In this document: positions 1 to 64,000 of the stretch, one piece after another | Position numbering within the stretch: the stretch's first letter is position 1 | How the letters are laid out: each line of letters opens with the position of its first letter | Source: Trueperaceae bacterium | GTDB taxonomy: Bacteria > Deinococcota > Deinococci > Deinococcales > Trueperaceae | Length of the DNA: 64,000 bases | NCBI GenBank assembly: GCA_034521815.1 | Contig: JAXHLW010000013.1 | Location: 832,001-896,000 of the forward strand | Reading direction: 5' to 3' | Program-made: the position numbers and the translations under genes | Notes under the pieces: model-generated | The model's input: only the letters and a program-made list of their open reading frames with translations | Told to the model about the DNA's origin: nothing | Database searches by the model: none

Positions 1-761
1 GCCTTGCCGACGATGGCGTTGAGGTTCGCCCCGTCGTAGTACAGCTGCGCGCCGACAGCGTGCGCCGCGTCGGCGATCTCGCGGATCCGCGACTCGAAGA
101 TCCCGATCGTGCTGGGGTTCGTGAGCATCACCGCGGCCGTGTCGGGGCCCAGCTTCGCTTTCAGCGCCTCCACGTCCACCTCGCCGTCGGCGGCCGTGGG
201 AACCTCGACCACGCGGTAGCCGACCATGCCGGCGGTCGCGGGATTCGTTCCGTGCGCCGCGTCGGGCACGATCACCACGCGGCGCTGCTCGTTCTCCCCG
301 CGGGCCACGTGGTAGGCGCGGATCATCAGGATTCCGGTCAGCTCGCCGTGCGCGCCCGCCGCGGGCTGAAGGCTCACGTCGTCCATGCCGGTCACGGTCG
401 CGAGGCCGCCCTGCAGGCGCCACAGGAGCTCCAGCACGCCCTGCGCGCCTTCGGGGTCCTGCGATGGATGCAGGTCGGTGAACAGCGCCGCCGCGTCCTC
501 GTGCACCTTCGGGTTGTACTTCATGGTGCAGCTTCCCAGCGGGTAGACGTTGCCGTCGATCGAGAACTGGCGGTGGGCCAGCTGGGTGAAGTGACGGACC
601 AGGTCCAGCTCGGACACTTCGGGCAGACGCGGAGGCTCGGACCGCAACGACGCCTCGCCCAGCAGCTCCGCCATCTCGGGGCCGTCGACGACCGGGGGCC
701 TGACGCCGCGCCGGCCGGGACGGGATCGTTCGAACAGGAGGGGCGCGTCGTGCTCAGCCAT
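1..761 (-). CDS. gcvPB: Glycine dehydrogenase (decarboxylating) subunit 2, partial (runs off window start)
   Basis: Manual reverse translation from ATG at 761: MAEHDAPLLFERSRPGRRG...LPEVSELDLVRHFTQLA...YPLGSCTMKYNPK; directly downstream of gcvPA. Confidence 0.93.
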   Translation of the reverse strand, partial: MAEHDAPLLFERSRPGRRGVRPPVVDGPEMAELLGEASLRSEPPRLPEVSELDLVRHFTQLAHRQFSIDGNVYPLGSCTMKYNPKVHEDAAALFTDLHPSQDPEGAQGVLELLWRLQGGLATVTGMDDVSLQPAAGAHGELTGILMIRAYHVARGENEQRRVVIVPDAAHGTNPATAGMVGYRVVEVPTAADGEVDVEALKAKLGPDTAAVMLTNPSTIGIFESRIREIADAAHAVGAQLYYDGANLNAIVGK

Positions 762-2094
762 GGGCCACCTCGCCAGCTCGCTCGCCGACGGCGCTCAGGG
801 CCGCGACCAAGGCGTCGACGTCGGACGGGCGCGTCAGCTCGGTCGCGGTGATCAGCACGGCGTCGCCCAAGCCGTACTCGGCCGGAATCGGCAGACCTGC
901 CCGGACGCCCTCACGCTGCAGGTCGCGTCTGAGCGCACGCGCATCGCGCGAGATCCGGAGCGGGAACTCCGCGAAGAACGGACCGGAGCGGACGACGGCG
1001 TACCCTTCGCGCTCCAAGCGGTCGGCCAGCGCGTGGGCGTTGCGGACCGTGCCCTCCGCCATCTCGCGCAGCCCGTGCGGACCGAGCGCCGCGACGTTCA
1101 CGGTCGCCATGAGCGCGGCGAGCTGGTGGTTCGAGCAGATGTTCGACTTCGCCTTGCCGCGACGAATGTGCTGCTCGCGCGCCTGCAACGTCAGCACGAA
1201 GCCGCGGCGGCCGTCCACGTCCCGCGTCTCGCCCACGAGCCGTCCCGGAAGCTGACGAACGAGCGCCTCGCTGACGACCATGAACCCGAAGTGCGGGCCG
1301 CCGTACTGCAGCGGCACGCCCAGCGGCTGGCCCTCGCCGACGGCGATGTCGGCGCCCACCTCGCCGGGGGTGCGCAGGATCGCCAGCGAGAGGGGGTCGA
1401 CGACCGACACGAACAGCGCTCCGGCATCGTGCGCCGCGTCGGCCAGGGCGTCCATCGTCTCGAGTCGGCCGAGGTGGTTCGGGTTCTGGACGATCAACGC
1501 GGCCGCGTCGCCCAGCTCGCTCGGAACCGGCGTGGCCAGATCGTCCAAGTCCACCACGTGAATCTCGGCGTCGAGCGCGTGAAGGTAGGTCTCGAGCACG
1601 TCGCGCGACTCGGGATGCACGCCGCGCGACACGAAGATCTTGTCGCGCCGGGTGGCCCGAATCGCCAGGAGCGCCGCCTCGGCGACAGCGCTGGCGCCGT
1701 CGTACATGCTGGCGTTGGACACCGGCAGGCCGGTCAGCTCGCTCATGATCGTCTGGTATTCGAAGGTGGCTTGCAGGACGCCTTGCGACACCTCCGGCTG
1801 GTAGGGCGTGTACGCGGTGACGAACTCGGACTGCATCGCGAGGTGGCGCGTGACGGCCGGCAGGAAGTGTCGGCGGACCCCCCCGCCCAGGAACGAGGGG
1901 CTACGGGCGTCGTCGCGCGACGCGAGCTCCTGGAGGTGATCCATGAGGGTCACCTCGTCCATCGCCTCGGGCAGGTCGAGCTCGGGATCCAGCAGCTCGG
2001 CCGGGACGTCGGCGAACAGCTCGCCGACCGACGCCACGCCGATCGCGTCGAGCGCGCGGCGAACGTCCTCCTCGGTGTGGGGGGCGTAGCGCAC
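754..2094 (-). CDS. gcvPA: Glycine dehydrogenase (decarboxylating) subunit 1
   Basis: Motifs TAYTPYQPEVSQG, SNASMYDGASA, LQAREQHIRRGKAKSNICSN; GTG start at 2094 overlaps the gcvH stop. Confidence 0.95.
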   Translation of the reverse strand: MRYAPHTEEDVRRALDAIGVASVGELFADVPAELLDPELDLPEAMDEVTLMDHLQELASRDDARSPSFLGGGVRRHFLPAVTRHLAMQSEFVTAYTPYQPEVSQGVLQATFEYQTIMSELTGLPVSNASMYDGASAVAEAALLAIRATRRDKIFVSRGVHPESRDVLETYLHALDAEIHVVDLDDLATPVPSELGDAAALIVQNPNHLGRLETMDALADAAHDAGALFVSVVDPLSLAILRTPGEVGADIAVGEGQPLGVPLQYGGPHFGFMVVSEALVRQLPGRLVGETRDVDGRRGFVLTLQAREQHIRRGKAKSNICSNHQLAALMATVNVAALGPHGLREMAEGTVRNAHALADRLEREGYAVVRSGPFFAEFPLRISRDARALRRDLQREGVRAGLPIPAEYGLGDAVLITATELTRPSDVDALVAALSAVGERAGEVAHG

Positions 2095-2483
2095 TACGCC
2101 TCCTCTTCGCACACGGACCGGTACGCGTCCGCGTCCAGGAGGTCCTCTCGGGCGGCGGGATCGTCGGCCTGAAGGCGGAACAGCCAGCCGCCTTCGTACG
2201 GCGATTCGTTGATCCGCTCCGGGGCGTTCTGAAGCGCCTCGTTCACCGCGACGACGGTTCCCTTCAGGGGCGCGTAGATGTCGCTGGCCGTCTTGACGCT
2301 CTCGACCACAGCGACCGCGTCGCCCGCCGCGACCTCGTCACCGACCGAGGGCAGCTCGACGAACACGACGTCCCCGAGCTGATCCTGAGCGAACGCGCTG
2401 ATGCCGACCGTGACGACGCCGTCCTCGGGGCTCGAGACCCACTCGTGGCTGCGTGCGTACCGGAGCGTTTCGGGAATGTCCAT
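2094..2483 (-). CDS. gcvH: Glycine cleavage system H protein
   Basis: SHEW, lipoyl motif [26 protein letters not shown] at 2483 with GAGGAGG SD. Confidence 0.95.
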
Positions 2484-2521
2484 ACCGTCCTCCTCGTGAG
2501 GTCGCGTCGCGACCGATGCCG

Positions 2522-3609
2522 TCAGGATACCCGCGCGTCGGGACGGAAGAACGGAAGGTCCACGACCGTCGCGGACACGCGCTGCGCCCGGATCTCGACC
2601 GCGACCTCCGTGCCGATCTCCACCAGGTCGGCGTCCAGCCACGCGAAGGCGATGCTGTCGCGGGTGAGGGGAGAGATCGTCCCGCTGGTCACCTCGCCGC
2701 GCTTCCGTCGCCGCCGGGCTCGCGCAGAATCCTGTAGCCCTGACGGGCGATCCCGCGGCCCAACAGCCGCAGCCCGACCAGCCTGCGCAGGCAGGCCGGC
2801 TCGTCGCTCCAGCCCTCCTGGCCAGCGAACGGCTTGTTCTTGACGACCCAGTGGAACGGCGTGCAGCGTGGATCGGTCTCACCGGTGAGCTCGTGCCCGA
2901 ACAGCGGGAAACCGGCCTCGAGGCGCAGCGTGTCGCGGGAGCCCAGCCCGCACGGTCGCGCGCCGGCGTCGGTCAGCGCCGTCCATACCGCGACGGCGTC
3001 TTCGGGACGGGCGAACACCTCGAAGCCGTCCTCGCCGGTATAGCCGGTGCGTGCCAGCCGCACCGGCGCCCGCCCCAGCAGCGCCGTGAGCGTGTCGTTC
3101 TTGCGAACCGAGGTGAGGTCGACGTCCACCAGCCTGTCCAGCAGAAGCGCCGCGCCCGGGCCCTGCAGCGCCAGGAGCGCCCAGCGGTCGCTGACGTCCC
3201 GGACCTCGACGTCGCCTCGCCCGGCCGCCAGCGACGTCAGCCGCTCTCCGACGACGTCGCGGTTGGAGGCGTTCGCGACGATCAGCCACGCGCCTTCCTC
3301 CAAGTGATAGAGGTAGGCGTCGTCCACCAGCCCACCACGGTCGTTCGGAATCATCGTGTAGTGCGCACGTCCCACCTTGAGCTTCTTCGCGTCGTTCAGC
3401 AACGCGAACCGCAGGAAGGAAAGCGCACCCTCGCCCGAGACGCGGAACTCGGCCATGTGGCTGACGTCGAAAAGCCCTGCGCGCTCGCGCACGGCGAGAT
3501 GCTCCTCGGCGATTCCCCCTGGATACTGGAGCGGCATGCGCGTGCCCGCGAAGTCCGTCATGCGGGCTCCGAGCGCCTCGTGCGTCGCGGTCAACGGCGT
3601 GGTGTCCAT
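2522..3609 (-). CDS. gcvT: Aminomethyltransferase (glycine cleavage T protein), frameshift near 2698
   Basis: [32 protein letters not shown]-terminus [12 protein letters not shown]...VDLPFF continues in another frame to the stop at 2522. Confidence 0.92.
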
Positions 3610-3695
3610 GCGGTCACGCTACCACCGAGCGTCGCGGCTCCGGGAGGTCGGGTCGGCCCGGCCTCAGCGCGACGAAACGAGCGCGAGGCGAAGCG

Positions 3696-4286
3696 TCAGG
3701 CCTTCTGCGCCAGCTTCTCCAGCACCATTCGAGACACGCCCCTCAGCGGCTCGAACACCCCTTCGAACCGTGCCGCCACGGCGTCGAACGCCGGCACCTC
3801 GCCGCTGGGGTCGAGCACCTTGCGGATCATGTCGCTAGGCAACGCATCGTCGAGGTCGCGCTTGTTGATCTGCAGCACGTAGGGAATCTCCGAGAGGCGC
3901 AAGTCGTACTCGAGCAGGTTCTCGCGAAGGTTGCGGAGGCTCTCGGCGTTGGCGCGAAGCCGGTTCGGCGCGCTGTCGGCCACGAACACGATGCCGTCGA
4001 CGCCACGAAGGATCAGCTTGCGAGACGAGTTGTAGAACACCTGACCGGGCACGGTGTACAGATGGAAGCGCGTCTTGAACCCGTTCACGGTGCCCAGATC
4101 GAGCGGCAGGAAGTCGAAGAACAGCGTCCGCTCGTCCTCCGTCGCGAGACTGACCATCTCGCCTTTCGAGTCGCCCGGCACGCGCTCGTAGATCATCTTC
4201 AGGTTCGTCGTCTTGCCCGACAGGCCGGGGCCGTAGTAGACGATCTTGAAGTTGATCTCGCGGGCGGCGAAGTTGATCGTGCTCAT
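3696..4286 (-). CDS. mglA: MglA family small GTPase
   Basis: [52 protein letters not shown]. Confidence 0.95.
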
Positions 4287-4786
4287 GCGTCCCTCGGTCC
4301 GAACAGGCCGTCGAGAAGCTTCTCGGTCGATTCGGTCCAGCTCTCGTCGAGATCGAGGGACGGTGCCTCGATGTCGCGCAGGCTGGCCAGCTCGTCCCGA
4401 ATCTCCTTCGCAGCGCGCTGCGCGTGCACCTTGATCCGACCGACCGTCGCGCTCCCGTCGAACACCACGACCAGCAGCGCGTCCGGGCCCAGCTCCTCGA
4501 CGTACGTCCCGACGTCGCTGCCCTGCTGAACCACCTCACGGAACCCCTCGTCGCCGAACAGGTTCGCGATCGCCGCGTTGGCCGAATGGTTCGAGGCGAC
4601 CAGCGTCGCCAGCGAATCGAGCGAGGGGGGCTTCGGAGCTCCCAGCGCGCGAGCGTGGAGGATCACGAACCCCTTCCGGTCCACGACCAGGGCGTAGCGA
4701 GCCCGACCGCGTTCGAGCAACTCGCCGAGGCGCTCCCTCACGCGTGCGTGAGCGGCGCCGTACAGGTCGATGGACGGCTCCAGCAT
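4283..4786 (-). CDS. mglB: MglB roadblock/LC7 GTPase-activating protein
   Basis: Roadblock-like ([23 protein letters not shown]); coupled to mglA; TATCCT -10 box 6 nt before ATG. Confidence 0.9.
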
Positions 4787-4941
4787 GGCCGGAGGATAGC
4801 ACGGGCCGATTCGCCCTCCGTGCGGCCGATTCCACGTCGACACCCCGTCGGACGGCCGCCGGTGCAGCGGCGTGGTGCGCGGCTGGCACGGGGAGGGCCC
4901 GCTTCGAACACCGTGCTAGCCTCGATTCGAGGAGGTGGATG

Positions 4942-5277
4942 ATGGCAGGCAAGTTCGAGGTCAAGAAGGGGGCCGGCGGAAAGGTCGGCTTCGCCCTCAA
5001 AGCCAGGAACGGCCGCATCGTCCTGACGGGTCAGCAGTACGCCGGCAAGGCAGGCGCCGAGAAGGGCGTGCGTTCGGTGCGAGACAACGCCGCGGACGAC
5101 GCCAAGTTCGAGCGCAAGAGTGCGAAAGACGGGCGACCGTACTTCGTGCTCAAGGCCGCCAACGGCCAGGTGATCGGTCAGAGCCAGATGTACTCGTCCA
5201 CGCGCGCCATGGAGAACGGCATCGCTTCGGTTCGCCGGCACGCGGCCGAGGCCGACGTCGACGACCAGCTCGGCTAG
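4942..5277 (+). CDS. yegP: YegP/DUF1508 family protein (two repeats)
   Basis: MAGKFEVKK...FALKARNGRIVLTGQQY and FVLKAANGQVIGQSQMYSS...ENGIASV; GGAGG SD. Confidence 0.9.
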   Translation: MAGKFEVKKGAGGKVGFALKARNGRIVLTGQQYAGKAGAEKGVRSVRDNAADDAKFERKSAKDGRPYFVLKAANGQVIGQSQMYSSTRAMENGIASVRRHAAEADVDDQLG

Positions 5278-5349
5278 GCGCCCCTCCGGTTGCCCGGGTC
5301 GCGGGCGTGCGGTAGACTCCCGTTCGCGCGAGCGGTCTCGCGCCGACGC

Positions 5350-5426
5350 GGCGATGTAGCTCAGCTGGTTAGAGCGCACGACTCATAATCGTGAGGTCCG
5401 GGGTTCAAGTCCCCGCATCGCTACCA
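5350..5426 (+). tRNA. tRNA-Met (CAT), elongator-type
   Basis: GGCGATG/CATCGCT acceptor stem, anticodon arm CACGA-CTCATAA-TCGTG, TTCAAGT T-loop, encoded CCA. Confidence 0.93.
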
Positions 5427-5454
5427 AACGGACACGCTTCAGAAGCGCAAGAAA

Positions 5455-5479
5455 GGACCCCCGCCTAAAGCGGGGGTTC
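5455..5479 (+). terminator. GC-rich hairpin after tRNA-Met (putative terminator)
   Basis: GGACCCCCGC-CTAAA-GCGGGGGTTC. Confidence 0.6.
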
Positions 5480-5852
5480 GCTTATCGACGGCTACTCACC
5501 GTCGACGCGCCAGACGATGGGACGGCGTAGCCCCTTGGCGGTTCGTCGGGATCGCTTGTTCGGACCGGCACAGCGCCGTGTCGTCCGAAACCAATCATGG
5601 ACGTGCGTCACGGACGCGCTTCGACATGAGCCGCGAGTGAGCCCGGTCGAATGCATCCGATCTACCCCCTCGGGCATTCCATCAGTCGAAAGGAGGACGC
5701 GCCACCGCACCCACCGGTCGGTCCGCCTGGACCGCTGCCCGCTTGGGAGAGTTCCCGAAGCCGGGCGCCAGGGCCGACCACCATCCCCGCCACGAACCCA
5801 ACCCCCGATCGCGTCCGCCACAGCGACGTGCCGAGGGGTGAGAGGAACCGAG

Positions 5853-6822
5853 ATGAAGAACCGCTACGACCCGACGACGCTGTTCAGCCGCACATGATGG
5901 GATCCGCTTGACTGGCCTGCTGGGCAACTGGGCTTGATGGCGGCGCTGCGGCGTGCAGCTCGGTGATCGCGCAACCAGGCGAGGATACCGATGTAGACGC
6001 GGAGATCCTGAACTTCGCGCTGAACCTCGAGTACCTCGAAGCCGAGTTCTACCTCGCGGCCGTGGGCCGCACGGCCTCCTACGAGGCCGAGGTCGGTGGC
6101 GGCACCGTGATGACGAACGGTCCCGTGGACTTCACCGGAACGCCGGACCTCGAGGCTCTGGCGAACGAGATCGCCGACCACGAGGAAGCGCACGTCGTCT
6201 TCTTGCGGTCGGCCCTGGGCTCCGCAGCGGTCGATCGCCCGAACCTCGACCTCCGGGGCGGGGTCGGTGGCGCGTTCGGTACGGCCGCCCGGGCGGCGGG
6301 CTCCACCGCGGGCTTGGACGCCGCCACCCTGGACGTCCTGGAGACGTTCAGCCCCTACACCAACGGCTTGTTCTTCCTGCACGGGGCGTTCATCTTCGAG
6401 GACGTCGGCGTCACCGCCTACAAAGGGGCCGCACCGCTTCTCGCGAACAAGGACACCTTGGAAGCCGCCGCCGGGATCCTGGCGGTCGAGGCGTACCACT
6501 CCGGCGAGGTCCGCACCCAGCTGTACCAGGAGCGCGACACGGTCGCGATCCCGCGGACGCGCGGCGGAGCCGGCAACGTCGAACTGACCGTCCAGTCGAT
6601 CGTCGCGCGATCTCCGCGCTCCGCGCCGCGCTCGGAGGCGGCAAAGATCAGTCCATCGTGGTGGACGGTAGCGCCAACATCGTGCCCGCCGACGCGAACG
6701 CGATCGCCTTCAGCCGCACGCCGGCCGAAGTGTTGGACATCGTGTACGGCGGCGGCGTCGGCGGCGGCCTGTTCTTCCCGGACGGCGTCAACGGCGACGT
6801 CCGCGCTGCTTTAGTCGCGTAA
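5853..6822 (+). CDS. Ferritin-like (Ferritin_2; PCC13-62/desiccation-related type) exported protein, with indels at about 5895-5945 and 6606
   Basis: ILNFALNLEYLEAEFY, EIADHEEAHV, FIFEDVGVTAYKGAAP, GILAVEAYH; C-terminal NIVPADANAIAFSRTP...GLFFPDGVNG in a shifted frame; AAAC lipobox-like just upstream of 5963. Confidence 0.8.
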
Positions 6823-6913
6823 CGCGCCCCACGAGCGGGAGGGCGACTCATGTACGCCTTCCCGCTCGCCGCCGCCGCCTGCCTGAAATGGCGAAGCGTA
6901 GCGGTGGGGTACG

Positions 6914-7000
6914 TGGTGCCGGGAACGGGGCTCGAACCCGTACGCCCTCGCGGGCAGCGGATTTTAAGTCCGCAGCGTCTACCGATTCCGCCATCCCGGC
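6914..7000 (-). tRNA. tRNA-Leu (TAA)
   Basis: Reverse complement GCCGGGATGGCGGAATCGGTAGACGCT-GCGGA-CTTAAAA-TCCGC...GTTCGAG...CCCGGCACCA; long variable arm. Confidence 0.95.
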
Positions 7001-7053
7001 ACGCGTGGAACATGCACGGGCGAGGACGCAGAGCGCATCCCCGCCTACGAGGC

Positions 7054-8664
7054 TCACACCAGGTACGCCATCGCGTCCGCCCGGTCGCCCGTCGCCCGAG
7101 CGTCGTCCCAACCGAGCTCGCCGGCCAGCAGCTCGCTGACCCGGGGCAGGGCGGAGATCGCCGCGTCGCGATCGAGGAACCCGAGCCGGGTCCGCCTGGC
7201 CAGAACGTCGACGCTGGTGCGGGCCAGCTCCTCGCGCGCCGTATGGATCACCTCGGCCTCGATGAACGCGTGGCTCTCGGCCAGACGGGCACCGAGGTCC
7301 TCGTCGCGGGCCAGCTCGGCGACACGCGCGGCGCGATCGCCGTACGCGCGGTTCAGGTGACTCGCGACATCGTGATCGATGCCGAACCGCTCTTGCAGCT
7401 CGCCGGCACCGGCGGAGCTGTACGCCTCGCCGCCCATCAGGTACAGCTCCGAGGTCCTCGACGGACCGGCCTGGAGACCGCCGACGCGCATCGCCTGATC
7501 GACCGCGTCGATCGCCATCTTGCGATAGGTGGTCCACTTGCCGCCGGCGATGGTGACCAGCTCGCCCTCGGAAATGTTCACGAGGTGGTCGCGCGACAAT
7601 CCGGCGGTATCGGCCGCCTCGGGGTTCGAGACGAGGGGCCGCAGGCCGGACCAGCTGGACAGGACGTCTTCGCGCGTGACGGGCATCGAGAAGTACTGAC
7701 GCACGTGACGGAGCACGTACTCGATCTCGTCCTCGTGGGCCTTGGGGTGGTACTCGATCTCGGCGGGGTTGTCGGTGGTGCCCACCAGGGTGTGGCCCAG
7801 CCAGGGGAGCAGGAACAGCACCCGTCCGTCCTCGGTCTCCGGAATCAGGAGGCCGGTCTCGGGTGGGCTGAACCGTTTGTCCAGCACGACGTGAATCCCG
7901 CTGCTGGCGGTCAGCATCGGCTTCACGGACGGATCCTCCATGCGCCGGATCGCGTCGGTGAACGGACCGGTGGCGTTGACGACCACGCGTGCCCGCACCT
8001 CGGTCTCCCGGTCGGTCTCGAGGTCGCGCACGACCGCTCCCCGGACCTTGCCGTCCGCCATGACCAGCGAGGCGACCTCGACGTGGTTCGCGACGACGGC
8101 GCCCTGCTCGGCCGCCGTCACGGCGATCGCGACGTTCATTCGCGCGTCGTCGAACTGGCCGTCGTAGTACACGACGCCGCCCCGAAGCCCGTCCGGCTTC
8201 AGCATCGGAAAGCGCTCGAGCGCCTCCTTGGCGTCGACGAAGCGGCTCGGATGCAGGTTGGTCTTTCCGGCCAGCCAGTCGTACATCTTCAGGCCGGTCA
8301 TGAAGTAGGGAACCTGCAGCCAGTTGTACAGCGGTGTCACCAGCGGAATCGGCTTGGCGAGGTGCGGCGCGATCTTGATCAGCATCGCCCGCTCCCGCAG
8401 AGCGTCGCGAACGAGGGCGAACTGACTGCGGTCGAACTGCTTCACGGCTTTCTCGAGGTAGCGCACCCCGCCGTGGATCAGCTTCGTGCTGCGGCTGCTG
8501 GTTCCCGCCGAGAAGTCGTCCCGCTCGACCATCGCGACCTTCAGCCCGCGGCTGGCGGCGTCGAGAGCGACGCCCGCGCCGGTCGCGCCGCCGCCGATCA
8601 CCAACAGGTCGAACGTCTCCTCGCCCAGCTTCCTCAGGTGCGCGTCCCGATCGATGCGGCTCAT
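7054..8664 (-). CDS. glpD: FAD-dependent glycerol-3-phosphate dehydrogenase
   Basis: [48 protein letters not shown] at 8664 overlaps the glpK stop. Confidence 0.95.
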
Positions 8665-10157
8665 TCGGCCGCCTCCTCCCAAGCGGTCGCTCGGCCGACC
8701 GCCTTGCCCCAACCGTCCAGAAGGGCCTGGCGCTCGGCGTCCTGCATCTCGGGCTCGAAGCGGGCGTCCTCGGCCCACTGGGCCTCGAGCTCGTCGCGAC
8801 CCGACCAGAAGTCGACGGCCAGTCCCGCCAGGTACGCAGCGCCCAGCGCCGTGGTCTCGGTGATCTTCGGTCGGACGATCGGCACGCCCAGCACGTCCGC
8901 CTGGATCTGCATCAACAGGTCGTCGTTCGACGCGCCGCCGTCCACGCGCAGCTCCTCGAGACGGATCTCGGCGTCCGCCTCCATCGCCCTGATGACGTCG
9001 TGCACCTGGAACGCGATCCCTTCGAGCGCTGCGCGGGCGATCTCGGCGGCGCCGCTGCCGCGGGTCAGCCCGAAGATCGCACCGCGGGCGTACGGATCCC
9101 AGTGGGGCGCGCCCAGTCCCGCGAAGGCGGGGACGAGGTACACCCCGCCGTTGTCCTTCGCCTTGCGGGCGAGCTCCTCGACGTCCTCGCTGCGACGGAT
9201 GATGCCGAGGCCGTCGCGCAGCCACTGCACGACCGCGCCGGCGATGAAGATGCTGCCTTCGAGCGCGTAGTCCAGACCGTCCTGGTCCCAGGCGATGGTC
9301 GTCAGCAGCCGGTTCTTCGAGGCGATCGACTCGCTGCCGGTGTTCATCACCATGAAGCCGCCCGTGCCGTACGTCATCTTGCCCTGGCCGGGCCGGAAGC
9401 AGACCTGACCGAAGGTGGCGGCCTGCTGATCGCCGGCGATGCCCGCGATCGGGACCTCGGCGCCGAACGCTGCGGCCGGGACGCTGCCGACCACGCCGGA
9501 GCTGGCCACGACCTCGGGCATCAGCGCGCGCGGGATGTCGAACGCGTCCAGCAGCGAGTCGCTCCAGTCGAGGCGGTGGATGTCGTAGAGCATCGTGCGG
9601 CTGGCGTTGCTGACGTCGGTCACGTGGACCTCGCCGCGGGTGAGCCGCGCGATCAGCCACGAATCGATCGTGCCGAACGCCAGCTCGCCCGCTTCGGCAC
9701 GGGCGCGTGCGCCGTCGACGTGGTCGAGGATCCAGGCGATCTTGCTGGCGGAGAAGTAGGCGTCGGGGACCAGCCCGGTGCGTGCCACGATCTCGTCGCC
9801 CAGGCCCTGCTCGACCCAGCGCTGAATCGTCTCGGCGGTCCGTCGATCCTGCCAGACGATCGCACGGTGGATCGGCTGCAAGGTGCGCCGGTCCCAGATC
9901 ACGGTCGTCTCGCGCTGGTTCGTGATGCCGATCGCCGCCACGTCGCTCGGACGGACGTCCGAGCGAGCCATCACCTCGGTCGCGACGGCGGACTGGCTGC
10001 TCCAGATCTCGTTCGGGTCGTGCTCGACCCAGCCGGGCCGCGGATAGTGCTGTTCGAACTCGCGCTGCGCGACGGCGACGATCGTGCCGTCACGACCGAA
10101 GAGGATGGCTCTGGAGCTGGTCGTGCCTTGGTCGAGGGCCAGGATGGTGTGGGCCAC
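8661..10157 (-). CDS. glpK: Glycerol kinase
   Basis: [42 protein letters not shown]. Confidence 0.97.
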
Positions 10158-10261
10158 GTGGTGCCTCCTCGGGAAGCCGATGCCGTCTCATGGGCGATGG
10201 TACGAGGATCGTATCACGCCCCTGGGCACCGTCTGGGAGGCGGCTGAAGCCGGCGTCGCCG

Positions 10262-10714
10262 TCAGTCCGACTCGCGGGCGGGCTGCGGAACGAGTCGCGC
10301 CCGGGCCCACGCCCGCTCACCGGCCAGGCGCCGGGCCAGGGCCTCGGGCGCCCGTGGCAGCCCCGATGCGCGCCGACGGACCGAGCTCTCCGACCGGCCG
10401 GTGCGGAGCGCGTCCGACACCGCGGACTGCAGCTCGGCGTCGCCGATCGCGTGACGGCTGAACGCGAGGAACGCGAAGCGTCCCTGGTCGGGGAAGACGT
10501 GCAGCACGAGGTGCGCCTCGTCCAACAGCAGCACGTGGCTGCTGCCGTCCGCCTCGATCAGGCGAACCGGCGCGGGAACGTCGTCGCCTTCGATGCGGTG
10601 GGCCAGATCGCGCAGCAGGCGATCCAGGGCGTCAGGGTCCGACAGCGGCTCGGTTCCCGCCCCGCGACCGTCGAGCGTCAGGAGCGTGCCGGTGGCCAAA
10701 GGTTCGCTGGGCAT
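10262..10714 (-). CDS. S-adenosylmethionine decarboxylase (SpeD/SpeH)-like protein, processing site degenerate
   Basis: GSSHVLLLDEAHLVLHVFPDQG...AFSR aligns by eye to G-S-x-V-LL-x-ESH-x-x-H-T-F/W-P...FxC; TACGAT -10 box 7 nt before ATG. Confidence 0.65.
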   Translation of the reverse strand: MPSEPLATGTLLTLDGRGAGTEPLSDPDALDRLLRDLAHRIEGDDVPAPVRLIEADGSSHVLLLDEAHLVLHVFPDQGRFAFLAFSRHAIGDAELQSAVSDALRTGRSESSVRRRASGLPRAPEALARRLAGERAWARARLVPQPARESD

Positions 10715-10795
10715 CGGCGAGATCGTACCAGAGCGATCGAACGCCGAGAGGCGGCCCCATCGCCTCGCTGACCCGCGCGCGTCGGCGCGCGCGGG

Positions 10796-12112
10796 TCAGC
10801 CTTTCACCCCGCCGGACTGGTACTGGCCGGTGAGCGCCTCCTGGAAGCTGTAGAAGATGGCCAGGATCGGTAGCGATCCCAGCACGGCGCTGGCCGCCAG
10901 CGCGCCCCACTGGGTGTCGAACCGGCCCGTCGTGAAGTTGCGCAGCCCGATGCCGACCGTCCAGTTCTCCTGACCGATCAGCAGCGTGTTCGCGAGGATG
11001 AACTCGCTGTAGGTGTTGATGAACTGCAGCAGGAAGATGAACAGCAGCATCGGCACGCTGATCGGCAGGATGATCCGCATGAACGCCCCCCAGCGGGTCG
11101 CGCCGTCCACGCGGGCGGCCTCCTCGAGCGCGGGACTGATCGACTCGAGGTAGCCCTTGAAGATCCAGGCGCTGAACGCGATCGCGCCCCCCGAGTAGGC
11201 GAGGATCAGCCCGGTGAAGGTGTTGATCAGATCGAGGTAGCTCATCAGGTAGTAGATCGCGACGAGCGCCATGAAGCCGGGGAACATCTGCACGAACACG
11301 AAGGTGAGGAGCGTCTGGTAGCGCCCCTCGAAGCGCATGCGGGCGAAGGCGTACCCCGCCGTGGTGCTGATCGCGACGGCGAACAGGCCCGTCATGCCCG
11401 AGACCAGCAACGTGTTGCGGATGTACAGCACGATCGTACGGTCGCTGGCGGCCGAGACGCGGGTCCCGTCGGCGGCCACGGTGTAGAACTGGCCCGGTCC
11501 GATGCTGACGACCAGCGCGGCCAACGCACCGAACAGCACGAACCCCGCGGTTCGCCGGTAGTCGTCGGCGCGGTGGCCGGGAATCCTCTCCGCCCGGGCG
11601 GCCGCCGCCACCCCGATCAGGGCCAGCAGACCGGCGACGGCGAGCGCGACGAAGATCCACTGGTAGGGGACGACGTGCGTCGCGGAGAGCACCTTGCGGT
11701 ACTGCTCGAGCGAGATCTGCGAGGGATCGGGCAGGATTCCGGCGCGAACCCAGAGGGGTCCCTCGCGGGGTAACGATCCGGCCAGCGTGTCGTTGCGGTT
11801 GAACGACACGGCCAGCAGGTAGATGACGGGATAGAACGTCGTCGCGATGGCGGTCCACAAGAACAGGTGCGTCCCGGCGGTGATCGCGTAGCGGCCGGCA
11901 CGCAGCGGCCGCCGGGAGCGGCCCCACAGCCAGGCGCTGCCCGCCACCCCGCCGATCCCGAGGATCAGGGCGCCCAGAATGCGCGTCCATCCCCACGGAA
12001 CGACCAGGAAACGGTCTCGCACGACGGCGTCCGGCGCCGTCGCGAACAGGGCCCAGATCCCGAAGGCGCAGAGCGCCAGCAGGACCGGAATGGGAAGGTC
12101 GCTGCGCCTCAT
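10796..12112 (-). CDS. malG: Sugar ABC transporter permease, MalG-like
   Basis: GYAFARMRFEGR, QMFPGF, EAA loop LEEAARVDGAT, ILPISVPM. Confidence 0.85.
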   Translation of the reverse strand: MRRSDLPIPVLLALCAFGIWALFATAPDAVVRDRFLVVPWGWTRILGALILGIGGVAGSAWLWGRSRRPLRAGRYAITAGTHLFLWTAIATTFYPVIYLLAVSFNRNDTLAGSLPREGPLWVRAGILPDPSQISLEQYRKVLSATHVVPYQWIFVALAVAGLLALIGVAAAARAERIPGHRADDYRRTAGFVLFGALAALVVSIGPGQFYTVAADGTRVSAASDRTIVLYIRNTLLVSGMTGLFAVAISTTAGYAFARMRFEGRYQTLLTFVFVQMFPGFMALVAIYYLMSYLDLINTFTGLILAYSGGAIAFSAWIFKGYLESISPALEEAARVDGATRWGAFMRIILPISVPMLLFIFLLQFINTYSEFILANTLLIGQENWTVGIGLRNFTTGRFDTQWGALAASAVLGSLPILAIFYSFQEALTGQYQSGGVKG

Positions 12113-13719
12113 GTGTTCGATACCTCCTTCAGCGCGCCGGTGACGCGGAAGTTGACGAGGCTGACGGCCAGCGTGATCGCGAAGATCAGCAGACTGATCG
12201 CCGACCCCAGGCCGTAGGCGTAGCCGCCTTGGCTCCTGAACGCTTCGTTGTACGCCCAGCTGATCAGGATGTCGGTGCCTCGCGCCGTCGCGGTGCCCCA
12301 GTCGACGGCCGGCCCGCCGTCGGTCAGGAGGTAGATGATGTTGAAGTTGTTGAAGTTGAACGCGAAGCCGGTCAGGGTGATCGGCACCAGCGCGGTTCTC
12401 AGGAGCGGAGCGGTCACGTCGGTGAACGAGCGCCAGGCCGAGGCGCCGTCGATGCGGGCCGCCTCGTACAGCTCCCTCGGGATCGCCGAGAGGGCGCCCA
12501 AGACCGCCACCATCATGAACGGGTACCCCAGCCACAAGTTGACCAGCAGGACCGCGCCTCGCGCGGGCCACTCGCTGCCCAGCAGCCAGTTCACCGGCTC
12601 CGGCGTGATGTCGAGAAGCATCAGGAGCCTGTTGATCGCTCCGAAGTTCTGGTTCAGGAACCCGCGCCACACCTGGATCGTGATGATGTTCGGCAGCGCC
12701 CAGGGAATGATCAGCAGGGTGCGGTACAGCCCGCGGAAGCGTAGATCGGGATTGTTGAGGAGAACCGCCAGGAGCGTGCCCACGGCAAGATTCACGATCA
12801 CCGTGATCGTCGCGAACGCCACGTTCCACACGAACACCGGGCCCAGCGCGCGCGACGCCTGCGAGAAGATCGCTCGGAAGTTCCGCAGTCCGATGTAGCC
12901 GAAGTCGTTGTAGCGAGCGATCGAGACGACGTCGAAGCCCTCTGGAAGCGGCTCGGCGAGGCGCACCGTGGTCCCGTCGTCCGAGGCGATGTCGACCTCG
13001 AGCACGGCGCGCTCGAGCCGAAGCACGACGTCGCCGAGATCGGGGGGGAACGGCGGTGCGCGCTCCAGCACCAGCGTGGCGCCCTCGACGCGCGCGACGG
13101 CGCTTTCGAAGGTGAGCCCGACATCGGGCAGGTACAGGTCCACACCCCGAACCGCCCGGCCCTCCGGTGGCGGCGCTGCCAGCTCGAGGCGTGCGCCAAT
13201 GATCGCGATCGCCTCGACGTCTGCGTCACCGGAGCCGTACACGCGGGCGCGAACGCCTGTGCAGCCGGCCCGAAGGTCGACGCAATCGAACACGCGGGCG
13301 TCGGCGATCTGGACCATGGTGCGGTCGGGGCCGACGGCCACGACGTTCGTCTCGCTGGCCACGTTCAGCTGGCCGTTGCGGATGCCTGCGTAGTCGGTGA
13401 AGGCGAGGATGACGGTCAGGACGACGGGGAAGAGGGTGAAGGTGAGCAGGAACACGAGCGCCGGCAGCAGGTAGTACCAGGGCAGGATCCAGTCGTAGCG
13501 GCGTGCGATCGCCCGCAGGGTCGGGATCAGCGTGGCGATGCCGCCGAGGATGCCCAGCCAGACCGGCGCGTCCGGAACGAACCAGCGTGCGATCACGACG
13601 GTGAGGAGTCCTCCCGCCGCAGCGATCAGCAGCGCCAGCGAAAGCAGGGCGAGCGACAGCAGCAGGCCGCCTCGGCCGCGGCGCGGCAGGAAGTCGGCCA
13701 GAGGTCGGGAGATGTCCAC
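12109..13719 (-). CDS. malF: Sugar ABC transporter permease, MalF-like, with large periplasmic loop
   Basis: YRTLLIIPWALP, NLWLGYPFM, ELYEAARIDGAS, FNFNNFNIIYLLT, GTDILISW. Confidence 0.85.
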   Translation of the reverse strand: MDISRPLADFLPRRGRGGLLLSLALLSLALLIAAAGGLLTVVIARWFVPDAPVWLGILGGIATLIPTLRAIARRYDWILPWYYLLPALVFLLTFTLFPVVLTVILAFTDYAGIRNGQLNVASETNVVAVGPDRTMVQIADARVFDCVDLRAGCTGVRARVYGSGDADVEAIAIIGARLELAAPPPEGRAVRGVDLYLPDVGLTFESAVARVEGATLVLERAPPFPPDLGDVVLRLERAVLEVDIASDDGTTVRLAEPLPEGFDVVSIARYNDFGYIGLRNFRAIFSQASRALGPVFVWNVAFATITVIVNLAVGTLLAVLLNNPDLRFRGLYRTLLIIPWALPNIITIQVWRGFLNQNFGAINRLLMLLDITPEPVNWLLGSEWPARGAVLLVNLWLGYPFMMVAVLGALSAIPRELYEAARIDGASAWRSFTDVTAPLLRTALVPITLTGFAFNFNNFNIIYLLTDGGPAVDWGTATARGTDILISWAYNEAFRSQGGYAYGLGSAISLLIFAITLAVSLVNFRVTGALKEVSNT

Positions 13720-13744
13720 GAGCGTCCCCTTCGCAGCGCGACCT

Positions 13745-13791
13745 GGAACGACGACGGTGACCAGAGCGCACCCTGGTCACCGTCCGGTTCC
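13745..13791 (-). other. Intercistronic stem-loop between malE and malF
   Basis: Perfect 12-bp inverted repeat GACGGTGACCAG (13753-64) / CTGGTCACCGTC (13773-84), flanked by GGAAC/GTTCC. Confidence 0.6.
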
Positions 13792-13809
13792 TTGCGCGTC
13801 CTCCCTAGC

Positions 13810-14995
13810 TCACTCGCCCGTGATCTCGCGGACGGCCTGTTCGAGAGCGGACGCGACGTCGGCGTCGGCACTTTCGGTGATGACGGCCAGCGCGTTCGCC
13901 ATCGGGCCCCACACCTGGCCCATCTCGGGGATGTTCGGCATCGGCTCGGAGGTCAGCAGCGCCTCGCCGAAGCCGGCGACGATCGGGTCCTCGGCCACCT
14001 GCGCGAGAGCCTTCTGCGAGGCGGGCACGCGTCCCTCGAGCTGCGCGTAGCCCAGCTGCGAGTCGGAACGCGTCAGCCACTTCGCCGAGGTTGACCGCGT
14101 CCGTCCCGCGCTCGCTGAACTCGTTCACGAGAACGCCCTGGACGCCCATGAACCCCGACCACGGCGTGCCGTCGGCCAGGGGCGGCATCGGCGCGACGCC
14201 TACGTCGATGCCGGCCTCGCGCGCCTGTCCGACCGCCCACGGGCCGGTGTAGAACATCGCCAGCGCGCCGTCGATGAACAGCCCGTTCGCGACGTCGTAG
14301 TTCGTTCCGGCCGGAACGATGCCGTGCTCGAAGCGGAGCGCCTGGAGCTCCTGGCCGCCACGAACGGCGCCCTCGTTGGCGAGTCCGACGTCGGTGGCAT
14401 CGAGCGTGCCATCGGTCCGACCGAACACGTAGCCGCCGAAGGTGTGAAGCCAGCCGTAGCTGAAGTAGAAGTTGTTGATGTCGTACAGGAAGCCGAAGGT
14501 GTCGCTGGTGGTGAGCTCCTGCGACAGCTCGATGAACCGCTCGTATGTGGCCGGAATCTCCGTCACGAGATCGCGGTTGTACAGGAGCGCCGGACCTTCG
14601 ACGAAGAGCGGCAGACCGAACAGGCGACCGTTGTAGGTGAACGCGAGCCGGGACTGTTCGCCGAGGTCGGAGAGGTAGCCCTCCGTAGCGGCGTTGCTGA
14701 GATCGGCGAGCACCCCGCCGACCGCCATCTCGGCCATCTGATCGTGCGGAATGCCGACGATCACGTCGCCCGCCTGCCCTTGCGGGGCGGAGAGGAGCAT
14801 CTGCTGCTTGAGCTCGTTGATGTCGAGCTTCACGACCTCCACCTCGACGCCGAACGCGGCCGCGAAGTCGGCGACGTCCTGCTGCAGGTAGTCCAGCGTG
14901 GGGTTGTTGAACGTCGTCCAGACGGTGAGCCCCTGAGCGAAGGCCGCTCCCGTCACCATCCCGAGAGCCAGGAGGCTTGCGATGACTCGCTTCAT
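13810..14995 (-). CDS. malE: Maltose/maltodextrin-type ABC substrate-binding protein, frameshift near 14087
   Basis: Signal peptide MKRVIASLLALG...AFA, PHDQM, LLYNRDLV, GPWA, FMGVQG; C-terminal PMPNIPEMGQVW in a shifted frame. Confidence 0.82.
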
Positions 14996-15198
14996 GTCCA
15001 TCCCCTTTCGTTCCTGTGACACCGAAGCCGACCGCGAAGCGGACTCGAGGTCGCCCTCGTCGCCGCTCTCGGGCCGGTTCGCCGGTCGTCGGTCACGCAT
15101 CGAGTGTACCTCCGGAATGCCCGCTGCGGTAGGTCGTGTGCGGAGGCACGCCGCGACGCCGACCGACGGATCGTGCGCCGACAGACGCCGTCGGAGAC

Positions 15199-15237
15199 GC
15201 GTTCGTCGCACCGCGTTCGTCGCACCGGTCGTCGCAC
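15199..15237. repeat. 14-bp tandem repeat (GCGTTCGTCGCACC x2 plus partial)
   Basis: Read directly; just downstream of the dprA stop. Confidence 0.7.
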
Positions 15238-15258
15238 GCGCGAGCGCACCGCCGCGAA

Positions 15259-16395
15259 TCACACCGCGCGCCAGCCGCCGTTGCCGTCGGGACGCACCGA
15301 TCCCGCCAGCTCCAGTTCGGTCAACGCCGCGAGCGTGACCGACGCCGAGGCCGGCGGCACGATCAGGCGATCCAGCGAGGCGCCGTCGACCTCCTGCAGC
15401 AAGGAGAGGATCCGACGGGCCAGGTCCGACGACGCCGCGTCGCTCGCAGCCGTCGCCGGTCCAGCGCCGGCGCGACGGGAGCCCGGCTCCGAGCTCGGCG
15501 CCAGTCGGTAGTCGCTCAGCAGGTCGGTCGCGCCCCCGAGCGGCGTCGCGCCCTCGCGCAACAGCGACGTCGCCGCACGGCCGACCTCGCTGTCGGGGCG
15601 TTGCGGCACGGCGTAGACGTCGCGGCCCTGCTCGAGCGCGAACTCGATCGTGTGACGGACGCCGGACGCCGCCGGGGCCTCCACGACGACCAAGGCGCGC
15701 GCCAGGCCCGAGATCACCCGGTTGCGGCGCGGGAACGATCCCGGCCGGGCACGCACGTCGGGCGGGTGCTCGCTCACGAGCGCACCGCCGGCCGCGATGC
15801 GGTGCGCCAGCGCGCGGTGGGCGGGTGGGTGGAGGTGGTCGAAGCCCGCGCCGAGCACGGCGACGGTCCCCGCCGGATCGCCGTCCAACGCCCCTCGGTG
15901 GGCAGCCCCGTCCACGCCGAGCGCGAGCCCGGACACGACGGTGACCCCCGCGGACGCGAGGTCTCGGCCGAGCCGCTCGGCGAAGGACAGTGCCCACGGG
16001 GTGGCGCGACGCGTCCCGACGACGGCCACGGCGGGACGATCCGACGCCGGTCCGAAGGTGGCGGGAAGGCGGCCACGGACGAACAGGAGGGGCGGGGGGT
16101 CGTGCGTGGCGGCCAGCAGGCCTGGGTAGTCCGGGTGCTCGGGGTGGAGCAGCGCGTCGCACTCGGCGCGCCAGCGGCGAACGGTCGCGGCGGCCGATCG
16201 CAACGACGCAGGGGCGAACGCGGCCCGCAGCGCCGCGCCGGCGGCACCTCGGGCCGCGTCCTCGCGGCGTCGCACCACCGCCTCGGCGGCGACCCCGATC
16301 GTGCCGTGCTCGCTTCGCAAACGGGCGATCGTGCGCGGTCCGACGCGGTCGGCCGACGCCGCGGCGACGTACAGCACGGCCGGATCGTCGATCAT
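15259..16395 (-). CDS. dprA: DNA processing protein DprA/Smf
   Basis: VAVVGTR, VVSGLALGVDGAAH, FPRRNRVISG, VVEA..SG, C-terminal winged helix. Confidence 0.93.
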   Translation of the reverse strand: MIDDPAVLYVAAASADRVGPRTIARLRSEHGTIGVAAEAVVRRREDAARGAAGAALRAAFAPASLRSAAATVRRWRAECDALLHPEHPDYPGLLAATHDPPPLLFVRGRLPATFGPASDRPAVAVVGTRRATPWALSFAERLGRDLASAGVTVVSGLALGVDGAAHRGALDGDPAGTVAVLGAGFDHLHPPAHRALAHRIAAGGALVSEHPPDVRARPGSFPRRNRVISGLARALVVVEAPAASGVRHTIEFALEQGRDVYAVPQRPDSEVGRAATSLLREGATPLGGATDLLSDYRLAPSSEPGSRRAGAGPATAASDAASSDLARRILSLLQEVDGASLDRLIVPPASASVTLAALTELELAGSVRPDGNGGWRAV

Positions 16396-16510
16396 GCCGA
16401 CAGGCTAGCGACCGACGTGCCTGCCGGCGACGACGTCCGCGACGCGCGCCTATGAACGGTGGTCGGCGACCGGGTCCGCCTACGCGGACGCCGCGGACGA
16501 GGACGCGAGC

Positions 16511-17938
16511 TCAGCGAAGCTTGACGCGCGGCCCCTCGGGCGTGTCCTCGACCTCGATCCCGAGCCGCTGCAGCTGCTCGCGAATCGCGTCCGAGGTGGC
16601 GAAGTCGCGCCGCAAGCGCGCCGCCTCTCGCTGCTCCAGCACCATCTCGACCAAGCCCTCGAGCCGCTCGAGCGCCGCGCCGCCGTTCGACTGCGCGTCG
16701 CCCAGCTCGACGCCGAGCACCCCCTGCAACAACGACTCGAACGCGTCGGCGCCGTCCGCGGCCTCCGCCGGCGTGAGCGTCTCCATGCGCCGATTGGCCT
16801 CGCGCGCCAGCTCGAACAGCGCAGCGATGGCGCGCGGCGTCCCGAGGTCGTCGTCCATCGCCTCGGCGAACGCGCGCCGCGCTTCGCTCGCAAAGCCGTC
16901 CTCGCGCTCCGTATCGCCCGCCCGTGCGCGGAGCGCCCGCCAGGCGTCGCGCAGCCGGCCCAGCGCCTGCCGCGAGGCGACCAGCAGGTCCTCGCTGAAG
17001 TCCGACACGCTCCGGTAGTGGCTCCTGAGCAGATGGAAGCGAACCACCGCCGGCTCGTGACGATCGAACAGCCCCGCGAGCGTCACGAAGTGCCCTTTCG
17101 ACTTCGACATCTTCTCGCCGCCCAGCGTCAGCATGTTCCAGTGGATCCAGGTGCGCGCGAACGGCATGCCGGCACCGCGAGACTGCGCCAGCTCGCACTC
17201 GTGGTGCGGGAAGACGAGGTCCAGGCCGCCCCCGTGCACGTCGAACTCCTCGCCGAGGTACTTCGTGCTCATCACCGAGCACTCCAGATGCCAGCCCGGG
17301 AAGCCCTCGCCCCACGGCGAGTCCCAGCGCATCAGGTGCCCCTCCTCGGCCCGCTTCCACAGCGCGAAGTCGTGGGGATCGTCCTTGTCGCCGCGGACCT
17401 CGACCCGGGTGCCCTCCAGCAGCGCGTCCGGATCGCGGCCGGACAGCTCGCCGTAGTCGTCCCAGGCCGAGACGTCGAAGTAGACGTTGCCGTTCCGCTC
17501 GTAGGCGAGGCCGGCGTCGACCAGCTGCACGACCAGGGCGATCTGCTCGGGAATGTGACCGGTGGCGCGCGGAACCACGCTGGGGCGCCGCACGTTCAGC
17601 TTCGCCATCGCGTCGAAGTACGTCCAGAAGTACTTCTCGGCCACCTCCATCGGCTCGAGTCGCTCCAGCGCCGCCCGCGCCGCGAGCTTGTCCTCGCCCT
17701 CGTCCGCGTCGTCGGTCAGGTGCCCGACGTCGGTCACGTTGCTCACGAGCCGGACCCGGTACCCGCCGTGCTCCAGCCAGTTCCTGAGCACGTCGAACAC
17801 GACCGGCCCGCGCGCGTGCCCGAGGTGCGGCTCGGAGTACACCGTCGGACCGCAGAAGTACAGGCCGGCATGGCCCGGCGTCACCGGATCGAACGGCTTC
17901 GCGCTTCGGGTCTTGGTGTCGTACAGGGTCAAGGCCAC
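16511..17938 (-). CDS. cysS: Cysteine--tRNA ligase
   Basis: [39 protein letters not shown] start 7 nt after TAGCAT. Confidence 0.97.
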
Positions 17939-17994
17939 GGCCGGGATGCTAGCACGACGCATCGCCCGCGCCGTCGCCGGTGGTACCGTCCGGC

Positions 17995-18615
17995 GTGCCG
18001 TTCACCACCGTGGCCGACCGTGCGCAGGCCCAGCGAACCATCCGGGGGTCGCGCTTCCTGGCCGTCGTCGCGAGCGTCGCCGACCCGGACGAGGCCCAAC
18101 GCCTGGTCGAGGAGGCGCGCGCCCTCCATCCGGACGCCAGCCATCACTGCAGCGCCTGGCGCGTCGGCGCCCAGATGGCGGCGGACGACGACGGCGAGCC
18201 CGGCGGCACGGCAGGACGACCGATGCTCGAGGTGCTGCTCAAGCGCGACCTCGACCGGGTCGGGGCGGTCTGCGTGCGCTGGTTCGGTGGGACCAAGCTC
18301 GGTGCCGGCGGGCTGGTGCGCGCCTACGGAGGCACCGTGGCCCAGGCGCTGGACCTCGCGGGCGAGGTCATCGTCCACGAGACCGTGACCGCCCGCGTGT
18401 TCGCTCCCTATCCGCGCGTGGACGTGCTGCACCGCCTGCTGGACGGCTGGCCGGAGCTGCGCAAGGGCGAGCCCGTCTACGCTCCGAGCGGCGTCCACAT
18501 CCCGGTGACGCTGCGCGCCGACCGCTCGGGCGAGCTGTCGGAGGCCATCGCGGACGCCACCGCCGGCGACGCCGAGGTGACGCTGGACGAACGGCCGGAG
18601 CGCACCGACTCCTGA
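17995..18615 (+). CDS. yigZ: YigZ/IMPACT family protein
   Basis: IRGSRF, ASHHCSAW, DDGEPGGTAG, RWFGGTKLGAGGLVRAY. Confidence 0.92.
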   Translation: MPFTTVADRAQAQRTIRGSRFLAVVASVADPDEAQRLVEEARALHPDASHHCSAWRVGAQMAADDDGEPGGTAGRPMLEVLLKRDLDRVGAVCVRWFGGTKLGAGGLVRAYGGTVAQALDLAGEVIVHETVTARVFAPYPRVDVLHRLLDGWPELRKGEPVYAPSGVHIPVTLRADRSGELSEAIADATAGDAEVTLDERPERTDS

Positions 18616-18657
18616 AACCGGTGCCTGAAGCCGATGCCTGAAGCCGGTTCCTGAACG
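18611..18657. repeat. 13-bp tandem repeat CCTGAA(A/G)CCG(G/A)T(G/T), about 3.5 copies
   Basis: CCTGAAACCGGTG CCTGAAGCCGATG CCTGAAGCCGGTT CCTGAAC; first unit contains the yigZ stop. Confidence 0.8.
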
Positions 18658-18743
18658 AGCCATGAACAGGCGGTGAACGCCCCGTCCGGCCCGACGGTCG
18701 TCCGCCGACCGTGCGAACGCAGCGCATCTGCCACCATGAGGTC

Positions 18744-19334
18744 ATGACACGGCGCATGCTTCTTCCCCTCGGTCTGCTCGTCGTCCTCGTGGTCGGCTGC
18801 CTGCCCAGCGCGCTCCAGGACGCCACGCCCGACGCGGCCGTCCTGGGCGTTCCCGCAGGCGACCGCGTTCCCGGCGCGGCCGACGGACTGCACGACCGAC
18901 TGGCCGCGGCGGACACCGGGTTCGACTTCGTGCCCGCCTCCACGCTTCGCTTCCTCGAGGTCCGCAGCGGCCTGGTGGGCAGCCGGGTGCGCCCTGGAGC
19001 GGCGCGGATCGCCCGCACCAACGGCGCCGAGCTGGCGATCACCATCGGGCCGGCGACGCTGACCCGCGAGCTCGAGACCGCCGGCCGGCTGCACCGCGAG
19101 CGCGTCGTGATGCGACTCGAGGTGGCGATCGTGCGGTCGTCGGACGCGACCGAGCTGGCCCGGCTGGCAGGTCCGCGCCTGGTCGGCGAGAAGACGATCG
19201 ACGACGAGGCGCTCCCGCCGCTGGACGACGATCCACTGGTCGCGTCGCTACGCGAGGAAAGCCTCGACGCTCTCGCACCCCGCGTGGCTCGCGAGCTGAG
19301 GACCCTCGCGATCAGCGGAAGTAGCGGCGAATGA
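18744..19334 (+). CDS. Hypothetical lipoprotein
   Basis: MTRRMLLPLGLLVVLVVGC lipobox; coding-like composition. Confidence 0.7.
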   Translation: MTRRMLLPLGLLVVLVVGCLPSALQDATPDAAVLGVPAGDRVPGAADGLHDRLAAADTGFDFVPASTLRFLEVRSGLVGSRVRPGAARIARTNGAELAITIGPATLTRELETAGRLHRERVVMRLEVAIVRSSDATELARLAGPRLVGEKTIDDEALPPLDDDPLVASLREESLDALAPRVARELRTLAISGSSGE

Positions 19335-20898
19335 TCTCGCGGTAGACGCCGGGTAGGCCCGCCTCGTCGGCGGCTCGCTCGGCCGCACGACCGTACGACG
19401 GATCGGCGGGCGCTCCCTCGGGTACGGCGGACGGCGCCTGGCCGCCCCCCCGCAAGCTCCCCACGCTCGGCGCGGGCCCTTCGCCCAGCGGACCGCCCAG
19501 ACGCTCGGCGGTGTCGTCGGGTCCGCCGAGAAACGGCTGCGGCTCGCCGTCCACACCGGGCTCGGCGCCACCGGCGTCGCCACCGGCAGCGCCCGCGTCG
19601 TCGCCGTCACGCCTGTCGGCACCCGCGGCGCCGGGGCCACCACCGGCGTCGCCCTCGCCCGACTCGAGGCCGCCGTCGCTCCCTTCGTCCCGACCGTCGC
19701 GCGCCGCGGCCTCGGCTCCGTCGCTGGGCTGGCCCTCGGGAACGCCGGCGCCACCCTCCTCGGGTCGGTCGCCTGCACCCTCGGCACCCGCGTCGCCGGT
19801 CTGCTCGCCCGCGGCCGTTCGCTCGCGCGCATCGCGACCGCCATCGTTCGGTTCGGCGCCGCCGTCCGAGCCCGCCTGGTCGCCCGCCTCGTTCCCGTCG
19901 GTCCGCTCGGACGCGCCGGCGTCCGACGCGGCCCCGGCCCTGTCGGGCGCGGCACCCTCGCTGGAGGAGCCGTCGCGGGGCGCATCCGTGCTGCTTCCGG
20001 GATCGGACGGGGCGCCACCGGTCCGCGGTGGGACGTCCTCGGACGGGGCTCGGCCAGCGTCGCTCGCCTGCGGACGGCCTTCCTCCTCGACGCGTCGCCC
20101 GGCAGGATCGAACGGGTTCGTCGGCTCGTCGGACGCGGGCCCTACGTCCCTCAGGTAGCGGTCGACCGCCGCCCCGCCCGTGGCCGACGCCTCCCCGCCG
20201 CCGTTCGCCGCGTCGCCGCCGGTCTCGTCTTCGTCGCGGGCGGCTGGCGTGTCGCGCGCGTCGGGGGGCGGCGCGGCGCGGTCGGACGAAGCGTCCGGGC
20301 GTTCCGGCGGAGCGACCGCGCCAGCGGCGCCCGACGGATCGGACGCGTCGCCCTCCGCGTTCGGCGCGGAGTCGCCGGGCCGACGCTCCGCTCCACGCGC
20401 GTCGGCCGCGGAGCCTTGGGGACCGGAGACCGACGGTCCGGGAATCGCGGCGAGCCAGGGCGACGCCGTGATCAGCAGCACCGCCGCGATCGCGGGCGGA
20501 AGCCACCAGCGCTGGGCAGCCGGCGGGTGGGCGCCACGCAGCCCCAGACGAGCTCGCTCCCGGCTCGCGGCCCACAGCCCGTGCGGATCCGGCCGCCCAT
20601 CGGCTTCGAGGGCGGTGTCGTACCCCAGACCGTGGCGAGCCCCGATCCAGTGCCGTGCCCAGGTCTCGCTACCTCGAACCGGTACGGCCGCCCCCGCGAC
20701 GGCGCCGACCGCCACCAGCGCCGGCGTGACCCAGGGAGACGCGCCCGCCACCACCCAGATGGCGCCGACCACCGCTCCCGCCAGTCCGGCCCACGCGCCC
20801 CGCTGGGCCCGCCACCGGCGCCGCCGACCGGCCGCGAGCCGAAGGTGCCAGTCCAGCTGGGGCGGGCCGGCCCGACGCCGACGTCCCGGCCGGATCAT
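19312..20898 (-). CDS. Hypothetical membrane protein with long acidic Gly/Ala-rich disordered tail
   Basis: Three hydrophobic segments, about 330 aa low-complexity region, terminal LPGVYREIIRRYFR; ATG overlaps the upstream stop. Confidence 0.7.
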   Translation of the reverse strand: MIRPGRRRRAGPPQLDWHLRLAAGRRRRWRAQRGAWAGLAGAVVGAIWVVAGASPWVTPALVAVGAVAGAAVPVRGSETWARHWIGARHGLGYDTALEADGRPDPHGLWAASRERARLGLRGAHPPAAQRWWLPPAIAAVLLITASPWLAAIPGPSVSGPQGSAADARGAERRPGDSAPNAEGDASDPSGAAGAVAPPERPDASSDRAAPPPDARDTPAARDEDETGGDAANGGGEASATGGAAVDRYLRDVGPASDEPTNPFDPAGRRVEEEGRPQASDAGRAPSEDVPPRTGGAPSDPGSSTDAPRDGSSSEGAAPDRAGAASDAGASERTDGNEAGDQAGSDGGAEPNDGGRDARERTAAGEQTGDAGAEGAGDRPEEGGAGVPEGQPSDGAEAAARDGRDEGSDGGLESGEGDAGGGPGAAGADRRDGDDAGAAGGDAGGAEPGVDGEPQPFLGGPDDTAERLGGPLGEGPAPSVGSLRGGGQAPSAVPEGAPADPSYGRAAERAADEAGLPGVYREIIRRYFR

Positions 20899-21494
20899 GG
20901 CGTCCCCCGTCCCCGCAGCCACGGGCCCGACGCCGCCACGACCGTCACGAGCGCGACCGCCAGGTTCACGGCGGCCGCCGCCGGCGAGGGGGAGGAGGGC
21001 AGCAGCCAGGGCAGCCACAGCGGCGGCCCGACCTGCACGTCGAGCCATGCGAGTCCGGCGACGACGAGCGGCGACGCCAACGGCAACGACCAACCCAGAC
21101 GGACGCGCCTCAAAGCGGCCGACATCGCCCAGGCCCCGCCGTACGCGCCGATGGCGAGCGGAAGCGGGACCAGCAGCGTCCAGACCAGCGAGGCGCTCGG
21201 AGCCGACCCCACGAACGCGAGCGCCTCCAGCGGAGCGGTCGCCACGACCGCCACGCCCAGGCGCGTCAGCGAGGCGCGCCGAGCCGGACGACCGGGCTCC
21301 ATCGCCGTTCCCGCCAGCCACCCCCAGAGCAGCAGGCCGGACGTCCGCACGACGGCGACGGGGTACCACGAGGCGTTCGCGAGGTCGGCCCGCTCGGGCC
21401 AGGCACCGATCAGCACGACCACGATCGCGGCCAGCAGGAGCGCCAGCCCCGCGTCGGCGCGTGGCAGGCGCAGGGTCACGGTCGCCGGCATCAT
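20895..21494 (-). CDS. Hypothetical polytopic membrane protein
   Basis: About 6 hydrophobic segments; ATGA coupling on both sides. Confidence 0.7.
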   Translation of the reverse strand: MMPATVTLRLPRADAGLALLLAAIVVVLIGAWPERADLANASWYPVAVVRTSGLLLWGWLAGTAMEPGRPARRASLTRLGVAVVATAPLEALAFVGSAPSASLVWTLLVPLPLAIGAYGGAWAMSAALRRVRLGWSLPLASPLVVAGLAWLDVQVGPPLWLPWLLPSSPSPAAAAVNLAVALVTVVAASGPWLRGRGTP

Positions 21495-22891
21495 GGCCGA
21501 CCCCGGACCGTCGCGGTCGCGGGCGCCGGTCCCGCAGCGTCGCCGGACGACGCCGCCGCGGCCGGCGACGGAAACAGCAGCCACCAATCGCCCCCGCTAC
21601 GGACCAGCGATCCTCCGCTGGGCACGAGCGCCCGCAACGCCTCGGGCGCATCGCCTCGAACGCCGGTCGCCTCCCGAACGTCGTCGGGCACCGTCACCAC
21701 CTCGGGAGCTCCACGGAGGCGCGTCCGTCCCCCCGCCGGAAGCGGAACGACGGTGCGCCCATCGGCCCAGGCAAGACGCCGAAGCTCCAGCGGCGCGAAG
21801 CGCCCGTCGAGCTCCGACGCGCCTTCGGGCAGCCGGGCCAAGGCGACCAGCTCGGTTCGCACCCCGAGGCCGTTCGACGCCAGGATCACGGCCCCGCGCG
21901 TGCGGGGCTCCGGGTCGGACGGCCCGGCGGCAGGCACCGCCACCGCCGCCGCGACGACGACCAGCGCTGCGCTGGCGACGCCCGCCGGCCCTCCGAGCCA
22001 CAACAGCGTCCACAGCAGCGCGGCGAATCCGACGGCCACGCCCGCCACGAGAAGCTTGGGGAGGTGGTCCCATGTCGGCGCCGGGAGCGCGGCCACGGCC
22101 GCGACGACGGCGGCGCGGCGTGCCTCGCGCCCCCAGGCGGGCACGGGCGTGGAGCTCAGGCGTCCAGCGGCCAGCTCGGCGGCCGGCACGCCCTCCAGCG
22201 ACCCCGCGCCGAGGGCCGACGGGCCGGGTGCGACCAGGCGCGTCAACGGGGCGTAGCCGGCCGGCCCTCCTAACGGCAGCAGCACGCGCACGCCCGCCGC
22301 GGCGGCCGTCACCACCACCGCATCGGCCGGAGCGGCCGCGGTTCCGTCCAGCAACAACGTCGCCACGCCGTCCCAGCTCGCCGCCCGTGCCGGTAGGTCG
22401 GCCGCGGTGGCGACGACGACGCGCGCCTCCGGTCCGAACGCGTCGGCCCAGAGCGACGGGCGAGCGGACACCACCAGATGGAGCGGTCGATCGTCCCGTT
22501 CCCGCGCGCCCAGACCGCCGCTGGCCAGAACCCGCTCTCCCTGCTCGATCCGCCACGACACGCGCCGCCAGCTCGGAAACGGAACGTCCAGATCGATCCT
22601 CTGCACGCCGCCCGCCGGGGCGGCCCTCGCCGTGACGCGTTGAGGTACCTCGCCGTGCTCCAGGCCGCCCGCATCGATCTCCATGCGGAGCACCGCGCCA
22701 GGAGCGTCGCGGACGACGGCGCGGACGGGGTTCCAGGCGTCCGCGACGGGAGCGCCGGCCACGCCCAGCATCAGCTCGGCCCGCGGCTGTGCGGCCACCA
22801 GCCCGGAACAGACCAGAACGAACGCGACCAGCGCGGCACGGACCGGCCACCACGACCGAGCGAGGCGACCGGCGACGACCAGGGGCGGCAT
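21491..22891 (-). CDS. Hypothetical exported/membrane protein
   Basis: Signal-like N-terminus, W-N-P-V-R and ADLP..AASWDGVATLLLD segments, two TM helices. Confidence 0.68.
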   Translation of the reverse strand: MPPLVVAGRLARSWWPVRAALVAFVLVCSGLVAAQPRAELMLGVAGAPVADAWNPVRAVVRDAPGAVLRMEIDAGGLEHGEVPQRVTARAAPAGGVQRIDLDVPFPSWRRVSWRIEQGERVLASGGLGARERDDRPLHLVVSARPSLWADAFGPEARVVVATAADLPARAASWDGVATLLLDGTAAAPADAVVVTAAAAGVRVLLPLGGPAGYAPLTRLVAPGPSALGAGSLEGVPAAELAAGRLSSTPVPAWGREARRAAVVAAVAALPAPTWDHLPKLLVAGVAVGFAALLWTLLWLGGPAGVASAALVVVAAAVAVPAAGPSDPEPRTRGAVILASNGLGVRTELVALARLPEGASELDGRFAPLELRRLAWADGRTVVPLPAGGRTRLRGAPEVVTVPDDVREATGVRGDAPEALRALVPSGGSLVRSGGDWWLLFPSPAAAASSGDAAGPAPATATVRGRP

Positions 22892-22900
22892 GCCCCGATG

Positions 22901-24655
22901 CTACCGGTCGATGCTGGCCGACGCGCTCGCCACCGCGACGATCGCGCTCTCTACGCGCCGCGACAGCAGCCGGTTCACCGTCCGGCCGTCCGCGACCAGC
23001 GTCGCCGAGCTGCCGCTGTCCAGTCGCAACGCAGCGTCCGCCCGGAGCGACAAGAACAGCGGCACGAGATCCTCGGCCACCATCCGCTCGGCGACGACGA
23101 ACAGCACGGTGCCGTCGGCCCGCACGCCCAGCGCCGCCTGCTGGGTGGGCTCGTCGAGGATCCGCTGCCCACGCGCGAACCCCTCGAGCTCGGGGGCGAA
23201 GGCGGCCCGTCCGTTCTGGACCAGCATGGGACCCGCCTCGACGGCCCACGGCGACCGGTTCAGCCCGCCGGGGGAGAGGACGGCGCTGACCTCGACGTGG
23301 CGCCCGGGATCCACGAGCGCGAGGGGACGGAAGCCCGGATCGTACGCCAACGCCGATCCGTTCTCCGGTACGCGCTGTGGACCGACGACGTTGCGGACCA
23401 CGCGGCCCACGGCGTCCAACACCAGAACGCCGTGGCGAGACGAGCCGACCCGCGTGCCCTCCGCCGCGGACCACGACAACGGCTCGCCGTCCTCGAGCGC
23501 CACGTCGACGGCGGTGCGACCGTCGACCCGGACGATTCCGCGCGTCGATGGACGCGCGACCACGGTCCCGGGCGCCCCGAACGCCACCACGGCACGGCCG
23601 CGCGACGGCCATGAGAGGAGCGTGCCGCCGATCCGCCGCAGTCCGATCGCCGTGAACGTGTCCGGATCGAAGTACCCGGCGTTGATCGCCGCGACCGCGC
23701 CGTCCGCCCAGCCGGCCACGGTACGTCCCTCGCCGCTTCGGCCCACGACCCGTAGCTCGACCGCGCCGGGCGCGAGCTCGACGAGGTGGACGGTGGTCGG
23801 GCCGTGCGCGGCGTCCGCGGTGCGACGCACGTAGCGCACGCCCGGGGCCAGCTCGGTGCGCGTCGCCTCGTCACGCCGGCCTGACGCCGCCGGGTCCGAC
23901 GCAGCCCCGCCGTCGCCCTCCAAAGAGGCCATGGGGCCCTCCGGGACGAGATCGAGGACCACGCGAGGAGGCGCGCTCAACGGAAAGGCGTTCAGACGGG
24001 CGGGCGGACCGGTGACGCGGATGCGCGCGACGCGGTCGCCTCCGGCCGGGACCGCGACCACCGAGAGCTCGTCCGCGTCCAGGAGCGTGCGCGACGGCAC
24101 GAGCACGCCGGGAAGCAGGATCTCGGCCGGACGATCCGGCGCCAGCCGGGCGTCGCCTCGGGACGGCGCCAGCGTCGCCTCGTCCACGTCGGCCAGATCG
24201 AGCACCAGCCGCGTCGTCGAGCCGTCCAGTCCGGTCCGGATCCCGACGAGACGCGGTAGCCGCAGCGCTTCGGCCACCGAGGGAGCGACCTCGACCCGTC
24301 CATCCCCGTCGACGCTGGGCGCCGGCAGCGCCCAGCCGGTCGTCCAGCCGAGGCCGGCGAGGTAGCTGACCTCGGACCCGAACGCCTGGAACACGATCGC
24401 GTCGGTCGTGACGCGGGCGAGCTCCCCCGGAACGGTCAGCCAAGCGTCCTCGACGCCGCCGACCTCGCCGTCGCCGCCGACGGTGCTCGGGTCGGTCGGC
24501 GGCGCCGACTGCGCGGCGGCCAAGGACGCGGCGTGCAGCACGACGACGATCGTCAGCGCCAGCGCGGTGACGTGCGCGGCCAAGGGCCAGAGCGGTCCAC
24601 GTCGGCTCCCTCGTGCGTCGGGGGCGAATCGGGCGGACCGGGAGAGAAGCGTCAT
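22901..24655 (-). CDS. Phosphodiester glycosidase (NAGPA-like) family exported protein
   Basis: AINAGYFD, AVEAGPMLV, LRLDSGSSATL (cf. LDGGGS); AMIN-like TRLVLDL / PRVVLDL segments. Confidence 0.8.
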   Translation of the reverse strand: MTLLSRSARFAPDARGSRRGPLWPLAAHVTALALTIVVVLHAASLAAAQSAPPTDPSTVGGDGEVGGVEDAWLTVPGELARVTTDAIVFQAFGSEVSYLAGLGWTTGWALPAPSVDGDGRVEVAPSVAEALRLPRLVGIRTGLDGSTTRLVLDLADVDEATLAPSRGDARLAPDRPAEILLPGVLVPSRTLLDADELSVVAVPAGGDRVARIRVTGPPARLNAFPLSAPPRVVLDLVPEGPMASLEGDGGAASDPAASGRRDEATRTELAPGVRYVRRTADAAHGPTTVHLVELAPGAVELRVVGRSGEGRTVAGWADGAVAAINAGYFDPDTFTAIGLRRIGGTLLSWPSRGRAVVAFGAPGTVVARPSTRGIVRVDGRTAVDVALEDGEPLSWSAAEGTRVGSSRHGVLVLDAVGRVVRNVVGPQRVPENGSALAYDPGFRPLALVDPGRHVEVSAVLSPGGLNRSPWAVEAGPMLVQNGRAAFAPELEGFARGQRILDEPTQQAALGVRADGTVLFVVAERMVAEDLVPLFLSLRADAALRLDSGSSATLVADGRTVNRLLSRRVESAIVAVASASASIDR

Positions 24656-24742
24656 GGCGTGCAGGCTAGTCGCATCGCGCGTGACGTGGGTGAGAACGCC
24701 GCCATCGGGACGACCCCGCCGCCGCCGATAGCCGGCGCGACG

Positions 24743-25522
24743 TCAACCGGCGTGGAACAGCTCCAGCAGCGGCTCGGGATCGACCTCGCCGCCCACGACG
24801 GTGCGGAGCGCGGCCGCGACGCGGTGGGCCTCGACGTCCGCCCAACGGACGGTCGACGCCCCGGCGGCGCGGCCGTCCCGGCGCCACGACGGGTCGAGCC
24901 CGGGAGCGAGATCCACGATCGTGAGGTGAGGCCCCATCCGCTCGGGCAGCGGCGCCAGCAGGTCGGAGGCCCGCAGCACGGCGTCGCAACGCGCCATCAG
25001 GGCCGGCAGCGTCGGGTCCCGGACGGCCACGCCGCGGACCAGAACGCCGGCGGCCAGGTCGCGCACCGCGCGCTCGGCGGCGGGCGCGTCCTCCGCGACG
25101 ACCGTGATCTCCTCGGCACCGGCGGTCGCGAGCTCGCGCAGGAGCGCCCGCGTGCCGGCGTCGTCGCCGATCGCCACGATCCGGGCGCCGCGCGGCTCCC
25201 AGCCGGCGGACCGGAGCCCGTCCACCACGGCGCGACCTCCCACGTGGTCGCCCAGGGTCGCGTCGCCGGCGACGCTCACCGCGTCGACCGTGGCCTGTTC
25301 GTCGGCGTCCAGGGAGCGCCTGGCGACGGCGACGGCCGCTTCGCGACGGGCGTCCTCGCCGAAGACGAGCGCGCCCGCGAACCCGAGCACCGGCAGCGCA
25401 TCCACCGCAGCCGTCACCGACCCGATCGGCACCGACTGGAGCCAGACCCGAAGGTCGGGGTCGCGGTAGCGGGCGAGGGCACGAGCGGAGGGGCCGGATC
25501 CGAGCACGGCGACGAGCTGCAT
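24743..25522 (-). CDS. Shikimate dehydrogenase (AroE)-like protein, degenerate active site
   Basis: AroE two-domain layout (GFAGALV, VDAV, Rossmann-like IVAIG...RALL..LA..GAEEITV, IVDL); TATCCT -10 box 7 nt before ATG. Confidence 0.65.
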   Translation of the reverse strand: MQLVAVLGSGPSARALARYRDPDLRVWLQSVPIGSVTAAVDALPVLGFAGALVFGEDARREAAVAVARRSLDADEQATVDAVSVAGDATLGDHVGGRAVVDGLRSAGWEPRGARIVAIGDDAGTRALLRELATAGAEEITVVAEDAPAAERAVRDLAAGVLVRGVAVRDPTLPALMARCDAVLRASDLLAPLPERMGPHLTIVDLAPGLDPSWRRDGRAAGASTVRWADVEAHRVAAALRTVVGGEVDPEPLLELFHAG

Positions 25523-25566
25523 GACGAGCAGGATACCCCGCCGCGGGCGTGCTACCATCCTCCGTC

Positions 25567-27552
25567 ATGCAGGTCATCCTTCCAGACGGAACACGGCTCG
25601 ACGTCCCGGCGCACGCCACCGGACGCGAGGTAGCCCAGGCGATCGGTCCGGGCTTGGCCAAGGCCGCGCTCGGCACGACCGTCGACGGCCGCCTCTCCGA
25701 CCTCATGACCGCCGTGCCCGACGGTGCCGAGGTCGCCATCCTCACCAAGCGCGACGACGCCTGGATCGACCTCGCGCGGCACACCCTGGCGCACGTCATG
25801 GCGCAGGCCGTCCGCGAGCAGCTGACCGAGGAGGGGTTCGACCCGAACGAGGTCAAGCTCGCGATCGGTCCGGTGATCGAGAACGGCTTCTACTACGACA
25901 TGGATCTTCCGCGAAGCCTGACGCCCGAAGACCTGCCCACCCTCGAAAAGCGCATGCGGCGCATCGTCGCGGACGACCTGCCGCTGCGGCGGTTCGAGCT
26001 CCCGCGCGAGACGGCGCTGCGCCGCTACCGCGAGATCGGCGATCCGTACAAGGTGGAGCTGATCGAGGATCTGCCCGAGGACGCGCCGCTGAGCTTCTAC
26101 GAGCAGGGGGGCGAGGCGGGGTTCACCGACCTCTGCCGCGGACCGCACCTTCCGTCCACGGGCAAGATCCCCGCGCATTTCAGGCTGATGAGCCTGGCGG
26201 GCGCGTACTGGCGCGGCGACGAGCGACGCCCGATGCTGCAGCGCGTGTACGGCGTGGCGTTCAAGACGGCGGAGGAGCTCGAGCGGCACCTGTGGCGTCT
26301 CGAGGAGGCGAAGAAGCGCGACCACCGCAAGCTCGGCCAGCAGCTCGAGATCTTCACGCTGGACGACGACATCGGGCCGGGCTTGCCGCTGTGGCTTCCG
26401 CGCGGCACGGTCATGGTCGACGAGATCGAGAAGCTCGCCAAGGAGATGGAGCGCAAGGCCGGCTACCAGCGGGTGCGCTCGCCGCATCTCAGCAAGGAGG
26501 ACCTGTTCCTCAAGAGCGGGCACCTGCCGTACTACGAGCACGACATGTACCCGGCGATGGAGCTCGACAACGTCCGCTACTTCGTCAAGCCGATGAACTG
26601 CCCGTTCCACCACAAGATCTACGACGCGCGGCCGCGCAGCTACCGCGAGCTGCCGCTGCGGCTGGCCGAGTACGGCACCTGCTACCGCTACGAGGACTCG
26701 GGCGCGCTGATGGGCCTGATGCGGGTCCGCAGCATGCAGATGAACGACGCGCACATCTACTGCACCGAGGCGCAGTTCGAGGCCGAGTTCCTGGCCGTGA
26801 TCGAGCTCTACCTCGAGTACTTCCGCCTGTTCGGGATCGAGGAGTACGTGATGCGGTTCTCCAAGCACGCGCCGGCGGGCCTGGGCAAGAAGTACGTCGA
26901 CGAGCCCGAGCTGTGGATCCGCACCGAGGAGATGGTCCGCAAGGTGATGGTCGAGAACGACGTCCCTCACGTCGAGGCCGAGGACGAGGCCGCGTTCTAC
27001 GGTCCGAAGATCGACGTGCAGATCACCAGCGCCATCGGACGCGAGTTCACGCTGGCCACGAACCAGGTGGACTTCGCGCAACCGCGCCGGTTCGGGCTCG
27101 AGTACGCCGCCGAGGACGGCACGCGCAAGACCCCGCTGTGCCTGCACCGCGCGCCGCTGTCGACCCACGAGCGGCTGATCGGCTTCCTGATCGAGCACTA
27201 CGCCGGCGACTTCCCGCTCTGGCTGGCGCCCGAGCAGGTGCGGATCGTGCCGATCGCCGACCGCCACCTCGGCTACGCCGAGGAGGTCAGGGCGGCGCTG
27301 GACGCCGTGGAGCTTCGCGCCGAGGTGGACGGCCGCAGCGAGCGGATGAACGCCAAGATCCGCGACGCGGAGCTGCTCAAGGTCCCCTACACCGTGATCC
27401 TGGGCGACAGGGAAGAGCAGGACCACGTCGTGTCGTTCCGAAGCCGGCAGGAGCCCGAGGCGAAGGGCGTGTCGCTGGACGCGTTCGTGCGACACCTGAC
27501 GCAGGCCCGTGACCGTCGGGCGGGCGAGATCGAGGCGATCGCAGCGCCCTGA
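25567..27552 (+). CDS. thrS: Threonine--tRNA ligase
   Basis: TGS domain, RHTLAH, DLCRGPH, GAYWRGD, RDHRKLG, KPMNCP, AFYGPKID, FPLWLAP. Confidence 0.97.
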   Translation: MQVILPDGTRLDVPAHATGREVAQAIGPGLAKAALGTTVDGRLSDLMTAVPDGAEVAILTKRDDAWIDLARHTLAHVMAQAVREQLTEEGFDPNEVKLAIGPVIENGFYYDMDLPRSLTPEDLPTLEKRMRRIVADDLPLRRFELPRETALRRYREIGDPYKVELIEDLPEDAPLSFYEQGGEAGFTDLCRGPHLPSTGKIPAHFRLMSLAGAYWRGDERRPMLQRVYGVAFKTAEELERHLWRLEEAKKRDHRKLGQQLEIFTLDDDIGPGLPLWLPRGTVMVDEIEKLAKEMERKAGYQRVRSPHLSKEDLFLKSGHLPYYEHDMYPAMELDNVRYFVKPMNCPFHHKIYDARPRSYRELPLRLAEYGTCYRYEDSGALMGLMRVRSMQMNDAHIYCTEAQFEAEFLAVIELYLEYFRLFGIEEYVMRFSKHAPAGLGKKYVDEPELWIRTEEMVRKVMVENDVPHVEAEDEAAFYGPKIDVQITSAIGREFTLATNQVDFAQPRRFGLEYAAEDGTRKTPLCLHRAPLSTHERLIGFLIEHYAGDFPLWLAPEQVRIVPIADRHLGYAEEVRAALDAVELRAEVDGRSERMNAKIRDAELLKVPYTVILGDREEQDHVVSFRSRQEPEAKGVSLDAFVRHLTQARDRRAGEIEAIAAP

Positions 27553-27573
27553 GACGGCCGACCGGCCGGCCCG

Positions 27574-27637
27574 CGACGGACGCCACGGACGGACGCGAAG
27601 GACGGACGGGACGAGAGGGACGGACGGGACGAACGAC
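27574..27637. repeat. Degenerate GGAC/GACG low-complexity repeat (GGACGGACGGGACGA x2)
   Basis: Read directly downstream of the thrS stop. Confidence 0.6.
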
Positions 27638-27735
27638 ACTTCGCCGTAGATCCCTCGGGCCCTACGATCGGGCTCGGAGCATCGGCTGACCGAGGGACTC
27701 ACCGACCCGTTTCGGGTCGCGGAGGGCAGGTCGTC

Positions 27736-29715
27736 ATGACGTTCCGCCGCTGGGTCATCCTCGCTCACGTCGTCCTCGTCGCGGGTCTTTCGGGCGCACT
27801 CGCCCAACCTACGAGCCGGTTGGCGCTCGGTGCGACCGCGTCGGGCACCATCGACACCTGGTCGAGCAAGCACGTCTATTTCGTGAGCGTGCCGAACGGC
27901 CTGGAGGCCTTGACGATCGAGGTGGACGGCGAGGGGCGCGACGCCGACCTGGGCGTGTACCTGGGCGACCGCGAGCTCCATCGCGACACGAGCAGCGATC
28001 CGAACCCGACGTTCACGCTGCGCGACCCGGTCGCGGGGGAGTACCGCGTCGAGGTGCTCAACCTGCTGTTCCACGATCTTCGCTACACCGTCCGTGCCTA
28101 CGGGGACGGCGCGGGCATGGACCGGGAGTCCGGCAGCACGACCGCCGAGGACGGCCTGTTCGGCAGCACCCGCATGGGCGCGATCGAGCTCGGAGGTCGC
28201 CGGCAGGGGACGGTCCCGGCGTCGCAGATCGATCACGCCTACGATCTCTACGTCCCCGCCGACACGGATCGACTCGCGATCCGGGTCGATGCCGACGGCG
28301 TCGACGTCGACCTCGCCGTCGAGCTCGACGGCGCCGAGATCTACGACGACATCAGCGCCGATCCGTACCCGACGTTCACGCAGCGCGACCCGGTCGCGGG
28401 CAGGTACACCATCCGCGTCAAGAACCTGCTTCCGCGCGACATTCCCTACCTGCTCAGCGTCGACGCGCTCGGACCTTCCGAGGCCGGAAGCACGCCGAGC
28501 GACACGTCGACCGCGCCTGCGACACCCGCGAGGCCGGCGAGCGATACGAGCTGGGTCGCGGACTTCGCGGACGGCGACGTGGGCGGTTGGACCGTCGAGA
28601 ACGGCACGCTGTCGAACCCCGGTCACGACGGCCCGGACGGGCGCGGACACCTCTACGCGGTCACGCCCTCCGACGGACGGACGGGCTACTTCGTCGCGCC
28701 CGCGACCGTGTCCGGCGACTGGTCGGCCGTGACGAGCGTGCAGCTCACGCTGCGGATCGGGCCGAAGCATCCGGACGGCAGCAGGTACGGAGCGTTCACG
28801 TCCGGCGCTGCGGGCGACGTCGTCCTCACGAACGGCGCGAAGACCGCTGCGTTCGTCTTCCCGAACGACGTGACGGCATCGTGGTCGACCTTCGACGTTC
28901 CCCTCGACGGCGACGCCGGCTGGCGCCTCGGTGGCGGCGCGCGGAGCCTGGCCGAGGTCGTGGCGAACGTCACGTCGTTCAAGATCAGGGCCGAGTACCT
29001 GCTGGGGACCGCCGACGCCGGTCTCGCCGAGGTACGGCTGCGTGGCGGAGCGACTCCAGCGACCACGACGGCCACGGCGATCGGTAGCGCGGTGGTGCTC
29101 GATTGCGACCAGCGAGCGGACGAGGGAGAGCTCGCGTCGCTGCGCCCGGGCGAGCGCGCGACGGTCAGCTGTCCGGCGGGCTGCAGCAGCGGACGAACGG
29201 TGTGGGGCACGGACGTCTACACCGACGACTCGTCGGTGTGCCGCGCAGCCGTTCACGCCGGCATCGTCGACCTCCAGCAGGGTGGCACCGCGACGTTGAC
29301 GATCCTGCCTGGCGCATCGAGCTATCTCGGAACGGATCGCCACGGCATCCGCACCGTCCCGTACGGGTCGTGGGACCGCAGCTTCTCGCTCGAACGGGCG
29401 ATCGCCGACGAGCCGGCCGTGGCGCCGCCGGCACGGACCAGGCTGAGCGTGCACGCCACCACGGTGGCGGCCGGAGAGCCGGTCACGGTCGAGTTCACGG
29501 GCGGCCCCAGCGACGCGCAAGCCTGGGTGGGCCTGTTCCGCGTCGGTGCCGAGGACCGTGCATACCTCGACTGGCAGTACACCGGTGGCGCCGAGGCGGA
29601 CCGCGTGGCGCTCGATGCGCCCCGCGAGGCGGGCCGCTACGAAGCCCGCATCTTCGCCGATGTCGGGTACGACAGGCTGGCGACCAGCTCGACGTTCGAG
29701 GTGACCGACCGCTGA
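27736..29715 (+). CDS. Secreted multidomain protein: 2x PPC, laminin B(IV)-like, LCCL, C-terminal Ig-like
   Basis: Signal peptide; duplicated Y-x-V-P...DADL/DVDL...P-x-P-TFT-x-RDPVAG-x-Y; GYFVAP...VVANVTSFKIRAEY; CPAGC...VWGTDVYTDDSSVCRAAVHAG; AWVGLF...GRYEARIF. Confidence 0.82.
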   Translation: MTFRRWVILAHVVLVAGLSGALAQPTSRLALGATASGTIDTWSSKHVYFVSVPNGLEALTIEVDGEGRDADLGVYLGDRELHRDTSSDPNPTFTLRDPVAGEYRVEVLNLLFHDLRYTVRAYGDGAGMDRESGSTTAEDGLFGSTRMGAIELGGRRQGTVPASQIDHAYDLYVPADTDRLAIRVDADGVDVDLAVELDGAEIYDDISADPYPTFTQRDPVAGRYTIRVKNLLPRDIPYLLSVDALGPSEAGSTPSDTSTAPATPARPASDTSWVADFADGDVGGWTVENGTLSNPGHDGPDGRGHLYAVTPSDGRTGYFVAPATVSGDWSAVTSVQLTLRIGPKHPDGSRYGAFTSGAAGDVVLTNGAKTAAFVFPNDVTASWSTFDVPLDGDAGWRLGGGARSLAEVVANVTSFKIRAEYLLGTADAGLAEVRLRGGATPATTTATAIGSAVVLDCDQRADEGELASLRPGERATVSCPAGCSSGRTVWGTDVYTDDSSVCRAAVHAGIVDLQQGGTATLTILPGASSYLGTDRHGIRTVPYGSWDRSFSLERAIADEPAVAPPARTRLSVHATTVAAGEPVTVEFTGGPSDAQAWVGLFRVGAEDRAYLDWQYTGGAEADRVALDAPREAGRYEARIFADVGYDRLATSSTFEVTDR

Positions 29716-29748
29716 AGCGGACCGGTACACCCGCTGAAGCGGAGCGGT
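29709..29748. repeat. Direct repeat of CCGCTGAAGCGGA(C/G)CGGT x2, each with a CCGC-TGAA-GCGG mini-hairpin
   Basis: 29709-29726 and 29731-29748; first copy contains the upstream stop codon. Confidence 0.7.
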
Positions 29749-29810
29749 GTCGCGCCTGTGCTAGCGGCGCATGCCTGGAGGCCAGATCCGACCGCCCGCA
29801 GTGGCGGCTG

Positions 29811-30362
29811 CTACGCCGCCACGATCGTCACCGACTCGATCACGTCGGGCTCGGCTCCGCCCGGCCTGGACGGATCGACCCGAGCGACGCCGTCCAGCAC
29901 CTCGGCGCCCTCCACGACGCGGCCGAACACGGCGTGCTTGCCGTCCAGCCACGGCGTGGCGGCGAAGGTGATGAAGAACTGGCTGCCGTTCGTTCCCGGC
30001 CCGGCGTTCGCCATGCTGACCGTGCCGGGCTCGTCGTGGCGCAGCTCGTCGTGGAACTCGTCGGCGAACTGGTACCCCGGTCCGCCGCGGCCGGTGCCGG
30101 TCGGGTCGCCGGTCTGCGCCATGAAGTCCTCGAGGACGCGGTGGAACGGCACGCCGTCGTAGAAGCGGTTCAGCGCCAGGAACACGAAGTTGTTCACCGT
30201 GGCAGGAGCCCGGTCCTGCGCCAGGTCGATCACGATGCGGCCGGCGCTGGTCTCGAGCACGGCGCGATAGTCGCGATCCTGCTCGAGCACCTGCTCGGCG
30301 CCACGGAACTGGGTGGTGCGCTGATCGGCGCGGGGGACGGGCGTGTAGCTGGCGTCGGTCAC
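29811..30362 (-). CDS. Cyclophilin-type peptidyl-prolyl cis-trans isomerase
   Basis: [52 protein letters not shown]. Confidence 0.93.
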
Positions 30363-31366
30363 GATGGATCCTCCTGGGGTCGCGTCACGATGGTGACGCG
30401 CTCGATGCGGTCGGGAACGTCGAACAGGCCGACGGCGGCGGCGCCGCCTGCGCTGCCCAGAACGCCGCGCCGGCCGACGATCTGGAACGACTGGCCTTCG
30501 CTCGGAAGCTCGCCGAGCTGCGCGGCGAGCCAGTCGCCGACGGTTCCTTGGGCGTCGGCGGCCTCGTCGACGCCCTGCTCGGCCAGCACCGAGACCGGCT
30601 CGGAGAGGCGGGCGACGGCGGAGGGGGCTTGCGGATCGACGCGCGTGAGTCGCTCCAGGACCGGCAAGCCGTCGACCACCTCGCCGAACACCGCGTGGTT
30701 GCCGTCCAGCCACGGCGTGGCTGCGAAGGTGATGAAGAACTGGCTGCCGTTCGTGTCGGGACCGGCGTTCGCCATGCTGAGCAGCCCTGCCCGGTCGTGG
30801 CTCAGTCCTTCGACGATCTCGTCCTCGAAGGTGTAGCCGGGTCCGCCCGAGCCGGTACCGGTGGGGTCGCCCGTCTGAGCCATGAAGCCGTCGATCACGC
30901 GGTGGAACGCGACCCCCTCGTAGAAGCGGTGCAGCGCGAGGAACACGACGTTGTTCACGGTTCGGGGCACACGCTGCTCGTACAGGTCCAGCGTCAGGGT
31001 GCCGGCCGTGGTCTCCACGACGGCGCGATAGTCGAGGCCGTCCTGGAGCACCGGCTCGGCCCGCTCGAAGCTCTGCACGGGGGCGTCCGACAGGAACGGG
31101 ACCGGCTCGAAGCCGTCCGGGAGCTGGGCCGATCCCGTCTGTGTCGATCCGGCTTGGTCCGATCCCGCCTGGTCCGATGCCGCGCCACCGACGCCGTCGG
31201 CCTGGGCCTCGTCGGCCCCGACGGCGCCACCGACGGTCGAAGGCGACGCGTCGGCCGAAACGCCGGACGCGGACCCCGACGGGGTCAAGCGGTCCCCGAA
31301 CGCGGTCCAGGCACCGATGGCCAACAGCGCGAGCACGACGGCGACGAGCGCGACGATGCGGCTCAT
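30359..31366 (-). CDS. Membrane-anchored/exported cyclophilin-type PPIase with C-terminal insertion
   Basis: N-terminal TM, S/A/G linker, [32 protein letters not shown]. Confidence 0.92.
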
Positions 31367-31576
31367 CGTGTCCGACGGCCGGGCACCGCGGCGGAGCACG
31401 TGGTGGAAAGCGTCATGGCGGCCAGTGTATCCCGGGTCCGCGGCCCCGTCCGTGGCCCCAGCCGCGCCGGCGGCGCGAGCGAGCGTCGGCGCGACGGCGC
31501 GCGGAGGCGGCGCGCCAGGCGCCGATTCGTGATCTTCTCATCGCGAGGGGGAAACGAGGCCCGGTAGAGTGGGTGC

Positions 31577-32680
31577 GTGAACTTCAGCGACCTTCTCTCC
31601 ACCCTCGTCCAGCGCGGCGCATCCGACATCCACCTGCACTGCGGTTTGCCGCCGCTAGCCCGCATCAACGGCAAGCTCACGCCCGTCGAGGGCAGCAAGG
31701 TCGTTCCCGCCTTCACCGAGAAACTCGTCGAGGTGATGGGTGACGAGCGCCAACGTGCGGTCTTCGCCGACAGGCACCAGGTGGACCTGGCGTACAGCGT
31801 GTCCGGCCTGGCACGCTTCCGCGTCAACCTCTTCCGGCAGCGCGGCTCGGTGAGCGTCGTCATGCGCGTGATCACGAACGACGAGTCGAAGCTCAAGGTC
31901 GTGAACCTGCCGCAGGAAACGGTGGACTTCTTCCGCGACAAGGAGAAGGGCCTGGTGCTGGTCACCGGCCCCACCGGCTCGGGCAAGTCGACGACGCTGG
32001 CGCGGATCATCGACGAGATCAACCAGATCCACAACAAGATGATCGTCACGGTCGAGGACCCGATCGAGTACCTGCACCGCTCGAAGAAGTCGGCGATCGT
32101 CCAGCGCGAGATCGGGGTGGACGCCCTGTCGTTCGCCGACTCGCTGGTCGCCGCCATGCGACAGGACCCCGAAGTGATCATGATCGGCGAGATCCGCGAC
32201 CACACCACCGCCGCGGCCGCACTGTCCGCGGCGCAGACCGGCCACCTGGTGTTCAGCACCCTGCACACGCAGGACACCGTCCGCACGGTCAACCGCATGA
32301 TCGAGCTGTTCCCGCCGCACGAGCGCGCCACGTCGCGCATCCTGTTCGCCGAGTCGCTCGTCGGCATCGTCAGCCAACGGCTGGTGCCGCGGTCCGACCG
32401 TCCCGGCCGGGTGGCGGCGATGGAGATCATGAAGGGCACGCTGCGCATCAAGGACCTGGTCCGCGACGAGGAGAGGACGTCGGAGCTGTACGACGCGATC
32501 CGCGACTCGACGCTGGACGGCATGCAGCTGATGGACGATCACCTCGCGCGGCTTTATGCCGAGGGCACGATCGCGTTCGAGACCGGTCTCGCCGCGGCGA
32601 CCAGTCAGCAGGCGTTCAAGATGGCCACCACGCAGACCGACATCGAAGCGGGACGCGATCCGCGCGCCACCCAGTATTGA
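31577..32680 (+). CDS. pilT: PilT/PilU family type IV pilus retraction ATPase
   Basis: ASDIHL, RFRVNLF, GPTGSGKST, TVEDPIEY, QREIG, GEIRD, TGHLVFSTLHT. Confidence 0.9.
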   Translation: MNFSDLLSTLVQRGASDIHLHCGLPPLARINGKLTPVEGSKVVPAFTEKLVEVMGDERQRAVFADRHQVDLAYSVSGLARFRVNLFRQRGSVSVVMRVITNDESKLKVVNLPQETVDFFRDKEKGLVLVTGPTGSGKSTTLARIIDEINQIHNKMIVTVEDPIEYLHRSKKSAIVQREIGVDALSFADSLVAAMRQDPEVIMIGEIRDHTTAAAALSAAQTGHLVFSTLHTQDTVRTVNRMIELFPPHERATSRILFAESLVGIVSQRLVPRSDRPGRVAAMEIMKGTLRIKDLVRDEERTSELYDAIRDSTLDGMQLMDDHLARLYAEGTIAFETGLAAATSQQAFKMATTQTDIEAGRDPRATQY

Positions 32681-32708
32681 CGTGCAGGTCGGCATGCTCG
32701 ACGAGAAA

Positions 32709-32733
32709 AGCCAGGAGGCGATGCCCCCTGGCT
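32709..32733. terminator. Hairpin between convergent pilT and dnaE
   Basis: AGCCAGG...CCTGGCT stem. Confidence 0.4.
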
Positions 32734-32757
32734 CGAGCAGGTGAAACCCCGAAAACG

Positions 32758-35700
32758 CTAGAACGGCACGTCGGCACGCGCCGGCGCCTGGCTCTTGCGG
32801 CTCCACACCGGGCCACGGTCCACCAGCAGCCGCGCCCGGTCGATCGTCACGCTGGTACGCAGCCAGGGGCAGTGCGCCTCGAGCTCGCCTAGTCGCGAGG
32901 CGTCGACGCTTATCCCCTCGGCCCACCAGGTGACCACGCCGCGCGACGAGGGAAAGCGCAGCTGGACCGGCGTCGTGCCGGACGTCTCGTCGATCCGAGA
33001 GCGAAGCTCCAGCAGCTGGTGCTCCGCGATCTCACGAGGGTCGAAGCGCAGGACGGCGACTTCGGGCACCGCGTCGCGAGCGTCCCAGCGGATCAGGCGA
33101 TCGGCCACCAGCCGGACCGCCTCGCCGTCCTCGGACGCCTCGGCGACCAGCACCACGGGCGCGTCCTCTTCGAGCAGGGGGGCGATCTCGTCGAAGATCC
33201 GACTGAACGCCACGACCTCGCGCGAGCCGCTCTCGTCCGCGATCTCGAACCTCGCCATCATCGACCCCTTGCGGGTCGGACGCTTGGCGACGTTCTGCAG
33301 GATCCCGGCCAGCACGACCTTGAGCCGTCCCGTGGTGTCGCCCCCCGAGCGCTGCTCGTGCAGCCACGCCTCGAGGTGATCCACCGCGCAGCTCGCCGCC
33401 TCGGCCAGGCCGGGGTACGAGCGCATCGGATGCGCGCTGATGTAGAGCCCCAGCGACTCCTTCTCGAGCTTGAGCCGATCGAGGTCGGACAGCTCCTCGC
33501 CTGCCTGGAGCGCGGGCGGCTTGAGCTCCTCCGCGGCGAACAGCGCCATCTGGCCGGCCGCGTCGCTCTCGCGCTGGGCGGTCCCCCATTTCATGGCCGA
33601 CTCGACGTTCGCCAGCAGGGTGGCGCGCTCGCCCATGGCGTCGAAGGCGCCGGCCTTGACGAGGTGCTCCAGCGCGCGCTTGTTGATCAGCGAGCTCTCG
33701 CAGCGGCGACAGAAGTCGAACAGGTCCTTGAACGGTCCGGCCCGCTCGCGCTCGGCGACGATGTGCTCGACCGCGGCGTCCCCGACGTTCTTCACGCCGT
33801 GCAGACCGAAACGGACCACCTCGCCGACGGGGGTGAAGTCGCCGCGTGACTCGTTGATGTCGGGCGGCAGGACCGCGATCCCCATGTGCCGCGTGTCGGC
33901 GACGTACTGCGCGACCTTGTCGCTGTTCGCCCGCTCGACGGTGAGGAGCGCTGCGGCGAACTCGACCGGGTAGTGCGCCTTCAAGTAGGCGGTCTGGAAC
34001 GACAGTTCGCCGTAGGCGGCCGAATGACTTTTATTGAACCCATAATTGGCGAACTTCTCGAGCAGGTCGAAGATCCGGTTCGCCTCGGCGGCGGGGATCC
34101 CTTCTCCGCGGCCCCCCGCTCGAACACCTTGCGCTGGCGCTCCATCTCCGCGACCTTCTTCTTGCCCATCGCGCGGCGCAGCAGATCGGCCTCGCCCAGG
34201 CTGTAGCCGGCCACCGCCTGGGCGATCTGCATGATCTGCTCCTGGTAGACGGGAATCCCGTACGTCTCCTCGAGGATGGGGGCGAGCAGCGGCTCGCTCA
34301 CCTCGAAGTCGTCGAAGCGGACCTCCTCGGTTCCGTGATGGCGCCGAATGTAGGCCGGGATGTTCTCCATCGGTCCCGGCCGGTACAGCGCGGAGACGGC
34401 GATCAGGTCCTGGATCCGGCGCGGCTTGAGCTTCTTGAGCGTGTCCACCATGCCGCCCGACTCGAACTGGAACACCCCGGCCGCCTCGCCGCGCGAGAGC
34501 AGCTCGAAGGTGGCAGCGTCGTCGTGCGGAAACTCGCTGGGGTTCAGCTGGACGCCGCGGGTGTCGTGGATGATGCGGACCGCGGCCTCGATGAACGAAA
34601 GCGTCCGCAACCCCAGGAAATCCATCTTCAAGAAGCCCAGGTCCTCGATCGATCCCATGTCGTACTGACACACGATCGGGCCGTCGCCGGAGCGGAACAC
34701 CGGGGCGAGCTCCTGCACCGGATCGCGCGAGATGATCACGCCCGCGGCGTGCACCGAGGCGTGCCGGGTCAGGCCTTCGAGCGATTGCGCGATGTCGACG
34801 TACGCCTTCGCGCCGCCGTCGTACAGCTCGCGGAACTCGGGAACCTCCTCGAGCGCCCGCTCGATCGGAACGGAGCGCCCGAACACGATGGGAACCAGCT
34901 TGCTGATCCGGTCGGCCTCGGCGAAGCTGGAATCCGTCACGCGCGCGGCGTCCTTGATCGCGGCCTTCGACGCCATCGTCCCGAAGGTGGCGATGTGCGC
35001 CACCTTGTCCTCGCCGTACTTGCGGCGGACGTACTCGATCACCTCGCCGCGCCGGACGTCGGAGAAGTCGACGTCGAAGTCGGGCATGCTGATCCGCTCG
35101 GGGTTGAGGAACCGCTCGAACAGCAGGTCGAACTCCAGCGGGTCGATGTCGGTCACCCGGATCGCGTACGCGACGATCGACCCTGCGCCCGAACCGCGGC
35201 CCGGGCCGACGGCGATCTTCTGGTCCTTGGCCCAGTTGATGAAGTCCGCGACGATCAGGAAGTAGTCCGGGAACCCCATCGCGATGATGACGCCCAGCTC
35301 GTACTCGGCCCGCTCCAGGATGCGGAGCGCCTCGGCCGACTCTCCACCTTCGTCCCTGAGCGCCGCGAGGTGGGGGTATTCGTAGCGGTCGTACGTCTGC
35401 CCGGGATCCTTCTCGGTCCGTCCGCGCTCGCCGCAGCGGGCGACGCCCAGCAGCACCTCGTCGAGCGGCGCCTCGGAGGCGTCCGTCCCCAGCGGCCCCT
35501 GGACACGTCCCGCGACCGCCGCGTAGCGCCGAACGAGCGCCTCGTCGATCCGATCGGGGTAGCGCTGCATCAGCCCCGCGTACGTCTGGACGCGCAGCTG
35601 CTCGGCCAACGTCCGGCCCTCTGGAATGGGAAGCTCGGGCATCTGGTAGACGCGTGCGTCGCCGATGGGCAGCTCGACGTCGCACAGCTCCGCCACCCGC

Positions 35701-36528
35701 ATGGTGTTGGCCAGCGCCCCGGGGTAGGCCGACTCGGGAATCGCCTGCGCCATCTCGTCCGGCGTCTTGACGTAGAACTCGTCGCACGGGAACTTGAAGC
35801 GGTCCTCGATCGGACAGCGTCGTCTTCGTCTGGATCGCGAGCAGCGCCTCGTGCGCCCGGGCGTCCTCGCGCCGGACGTAGTGACCGTCGTTCGTCGCCA
35901 CCAGCCCCAGGCCGTACCGCTCGGCCAGACCCTTCAGGACCGGGTTCAGCCGCTTCTGCTCCTCCAGCCCGTGGTCTTGCAGCTCGACGAAGAAGTCGTC
36001 GCCGAAGATGTCCAGGTACTGCCGCAAGACCTCCTCGCCGGCCTCCTCGCCGACGTCGAGAACGGTTCGCGGAATCTGCGCGCCCAGGCATCCTGAGAGG
36101 GCGATCACGCCCTCGGAATGCTCCGCGAGCAGCTCGTGGTCGACGCGCGGCTTCATGTAGAACCCCTCGAGCCAGGCGCGGCTGTTCAGCTTGGAGAGGT
36201 TCTTGTAGCCGGTGAGGTTCTTGGCGAGCAGCGTCAGGTGGAAGTAGCCGCCGTCGAGCTTGCTGCTGGGCCGTTTGCGCTCGAATCGGCTGCCGGCGGT
36301 GACGTACGCCTCGAAGCCGAGGATCGGCTTGACGCCGCTGGCGACCGCCGTCCGGTAGAACTCGACGGCGCCGTGCATGTTTCCGTGGTCGGTCATCGCG
36401 ACGACCGGGTCGTCCGGCGTGACCTGCTTGACCCAGGCGATCAGGTCCTTGATCCTTGCGGCCCCGTCCAGGAGGCTGTAGGCGGTGTGCTGGTGCAGGT
36501 GGGCGAAGGTCGGTGGAGCGTCGGGCAT
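32758..36528 (-). CDS. dnaE: DNA polymerase III alpha subunit, two compensating indels (about 35810 and 34100)
   Basis: PHP HLHQHTAYSLLDG, TDHGN; middle part (GPGRGSGAGS, FERFLNPER, MPDFDVDF, KMDFLGL) in ORF 33981..35753; YGFNKSHSAAY; OB fold. Confidence 0.96.
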   Translation of the reverse strand: MPDAPPTFAHLHQHTAYSLLDGAARIKDLIAWVKQVTPDDPVVAMTDHGNMHGAVEFYRTAVASGVKPILGFEAYVTAGSRFERKRPSSKLDGGYFHLTLLAKNLTGYKNLSKLNSRAWLEGFYMKPRVDHELLAEHSEGVIALSGCLGAQIPRTVLDVGEEAGEEVLRQYLDIFGDDFFVELQDHGLEEQKRLNPVLKGLAERYGLGLVATNDGHYVRREDARAHEALLAIQTKTTLSDRGPLQVPVRRVLRQDAGRDGAGDSRVGLPRGAGQHHAGGGAVRRRAAHRRRTRLPDARASHSRGPDVGRAAARPDVRGADAALPRSDRRGARSALRGGRGTCPGAAGDGRLRGAARRGAAGRRPLRRARTDREGSRADVRPLRIPPPRGAQGRRWRVGRGAPHPGAGRVRAGRHHRDGVPGLLPDRRGLHQLGQGPEDRRRPGPRFGRRVDRRVRDPGDRHRPAGVRPAVRAVPQPRADQHARLRRRLLRRPARRGDRVRPPQVRRGQGGAHRHLRDDGVEGRDQGRRARDGFQLRRGRPDQQAGSHRVRALRSDRAGARGGSRVPRAVRRRREGVRRHRAIARRPDPARLGARRGRDHLARSGAGARPGVPLRRRPDRVSVRHGIDRGPGLLEDGFPGVADAFVHRGRGPHHPRHPRRPAEPQRVSARRRCHLRAALARRGGRGVPVRVGRHGGHAQEAQAAPDPGPDRRLRAVPAGTDGEHPGLHSAPSRNRGGPLRRLRGERAAARPHPRGDVRDSRLPGADHADRPGGGRLQPGRGRSAAPRDGQEEGRGDGAPAQGVRAGGRGEGIPAAEANRIFDLLEKFANYGFNKSHSAAYGELSFQTAYLKAHYPVEFAAALLTVERANSDKVAQYVADTRHMGIAVLPPDINESRGDFTPVGEVVRFGLHGVKNVGDAAVEHIVAERERAGPFKDLFDFCRRCESSLINKRALEHLVKAGAFDAMGERATLLANVESAMKWGTAQRESDAAGQMALFAAEELKPPALQAGEELSDLDRLKLEKESLGLYISAHPMRSYPGLAEAASCAVDHLEAWLHEQRSGGDTTGRLKVVLAGILQNVAKRPTRKGSMMARFEIADESGSREVVAFSRIFDEIAPLLEEDAPVVLVAEASEDGEAVRLVADRLIRWDARDAVPEVAVLRFDPREIAEHQLLELRSRIDETSGTTPVQLRFPSSRGVVTWWAEGISVDASRLGELEAHCPWLRTSVTIDRARLLVDRGPVWSRKSQAPARADVPF

Positions 36529-36605
36529 GCGGCCAGCATACCGGCGGTCGACGTCCCCTTCGGCGTTGACAGGGGAGGGGGGCTGGGATACGATTTTCGG
36601 GCCTT

Positions 36606-36680
<75 letters not shown>

Positions 36681-36708
36681 CCATCGGCTACGGACCGCGT
36701 AGCCACAT

Positions 36709-36783
36709 AGGCGCGTAGCTCAGTGGGAGAGCGCTACATTGACACTGTAGAGGTCGGCAGTTCAATCCTGCCCGCGCCTACCA
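36709..36783 (+). tRNA. tRNA-Val (GAC)
   Basis: AGGCGCG/CGCGCCT acceptor stem, CTACA-TTGACAC-TGTAG, GTTCAATC, CCA. Confidence 0.96.
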
Positions 36784-36787
36784 ACCA

Positions 36788-36819
36788 AGAGCGCCCCCGG
36801 CTTCGGCCGGGGGCGCTCT
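36788..36819 (+). terminator. Strong hairpin after the tRNA pair
   Basis: AGAGCGCCCCCGGC-TTCG-GCCGGGGGCGCTCT: perfect 14-bp stem with cUUCGg loop. Confidence 0.8.
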
Positions 36820-36853
36820 GTCATGCGTCGTTTCGCATCGTGACGGCCGGCGC

Positions 36854-37624
36854 TCAGAAGACAGCCACGGTTCCGATCATCGGGTCGGGCGCCTCGGCAT
36901 CGACGAGCGTCCATCCGGTGGTGGCCGCGTCGTACACCCAGGCGGCGGTGTTCCAGCCGGTCGCCAAGCTGAGATCGGCGTCGAAGCCATCGCAGTCGGT
37001 GCCATCGAACGTCACGTCGACGGCGCTGTCGCTGTGGATCCAGGTGTAGATCCGCAGGCCGTCGGCCGCCGTCGTGGCGGACGAATCGACCGTCGCGTCA
37101 CTGAGGTAGACGGGCGCCAGGTCACCGAGCCCGGTCATCGCGACGAGGCCCGGCGCGGCGAAGCCTTCGAACAGGACGGCCGTCAGGACGGCCGAGGCGG
37201 GCGAGGCGACCACCGAGCAGTCGGGCGCATCCGTGGCGTTCAGGAACGCCTGCTCGACGTTCACGAGCGCTCCTGCCGGGATCTCGTCCGCGGCCGGGAG
37301 CACGACCTGGGCCGTCGCTCCGGCTTGCGCGTCGACCGTGTTGCCGAGCCACAGCCCGGTGTCCACCTCGACCAGGTCGGCGGTCGTGAGCTCAGCGGTC
37401 GATGTCGACGCCGCCTCCTCGATCGTCACCGTCAGGGCGCTCGTGCCGACCAGCACCTGACTCAACGCGAACGGATTCGCGCCGTCGGGATCGACGACCT
37501 GAACGTCGAACGTGGTTCCGGTGGCGACCTCGCCGCCACTGGAGCAGGCGACCAACGAACCGATGGCGACGAGCGCGGCGGCGGTGGTGGATGCGAGTCT
37601 GGCGAGGGTCGAGCGATGCGACAT
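36854..37624 (-). CDS. Hypothetical lipoprotein
   Basis: LVAC lipobox, AGGAGG SD, DLSLATGWN segment. Confidence 0.75.
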   Translation of the reverse strand: MSHRSTLARLASTTAAALVAIGSLVACSSGGEVATGTTFDVQVVDPDGANPFALSQVLVGTSALTVTIEEAASTSTAELTTADLVEVDTGLWLGNTVDAQAGATAQVVLPAADEIPAGALVNVEQAFLNATDAPDCSVVASPASAVLTAVLFEGFAAPGLVAMTGLGDLAPVYLSDATVDSSATTAADGLRIYTWIHSDSAVDVTFDGTDCDGFDADLSLATGWNTAAWVYDAATTGWTLVDAEAPDPMIGTVAVF

Positions 37625-37778
37625 ACGTACCTCCTGATGGTGAAGACGGTCCCGTACCGATGCGGTCGGGACGATCGAGGACGGACGGCCGAAGGATAGG
37701 GGTCGATGGCCGCCGGCGCCGTGAATCGCCTCACGTGGCGCACGGCGGCAGCGCCGACGCTGCCCTCAGCGCGCGCCG

Positions 37779-39230
37779 TCAGCGCGTGCCGTCCACGCGG
37801 AACGTGATCCGCGGCAGCTCGTCTGCGGCGTACGGCACGCCCATCGGAGCGAACGGCCGGTCGGCTCGCTGCAGCACGATCGAGCCTTCGATCCGCTCGG
37901 CCGTCGCGGTGGTCACCAGGACGAAACCGTGGCTGGCGACGAAGCTGCCGGCCGACGCTCCGTCGAGCGTCAACGACACCCGGTTCGCGCCCGTGCCCAG
38001 TCGATAGATCCCGCGGGGCCACGACACGCGGTCGATCGGCTCGTCTTCGTCGGCGAGGTCGAGCCGGACCAGGAGCTCCGCGGGATGCTCGGCCCCGCCG
38101 AACCCTGCGCGGCCGCTCGCCTCGAGCTGGAACACGGTTCTCCCCGTCGCGGCGTGGCGCCCCATCGTCACCTCGAGGTCGCCGAAGGTGCGCTCGAACG
38201 TGTCGCCACCGAAGAAGTGGGCGCCCTCGGCGTCGCGCGTGTCGATGCCGACCGAGCCGACGCAGCGCGCGAACGCGTCCTCGTCGACCAGACCGACGTC
38301 GCGCAGGAGCGCGAGCTTGGTGTACGCCGCCGCCGTCGCCCCGGTCAGCGACGCGCCGGCGGCGCGGAGCGCCTGGCAAGCGAAGTCCTCCGGCGGGGAC
38401 GATACGGCGACGCCGGCGAAGGTGTTCGTTTCGATGCCCTGCGTCTGCGCCTTGGCGACCATCTCCGCGACGTCCTCGCCCGGCAGGGTCGATCCGTAGG
38501 GCGTCATGAACCCCCCGGCCGCGATCGCTGCAGCTCCGCCGGACGCCGACGGCGATCCGCGTCCGCCGTACTCACGCGCCATGCCCGCCTCCACGAACGC
38601 GTCGTGCAGGCGGGTCCACTCGGTCAGGAAGCCCGACCGCAGACGCAGACGCTCGACCTCTCGGGCGGCGGCGGCGACGGCGCTCGCCTCCCACTGCGAC
38701 GGGTCGGTCGGCTCGTCGCAGCCGAACGGGCCGACGAAGCAGTCGCCTTCGAGCACCTGCGTGTGCAGCAGGCGCACCGCGGCGTGGGTGGCCTCGTGGA
38801 CGACGGTGTCGACGGCGGTGGCCCAGACGTTGCCGACGATGCGGGGGCGGCGTGCGGGGTCGAGGTCCTCCTCGGACGCGCGCGCTGGACGGGCGTCGAT
38901 GTAGAGCGTGTCGTTGTCGTGGGTGACGTAGACCCATCCCATCGTTCCGCTCTCGTCCCCTGGATCGGCGACGAAGGCGACCTTCTCGACGGCGAGACAG
39001 TGAAGCGACGTCAGATACGGCGCCGCCTCGGCGACCACCTGGCGCTGGCTCGGTCCGGGCTCGACGAGCGTCGCGCGCACCCCCTCGTACGCCTCCGCGG
39101 CGTCGTCGAGACCGAGAAGCCGAAGCTCGCAGGCCTGGCCGACCGCGACGGCGGATAGCGAGAGCGCCGCAGCGAACGCGGCGGCGAGCACGACAGAAAG
39201 ATGAGAAGGGGAGCGGGACGTGTGCGGCAT
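37779..39230 (-). CDS. Secreted putative zinc metallopeptidase
   Basis: Signal peptide, VVHEATH (HExxH), downstream GFMTPYG...GEDVAE gluzincin-like third-ligand motif. Confidence 0.7.
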   Translation of the reverse strand: MPHTSRSPSHLSVVLAAAFAAALSLSAVAVGQACELRLLGLDDAAEAYEGVRATLVEPGPSQRQVVAEAAPYLTSLHCLAVEKVAFVADPGDESGTMGWVYVTHDNDTLYIDARPARASEEDLDPARRPRIVGNVWATAVDTVVHEATHAAVRLLHTQVLEGDCFVGPFGCDEPTDPSQWEASAVAAAAREVERLRLRSGFLTEWTRLHDAFVEAGMAREYGGRGSPSASGGAAAIAAGGFMTPYGSTLPGEDVAEMVAKAQTQGIETNTFAGVAVSSPPEDFACQALRAAGASLTGATAAAYTKLALLRDVGLVDEDAFARCVGSVGIDTRDAEGAHFFGGDTFERTFGDLEVTMGRHAATGRTVFQLEASGRAGFGGAEHPAELLVRLDLADEDEPIDRVSWPRGIYRLGTGANRVSLTLDGASAGSFVASHGFVLVTTATAERIEGSIVLQRADRPFAPMGVPYAADELPRITFRVDGTR

Positions 39231-39293
39231 TCTCGACGCTAGCGCGTGCGTGGCACGGCCGTCGAGGTACGTCTCACACCGTACGCGCCGAGC

Positions 39294-40007
39294 CTAGTCC
39301 GGCAGCACCTCCGTCACGAACCCCGGCAGCGTCACCGGCTCGAGACCCAGCGCCTCGTACACGCCTGGCGGGAAGCTCAGATCGCCCACGAACACGCGCC
39401 CGCCGACGCCGCCCGGCTCGATGCCGGCCTTGGGAAGCGCGATCGCCAGCGTCATGGTCGGGTGGACCGCTTCGCCGGGGACCGACCCGTCGTCCGACTG
39501 CACGCCGGTGGGCACGTCGACGCTGATCACGCAGCAACCGTTCTGCATCTTGTTCAGCACCGTGATCACGTCCAGCGTCCGGCCGCGGGGCGGCCCTTCG
39601 AGGCTGGTCCCGATCGCGGCGTCGATCACGCACGAGAACTTCATCTTCGGCAAGCTGGTCTTGACCCGGACGGTCGGCACGTGGCGCAGCAGCTCGAGCT
39701 GCTCGCGCGGGGTGCCGCTGTAGTTGTCCGCCTCGTGCGTGGGCACGACCCATACGCGTCGTCCCCGCAGACCCAGCAGCCTGGCTGCCGCCAGGCCGCC
39801 GCTGCCGTTGTCGCCACGGCCGGCGACGACCAGCACCGGTCCATCGGGCGCGTGCTCGTCGACCAGGGCGGCGAGGTTCCGGCCGGTGTGCTCGACCAGA
39901 ACGCGGGAGTCCAGACCGAACTTGCCGGTCGCCATCATCACCGCCTGCTGCATCTGCGAGGCCGTGAACTTCGGAATCTTGGACCAGGTCACGGTCGGAA
40001 AGGTCAC
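39294..40007 (-). CDS. nnrE: NAD(P)H-hydrate epimerase (YjeF N-terminal domain), standalone
   Basis: GRGDNGSGGLAAAR, VIDAAIG, ISVDVPTG, PKAG, VGDLS. Confidence 0.85.
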   Translation of the reverse strand: MTFPTVTWSKIPKFTASQMQQAVMMATGKFGLDSRVLVEHTGRNLAALVDEHAPDGPVLVVAGRGDNGSGGLAAARLLGLRGRRVWVVPTHEADNYSGTPREQLELLRHVPTVRVKTSLPKMKFSCVIDAAIGTSLEGPPRGRTLDVITVLNKMQNGCCVISVDVPTGVQSDDGSVPGEAVHPTMTLAIALPKAGIEPGGVGGRVFVGDLSFPPGVYEALGLEPVTLPGFVTEVLPD

Positions 40008-40750
40008 GAGGCACCCCCATGCGCGACCTCGGCGATGGCGTCGAGGTCGGCGGTCGTGTAGACGTTCTGAACGTCGTCGAGGTCCTCGAGCGCGTCGACC
40101 ATGCGCACGATCTTGGCTGCGTCCGCCGCGCTCAGCGCAGCGCGCGTCTGCGGCACCTTGGTGAGCTGAGCGACGTCCGTCGTGGCTCCCAGCTCGGCGA
40201 ACCGATCGGCGATGGCGTACAGCTCGGTCGGCGGCGTGTACACCGTCAACGTTCCGTCGTCGTCGACGTCGAGGTCCAGCGCCCCCAGATCGATCGCCGT
40301 CTCCTGCAGCGTCTCGTCGGCACGCTCGAAGACCAGCACACCGACCGCGTCGAACTGCCAGGCGGTCGAGCCGGACATGTTTCCGCCGTGCTTCGTGAAC
40401 ACGCGACGCACCTCGGCCACGGTCCGGTTGCGATTGTCGGTCAACGCCTCGACCAGGAACGCCACGCCGGCCGGTCCGTACCCTTCGTACGCGACGGGAT
40501 CGAACGATCCGCCCTCGGCGCCGCCAGCCGCGCGCTCGATCGCCCGGTCGATGTTGTCCGCGGGGACGTCGTCCGCCTTCGCGGCGCCGAGAGCGTTCTT
40601 GAGCGCCAAGTTGGTGGCCGTATCGTCGCTTCCGCCTTCACGGACAGCGCTCTGGATGGCGCGGATGTGCTTGCTGATGATCTTGCCGCGCTGGTTGTCG
40701 TTGGCCGCCTTCTTCCGCTTGATCTGCGACCACTTGTTGTGACCTGCCAA
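40004..40750 (-). CDS. yebC: YebC/PmpR family protein
   Basis: MAGHNKWSQIKRKK, YEGYGP, LTDNRNRT, LEDLDDVQNVY; TTG start with GGAGG. Confidence 0.95.
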   Translation of the reverse strand: MAGHNKWSQIKRKKAANDNQRGKIISKHIRAIQSAVREGGSDDTATNLALKNALGAAKADDVPADNIDRAIERAAGGAEGGSFDPVAYEGYGPAGVAFLVEALTDNRNRTVAEVRRVFTKHGGNMSGSTAWQFDAVGVLVFERADETLQETAIDLGALDLDVDDDGTLTVYTPPTELYAIADRFAELGATTDVAQLTKVPQTRAALSAADAAKIVRMVDALEDLDDVQNVYTTADLDAIAEVAHGGAS

Positions 40751-40878
40751 GCCAAGACCTCCTCGTCAGACGGACCATTGTACCGCACGACGCCGCCTGA
40801 GACGTTCCAGGCGGCGTCGTCGAGACTCGTCGCGAAGCCGGGCCGGTCGCGACGGCGACCGGCCCGGCCACTCGCGGG

Positions 40879-41409
40879 TCAGCGCACGTAGAAGCGGGTC
40901 TCGGCCACGTCCCGGATCTCGAACGGCTCGATGTCGATTCGGATCGCGGCCAGCCAGGCGTCCTCGCCGGCGCGTCCGCGGAACGAGACGCGGCCGGTGT
41001 CGGTTCGACGGGGCGTGAAGCTGGCGCGCACCCGGTGCCAGCCCCTGGGAGGCTCGACGACGAACACGACGCCCTGGTCGCGGCCGTCGATCACGTTCGT
41101 ACGGCGGCCCGTGACGGGCACGTTGCGTGCGAACACCTCGACGTCTCCTCGCGGCCCCAGCGACGTCAACGTCACGTAGCCGTCCACGCGGGTTCGGATT
41201 CGGAACGAGATCTCCTCGCCGACGCGGTAGGACGAGCCTTCGCCACTGCGAGCCTCGAACACCTCGATGACGCGGTTGGCGTCGTCCGACACGGAGCTTC
41301 CAGGGCCGACGACGGTGACGGTGCAGCCTGCGAGCGCCACGATCAGCGGCAGGGCGAGAGCGAGCGACCAGCGTCGTCTCGCACGGAAGAATCGGAGCGG
41401 ATGAGTCAT
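40879..41409 (-). CDS. DUF4384-like lipoprotein
   Basis: LAGC lipobox; YRVGEEISF...DGYVTL...FVVEPP.G. Confidence 0.7.
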   Translation of the reverse strand: MTHPLRFFRARRRWSLALALPLIVALAGCTVTVVGPGSSVSDDANRVIEVFEARSGEGSSYRVGEEISFRIRTRVDGYVTLTSLGPRGDVEVFARNVPVTGRRTNVIDGRDQGVVFVVEPPRGWHRVRASFTPRRTDTGRVSFRGRAGEDAWLAAIRIDIEPFEIRDVAETRFYVR

Positions 41410-41437
41410 GGGAGGCCTCCTCGGGACGCCGGCGGCG

Positions 41438-41776
41438 CTACGGACGATCGTCCGCCGCTTCGTCGCGGTCGTAGGTGGTGATGAAGTACGGCAGATCGGT
41501 CTGGTGGTACCGACCACGATCGTCGTACCAGAAGACGTACGTGCCCGTGGACTGTCCGCCGCGGTCCACCTCCGACGTCGCGCGGGTGATCTTCCCGTCG
41601 ACGATGCCTTCGAACACGACCTCGCCACCGTAGGCGAACACGGTGATGTACATCCGCGTATTCGTGAAGTCCTGGATCGAGCGGCGAATCTGGTTCTGGG
41701 TCTCGTTCCGGCAGCCCGCCAGGCTCACGGCGAGAACCAGCACGAGCGTCGCGTAGACCGCGAAGCGGCGCGTCAA
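41438..41776 (-). CDS. Small hypothetical lipoprotein
   Basis: LAGC lipobox, GGAGG SD, coding-like codon use. Confidence 0.72.
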   Translation of the reverse strand: MTRRFAVYATLVLVLAVSLAGCRNETQNQIRRSIQDFTNTRMYITVFAYGGEVVFEGIVDGKITRATSEVDRGGQSTGTYVFWYDDRGRYHQTDLPYFITTYDRDEAADDRP

Positions 41777-41852
41777 GGGCGGTCACCTCCGCCACCAACG
41801 GTAGCACGCGGTGGACGGCGGCGAGAACGCAGCGCGGGTATCATGCCGGGAC

Positions 41853-42809
41853 GTGACCCACGGCAGCGACGACCCCTACCAGGTACTCGGCGTCCCGCGC
41901 GACGCGAGCGCGGAGGACGTCAAGGTCGCCTACAGGCGCCTGGCGCTCGCGAACCACCCCGATCGGAACCCCGGCGACGCCGGTGCCGAGGAACGGTTCA
42001 AGCGGATCAGCGAGGCGTACGCCACCCTTCGCGATCCCGAAAAGCGAGCCTGGGTCGACCGGGGCGGCGCGGCGGCGGGCGGGCCGAGGCCCGACTTCAG
42101 TCGCGTGGATTGGCAGACGGTGTTCGAGGAGGCCGACGTCCGCGTCGACTTCGGCCAGGGCGTGCCCCGTACCGGCAACGCGGTGTTCGACGCGCTGTTC
42201 GGCGTCATGACCGGGATGCTTCGGCAACAGGGCGTGTTGCCGGGCGAAGACCGCGAGGCGGAGCTCGAGATCGACCTCGCGACGGCCAGGGCGGGCGGCA
42301 CCGCGCGGGTGCGCGTCCCGGGGCCCAGCGTCTGCGCCGTCTGCCGCGGCGCCCGGCTCGCGGACGACGGGCGTCCATGCCCGGCGTGCCAGGGGCGCGG
42401 CGTCCTGCGCCGAGGGGACGTGGTCGAGGTCGAGGTCCCCTCCGGCGTGCGCGACGGCGTCAAGCTCCGCCTGCGCGGCCTCGGCGGTCCGGGCCGGCCG
42501 CCTGGCGACGCGCTGGTCGCGGTCCACGTGCGGCTGCCGCCAGGGGTCGAGCGCGTCGGCGACGAGCTGCACACCGAGCTGTCGATCACGCCGCAGGAGG
42601 CTCGTCGCGGGACGACCACCATGCTGCTCGGCAGCGACGTTCGCGTGCCGCCGGGAACGCCGGACGGCGGCGTCGTCCGGGTTCGCGGGGCCGGGCTCGC
42701 CGGCGCGGACATGCGCGTCACGGTGCGACACCGCGTGTGGCGCGGACTGGCACGCTGGGCACGTGACAAGATGTCGGGGATCGTGCGCGACGAGGGAGGA
42801 CATGCGTGA
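41853..42809 (+). CDS. DnaJ-class chaperone (J-domain, partial Zn finger, DnaJ_C)
   Basis: [25 protein letters not shown] and [14 protein letters not shown]. Confidence 0.9.
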
Positions 42810-43213
42810 ACGACGACGACGCCAACATCGACAAGGACAAGCCGCTCTACGTGATCAGCGTCGCCGCGGAGCTCGTCGATATGCACCCCCAGACGCTTCG
42901 GCTCTACGAACGCAAGGGCCTGATCGAGCCCAGCCGGAGCGCGGGGAAGACCCGGCTGTACTCGCAGCGCAACATCGAGCAGCTGCGCGAGATCCGGCGC
43001 TTGACGCAGGAGCTCGGCGTGAACCTCGCCGGGGTGGAGGAGATCATCAAGCTGCGCTCGCGCCTCGACACGCTCCAATCGAACATGGAGAGCCGCATCG
43101 GCCTGCTGCAGGGCCAGCTCGAGGAACGGATCGGCGGCATCCGAGGCGCGCTGCCGGCCGAGATCGAGGACCTCGCGCGGCGCATGGCCAAGCCCGACGA
43201 CGACGAGCAGTGA
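42806..43213 (+). CDS. hspR: HspR, MerR-family heat-shock repressor
   Basis: [25 protein letters not shown]...[12 protein letters not shown]; follows the dnaJ-like gene. Confidence 0.92.
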
Positions 43214-43216
43214 CGC

Positions 43217-43268
43217 TCTGAACGTACGGTCTGAACGTACGGTCTGAACGTGCGGTCTGGACGTGCAG
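43217..43268. repeat. 13-bp tandem repeat TCTGAACGTACGG x4, degenerating rightwards
   Basis: TCTGAACGTACGG TCTGAACGTACGG TCTGAACGTGCGG TCTGGACGTGCAG. Confidence 0.85.
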
Positions 43269-43291
43269 GAGGCCGTGGTAGGCTCCCCGCC

Positions 43292-44665
43292 ATGACCGAT
43301 CCAGACCGCCTTCCGGGCCTCCTCGCAGAGCGCCGCGACCGTCATCAGGACGAGCTGTTCGAGCTGCTCCGCATCCCCTCCATCTCGACCGATCCGGCCC
43401 ACGAGGCCGACATCCGGCGCGCCGCGGACTGGCTGCGCGACGATCTGGGCGCTCACGGCTTCGACGCCGAGCTGCTCGAGACCGGGGGCCACCCCGCGGT
43501 GTTCGCCCAGCGGCACGTCGCGGACGACCTGCCCACGGTGCTGGTGTACGGCCACTACGACGTGCAGCCCGCCGATCCGGTCGAGCTTTGGGACTCGGGT
43601 CCGTTCGAGCCGACGATCCGCGACGGCGCGATCGTCGCTCGAGGGTCGAGCGACGACAAGGGACAGGTCTTCGCGCACGTGAAGGGGGCCCAGGCGCTTC
43701 TGGAGGCGGACGGCGAGCTCCCCGTGAACCTGAAGTTCCTGATCGAGGGCGAGGAGGAGATCGGCAGCCGCAACCTCGCCGCCACGATCCAGGCGAACAG
43801 CGAGAAGCTGGCCGCCGACACCGTCGTCGTCAGCGACGGCGCGATGCTGCCCGGCAAGGTGCCGACCCTGACGTACGGCCTGAAGGGGCTGGCGTACGTC
43901 GAGCTGCGCGTACGGACGGCCGACCGCGACCTGCACTCGGGCGCGTACGGCGGCGGGGTGCCCAACGCCGCGATGGCGCTCGCGCAGATCGTGGCGCGCC
44001 TCAAGGATACGGACGGCCGGATCACGGTGCCCGGCTTCTACGACGCGGTGGTCGAGATCACGGAGGAGGAGCGCGAGCAGCTGGACCGCGTTCCGTTCGA
44101 CGAGACGGCGTTCGCCGAGGGGATCGGCGTCTCCGCCACCCCGGGCGAAGCGGGCCGCACGCTGGTCGAGCGGCTCTGGACGCGTCCGACCCTGGACGTC
44201 AACGGCATCGGCGGCGGCTTCCAGGGCGAGGGCTCGAAGACGGTGATTCCGGCCGAGGCGTTCGCCAAGATCTCGTGCCGGCTGGTCCCGAACCAGGATC
44301 CGGCCGTGATCACCGAGGCGCTGGTCGAGCATCTGACCTCGCTGGCGCCCGAGGGGGCGCAGGTCGAGGTGATCCGGCACACCAGCGGCAGCTGGGCGCT
44401 CAGCCCGATCGACGGCCGGTCGGTGCAGGCGGCTGCGGAGGCGGTCCGCGCGGTGGACGGGCGCGATCCCGTCTACGTCCGGACCGGCGGCACGATTCCG
44501 GTGGTGGCCGACTTCCAGCGACTGCTCGGGGCCGAGGTCGTGCTGGTCGACATGGGGCTCGAGGACGACCGCATCCACTCGCCGAACGAGAAGTTCGACG
44601 TCGACCTGTACCACCGGGGCATCCACCTGAGCGCCGAGCTGCTGCGCTCGCTGGGCCGGGCCTGA
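43292..44665 (+). CDS. M20 family dipeptidase
   Basis: YGHYDVQP, ARGSSDDKG, EGEEEIGS, DLHSG, HSPNE. Confidence 0.92.
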   Translation: MTDPDRLPGLLAERRDRHQDELFELLRIPSISTDPAHEADIRRAADWLRDDLGAHGFDAELLETGGHPAVFAQRHVADDLPTVLVYGHYDVQPADPVELWDSGPFEPTIRDGAIVARGSSDDKGQVFAHVKGAQALLEADGELPVNLKFLIEGEEEIGSRNLAATIQANSEKLAADTVVVSDGAMLPGKVPTLTYGLKGLAYVELRVRTADRDLHSGAYGGGVPNAAMALAQIVARLKDTDGRITVPGFYDAVVEITEEEREQLDRVPFDETAFAEGIGVSATPGEAGRTLVERLWTRPTLDVNGIGGGFQGEGSKTVIPAEAFAKISCRLVPNQDPAVITEALVEHLTSLAPEGAQVEVIRHTSGSWALSPIDGRSVQAAAEAVRAVDGRDPVYVRTGGTIPVVADFQRLLGAEVVLVDMGLEDDRIHSPNEKFDVDLYHRGIHLSAELLRSLGRA

Positions 44666-44681
44666 GCGCCGGGCGGCCCGC

Positions 44682-47600
44682 GTGCGCATCGACCGCCTGA
44701 CGCTGGCCGGCTTCAAGAGCTTCGGCGATCGCACCACCGTCGAGTTCGCGCCGGGCGTGACGGCGGTCGTCGGTCCGAACGGCAGCGGCAAGTCGAACAT
44801 CCTGGACGCGCTTCGCTGGGCCACGGGCGGTGGCCGCGCCAGCGAGTTCCGCGCCGACGAGAAGACCGCGCTGATCTTCCACGGCGCGGCAGGGAAGAGG
44901 CGGCTGGGCCGGGCCGAGGTGGAGGTCGAGCTCCACGCCGGCGGCAAGCGCCTGGTGATCCGCCGGAGCCTGGACCGCGACGGCGTCACGAAGCTGACGC
45001 TGAACGGGAAGAACGCCCGCTTCCTGGACCTCGACGAGGAGCTGGCGGGAAGCGGCCTGGGCCGCGGCAGCTTGGCGGTGATCGGTCAGGGCGAAGTGAG
45101 CGGCGTCCTGATGGCCGATCCGAGCCGGCTGCTGGCCTACGTGGCCGAGGCGGCCGGCGTCGCCCGACTGTCGGGCCGCCGCGAGCAGACCGAGGGGCGA
45201 CTCGATGCGGCGCGAACGCACCTCGACCGTCTCGAGGAGAAGCTGGCCGAGGACGGCGAACGACTCGAGTCGCTCCGGCGCGACGCGAACGACGCCCGTC
45301 GCCACGACGAGCTGTCCGCCCGGGCGCGGCGACTGCGGCTGACGCTGGCCGCCGCTCGCGTGGCGTCGCTTCGCAAGGAGGTCGAGGGGCTCGAGACCGA
45401 GACCGCCCGGCTGGAGGCCGAGCTGGCGGACGGTCGGGCGCAGCTGGCCGACCTACGCGAGGCCCTGCAGCGGTCCCGGGCCGCCGACTCGGCGGCGGAA
45501 GCCGAGCATCGCGAGGCCACCGCCGCGCACGCCAGGGCCACGGCCGAGCTGCGCGTCGCCGAGCATGCGCTGGAGGCCGCCACGACCCGCGCCGCGGACC
45601 TCGAGCGTCAGCGCGAGCGCACCGCTGCCGAGCGCGACGCGTTGCTCCGGCAGGGCGCGCCCGACGCGCCGTCCGACGATCTGGACGCGTTGCGCGCCGA
45701 GGCCGAGCGAGCGGACGCCGCCTACCGGGCGGCACGCGACGAGCGCGAGCGCGCCGAGGCCCGGGCCGAGGCGGCCCGAGCCGAACGCGAGCAGCTCGAG
45801 GCGAGCGCGGCCAGGGCCGCCAAAGCCGCCGCCGAGGCGGACGCCGAGCGCGACGCGATCCGCCGCCAGCGCGAGGAGGTCGACGCCCGCCTGGCCGAGC
45901 TCGCCGCGACCCCGGTCGACGTCGCGAGGGGCCACGAGGCGGACGAATCCGAAGCCGACGCACAGGGGTCGGGGCTCCGGAACGCTCGATACCGAGGCGC
46001 ACGCCCGAAGCGGCGGAGCGCGCGGCGGAGGAGACCCTGCGCGACGCTCAGGCGGCCCTCGACGCGGCGCGCGCCCGCCTGGAGAGCGCCCAGGCCGCGC
46101 ACGCGCGCGAGGCTGCCGAGGCCCGGGCGCTGGACCGGGCGGTCGAGCGCCAGCGCGCCGCCTTCGCCGCGCGCAGGGGGTACGCAGAGGGTCCCCGCCA
46201 CGCCCTGACCAGCGGCATCGCGGGCGTCCTGGGCTCGCTGGCCGACGTGATCCGTGTTCCACCCGACCTGCAGGAGGCGATTCAGCTGGCGCTGGGGCGG
46301 CGCGCGGAGTACGTGCTGGCCGAGGACGCAGGCGTAGCCCGGCGCGTCCTGGCGCACGTCCGTGCCGCTGGAGGCTGGGTCACCCTGCTTCCGCTGGACC
46401 TCGTCCACGGCACCCGAACGCGCCTGGATCCCGAGCTGGCCTCGCAGCCCGGCGTCGTCGGGGTGGCGTCGGAGCTGGTGGAGACGGAGGACCGTTTCGC
46501 CGCGGCGGTAGGTCAGCTGCTCGGCGGCACGGTGCTCGTCGAGACGACCGAGCAGGCGACGGCGATCGCGCGTCGCTTCTCGAGGCGCCCCCGCCTCGTG
46601 ACGCTCGAGGGCGACGTGGTCGAGCCGGGCGGAGCGCTGTCGGGCGGCCGCCGTCAGGGACGAAGCGTGCTGGTGGGCGCGGCGGCCGACCTCGAGGAGG
46701 CGGAAGCGCAGGCAGCGGAGGCGAACGCCGCCGAGCGGGCGGCCGGCGAAGAGGTCGGCGCCGCCCAGGCCTCGTTCCGGACCGCCCGCGACCGCGTCGA
46801 GGAGGCGACCACGGAGGTCCAGCACGCCCGGGCGGCCGCGGCACGCTGGCGGGAAGCGCGGGCCGCCGAACGGCACCTGCGCAGCGACCTCGAGGCGCGG
46901 CGCGAGCGCTTGGCCGAGGCCGAGCGTCGGCTTCCCGAGCCACCGGACACGATCGCGCCGGAGCGCTTGGACGAGGTGCGCGACGCCGACGCGCACGCGC
47001 GAACGACGCTGCAGGCCGCGCGCGCGGCGGAGGCGCCGGCCTCCGAGGCGGCGTCGGCTGCCGGGCGGACGCTGGCCCTGGCCGAGGAGCGCCGCCGCGC
47101 GCACGCCGCGGCGCAGGCCCGCTACGACGAGGACGTCGCTCGCAGCGAGGCGCTCGGGCGCGAGCTGGAGCGCCTGGCGGAGGCGCTCGAGTCCGGCTGG
47201 GCCGCGGCGCGCGACGCCGAGCGACGGGCCGTGCAGGCGCGCGCATCGCTGCCCGAGGACGCCCCTGCGACCGAGGAGGCGCGCGAAGACGCCCGCGCAC
47301 GGCTGCGCGAGGCGGAGGAGGCGCTGGAGTCGGCCGCCGAAGCCCAGAGCCGACGGGCCGAGGCCCTGGAGCACGCCCGCGTGCAGGCGGCCCGGCGCGA
47401 GGCGGCGCTCGAGGCTGCCGAGGCCGAGCACGACAGCTTTCCAGCCGGCCTCGAGCCGCTGGACCTGAATGATCGGGCGGCGCGCGCCGAGCTACGCGAA
47501 GCCGAGGCCGAGCTGGAGCGTCTGGGCGCGGTGAACCATCGCGCCGCCCAGGAGCTCGAAGGCCTCGAGGACGACCACCTCGAGCGCGAGCGCGAGGCGC

Positions 47601-48166
47601 GCGACGCCCGCGACGCCGTCGAGCGTCTCGGCTCGACGCTCATCCGGCTGGACCGCGAGACGACGTCGCGCCTGACGGCCGCGATCGCCGGCGTGCGGAC
47701 CCGCTTCGTCACGCACTTGGGCGAGCTGTTCGGACCGGACGGGGACGGCGACGTCGAGGCCGATCTGGAGGAGGGACGGCCCGTCGGGCTGCGCATCCGC
47801 CTGCAGCCGCCGGGCAAGCAGACGCAGGCGCTGGGGCTGCTGTCCGTCGGCGAGCGGACGATGGGCGCGCTGGCGTTCCTGTTCGCGCTGATGGGCGAGG
47901 AGCAGGGGGGACGCGGCATGCCGGTCGCGGTGCTCGACGAGGTGGACGCGCCGCTGGACGAGGCCAACATCCGTCGCTACCGGACGTTCCTGGAGCGCAT
48001 GGCGTCGAACGGCACGCAGTTCGTGCTGATCACCCACCAGAAGGCCACCTTCGAAGTCGCCGACGTGCTGTGGGGCGTGACGACCGAGCAGGGCGTCAGT
48101 CGCGTGTTCTCGATCCGCAAGGAGTCCGACGAGCCGCGGGCGGTCGCGAGCACGGCGCCGTCGTAG
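44682..48166 (+). CDS. smc: Chromosome segregation protein SMC, indels near 45975-46010
   Basis: GFKSF, GPNGSGKSN, IGQG, coiled coils, hinge (LVTLEGDVVEPGG), LSVGE signature, LDEVDAPLD, ITH. Confidence 0.92.
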
Positions 48167-48169
48167 CGG

Positions 48170-48288
48170 TCCGACCGCGACAGCGCACGCATCGACAGCG
48201 CACGCATCGTCCACGTCGCGCGCCTCGCCGTCCGACTCGCGACTGCGCGCGCATCAACGGCGCGCGCATCGTCCACGACCGCGCGCTT
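48170..48288. repeat. Imperfect 61-bp-period tandem duplication, each unit with an internal 15-bp doublet
   Basis: GACAGCGCACGCATC x2 + GTCCACG, then GACTGCGCGCGCATC / AACGGCGCGCGCATC + GTCCACG. Confidence 0.75.
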
Positions 48289-49773
48289 CAGCGCTCACCC
48301 AGTCCGTCGTCCCGGTCCAGCCGTTCGGCTTCAACGCTCGCCGTCGTCGCCGTCCGCGCTTCAGCCGTACCACCCGCCAAATCGTCGGCGATGGCGCGCC
48401 GCTCGGCACGGCTGCGCTTGCTGTAGCGGCGCGTCGTCTGGAGGTTCGCGTGCCGCAGCAGGTCGGCGGCGGCGTCGATGCCGTGCCGCCGCGCGACCTC
48501 GGTCCCGGCGGTGTGGCGCAGGCCGTGCACCTCGCGCCCCTCGTACCGGACGCCGGCCCGCTCGCACAGCGCTCGCAGCCGCAGCCGCGCCCGCCCGAGT
48601 CCGAAGCCCAGCACGCGGGCGGCCGGGTCGGGCCGGGTCCGGGCGGATCGCGGCCAGCGCTGCCAGGAGCGCGCCCTGCGGCCGGGACGTCCCGCACCCG
48701 GCCGCCCCTTGCCGACGACGCGCGCGCAACACGCCTTCGCGAGCGTCCACCTGACCCCAGACGAGGCCGGTCGCTTCGGCGTTGCGGAGGCCCGCGGTCG
48801 CGCACAGGTGCACGAACGCGGCGTCCTTGGGCCCGGCCGCGATCAGCAGGCGGGCGATCTCGTCGGCGCGGTACGCCTCGCGCTTGTCCTCGGGCGCGAC
48901 GCCGTCCACCGGCGCCGTCAGGTCGCGGAACGGATCGGCGTCGGTCGCGCCGACGTGGCGCAGCGCACGGTAGAGCGCCTTGCCGGCGGCCAGCTTGACC
49001 GCCACCGTCGCCGCGGCGCGCGGACCGGTCTCGGTGCGTCCCCGCAGCCGTCGCTCGATCGGCTCCGTCTCGAGCCGGATCAGCCAGATCGCGCCGGCGT
49101 CGGGCGACGGCCGCAGCAGGTTCTCGTCCTGCCACGCCTCGACCAGGTCGCGGACGCCGCGACGGTAGGCGTCGCGCGTCCGCTCGCTCATGCCGGCGCG
49201 TTTGCGACCGCGCGTGGCCAGCACGTAGTGCGTGAGGTCCCAGAGCGCGTCCGGGTCGCGCTCGTTCGCGGCGCGCACGGCCCGGACGCGCCGCAGCTCG
49301 GGCGACAGCCGCGCCCAGCGCACGGCGGCGTCCACCGCGTCCTCGGACGCCACCTCCAGCTCGGTGGCGGCGCTGAGGCGGACCTCGCCGCTGGCCGCGA
49401 GCTGGACGAGGTCGTCGACGCCGCTGCGGAACAGGGCGTGCACGCGGACGCGGCTGACCCCGAGCTCGCGTCCGAGCTGGGCCAGCGACGCCGGCTCGGA
49501 CGAGGCGCCCAGCGCGCGCCTGAGCACCTCGGCGCGGCGCGGCTCGAGCCGGGGGGCGAAGGCGCGCAACAAGGTGAACGCGGCGGCCAGCGCAGCCCGG
49601 TCGCCGAGCACCTCGCGCACGCTGCGCGCACTGCGGTCGGCGCGCAGCAGACGGAGCGACAGGTCCGCCGCCGAGGTCGCGTCGGTGCTCGCGCCGGCCT
49701 CGTGAGGGTCGGACGACGCTCGGGGCGTCGCGCCAGGCGATTCGTGCGGCGTTTCGTTGGACGTCGAAGCCAT
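48288..49773 (-). CDS. Tyrosine recombinase (Deinococcota Xer-like) with N-terminal sigma70 r4-like HTH; indels at about 48630-48725
   Basis: SERTRDAY, AGLRNAE, VVGKG (shifted frame), HGLRHTAG, LLRHANLQTTRRY: R-K-H-R-H-Y catalytic set present across frames. Confidence 0.85.
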
Positions 49774-49776
49774 GCC

Positions 49777-49825
49777 GTATGTTAACCCCATACCGACAAG
49801 AGACATTATCGGATTGTTAACATGC
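49777..49825. promoter_or_regulatory. Nested palindromic dif-like/operator site overlapping the recombinase -10 box
   Basis: GTATGTTAAC-CCCATA-CCGACAA-GAGACA-TTATCGG-ATT-GTTAACATGC. Confidence 0.6.
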
Positions 49826-49922
49826 AGATGGCGAAGCGAATCCGGCGATTCGATCGTGCGCACCGCGGTCCCGGCGTCGGCCTTCGGACCGCTGCACGGT
49901 CGGACCGACCGTATGATGAACC

Positions 49923-52900
49923 GTGGCCGACCATGGACCGGTCTCGATTCATCACCGTCCACTGGCCGAACTCGCGCGCGACGTCCGCACGAACGCCATC
50001 TTCACGATCGACGTGGGCGGCACGATCGGCTCCTGGAACGAGGGCGTGAAGTCGTTGCTCGGTTACGACGAGCACGAGTTCATAGGGATGCCGTTCGGCC
50101 TGCTCTTCACAGGCGAGGACCGGGACGCCGGCGTCCCTCGCCGCGTGCTCGACGAGGCGATCGCCCAGGGCGAGGCTCAGGGCGAGCGATGGCACGTCAA
50201 GAAGAGCGGCGAGCGCTGTTGGATCAACGGCCTGGTCACCACCGTTCGTGACGAGCACGGCCAGCCGTGCGGCTTCGTGAAGATCGTGCGGGACCAGACC
50301 GACACGATGCGGGCGGAAGGTCGCCTGTACGAGAGCGAAGAACGGTTCGCCAAAGCGTTCCGCAGCAGCCCCACCCCTCTCGCCATCATGCGCCTGCCGA
50401 CCGGCGAGCTGACCGACCTGAACGAAGCGTTCACGCGCAGCTTCGGACGGCCGCACGACGACCTTGAAGGCATGACGCTCGCACGGCTGCTGCCCCACGA
50501 TGCCGGCTACGTGGCGAAGGACATCCTGGACGACCTTCACAGCGGTCGTCCGATCCGGCGCGAGGCCACGTTCGGTCGAACCTCGGACGGCACGCGGCAC
50601 GGCACCTTCGCATTCGAGCCCGTCGTGATCGCCGGCGAGCCGCACGCGGTGATGTCGGTGCACGACGTGACCGACCGGCGCGCGGCACGCGACGACGTCG
50701 AGCGGCAGAAGGCGATCGTAGAGGGCATCCTCGCGACCCTTCCCGGCGTGTTCTACATGGTCGAGGAGAGCGACCCGCGAAGGCTGGTCCGCTGGAACGA
50801 CGAGCTCGAGCGCGTCACCGGCTACACCGCAGCCGAGCTCATCGGCATGCGGGTCGCGAAGCTCGTCGTCGAGGAGGACCTCGGCGCCAGGGACATCGTG
50901 GCCGGCCTCGCAGGGCGACGCGTCTCCATCGAGGCGCGCTTGCGCTGCAAGGACGGCACCCTCGTTCCCTACCTGTTCACCCTTCACCGCGCCGTGCTGC
51001 CCGACGGTCGATACGTCGTCGGCGTCGGGCTGAGCATCGAGAAGCAGACACGGGCCCAGGACGCCCTCGTTCGCCGTGCCCGCCAACAGGCGGCGATCTC
51101 CGACCTGGCGGAGCGCCTGCTCGAGACCACGGAGATGCACGACGCGCTCGAGCGGACGATCGAGGTCGTCGGCGACGTTCTAGGCGCCACGAACGTCCAC
51201 GTGCTCAGACTGGAGGACGACGAGCTCGTGGTCGCCAGCGCCAGCGACGTCCAGCTCGCCCAGCGGCGCGCCGAGAAGCTCGCCTCGGGGGCGGACGACG
51301 GCCTCCGAGCGGTGATCCCGGCCGCGGACGGCCGGTACGGCCTGATCGAGGCCGTTCTGGCCTCGGAGAACGATCGCGACGACGAGCAGAGCCGCTTCCT
51401 GGACACGATCGCGTCGCTGGTCGGAAGCGCCGCGGAACGGTACCGGCTTCACCGCCGCCTCGCGCACGCAGCCGAGCACGACCGGCTCACGGGACTCCCG
51501 AACCGCACGGTGATCGAGGTCCAGCTCGAGAACGCCATCGAGCGTGCCGCCCGTGTGGACGGCAAGGTCGCGGTCGCGCTCCTCGATCTGGACCGCTTCA
51601 AGACCGTGAACGACTCGCTCGGCCACTCGGCCGGCGACGACCTCTTGGCAGGCGTCGCGGACCGGCTTCGTGAGAGCGTGCGCGGAATGGACACCGTCGC
51701 GCGCCTCGGAGGGGACGAGTTCGTGATCGTCCTCCCCGAGATCGTCGACGAGGCCGAAGCGGCCCACGTCGCCGAGCGCGTCCTGACGTCGTTCGAGCAG
51801 CCGTTCGTCGTCAGCGGTCGCCAGCTGACCATCGCCACCACGCTGGGTATCGCGCTCTTCCCCGACGACGGCCAGACGGTGGACGCGCTGTTGCGGGCCG
51901 CGGACGGCGCGATGTACATGGGCAAGACGAGCGGTCGTGGCACCTACCGCTTCGCGACGGCCGAACGTGGCATGAAGGTCGGCGAGCGCCTCGAGCTCGA
52001 ACACGACCTTCGCGAGGCGCTGACGTCCGGACAGCTCGCCCTCGCCTATCAGCCGCAGATCGCGCTCGCGACCGACCGCATCGTCGTGGTCGAGGCCCTG
52101 GTCCGCTGGCACCACCCCACTCGCGGTGTGCTCTTGCCCGAGGCGTTCCTTCCGCTGGCCCACGAGATCGGGCTCGCCGCCGCGATCGACGAGTGGACCG
52201 TCCGCGAGGCTTGCGCACGGCTCCACGCGTTCGACCAGGCGTTCGACCACGCGTTCGGCCACACGTCGACCTCTCCCCTTCGGATCGCCGTGAACGTCGC
52301 GCCCCGGCACCTCGTTCAGCCCTCGTTTCCCGAGCGCATGGGCGTACTGGCCGGGGAGGCGGGCGTGTCCCCAGGGCGGATCGAGATCGAGGTGGACGAG
52401 TCCGCGCTGCTTTTGGACCGCGAGGCCGTCGCCCGTCACCTACGTGGCGTCGTCGATCACGGCTTCCGGCTCGCGCTGGACGACTTCGGGACGGCGTACG
52501 CGCCGGTGACGCTGGTCCGCTCCCTCCCGTTCGAGCGGCTCAAGATCGACGAAACCCTCGTCCACGACCTGCTTCCTGGTGATCACCAGGCGACGCCGCT
52601 GGCTGGGATCCTGATCGAGCTCGGCGCGCGTCTCGGCCTCGACGTCGTCGCCGAAGGGGTCGAGACCGCAGGGCAGCGCAGGGCGGTCGAGCGGCACGGC
52701 TGCGGCTACGCGCAAGGGCGACTGATCGCGGATCGCGCTATCGGGCGAAGAGCTCGCGCGCGTTCCTGCGTTCGACGGCGTGAGCGACAGGGCGCGCCGA
52801 TCCCTCGACTCCCGATCGACGACGCCGGCAGCCTCGCCATCAGTTCAGCTCGTCCAGCGTCAGGCGGAAGCTCGGACCGAACGTGTCCAGGAACGCCCGC

Positions 52901-53027
52901 ACAGCCGGGTCGGGATGCGCGTCGAGCTCGGCCCGGAGCGTCTCCTCGGCCCGTCCGAACTCGGCGTTGCCCGCCTTGTGCTCCTCGACGCACTTCAGGT
53001 AGGCGCAGATCTTGTCCGCCGCCTTGA
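49923..53027 (+). CDS. PAS-PAS-PAS-GAF-GGDEF-EAL c-di-GMP signalling protein; the tail after about 52735 is probably a frameshift artefact
   Basis: PAS (SWNEG, VKIVRD), HDRLTGLPNR, DLDRFKTVND, RLGGDEF, VEALVRW, LDDFGT, VVAEGVET; TATGAT box before GTG. Confidence 0.9.
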   Translation: MADHGPVSIHHRPLAELARDVRTNAIFTIDVGGTIGSWNEGVKSLLGYDEHEFIGMPFGLLFTGEDRDAGVPRRVLDEAIAQGEAQGERWHVKKSGERCWINGLVTTVRDEHGQPCGFVKIVRDQTDTMRAEGRLYESEERFAKAFRSSPTPLAIMRLPTGELTDLNEAFTRSFGRPHDDLEGMTLARLLPHDAGYVAKDILDDLHSGRPIRREATFGRTSDGTRHGTFAFEPVVIAGEPHAVMSVHDVTDRRAARDDVERQKAIVEGILATLPGVFYMVEESDPRRLVRWNDELERVTGYTAAELIGMRVAKLVVEEDLGARDIVAGLAGRRVSIEARLRCKDGTLVPYLFTLHRAVLPDGRYVVGVGLSIEKQTRAQDALVRRARQQAAISDLAERLLETTEMHDALERTIEVVGDVLGATNVHVLRLEDDELVVASASDVQLAQRRAEKLASGADDGLRAVIPAADGRYGLIEAVLASENDRDDEQSRFLDTIASLVGSAAERYRLHRRLAHAAEHDRLTGLPNRTVIEVQLENAIERAARVDGKVAVALLDLDRFKTVNDSLGHSAGDDLLAGVADRLRESVRGMDTVARLGGDEFVIVLPEIVDEAEAAHVAERVLTSFEQPFVVSGRQLTIATTLGIALFPDDGQTVDALLRAADGAMYMGKTSGRGTYRFATAERGMKVGERLELEHDLREALTSGQLALAYQPQIALATDRIVVVEALVRWHHPTRGVLLPEAFLPLAHEIGLAAAIDEWTVREACARLHAFDQAFDHAFGHTSTSPLRIAVNVAPRHLVQPSFPERMGVLAGEAGVSPGRIEIEVDESALLLDREAVARHLRGVVDHGFRLALDDFGTAYAPVTLVRSLPFERLKIDETLVHDLLPGDHQATPLAGILIELGARLGLDVVAEGVETAGQRRAVERHGCGYAQGRLIADRAIGRRARARSCVRRRERQGAPIPRLPIDDAGSLAISSARPASGGSSDRTCPGTPAQPGRDARRARPGASPRPVRTRRCPPCAPRRTSGRRRSCPPP

Positions 53028-53418
53028 CGCAGGCCCAGGCGTCGTCGTCCTCCACGGCGGCGAAGAACAGAGCCTCGTAATCGTCCTTCAGGTCGTCCGG
53101 AACCATCCGCAGCAAACGGTCCTTGGCCACCGCGGCCAAGCCGTCGATCGCCTCGGCGACCTGGGGGTTGAAGTACTTGATCGGGGTGGGCAGGTCACCG
53201 GTGATGACCTCTTCGGCATCGTGGAACACCGCCAGCAGCGCCGTACGTTCGGGGTCGACGGTCCCGCCGAAGCGGCGATTGCGCAGCAGCGCCAGCGCAT
53301 GGGCGATCATCGCGACCTGCAGGCTGTGCTCCTGGATGTTCTCGGGGAGCGTGTTGCGCATCAGTCCCCAGCGTTGGATGAGCTTCATTCGGGCCAGGTA
53401 TGCGAAGTAGTGACTCAC
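52840..53418 (-). CDS. yfbR: 5'-deoxynucleotidase YfbR, HD domain
   Basis: SHYFAYLARMKLIQRW.LMRN, ENIQEHS, FHDAEEVITGDLPTPIKY, KAADKICAYLKC; TATGCT 7 nt before GTG. Confidence 0.92.
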   Translation of the reverse strand: MSHYFAYLARMKLIQRWGLMRNTLPENIQEHSLQVAMIAHALALLRNRRFGGTVDPERTALLAVFHDAEEVITGDLPTPIKYFNPQVAEAIDGLAAVAKDRLLRMVPDDLKDDYEALFFAAVEDDDAWACVKAADKICAYLKCVEEHKAGNAEFGRAEETLRAELDAHPDPAVRAFLDTFGPSFRLTLDELN

Positions 53419-53498
53419 GGGGCCGAGCATACTCGGGCGTGAGGGATGCCATTGACGACCCCCCTGGCCCCGCGTATCGTTCCGGCAAGGAGGCTCTC

Positions 53499-53855
53499 GT
53501 GAAGCGACTCGTCTGGATCCCGCTGCTGGCCCTGCTGGCCCTCACGGCCTGCGCGCCCAGCGCTGCGGTCGTGAACAACGTCGTCCCCACGCTCATCTCG
53601 GTCCAGCTGCCGCAGGACGGTGGTCCGGTCCAGCTCCAAGGCCGCTACTTCGGCGACGGTCAAGGTGGCCAGGCCGAGGACAGCTACGTCGTCATCGGCG
53701 CGAAGAGCGACTGCACCGGCGGTGTTCGCGTCCCGGCGGACAGCTGGAGCTCGAGCCGCATCACGTTCACCGATCCGGGCGGCGTGGGCTACGGCTTCGT
53801 CTGCGTCGTTTCGGCGGGCACCGTCAGCAACGGCATGCCTCTCGACCTGAACTGA
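53499..53855 (+). CDS. Small lipoprotein with IPT/TIG-like fold
   Basis: LTAC lipobox, LQGRYFG, SWSSSRITF, SNGMP; AAGGAGG SD. Confidence 0.75.
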   Translation: MKRLVWIPLLALLALTACAPSAAVVNNVVPTLISVQLPQDGGPVQLQGRYFGDGQGGQAEDSYVVIGAKSDCTGGVRVPADSWSSSRITFTDPGGVGYGFVCVVSAGTVSNGMPLDLN

Positions 53856-53937
53856 CCGCGCGTAGCAAGAAGCGTCGCTCGTGCAGCGATCGACGCGAGA
53901 GAACGATTCGAGTGAACGACGCGAATGAACGACGCGT

Positions 53938-53961
53938 AGGGGCCCGCCACGGCGGGCCCCT
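53938..53961. terminator. Hairpin (putative terminator)
   Basis: AGGGGCCCGC-CACG-GCGGGCCCCT. Confidence 0.65.
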
Positions 53962-54024
53962 TCGCATCCCCACGCCGTGCCGTGCGGTCGCGGCCGCCCC
54001 CGGACGGACGTGTATGCTCTCCGG

Positions 54025-55284
54025 GTGATTCGGAGCCGTGCCGTGAAAGGCACCTACGACGTCCTGCCCGAGCGACGTGCCGCCTGGCTGCGACTGCGGG
54101 ACGCGACCGATCGCGTCCTCGGCCGCGCCGGCGTGCGCGAGATCGTCACCCCCGTGTTCGAGCACAGCGAGGTGTTCGACAAGTCGGTCGGCGAGTCGGC
54201 CGACCTCGTCGTGCAGAAGGAGATGTACAGGTTCGAGGACCGTGGGGGCAGGAGCCTCACCCTCCGTCCCGAGTTCACGGCGGGCGTGCTGCGCGCCTAC
54301 GTCGAGCACGGGATGCACACCCGCCCCTCCCCCGTCAAGCTGTGGAGCCTCGGACCGGCGTTCCGGGCCGAGAACGTGCAGCGCGGCAGGTTCCGTCAGT
54401 TCCACCAGGTGAACTGCGAGCTGCTCGGGCTTCCCGGCCCGCTGGTCGACGCCGAAGCGATCGCCTTGCTGCACGATCTGCTCGCAGAGCTGGGGCTCGG
54501 CGGCCTGCGCGTCGCGCTCGGAAGCGTCGGCGACCCCGAGGATCGCGACGCGTACAACGCCTACCTTCAGGACGCGCTCGCGCCGTACGAAGGCGACCTG
54601 TCCGAAACCAGCCGCGAGCGTCTGCGCCTGAACCCGATGCGCGTCCTGGACAGCAAGGACCCCAACGATCAGGCGCTGCTCGCCGATCTCGACAAGCCGC
54701 TGGACCGCCTGGGCCACGACGCTCGCGAGCACCTGGACGGCGTCGCCCGCTACCTGGCCGACTGGGGGATCGCGTTCGACCTGGCGCCCGCCATCGTGCG
54801 CGGACTGGACTACTACCGCCGGACCGCGTTCGAGATCCATGCCGAGGGGATCGGCGCGCAGTCGGCGCTGGCCGGCGGCGGCCGCTACGACGGGCTGGTC
54901 GCCTCGCTGGGCGGACCGCCCACGCCGGGCATCGGCTGGGCGCTGGGCGTCGAGCGCGTGCTGGACGCGATGGAGGCCGCGGGCACGCTGCCCGCCGCCG
55001 AGCCCGGGCCCGACCTGTTCCTCGTCCCCATGGACGAGCAGGCGATCGACGAGGCCGCGGCGCTGGCCCGCCGGCTGAGGAGCGAGCTGCACGTCGAGCA
55101 CGCCTACGTCAGGCGCGCACCGGGCAAGGGCCTGCGCGACGCCGACCGGGCCGGTGCCCGCTGGGCCGCGCTTCGCGGCGAGCGGGAGCGCGAGCGTGGC
55201 GTCTGGGCCGTGAAGCACCTCGCCCGAGGCGAACAGCGAGACGTGGACGAAGCGGCGCTGGCTGCCGCCGTCCTGGAGGACTGA
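54025..55284 (+). CDS. hisS: Histidine--tRNA ligase
   Basis: VKGTYD, KEMY.F.D, LRPEFTA, FRAENVQRGRFRQFHQ, VRGLDYY, GGGRYD. Confidence 0.97.
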   Translation: MIRSRAVKGTYDVLPERRAAWLRLRDATDRVLGRAGVREIVTPVFEHSEVFDKSVGESADLVVQKEMYRFEDRGGRSLTLRPEFTAGVLRAYVEHGMHTRPSPVKLWSLGPAFRAENVQRGRFRQFHQVNCELLGLPGPLVDAEAIALLHDLLAELGLGGLRVALGSVGDPEDRDAYNAYLQDALAPYEGDLSETSRERLRLNPMRVLDSKDPNDQALLADLDKPLDRLGHDAREHLDGVARYLADWGIAFDLAPAIVRGLDYYRRTAFEIHAEGIGAQSALAGGGRYDGLVASLGGPPTPGIGWALGVERVLDAMEAAGTLPAAEPGPDLFLVPMDEQAIDEAAALARRLRSELHVEHAYVRRAPGKGLRDADRAGARWAALRGERERERGVWAVKHLARGEQRDVDEAALAAAVLED

Positions 55285-55286
55285 TC

Positions 55287-57094
<1,808 letters not shown>

Positions 57095-57098
<4 letters not shown>

Positions 57099-57910
57099 TT
57101 CCGCTCGTGATCCTCGACCTCGACGGAACGTTGATCGGCGCCTCGGGACAGGTCGAGCCGTGCGTGTGGCAGGCGGCCGAGCGCGCGCGCGAAGCGGGCG
57201 TTCGACTGGCGGTCTGCACCGGCCGGCCCGGGTTCGGCGTCGCGGCCAAGGTCGCGCGGCGGCTCGATCCCGACACGCCCCACATCTTCCAGAACGGCGC
57301 GCAGGTGACGTACCTCGACGGCGACACGATCCAGGTCAGCGCGCTGCGCGAACAGGCGACACTGCACCTGGTGCGTCGCGCCCGCGAACTGAACGTGGTC
57401 CTCGAGATCTACACCCCCGACAGCCTCTACGTCGAGCGCCGCACCGACATCAGCGAGGCGCACGCCAAGATGATCGGCGTGAACGCGATCGTGCGCGACC
57501 TGGCCGAGGTGGCCAGCAGCGAGCCGGTCGTCCGCGCCCAGTGGGTGGTCCAGCCGGACCGCCTCCAGGCCGTGCTGGACGTCGAGGTCGATCGCGTCCA
57601 CGCCAGCGTCGCGACGAGCCCGGCGCTGGCCGACACGTACTTCGTCAGCCTGACCCGCGCCGGCGTCGACAAGGGAAGCGCGGTGCGGCTGCTGGCCGAG
57701 AAGCTGGAGGTCGACCCGGCCCGCGTCATGGCGATCGGCGACAGCCCCGGCGATCTGTCGATGCTCGAGGCGGTCGGCCATCCACGCGTGATGGCCAGCG
57801 GCGACCCGGAGGTCGTAGCGCGCTGGCCCGACGGAACGCTGCCCGGCGTGGAGGCGTGCGGAGCGGCCGAGGCGCTGGACGCCGCGATCCGAATGCGGGC
57901 TCGGTCCTGA
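57095..57910 (+). CDS. Cof-type HAD-IIB hydrolase
   Basis: [28 protein letters not shown]. Confidence 0.9.
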
Positions 57911-57927
57911 CGGGTAGACTCCCCGCC

Positions 57928-59229
<1,302 letters not shown>

Positions 59230-59236
59230 AGCGCGA

Positions 59237-59821
59237 TCAGTCCAGGCTCGCCGGCACCGTCAGGCCACCCAGCCACGCATCGACGGCCCGGCCCTCGCGC
59301 AGGTAGGCGATACGGTCGACGCCCTGTTCGAACAGGGTGCGCTCCAGCGAGGCCACGATCCCTCGTGCCGTGCCGACATCCAGGCGTGCTCCGTGGGCCG
59401 GCAGGTCCAGGACGACCACCGATTCGCGCTCGATCTCGAGCCTGAACACCCGCGGTGCGGGAAGCGCCTCCGGCCACGCCCCGGCGTCCATCATCACGGC
59501 CCGTACCTCGTCCACGACTCGCTGCATGCGCAGGCCGGCGTCCTCGGCCTCGGCGATCTCGCGAACGACCGGTCGCGCCAGCTCGTCGTCGACGTGGTAC
59601 ACGACCACCTCGACGAGCTCCGAGGCGTCGTCGGTTCCCGCCGTCGCGGTCAGGTCGGGGGGCGGAGGGACGGTGGGCGGTCCCGAGCGCACGAGGTACG
59701 CCGACGAAGCCAGGAGGGCGAGGAGGGGCAGGAGCACCTGCGGCGACCTCCAGCGCACGCGCGTTCCAGGCGTGTGCAGCTCTCCCCTATGGGCGTCTCC
59801 GGGCGTACCTCCATACGACAT
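59237..59821 (-). CDS. GerMN-like membrane-anchored protein
   Basis: TM helix; VVLDL...SLERTL...V..L..G pattern; coupled to the amidase-like gene. Confidence 0.55.
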   Translation of the reverse strand: MSYGGTPGDAHRGELHTPGTRVRWRSPQVLLPLLALLASSAYLVRSGPPTVPPPPDLTATAGTDDASELVEVVVYHVDDELARPVVREIAEAEDAGLRMQRVVDEVRAVMMDAGAWPEALPAPRVFRLEIERESVVVLDLPAHGARLDVGTARGIVASLERTLFEQGVDRIAYLREGRAVDAWLGGLTVPASLD

Positions 59822-61224
59822 CAGCGAGCCCCGGCCGCCGCGCTTCCGAGGGCGGTCGCGAGCGCCGCCGGGAACTCGGGCGACGCCAGATCGTCCGGTC
59901 CGATCTCGATCAGCACGCCTCGTCCCGCCGCCGCGCCCAGCACCGCCAGAGGAGCCTCGCCGACGCCTCCCGCCCGGTAGCCGCCGATCTGGAACAGCGC
60001 CGAGGCCAGTGCTCGGCCCGCCCTGCGGCCGACCTCGGTATCGGGCACCAGGCCCAGCAGGATCTCGCGCCTGAGCGCGTCGGTCGGGTCGCCCCCAGCG
60101 TCGGACGGCGCGGCGTCGGCCACGGCGGCCGCAGCGTTGCGGCGAATCGCCATGTCCAGCGCCCCGATGTCGCTGGCCTCCCCGAGCACCCACAGCCGAA
60201 CCTCGCCCGGCGGAAGGTCCGCGAGCCGCATCGCGACGAACAGGTCGGCGCCGGCCGCGACCTGCATTCGCCGCTCCTGCGTGACGGGCGAGGCGCCGTC
60301 CCTTGTCAGCGCCACCTCGGCCCCGGCTTCGCGCAGGCCGTCCGCGACCGCCTCCGCCAACGTCAGAAGCGACGCGCGGACCTCGGGCGCCGCGTTCTCC
60401 TGCCCCGGGTCCAGAACCACGAGCGGGCCCTCCCCGGCCCGGACCGCGGTGTCGCTCGTCTCGGGCGAAGGCGTCGCCCGGATCCGCAGATCGGTCGCGT
60501 CGCCGTCGGCCAGCGCGATCACGTCGATCACCGTGTCGGGCGCGTCGATGCGAATGCGGACGCCGCCCTCCCCTTGAAACAGGTCCACACGCTCCATCCG
60601 CTGGCCCCGGAAGGTGCGGGCCCGAGCCGCGTCGGCACGGCGCAACAGCAGCTCGGTCCGGCCCGCCGCCGGATCGTCGAAGCGGGTCCACGACACGGGG
60701 GCGTCGAGATCCACGCGGAGCGTCTCGACCTCGTCACGGACGGTCAGGTCCGACGCGGTGACGTTCGCGCGGGGCGTGACCACCACGACGGTGCTCTCGG
60801 CCGGCAGGAACCCGACGTGCGCTCCGAGCGCCCGGGCGATCAGGGCGACCGGCCCCCAGACCGCATCGTCGCCGCGGATCGCCGCGAGATCGCCGTAGCT
60901 CACGCCGTCGCGACGCACCGCGCCGGACACCGCGGCGCTGGTGCCCTGCTCGACGACGTCGATCACCACGACGTGACCGCCCAGCGTGAGTGCCGCGCTG
61001 TCGCCGCCGACCGGCGCGGCCAGGCGAGCCCCGAGCCCCGCGGCCAGGCGATCCAGCGGCGCGTAGGCGGTGCCGGCGACGAGATCGGTCCGGGCCTCGC
61101 CCAGAGGCCGGCCGTCCACCCGCAACGACGCCTGCGCCGTCGCGACGGAGGCGACGGACACCAGGCACGCGACGAGAAGGGCGAGAGCCGGCACGATCGT
61201 CCGGCGCCGGGGGCAGCCGCTCAC
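59821..61224 (-). CDS. N-acetylmuramoyl-L-alanine amidase (Amidase_3)-like protein with AMIN-like region, Zn ligands lost
   Basis: Signal peptide; VVLDPGQ, VALTRD, ADLFVAMR, APLAVL, VLIEIG. Confidence 0.75.
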   Translation of the reverse strand: MSGCPRRRTIVPALALLVACLVSVASVATAQASLRVDGRPLGEARTDLVAGTAYAPLDRLAAGLGARLAAPVGGDSAALTLGGHVVVIDVVEQGTSAAVSGAVRRDGVSYGDLAAIRGDDAVWGPVALIARALGAHVGFLPAESTVVVVTPRANVTASDLTVRDEVETLRVDLDAPVSWTRFDDPAAGRTELLLRRADAARARTFRGQRMERVDLFQGEGGVRIRIDAPDTVIDVIALADGDATDLRIRATPSPETSDTAVRAGEGPLVVLDPGQENAAPEVRASLLTLAEAVADGLREAGAEVALTRDGASPVTQERRMQVAAGADLFVAMRLADLPPGEVRLWVLGEASDIGALDMAIRRNAAAAVADAAPSDAGGDPTDALRREILLGLVPDTEVGRRAGRALASALFQIGGYRAGGVGEAPLAVLGAAAGRGVLIEIGPDDLASPEFPAALATALGSAAAGAR

Positions 61225-61225
61225 C

Positions 61226-61657
61226 TCACCGCTCCAGGTAGCGGTCGATCTGCCGCTTGGCGTCCTTCTCGGCTTCGTAGCGACGCTTGTCGTGCCGCTT
61301 GCGGCCGCGCGCCAGGGCGATCTCGACCTTCGCCCAGCCGCCCTTGAAGTACAGCTTGGTGGGTACGCAGGTCAGGCCGCCGCGCTCCAGGCCGCGCTCG
61401 ATCTCGATGATCTCGCGCTTGGAGAGCAGCAGCTTGCGGCGGCGGAGCGGCTCGTGGTTGTTGTAGCTGGCCTGCTCGTAGGGCGGAATCGTCATGCCCT
61501 CGAGCCAGATCTCGTGCTTGGCGGCGCGCACGTACGCCTCGGCCAGGCTGCCGCCGCCCTTCCGGAGCGACTTGACCTCGCTGCCGGTGAGTCGCAGACC
61601 GGCCTCGTAGCGGTCCAGAAGCTCGTAGTCGTACTTCGCGCGTCGATTGCTCAGCAT
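61226..61657 (-). CDS. smpB: SsrA-binding protein
   Basis: NRRAKYDY, EAGL.L.GSEVKSLR, RKLLL, RGRKRHDKR. Confidence 0.97.
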   Translation of the reverse strand: MLSNRRAKYDYELLDRYEAGLRLTGSEVKSLRKGGGSLAEAYVRAAKHEIWLEGMTIPPYEQASYNNHEPLRRRKLLLSKREIIEIERGLERGGLTCVPTKLYFKGGWAKVEIALARGRKRHDKRRYEAEKDAKRQIDRYLER

Positions 61658-61737
61658 ACGTTCCCCTTCGTCATGGTAGCTGCCGCGAATGAGAAGCCGC
61701 GTGCCCGGGCTCGCGGACCGACGGGACGGCGCGTGAC

Positions 61738-61792
61738 CGGGCAGAGGCGGCGCGAAATCGGGCAGAGGCGGCGCGAGGTCGGGCAGAGACGG
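61738..61792. repeat. 21-bp tandem repeat CGGGCAGAGGCGGCGCGA(A/G)(A/G)T, about 2.6 copies
   Basis: Read directly; just downstream of the priA stop. Confidence 0.8.
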
Positions 61793-61804
61793 ACGGACAC
61801 CAGG

Positions 61805-64000
61805 TCACTCGAGCACCTCGCCGATGTCGCGCGGATCGACGTCGACCCGGAGGCGTACGCCGGAGAACGTCCCGGCCGTGGCCGCGGTCAGCAGCTCGTG
61901 CCTGCGTTCGGCGGTCGCGGTCCGCACCAGCAGGTGCGCCACCGATCGCCCGCGTACCCGCGCGATCGCCGCGGGAGCCGGGCCCAGCAGCTCGTCCTCC
62001 GCCGCGCCCGCGGTACGCGCGCGGTCCGCGACCTCGAGCAGCGCGCGCCACGCCGCATCGGCGCTGCGCGCGCTGGCCTGGACCCGCGCCATCCGTCCGT
62101 ACGGCGGGTAGCCGAATCGCCTGCGCCGCTCGTCCATGTCGGCCAGCGCTCGCTGAACGGCTTCCGGCGTCCCCTCCACGAACGCCCGCAGGGTGGGGTG
62201 CTCGGGCGCGAACGTCTGGATCAGGCCCAGGGGCGCGCGCGCGCCGGCCGACTCCTGCAGCGCCGCCAGCGTTCGCAGCACCCGCTCTTCGGCCCTGAAG
62301 TCGTCGGCGTGCAGCGCGCCGTCCACCTGCGTCGCCGCCAGCAGCGACAGCACCGGAAGGGGCGCCAGCCGGAGGACGGCGCTGGTGCCGACCACCACGC
62401 CGGGTGCGCCCCGATACAGCTCGGACAGGTCGTCGCGGACGTCGCCGTCCCAGCGATAGCGCGGAAGCGTGGGTACGGCGCCGGCAAGCGCGCGGAGCAC
62501 CCACTCGCTGCCCGCAGCGCGCTGCGCCTCGAGCTCCAGACCCCCGCACGCCGGACACGCCTGCGGGGGCGGGACGTCGTGGCCGCACTGGTGGCAGCGC
62601 AGCCGTCCATCGCGGGCGTGCCAGCGCAGGGCCAGATCGCAGTTCGGACACATCACCGCCGCGCCGCAGTCGCGGCAGCCCAGCGCGGCCGAGAACCCGC
62701 GTCGCGGCACCATCACCAGCGCCTGGCGTTCCCGTGACGCGACCTGCCGGAGAACGCGGATCGCCTCGTCGCCCAGGGGCCAGGAGCGGGTCTTGCCGAG
62801 GTCGGAGAGCACCCACCGAACCCGCGGCATGGGCAGGTCCACCCCTCCCCGCCCGGGCCCGCGAGCCGGCGCGGCGGTCGCGGCGGTCGCGGCAGGCACG
62901 GCCGGCGCGGCGGTCGCGGCGGCAGCGGCGGTCGCGACGGTCTCCGGCCCGGCCAGCACGTCGGTGAGCGTCATCGGCACGCCGTGGAGCTCGGCCCAGC
63001 CGCGGGCGGCCTCGGGAATCCACGACCGCGATCCGGACCGAAGCTTGTGGCTCTCGGCCCCCGCCTCCAGCACGATCAAGCGCCCCGGTCGCCGGACCGG
63101 CGCGGCCAGCACCGGCCAGGTGCCGATGATCACGGTCGGCGGCCCCTCGCTCAGCGCCGTCTCCCACGCCCGGCGTCGCCTGGGCGTCTCCTCGGCCCGG
63201 GCCAGGACGACGGGCAGGTCGTTCGCGAGCCAGGCGGCGGCCTCCTCGGCCCAAGCACGCTCCGGGGCGATGATCAGCGGAGATCGTCCCGCCGCCACCT
63301 CTTCGTGCAGCGCCGGGACGAGATGCGCCAAGCGATCGGCTCGGCGGCCACCGGCGATCCAGGTCGGAGCGCAGGAAGACGGCGTGCCCATGTCGCGCTG
63401 CATATCCGCGGGCCACGGGACGGCCTCCGGCGGGGCCGGCGGCTCGGGCGGCGGCGCCGGTCGCTGGGCGTAGCGCAGGTAGCCCTTGCGGACCAGCGTG
63501 CGCACCGTGCTTTCGGGCACGTCCGCGTCCCGGGCCAGCGCCGCGCCGCTCTCCACCTCGCCGTGCTCGGCGAGCCACGCCAGCGCCGAGCGTTGCCTGG
63601 CGCGCTGTGGGCCCTGAAGCGCATCCGCGGGGGGCGTCTCGCCCACGGTCAGGACGCGATGGGTGGGTACGGCGGGTCGGACCCGCTCCTCGAGCAGGCC
63701 TTGGCCCCTGAGCATCTCGGTGCGCTCCGGGTCCAGTCTCTCGCCCGGTCCCCACGGGCCGGCGGGGCCGCCGGCAGCGTCCAGCTCGCGGACCTCGTGC
63801 TCCAGATCGGCCCTGAGCGACGACAGCGCGAGCCCCGCCAGGACGACGCCCGCCGGACAGACGGTCCGCCTCGCTTCGGCCAGGATCCACGCGACGGTGC
63901 GCTCCGGCACGGGAGGACCGTCGTCCAGCCAGGCGATCGCCTCCTTGAGCTCCAGGCCGCGCGAGCCGCCGACCTCGCTCACGCCCGTCACGAGGCCGAC
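61805..64000 (-). CDS. priA: Primosomal protein N' (PriA), degenerate helicase motifs; partial (start beyond window)
   Basis: RRGFS, CRDC/CPNC/CHQC/CPAC Zn motifs, DFRAEE, IQT, YPPY, GPAPA, VDVDP. Confidence 0.9.
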   Translation of the reverse strand, partial: VGLVTGVSEVGGSRGLELKEAIAWLDDGPPVPERTVAWILAEARRTVCPAGVVLAGLALSSLRADLEHEVRELDAAGGPAGPWGPGERLDPERTEMLRGQGLLEERVRPAVPTHRVLTVGETPPADALQGPQRARQRSALAWLAEHGEVESGAALARDADVPESTVRTLVRKGYLRYAQRPAPPPEPPAPPEAVPWPADMQRDMGTPSSCAPTWIAGGRRADRLAHLVPALHEEVAAGRSPLIIAPERAWAEEAAAWLANDLPVVLARAEETPRRRRAWETALSEGPPTVIIGTWPVLAAPVRRPGRLIVLEAGAESHKLRSGSRSWIPEAARGWAELHGVPMTLTDVLAGPETVATAAAAATAAPAVPAATAATAAPARGPGRGGVDLPMPRVRWVLSDLGKTRSWPLGDEAIRVLRQVASRERQALVMVPRRGFSAALGCRDCGAAVMCPNCDLALRWHARDGRLRCHQCGHDVPPPQACPACGGLELEAQRAAGSEWVLRALAGAVPTLPRYRWDGDVRDDLSELYRGAPGVVVGTSAVLRLAPLPVLSLLAATQVDGALHADDFRAEERVLRTLAALQESAGARAPLGLIQTFAPEHPTLRAFVEGTPEAVQRALADMDERRRRFGYPPYGRMARVQASARSADAAWRALLEVADRARTAGAAEDELLGPAPAAIARVRGRSVAHLLVRTATAERRHELLTAATAGTFSGVRLRVDVDPRDIGEVLE

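Follow-up and report, generated by a model that had tools for sequence, protein, structure and literature searches.

The window, that is, the whole stretch of 64,000 nucleotides of Trueperaceae DNA that was analysed, contains a gene likely to encode a Xer-type recombinase that resolves chromosome dimers in this genus of the Trueperaceae, together with a 44-bp element immediately upstream that would be its dif-like site; the breaks present in the reading frame of the gene are most likely errors. The protein combines a tyrosine recombinase with an N-terminal helix-turn-helix (HTH) domain that resembles region 4 of sigma-70 factors, and by analogy we read the locus as a single-recombinase Xer/dif module like XerS/difSL, with a sigma-4-like domain added to it.

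The recombinase gene (48288..49773, minus strand) is distributed over two long frames in the assembly and, read in the manner of the intact orthologues, would encode ca. 460 aa; in genomes of the same genus these orthologues are open frames of 451-479 aa. An ORF at 48361..49962, with an ATG at 49773, encodes the N-terminal extension, the core-binding domain and the box-I arginine (GLRNAEA), and an ORF in a second frame, at 48288..48614, encodes HGLRH, LRHANL and RRY. The recombinase as assembled cannot yield an active enzyme. The initial annotation, made from the letters of the DNA, had claimed a recombinase with an N-terminal extension lying tail-to-tail with smc and with no phage or IS genes nearby, and these claims hold: the minus-strand gene is present with a full catalytic set encoded across the broken frames, the ORF positions give the tail-to-tail arrangement, and none of the 11 neighbouring ORFs scanned matches a phage or IS family. 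The peptide quoted for the HTH is also there (residues 75-121 counted from 49773), but the coordinates assigned to it were off by 3-6 bases, the actual ones being ca. 49411-49551. The neighbours of the gene are housekeeping genes, and a search of Rfam with positions 48000-50500 rendered no match at E<=1.

Compared by blastn with the intact orthologue of a genome of the same genus (G004, locus L003), the window gene carries four single extra bases (48635, 48677, 48708 and 48720) in the stretch encoding GKGGRVRDVP, which shift the frame stepwise, and contigs of relatives show single-base omissions relative to the window at 48630, 48673 and 48703. In the variable C-terminal tail (48349..48369), four bases present in close relatives are missing, namely TC behind 48349, C behind 48364 and C behind 48369, as judged from one contig each of X1, X2 and X3; the comparison with G004 places a one-base gap in the tail near 48370. 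It might be that this is a true pseudogene, the family being functional elsewhere and the copy of this strain having been inactivated by real indels, since all eight indels fall in the catalytic half, the one further full tyrosine recombinase gene in the genome is likewise interrupted, in the same part of the protein, and spread across three frames, and smc contains 56 bases, a length not divisible by three, that are missing from an orthologue. The distribution of the lesions, with four insertions in a stretch of 86 bases and then four deletions in one of 21, resembles instead a local consensus problem, and the rest of the gene, with 93% protein identity to the intact orthologue of G004, has no stop or further lesion. 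Moreover, frames are broken elsewhere in the assembly (G000), which consists of 13 contigs and is 83.5% complete: when 97 genes of at least 300 aa from a related genome (G005) were mapped onto it, 10 rows were split over frames, corresponding to 8 distinct places that include smc. This amounts to up to 8 broken places per ca. 95 long genes compared, or about one long gene in twelve, and points to a general error rate. Of the sequencing runs compared with the stretch, the best contained 0.35 of the sampled words, too small a share to mark it as the source sample. Because the close relatives are intact, the contigs that are 95-99% alike and come from three studies being without the indels, and because of that frequency of broken long genes, the frame breaks in the window gene are probably sequencing or assembly errors, and a decaying pseudogene is therefore an unlikely explanation.

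The catalytic domain (48291..48900, minus strand), supported by profiles, alignment and Foldseek, includes the arginine of GLRNAEA, the lysine of the GKG region, HGLRH, LRHANL and RRY. The C-terminal piece of the window protein scores 29.3 bits with Phage_integrase (PF00589; cut-off 27.1), which places it among the tyrosine recombinases, and the same profile matches all 24 relatives, with a best E of 1.4e-20. The catalytic set R, K, H-x-x-R, H/W and Y, which is spread over three frames in the window, is found in one frame and is invariant in the 24 relatives. Upstream in the protein, residues 193-273 (48955..49197, minus strand) constitute a core-binding (SAM-like) domain, recognised by Phage_int_SAM_1 (25 bits, cut-off 22.3) and by the secondary structure of the model, which is preceded by a disordered linker and a W..L...RR helix. 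Foldseek matched the recombinase to XerA, XerD, XerH and lambda Int, and Xer-type enzymes are its best matches in NCBIfam as well as by fold. The NCBIfam cut-offs of XerC, XerD, XerS and XerA are not reached, however, by the intact orthologues: P0003 and P0004 scored 62.5 and 57.1 bits with the XerC equivalog TIGR02224 (cut-off 335) and 41.4 and 35.3 bits with the XerD equivalog TIGR02225 (cut-off 330); intact orthologues gave 18.1 and 20.6 bits with XerS NF003462 (cut-off 267) and 49.9 and 50.1 bits with XerA NF040815 (cut-off 220). The genome contains one other full tyrosine recombinase gene. Its orthologue in G005 has as neighbours a second integrase, hsdM, hsdS and a tRNA gene, and this gene content suggests that it is an island gene rather than a Xer partner.

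Relatives that have the recombinase in a plain form, without the extension, begin near the W..L...RR helix, in agreement with the initial annotation, in which the family starts near a W-x-x-L motif. This start of the plain relatives, and the variation in length and sequence of the first 10-40 residues of the extension, would be accounted for if the extension were untranslated and the true start lay downstream, near that motif. Such a start is highly improbable, nevertheless, and is not needed: in 10 genomes of the genus, as in other genera, an open frame begins at a conserved ATG or GTG next to the 44-bp element, the differences between orthologues in the N-domain are concentrated on third codon positions (e.g. 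24/19/75), and the domain is predicted to fold confidently. Judged from these alignments and profiles, the gene is a conserved one and its product is translated as a sigma-4-like HTH joined to a Xer-like tyrosine recombinase.

The extension comprises a helical domain of ca. 100 residues (49306..49674, minus strand), identified by Pfam, a PDB profile, AlphaFold models and fold searches, within which the Sigma70_r4 profile locates an HTH on the same strand with GVSRVRVHALF as the recognition helix. The match of Pfam Sigma70_r4 to residues 75-119 of the window protein has an E of 1.6e-4 and 21.5 bits, under the cut-off of 24.1. At E<=0.01 the profile recognises 15 of 24 members of the family, and two distant fused members, P0029 and P0030, exceed the cut-off with 31.6 and 29.2 bits, so membership in Sigma70_r4 is borderline for the family as a whole, with the window copy below the line. 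A profile search of solved structures ranked RpoS region 4 first, with an E of 0.0011. In the AlphaFold model, residues 1-95 have a pLDDT of about 90 or more, and the N-domain consists of helices, with two isolated bridge residues as the sole exception. Nearly all of the best 50 Foldseek matches to this model are sigma region 4 structures, at E values of 0.07-0.5 with none at or below 0.001, as exemplified by 3n97_D (TM 0.88, rmsd 0.9 over 48 columns). With VIA, sigma-4 chains reached Z 6.8-7.5 (about 7), a range that the tool calls common for helical domains and that is below what it regards as clearly specific, and the top row, with Z 10.2, is a UPF0122 protein and not a sigma factor. As modelled, the N-domain has the region-4 helix-turn-helix fold, and the sigma-70 region-4-like HTH proposed in the initial annotation is supported by a profile match as well as by a predicted fold, though its own Pfam score is below the cut-off.

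The N-domain is tethered by a disordered linker of ca. 17 residues. The fused form of the protein is found in the window genus and in at least three more genera, and among protein sequences fused lineages also include P0029, P0032, P0037 and 22 clusters. In a tree of the family, from which four loci (L123, L124, L125 and L130) were left out as the motif filter found no ORF in them, whether the fused forms are one clade comes down to a polytomy. Supports are 100/100 for the family clade, 82/86 for the group of genera g30 and g42, and 81/85 for the plain group; the window genus is on a long branch (1.01), and the tool warned of long-branch joins.

The conserved 44-bp element (49779..49822, minus strand), lying 5 bases upstream of the ATG, reads in the sense of the gene TGTTAACA-AT-CCGATAA-TGTCTC-TTGTCGG-TATGGG-GTTAACAT. 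Its core (49793..49812, minus strand), read from the sequence, consists of two inverted arms, CCGATAA and TTGTCGG, separated by the 6-bp spacer TGTCTC. If the arms are lengthened to 10 bp, 7 of the 10 positions agree, and the core arms in G048 and G080 are perfect 9-bp repeats. Inverted arms spaced by 6 bp are the layout of the core sites of tyrosine recombinases. These imperfect arms are flanked by GTTAAC boxes. The gene-distal one, TGTTAACA (49815..49822, minus strand), is an 8-bp palindrome, and the gene-proximal one, GTTAACAT (49779..49786, minus strand), includes a TTAAC that is invariant in the genus alignment, its TTAACA beginning 17 bp from the core centre. The element stands out as a conserved island between unconserved flanks at the 8 genus loci aligned (8/8), and is also present in G009 and G003. 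It adjoins the start codon in 9 of the 10 genomes of the genus that have the gene, and is ca. 1 kb away in the tenth (G003). In the window genome, the element is present in a single copy and GTTAAC occurs only 7 times in 2.63 Mb; no second copy that could serve as attachment or inversion partner was found.

Plain relatives from other genera and from two other families also have palindromes spaced by 6 bp just before the gene, and in family f2 no such palindrome was found at the three loci sampled, which were best matches among several paralogues. When 81 genomes of the family were searched for the 18-base core pattern, 3 mismatches being allowed at most, the matches were at the level of the reversed-pattern control, none of them with TTAAC flanks. 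The sequence of the site is, so far as these searches go, genus-specific, the layout being the conserved part. A search for a classical dif in the window genome, with a degenerate 16-base core (up to 3 mismatches) and with a looser arm-spacer-arm pattern, rendered nothing; either the classical site is absent or the motif used does not suit this phylum.

The element is located at 881,779-881,822 of contig C13. Polar 7- and 8-mers, trained only on the outer parts of this contig and tested in its untrained middle, switch strand at 855-884 kb in all of 24 runs, the mode for k=7 being 879,904; polar 6-mers gave scattered switch estimates, from 863 to 1187 kb. Plain GC skew was tried as a terminus marker on the contig and is indecisive by itself: it peaks at ca. 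610 kb and then remains flat to ca. 960 kb, and for this reason does not point to 881 kb. The KOPS word GGGNAGGG, which was not trained, occurs +94/-50 to the left of the element and +47/-87 to its right, and GGGGAGGG occurs +31/-11 to the left and +4/-29 to the right, with its last plus-strand site before the switch at 868,571 and its first minus-strand site after it at 882,736. In G005, GGGNAGGG is distributed +33/-15 to the left of the element and +11/-23 on the contig beginning with it, and in G048, a complete genome of another genus, +43/-28 to the left and +15/-43 to the right, the cumulative maximum of GGGGNAG being there ca. 3 kb from the element. KOPS-like polar words therefore switch strand at the locus in three genomes. 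In all five complete chromosomes of relatives (two fused and three plain, from three families, the genomes compared being related and the counts not independent), the gene and its palindrome lie at 0.469-0.4999 of the circle from dnaA, at distances of 0.3, 3.1, 21.2, 43.8 and 69.5 kb from the dnaA antipode. By these measures the site, present in one copy, is located at the replication terminus. The window genome also encodes an FtsK whose gamma domain scores 85 bits.

From its sequence and location, we read the 44-bp element as the predicted dif-like site of the chromosome, with flanking boxes. The initial annotation overlooked the recombination site before the gene and the terminus position; these two features together indicate a dimer-resolution module rather than an orphan recombinase. 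It could be thought that the element is a mere operator or promoter for self-regulation and that the recombinase serves a role other than dimer resolution, as a domesticated integrase would, given that the element coincides in part with the likely promoter region and adjoins the start codon, that a plausible -10 is found at 17 bp from the hexamer in two lineages, and that sigma-4 domains read promoters. An operator, though, has no need to be located opposite dnaA, as in 5 of 5 complete chromosomes, or at the convergence of polar words, as in three genomes, and the 6-bp spacing of the inverted arms is that of a recombinase core site, which is also found before the plain relatives. The lack of a partner copy of the element and the housekeeping nature of the neighbouring genes argue in the same direction, and we consider this explanation quite improbable.

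In the dimer-resolution reading that we prefer, two molecules of the recombinase would bind the inverted core arms through their core-binding and catalytic domains. FtsK, steered by the polar G-rich words that converge on the site, would bring the two sites of a dimeric chromosome together at the septum, where strand exchange across the 6-bp spacer would separate the chromosomes. We infer both this catalysis at the 44-bp site and its dependence on FtsK. The N-terminal HTH would bind a -35-like hexamer (TTAACA here, TTGACA in other genera), and could thereby either anchor the protein or shut off its own promoter. As roles for this domain the initial annotation had proposed arm-type sites or self-regulation, and the data are compatible with either.

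The hexamer, TT(G/A)AC(A/T) in the sense of the gene, is found at +16 to +18 from the core centre in 8 of 9 loci of the window genus, in both loci of genus g30 (2/2), and in both of the useful loci, out of three given by the scan, of a further lineage known from metagenomes (L136 and L137). In G080 it was read by eye at +16, as TTAACT, with two mismatches to TTGACA. It is present in none of seven plain loci, and is absent in G061 although the protein of that genome is fused. The fused form is linked with the -35-like hexamer across the loci compared, the plain form being without it, and the hexamer located 16-18 bp from the centre of the site is probably the target of the sigma-4-like domain. 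The GTTAACAT box is accordingly named here as a candidate HTH target or, as a second candidate function, a promoter element, with TAACAT as the -10 of a leaderless mRNA. It can also be the case that the hexamer is simply the -35 of the gene's own promoter: a possible -10 follows it at 17 bp in the metagenome lineage (TAGACT) and in G048 (TACCGT). Reading the two boxes of the window genus as a promoter pair does not work, since the distal TTAACA is 30 bp from the proximal TAACAT and there is no -35 at 16-18 bp upstream of TAACAT.

For the roles of E585, R588 and R584 in sigma-70 we rely on a review (PMC2613000). In most lineages the arginines corresponding to R584 and R586 are retained in the recognition helix of the recombinase, and the residues equivalent to E585 and R588 are V and H in the window genus. 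Positions 585 and 588 of the helix fit the third base of the hexamer in the window genus (V and H with TTAACA), in g30 (E and R with TTGACA) and in G080 (E and H with TTAACT); a clean co-variation between helix and third base is contradicted by the metagenome lineage, which has A and S (R-A-R-V-S) with TTGACA.

A broader proposal, which we put forward tentatively as possible rather than likely, is that a promoter-reading module has been recruited, such that the HTH binds the hexamer, TTGACA in three lineages and TTAACA in the window genus with its changed equivalents of the third-base readers E585 and R588, and the enzyme competes with the housekeeping sigma factor for its own -35 on dif, the module being the dimer-resolution system of at least three Deinococcota families. 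If this were so, synthesis of the recombinase would be tied to the occupancy of its own site.

Region 4 of sigma factors is a protein-contact module, which contacts the beta flap, as well as a promoter reader. The domain might accordingly contact a protein (RNA polymerase, FtsK or a second recombinase) instead of DNA beside the site, and so couple recombination to another process. In many of the structural matches region 4 is indeed bound to the beta-flap tip, to a WhiB protein or to an anti-sigma factor, and G061 has the domain but not the hexamer. Retention of the R584 and R586 equivalents in the recognition helix of most lineages, and the occurrence of a -35-like hexamer at a set distance with the fused form but not with the plain one, make a protein target improbable, and we continue to regard the hexamer as the probable one.

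The locus bears on a gap in the knowledge of the Deinococcota. A survey of tyrosine recombinases, a preprint, reports that it did not find the canonical Xer subgroup in Deinococci and suggests that class-specific enzymes may replace Xer there (10.1101/542381), and a study of FtsK in Deinococcus radiodurans leaves open which recombinases and dif sites work in that organism (PMC9764985). The recombinase gene with its own palindromic site opposite the origin offers a concrete candidate for at least three Deinococcota families, and complete genomes that carry the module exist among the relatives. In the literature searched, which left out most subscription journals, no account of a Xer-type enzyme joined to a sigma-4-type domain came to light. 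Should the domain read the -35-like hexamer beside dif, it would represent a type of accessory arm that is new among tyrosine recombinases, as well as a simple natural case of a sigma domain reused outside transcription initiation.

Among domains that could be compared with the N-terminal one, region 4 of sigma-70 (PF04545) and the UPF0122/YlxM-type proteins (1xsv) share its HTH fold and the patterns L-x-x-R-x-x-x-V-L and G-V-S/T-R-x-R-V, whereas regions 2 and 3 of sigma factors are absent here and the window genus has V/H for E585/R588. Lambda Int, Tn916 Int and the CTnDOT-type integrases likewise have an extra N-terminal domain of DNA-binding type, on a flexible tether before the core-binding domain, with which they read accessory sites next to the core. 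Those arm-binding domains belong to phage and ICE integrases and consist of beta strands and one helix, as described in the tyrosine recombinase survey (10.1101/542381), the lambda Int one being a three-stranded sheet with a helix, a fold that was not found here; by contrast, the domain described here is all-helical and sigma-4-like, and belongs to an enzyme of the chromosomal terminus. The TnpR subgroup with DUF3701 is another case in which a simple tyrosine recombinase gained a helical, probably DNA-binding N-domain, to judge from the same survey (10.1101/542381), but its domain is of a different family, its members are transposon-linked and no relation was seen in our searches.

With regard to the Xer systems themselves, XerC/XerD-dif of Escherichia coli and most bacteria shares with the present locus the tyrosine chemistry, the 6-bp central region, the terminus position and the converging words of KOPS type, but it uses two recombinases, the genes of which are not linked to dif. 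In Helicobacter and Campylobacter, XerH/difH, as described in a review (PMC5357621), is similar in its site near the gene, its near-palindromic arms, the same core-binding and catalytic fold and, as we read the present locus, its single recombinase; the match is distant (Foldseek E 3.6e-4, 15-16% identity to 5jjv and 5jk0), and only the protein described here has an N-terminal HTH. XerS/difSL of streptococci and lactococci, according to that review (PMC5357621), is likewise a module of one recombinase gene immediately beside its own site at the terminus, in genomes with an FtsK gamma domain, with XerS of 356 aa and a difSL of 31 bp that has an 11-bp central region. It differs from the locus of the window in that here the spacer is 6 bp, the protein has ca. 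450-490 aa and a sigma-4-like domain is present. A module of gene plus site, read here as a single-recombinase one, is of a known kind; what is new is the sigma-like arm, together with the phylum.

The recombinase gene at 48288..49773 (minus strand) and the 44-bp element preceding it probably constitute a chromosome dimer-resolution module, located at the replication terminus and with the site before the gene. The N-terminal part and the core of the recombinase are encoded in one continuous ORF, from the ATG at 49773 down to 48361, and the catalytic motifs HGLRH, LRHANL and RRY of the C-terminus in a second frame (48288..48614), both on the minus strand. In Pfam, residues 193-273 match Phage_int_SAM_1 (25 bits against a cut-off of 22.3) and the C-terminal piece matches Phage_integrase (29.3 bits against 27.1). 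The gene is flanked by smc (44682..48166, plus strand), which is convergent with it and also split, and by a divergent PAS-GGDEF-EAL gene (49923..53027). The tail-to-tail arrangement with smc described in the initial annotation was thus observed, as was the absence of phage or IS genes nearby, since none of 11 scanned neighbouring ORFs matched such families; these ORFs included YebC, DnaJ, a MerR regulator, an M20 peptidase, the PAS-GGDEF-EAL protein, HisRS and SmpB, and four gave no Pfam match. A short tandem repeat at 43217-43252 (units like TCTGAACGTACGG) has about two copies more than in G004, a genome of the same genus.

The combination of a sigma-4-like HTH with a tyrosine recombinase, proposed from the sequence in the initial annotation, is borne out by profiles, fold models and conservation. 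Full-length matches in nine of the 10 other genomes of the genus include the extension, several of them as open frames of 451-479 aa; in other genera, matches to the query protein P0001 begin only at residue ~112-157, save for two stop-ridden ones beginning at residues 39 and 79. When the first 150 residues were used for a word-based search, 22 protein clusters were retrieved (437-501 aa; those with names come from Trueperaceae MAGs), and in a 24-member alignment the extension is conserved from L-A-L-R-L-L-R to G-V-S-R-V-R-x-H-x-L-F-R. Differences between orthologues fall mainly in the third codon position (e.g. 7/3/17 and 24/19/75), an excess which indicates that the extension frame is translated and argues against a true start downstream of the HTH, the alternative that had been raised initially.

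Checking the HTH by Pfam and structure prediction, as had been suggested, gave a sigma-4-like profile and fold, the Sigma70_r4 match of the window protein (residues 75-119, 21.5 bits, E 1.6e-4) staying below the cut-off of 24.1. This family matched 15 of 24 members at E <= 0.01 (best 5e-6), and a profile of nine N-domains, compared with solved structures, placed region 4 of RpoS, SigB, RpoH and SigA at the top (best E 0.0011). AlphaFold models contain six helices, with most of the N-domain at pLDDT >90, and a disordered linker of ~17 residues between it and the core-binding domain. When the isolated N-domain was submitted to Foldseek, nearly all top 50 rows were sigma region 4 (1ku7_A, 4g6d_A, 3n97_D), with weak E-values of 0.07-0.5 and none <= 0.001. 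A fold search independent of Foldseek put UPF0122 (YlxM-type) first (Z 10.2, rmsd 2.9 over 78 residues) and sigma-4 domains after it, at Z 6.8-7.5, a range that according to the tool's warning can mirror a common helical arrangement. Sequence and fold thus both point to a sigma-4-type HTH, and on these grounds the beta-sheet arm-binding domain of lambda-type integrases was rejected for the N-domain.

The frame breaks in the window gene are read as probable assembly errors, in view of an intact orthologue, of contigs from relatives and of other split genes in the same genome, G000, and this copy is probably intact in reality. The orthologue of G004 (93% protein and 89% DNA identity) differs from the window gene by four single bases that are surplus in the latter (48635, 48677, 48708 and 48720) and by one base near 48370, and its stretches VVGKG, GRVRDVP and ALLAAL are all encoded in the window, frame after frame. 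Comparison contigs came from public runs of three studies, representing relatives of G000 (best run, 0.35 of sampled words). One contig each of runs X1 and X2 spanned the cluster with four gaps, single-base omissions being tabulated at 48630, 48673 and 48703, and TC, C and C were inserted behind 48349, 48364 and 48369 in one contig each of X1, X2 and X3. The G000 assembly consists of 13 contigs and is 83.5% complete. Its smc contains 173 bases in place of the 117 of G004 (residues 426-464), with a change of frame, and its sole other full tyrosine recombinase gene runs through three frames, with the break in the same protein part. Mapping onto G000 of 97 genes of >=300 aa, sampled from 400 kb of the congeneric genome G005, gave 87 in a single frame and 10 multi-frame rows, corresponding to 8 distinct places, of which two were double-counted via a duplicated G005 stretch and one is possibly a tandem paralogue. 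The smc surplus (45957-46129, plus strand) falls in the coiled-coil region, is 56 bases long, a length indivisible by three, and leaves two frames. Several genes that are split in comparison with G005 are found no more than ~20 kb from the terminus locus (contig C13, 862000-898200), such as that of a 1322-aa protein at 864.8-868.7 kb and others at 872-873 and 897-898 kb; this clustering may be a sampling effect, because the sampled G005 DNA is syntenic to the region.

The element extends from 49822 down to 49779 and reads, on the gene-sense strand, TGTTAACA-AT-CCGATAA-TGTCTC-TTGTCGG-TATGGG-GTTAACAT, ending five bases before the recombinase ATG. Its inverted arms and 6-bp spacer correspond to the layout of core sites for tyrosine recombinases. 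Across eight loci of the genus the element forms a conserved island with 25 invariant columns between unalignable flanks, and it was found in G009 too. It is single-copy in G000, where GTTAAC occurs 7 times in 2.63 Mb, two of them within the element. Element and gene are adjacent in nine genomes and separated in G003 (locus L005, contig C103) by ~1 kb of lower-GC DNA, possibly inserted at the site; the opposite end of this stretch showed no further copy of the site. G005 carries gene and element in two copies (C5:868500-873800 and C10:1-6800), whose distances to the next genes differ by ~1.2 kb; they may represent two strains, given the 6% contamination listed for this genome. Plain recombinase genes of the family, lacking the N-domain, have CTGATAA-N6-TTATCAG directly upstream (G019, G020, G015), and 6-bp-spaced palindromes precede the gene also in two other families (e.g. 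ATATTCCCGTTAA-N6-TTAACGGGAATAT in G030) and the fused genes of two further genera, with CCCACCTAA-GGCTGA-TTAGGTGGG in G048 and CCCACCCAA-GGATAC-TTGGGTGGG in G080. No such palindrome was present before the gene in three sampled loci of another family, f2 (L123/G033, L124/G025 and L130/G037), which were the best homologues in a family with 2-7 copies per genome, so that the module layout may fail in f2 or be kept by other paralogues.

The recombinase locus lies at the terminus of replication. Along the 1.9-Mb contig C13, plain GC skew is weak. Polar 7- and 8-mers were selected from the outer parts of this contig alone and tracked across the untrained middle. They switched strand at 855-884 kb in 24 of 24 runs (k=7 mode, 879,904), the element lying at contig coordinates 881,779-881,822; with polar 6-mers the estimates scatter. 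The most polar words are similar to the KOPS word GGGNAGGG, taken from a preprint (10.1101/2025.03.15.643453), according to which KOPS are abundant and without polarisation in Deinococcus radiodurans. This word, untrained in G000, counts +94/-50 to the left and +47/-87 to the right of the element, and GGGGAGGG, also untrained, +31/-11 and +4/-29, its switch being bracketed by sites at 868,571 and 882,736. The strong polarity of GGGGAGGG on C13 is seen in a genome of 71% G+C. The left flank in G005 gives +33/-15, with 14 successive plus sites immediately before the element, and the contig beginning with the second copy gives +11/-23. The complete chromosome of G048 (3,260,398 bp, fused gene) gives +43/-28 and +15/-43, with the cumulative maximum of GGGGNAG at 1,627,816, the element at 1,630,768 and the GC-skew maximum at ~1.59-1.60 Mb. 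Measured from dnaA, found via TIGR00362, the element lies at 0.4694-0.4999 of the circle in all five complete chromosomes examined (G048, 0.4999; G026, 0.4986; G020, 0.4927; G061, 0.4898; G030, 0.4694), which span three families and differing core sequences and, being related, are non-independent trials. An FtsK with a gamma domain is encoded in G000.

Four genera and at least one lineage known from metagenomes have a module that gained the sigma-4-type domain. The N-domain profile, run exhaustively with HMMER against 1.84 billion representatives, rendered 49 matches at E <= 0.001, only about nine of them strong, including proteins of 444-470 aa. Phage_integrase was present in all four scanned proteins of 444-468 aa; the Sigma70_r4 cut-off was passed by P0029 and P0030, P0033 scored below it (20.5 bits), and P0032 gave no match to this family. 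The remaining scanned matches (15 scanned overall) include sigma-factor fragments and other HTH proteins. For the suggested search for the same architecture across Deinococcota, the N-domain profile was run on 364 genomes and matched 15, all of one family: G000, nine of its 10 congeners, and a further five from three more genera (G048, G089 and G101; G080; G061). The 236 genomes from the remaining five families gave no match. The five fused proteins from outside the genus have 455-483 aa and a more canonical G-V-(S/T)-R-E-R-V motif, and the recombinase-core tree is compatible with one clade of fused forms or several.

Most fused loci carry a hexamer TT(G/A)AC(A/T) starting at +16 to +18 from the spacer centre on the gene-sense strand: TTAACA at +17 in eight of nine loci of the genus (TTAACG in G002), TTGACA at +18 in G048 and at +17 in G089 and in both loci of the marine metagenome lineage, and TTAACT, read by eye, at +16 in G080. 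No hexamer was found at these positions in the fused locus of G061 or in any of seven plain loci. The opposite side has an inverted counterpart of the hexamer box, TGTTAACA at -20 in the genus and TGTCAA at -22 in G048. Judging from the models, the linker would be long enough for the N-domain to reach a site three to six bases past the arm. The recognition helix R-V-R-V-H-A aligns with R584-E585-R586-I587-R588-Q589 of sigma-70 (RpoS region 4 alignment), in which, according to a review (PMC2613000), E585 makes contact with the cytosine of the -33 G:C pair, where specificity is loosened by E585Q and R588H. The 585/588 equivalents are V and H in the genus, where A is the third hexamer base, E and R with TTGACA in g30 (the genus of G048 and G089), E and H with TTAACT in G080, and A and S with TTGACA in the metagenome lineage, so that the correspondence between helix and hexamer is not clean. 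On the other hand, the hexamer may serve the gene itself as a promoter -35, since 17 bp past it stand the -10-like words TAGACT, followed by the ATG, in the metagenome lineage, and TACCGT in G048. Combining both readings, the N-domain could cover the -35 from which its own gene is expressed, with the enzyme bound at dif, which we regard as a tentative and somewhat doubtful possibility.

The second tyrosine recombinase of G000 (C13:206000-208100; L002, L132) is plain, 42% identical to the fused one and without an upstream palindrome. A tRNA-Asn lies near it. Its G005 orthologue (L131:7755-8762) is accompanied by tRNA-Pro, an ankyrin-repeat gene, hsdM, hsdS and another integrase. This second recombinase is possibly part of an island or of a recombinase-linked type I restriction locus.

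Membership of the curated Xer equivalogs was rejected, as intact orthologues of the fused recombinase scored 57-62 (XerC), 35-41 (XerD), 50 (XerA) and 18-21 bits (XerS), all below the cut-offs of 220-335. According to a preprint on tyrosine recombinase classes, its Xer subgroup was not found in Deinococci (10.1101/542381). Deinococcus and Thermus are both absent from the main text of the dif predictions by Kono et al. (PMC3025954), and a study of D. radiodurans FtsK left the working recombinases and dif sites open (PMC9764985). No description of the module, or of a sigma-4-fused Xer, was found in the mostly open-access literature searched. According to a review of Xer systems (PMC5357621), xerS immediately adjoins difSL as one module, and the nearness of difH and xerH is considered possibly a hallmark of single-recombinase systems. 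The Trueperaceae module would function in the manner of XerS/difSL and XerH/difH, its site likewise lying beside the gene.
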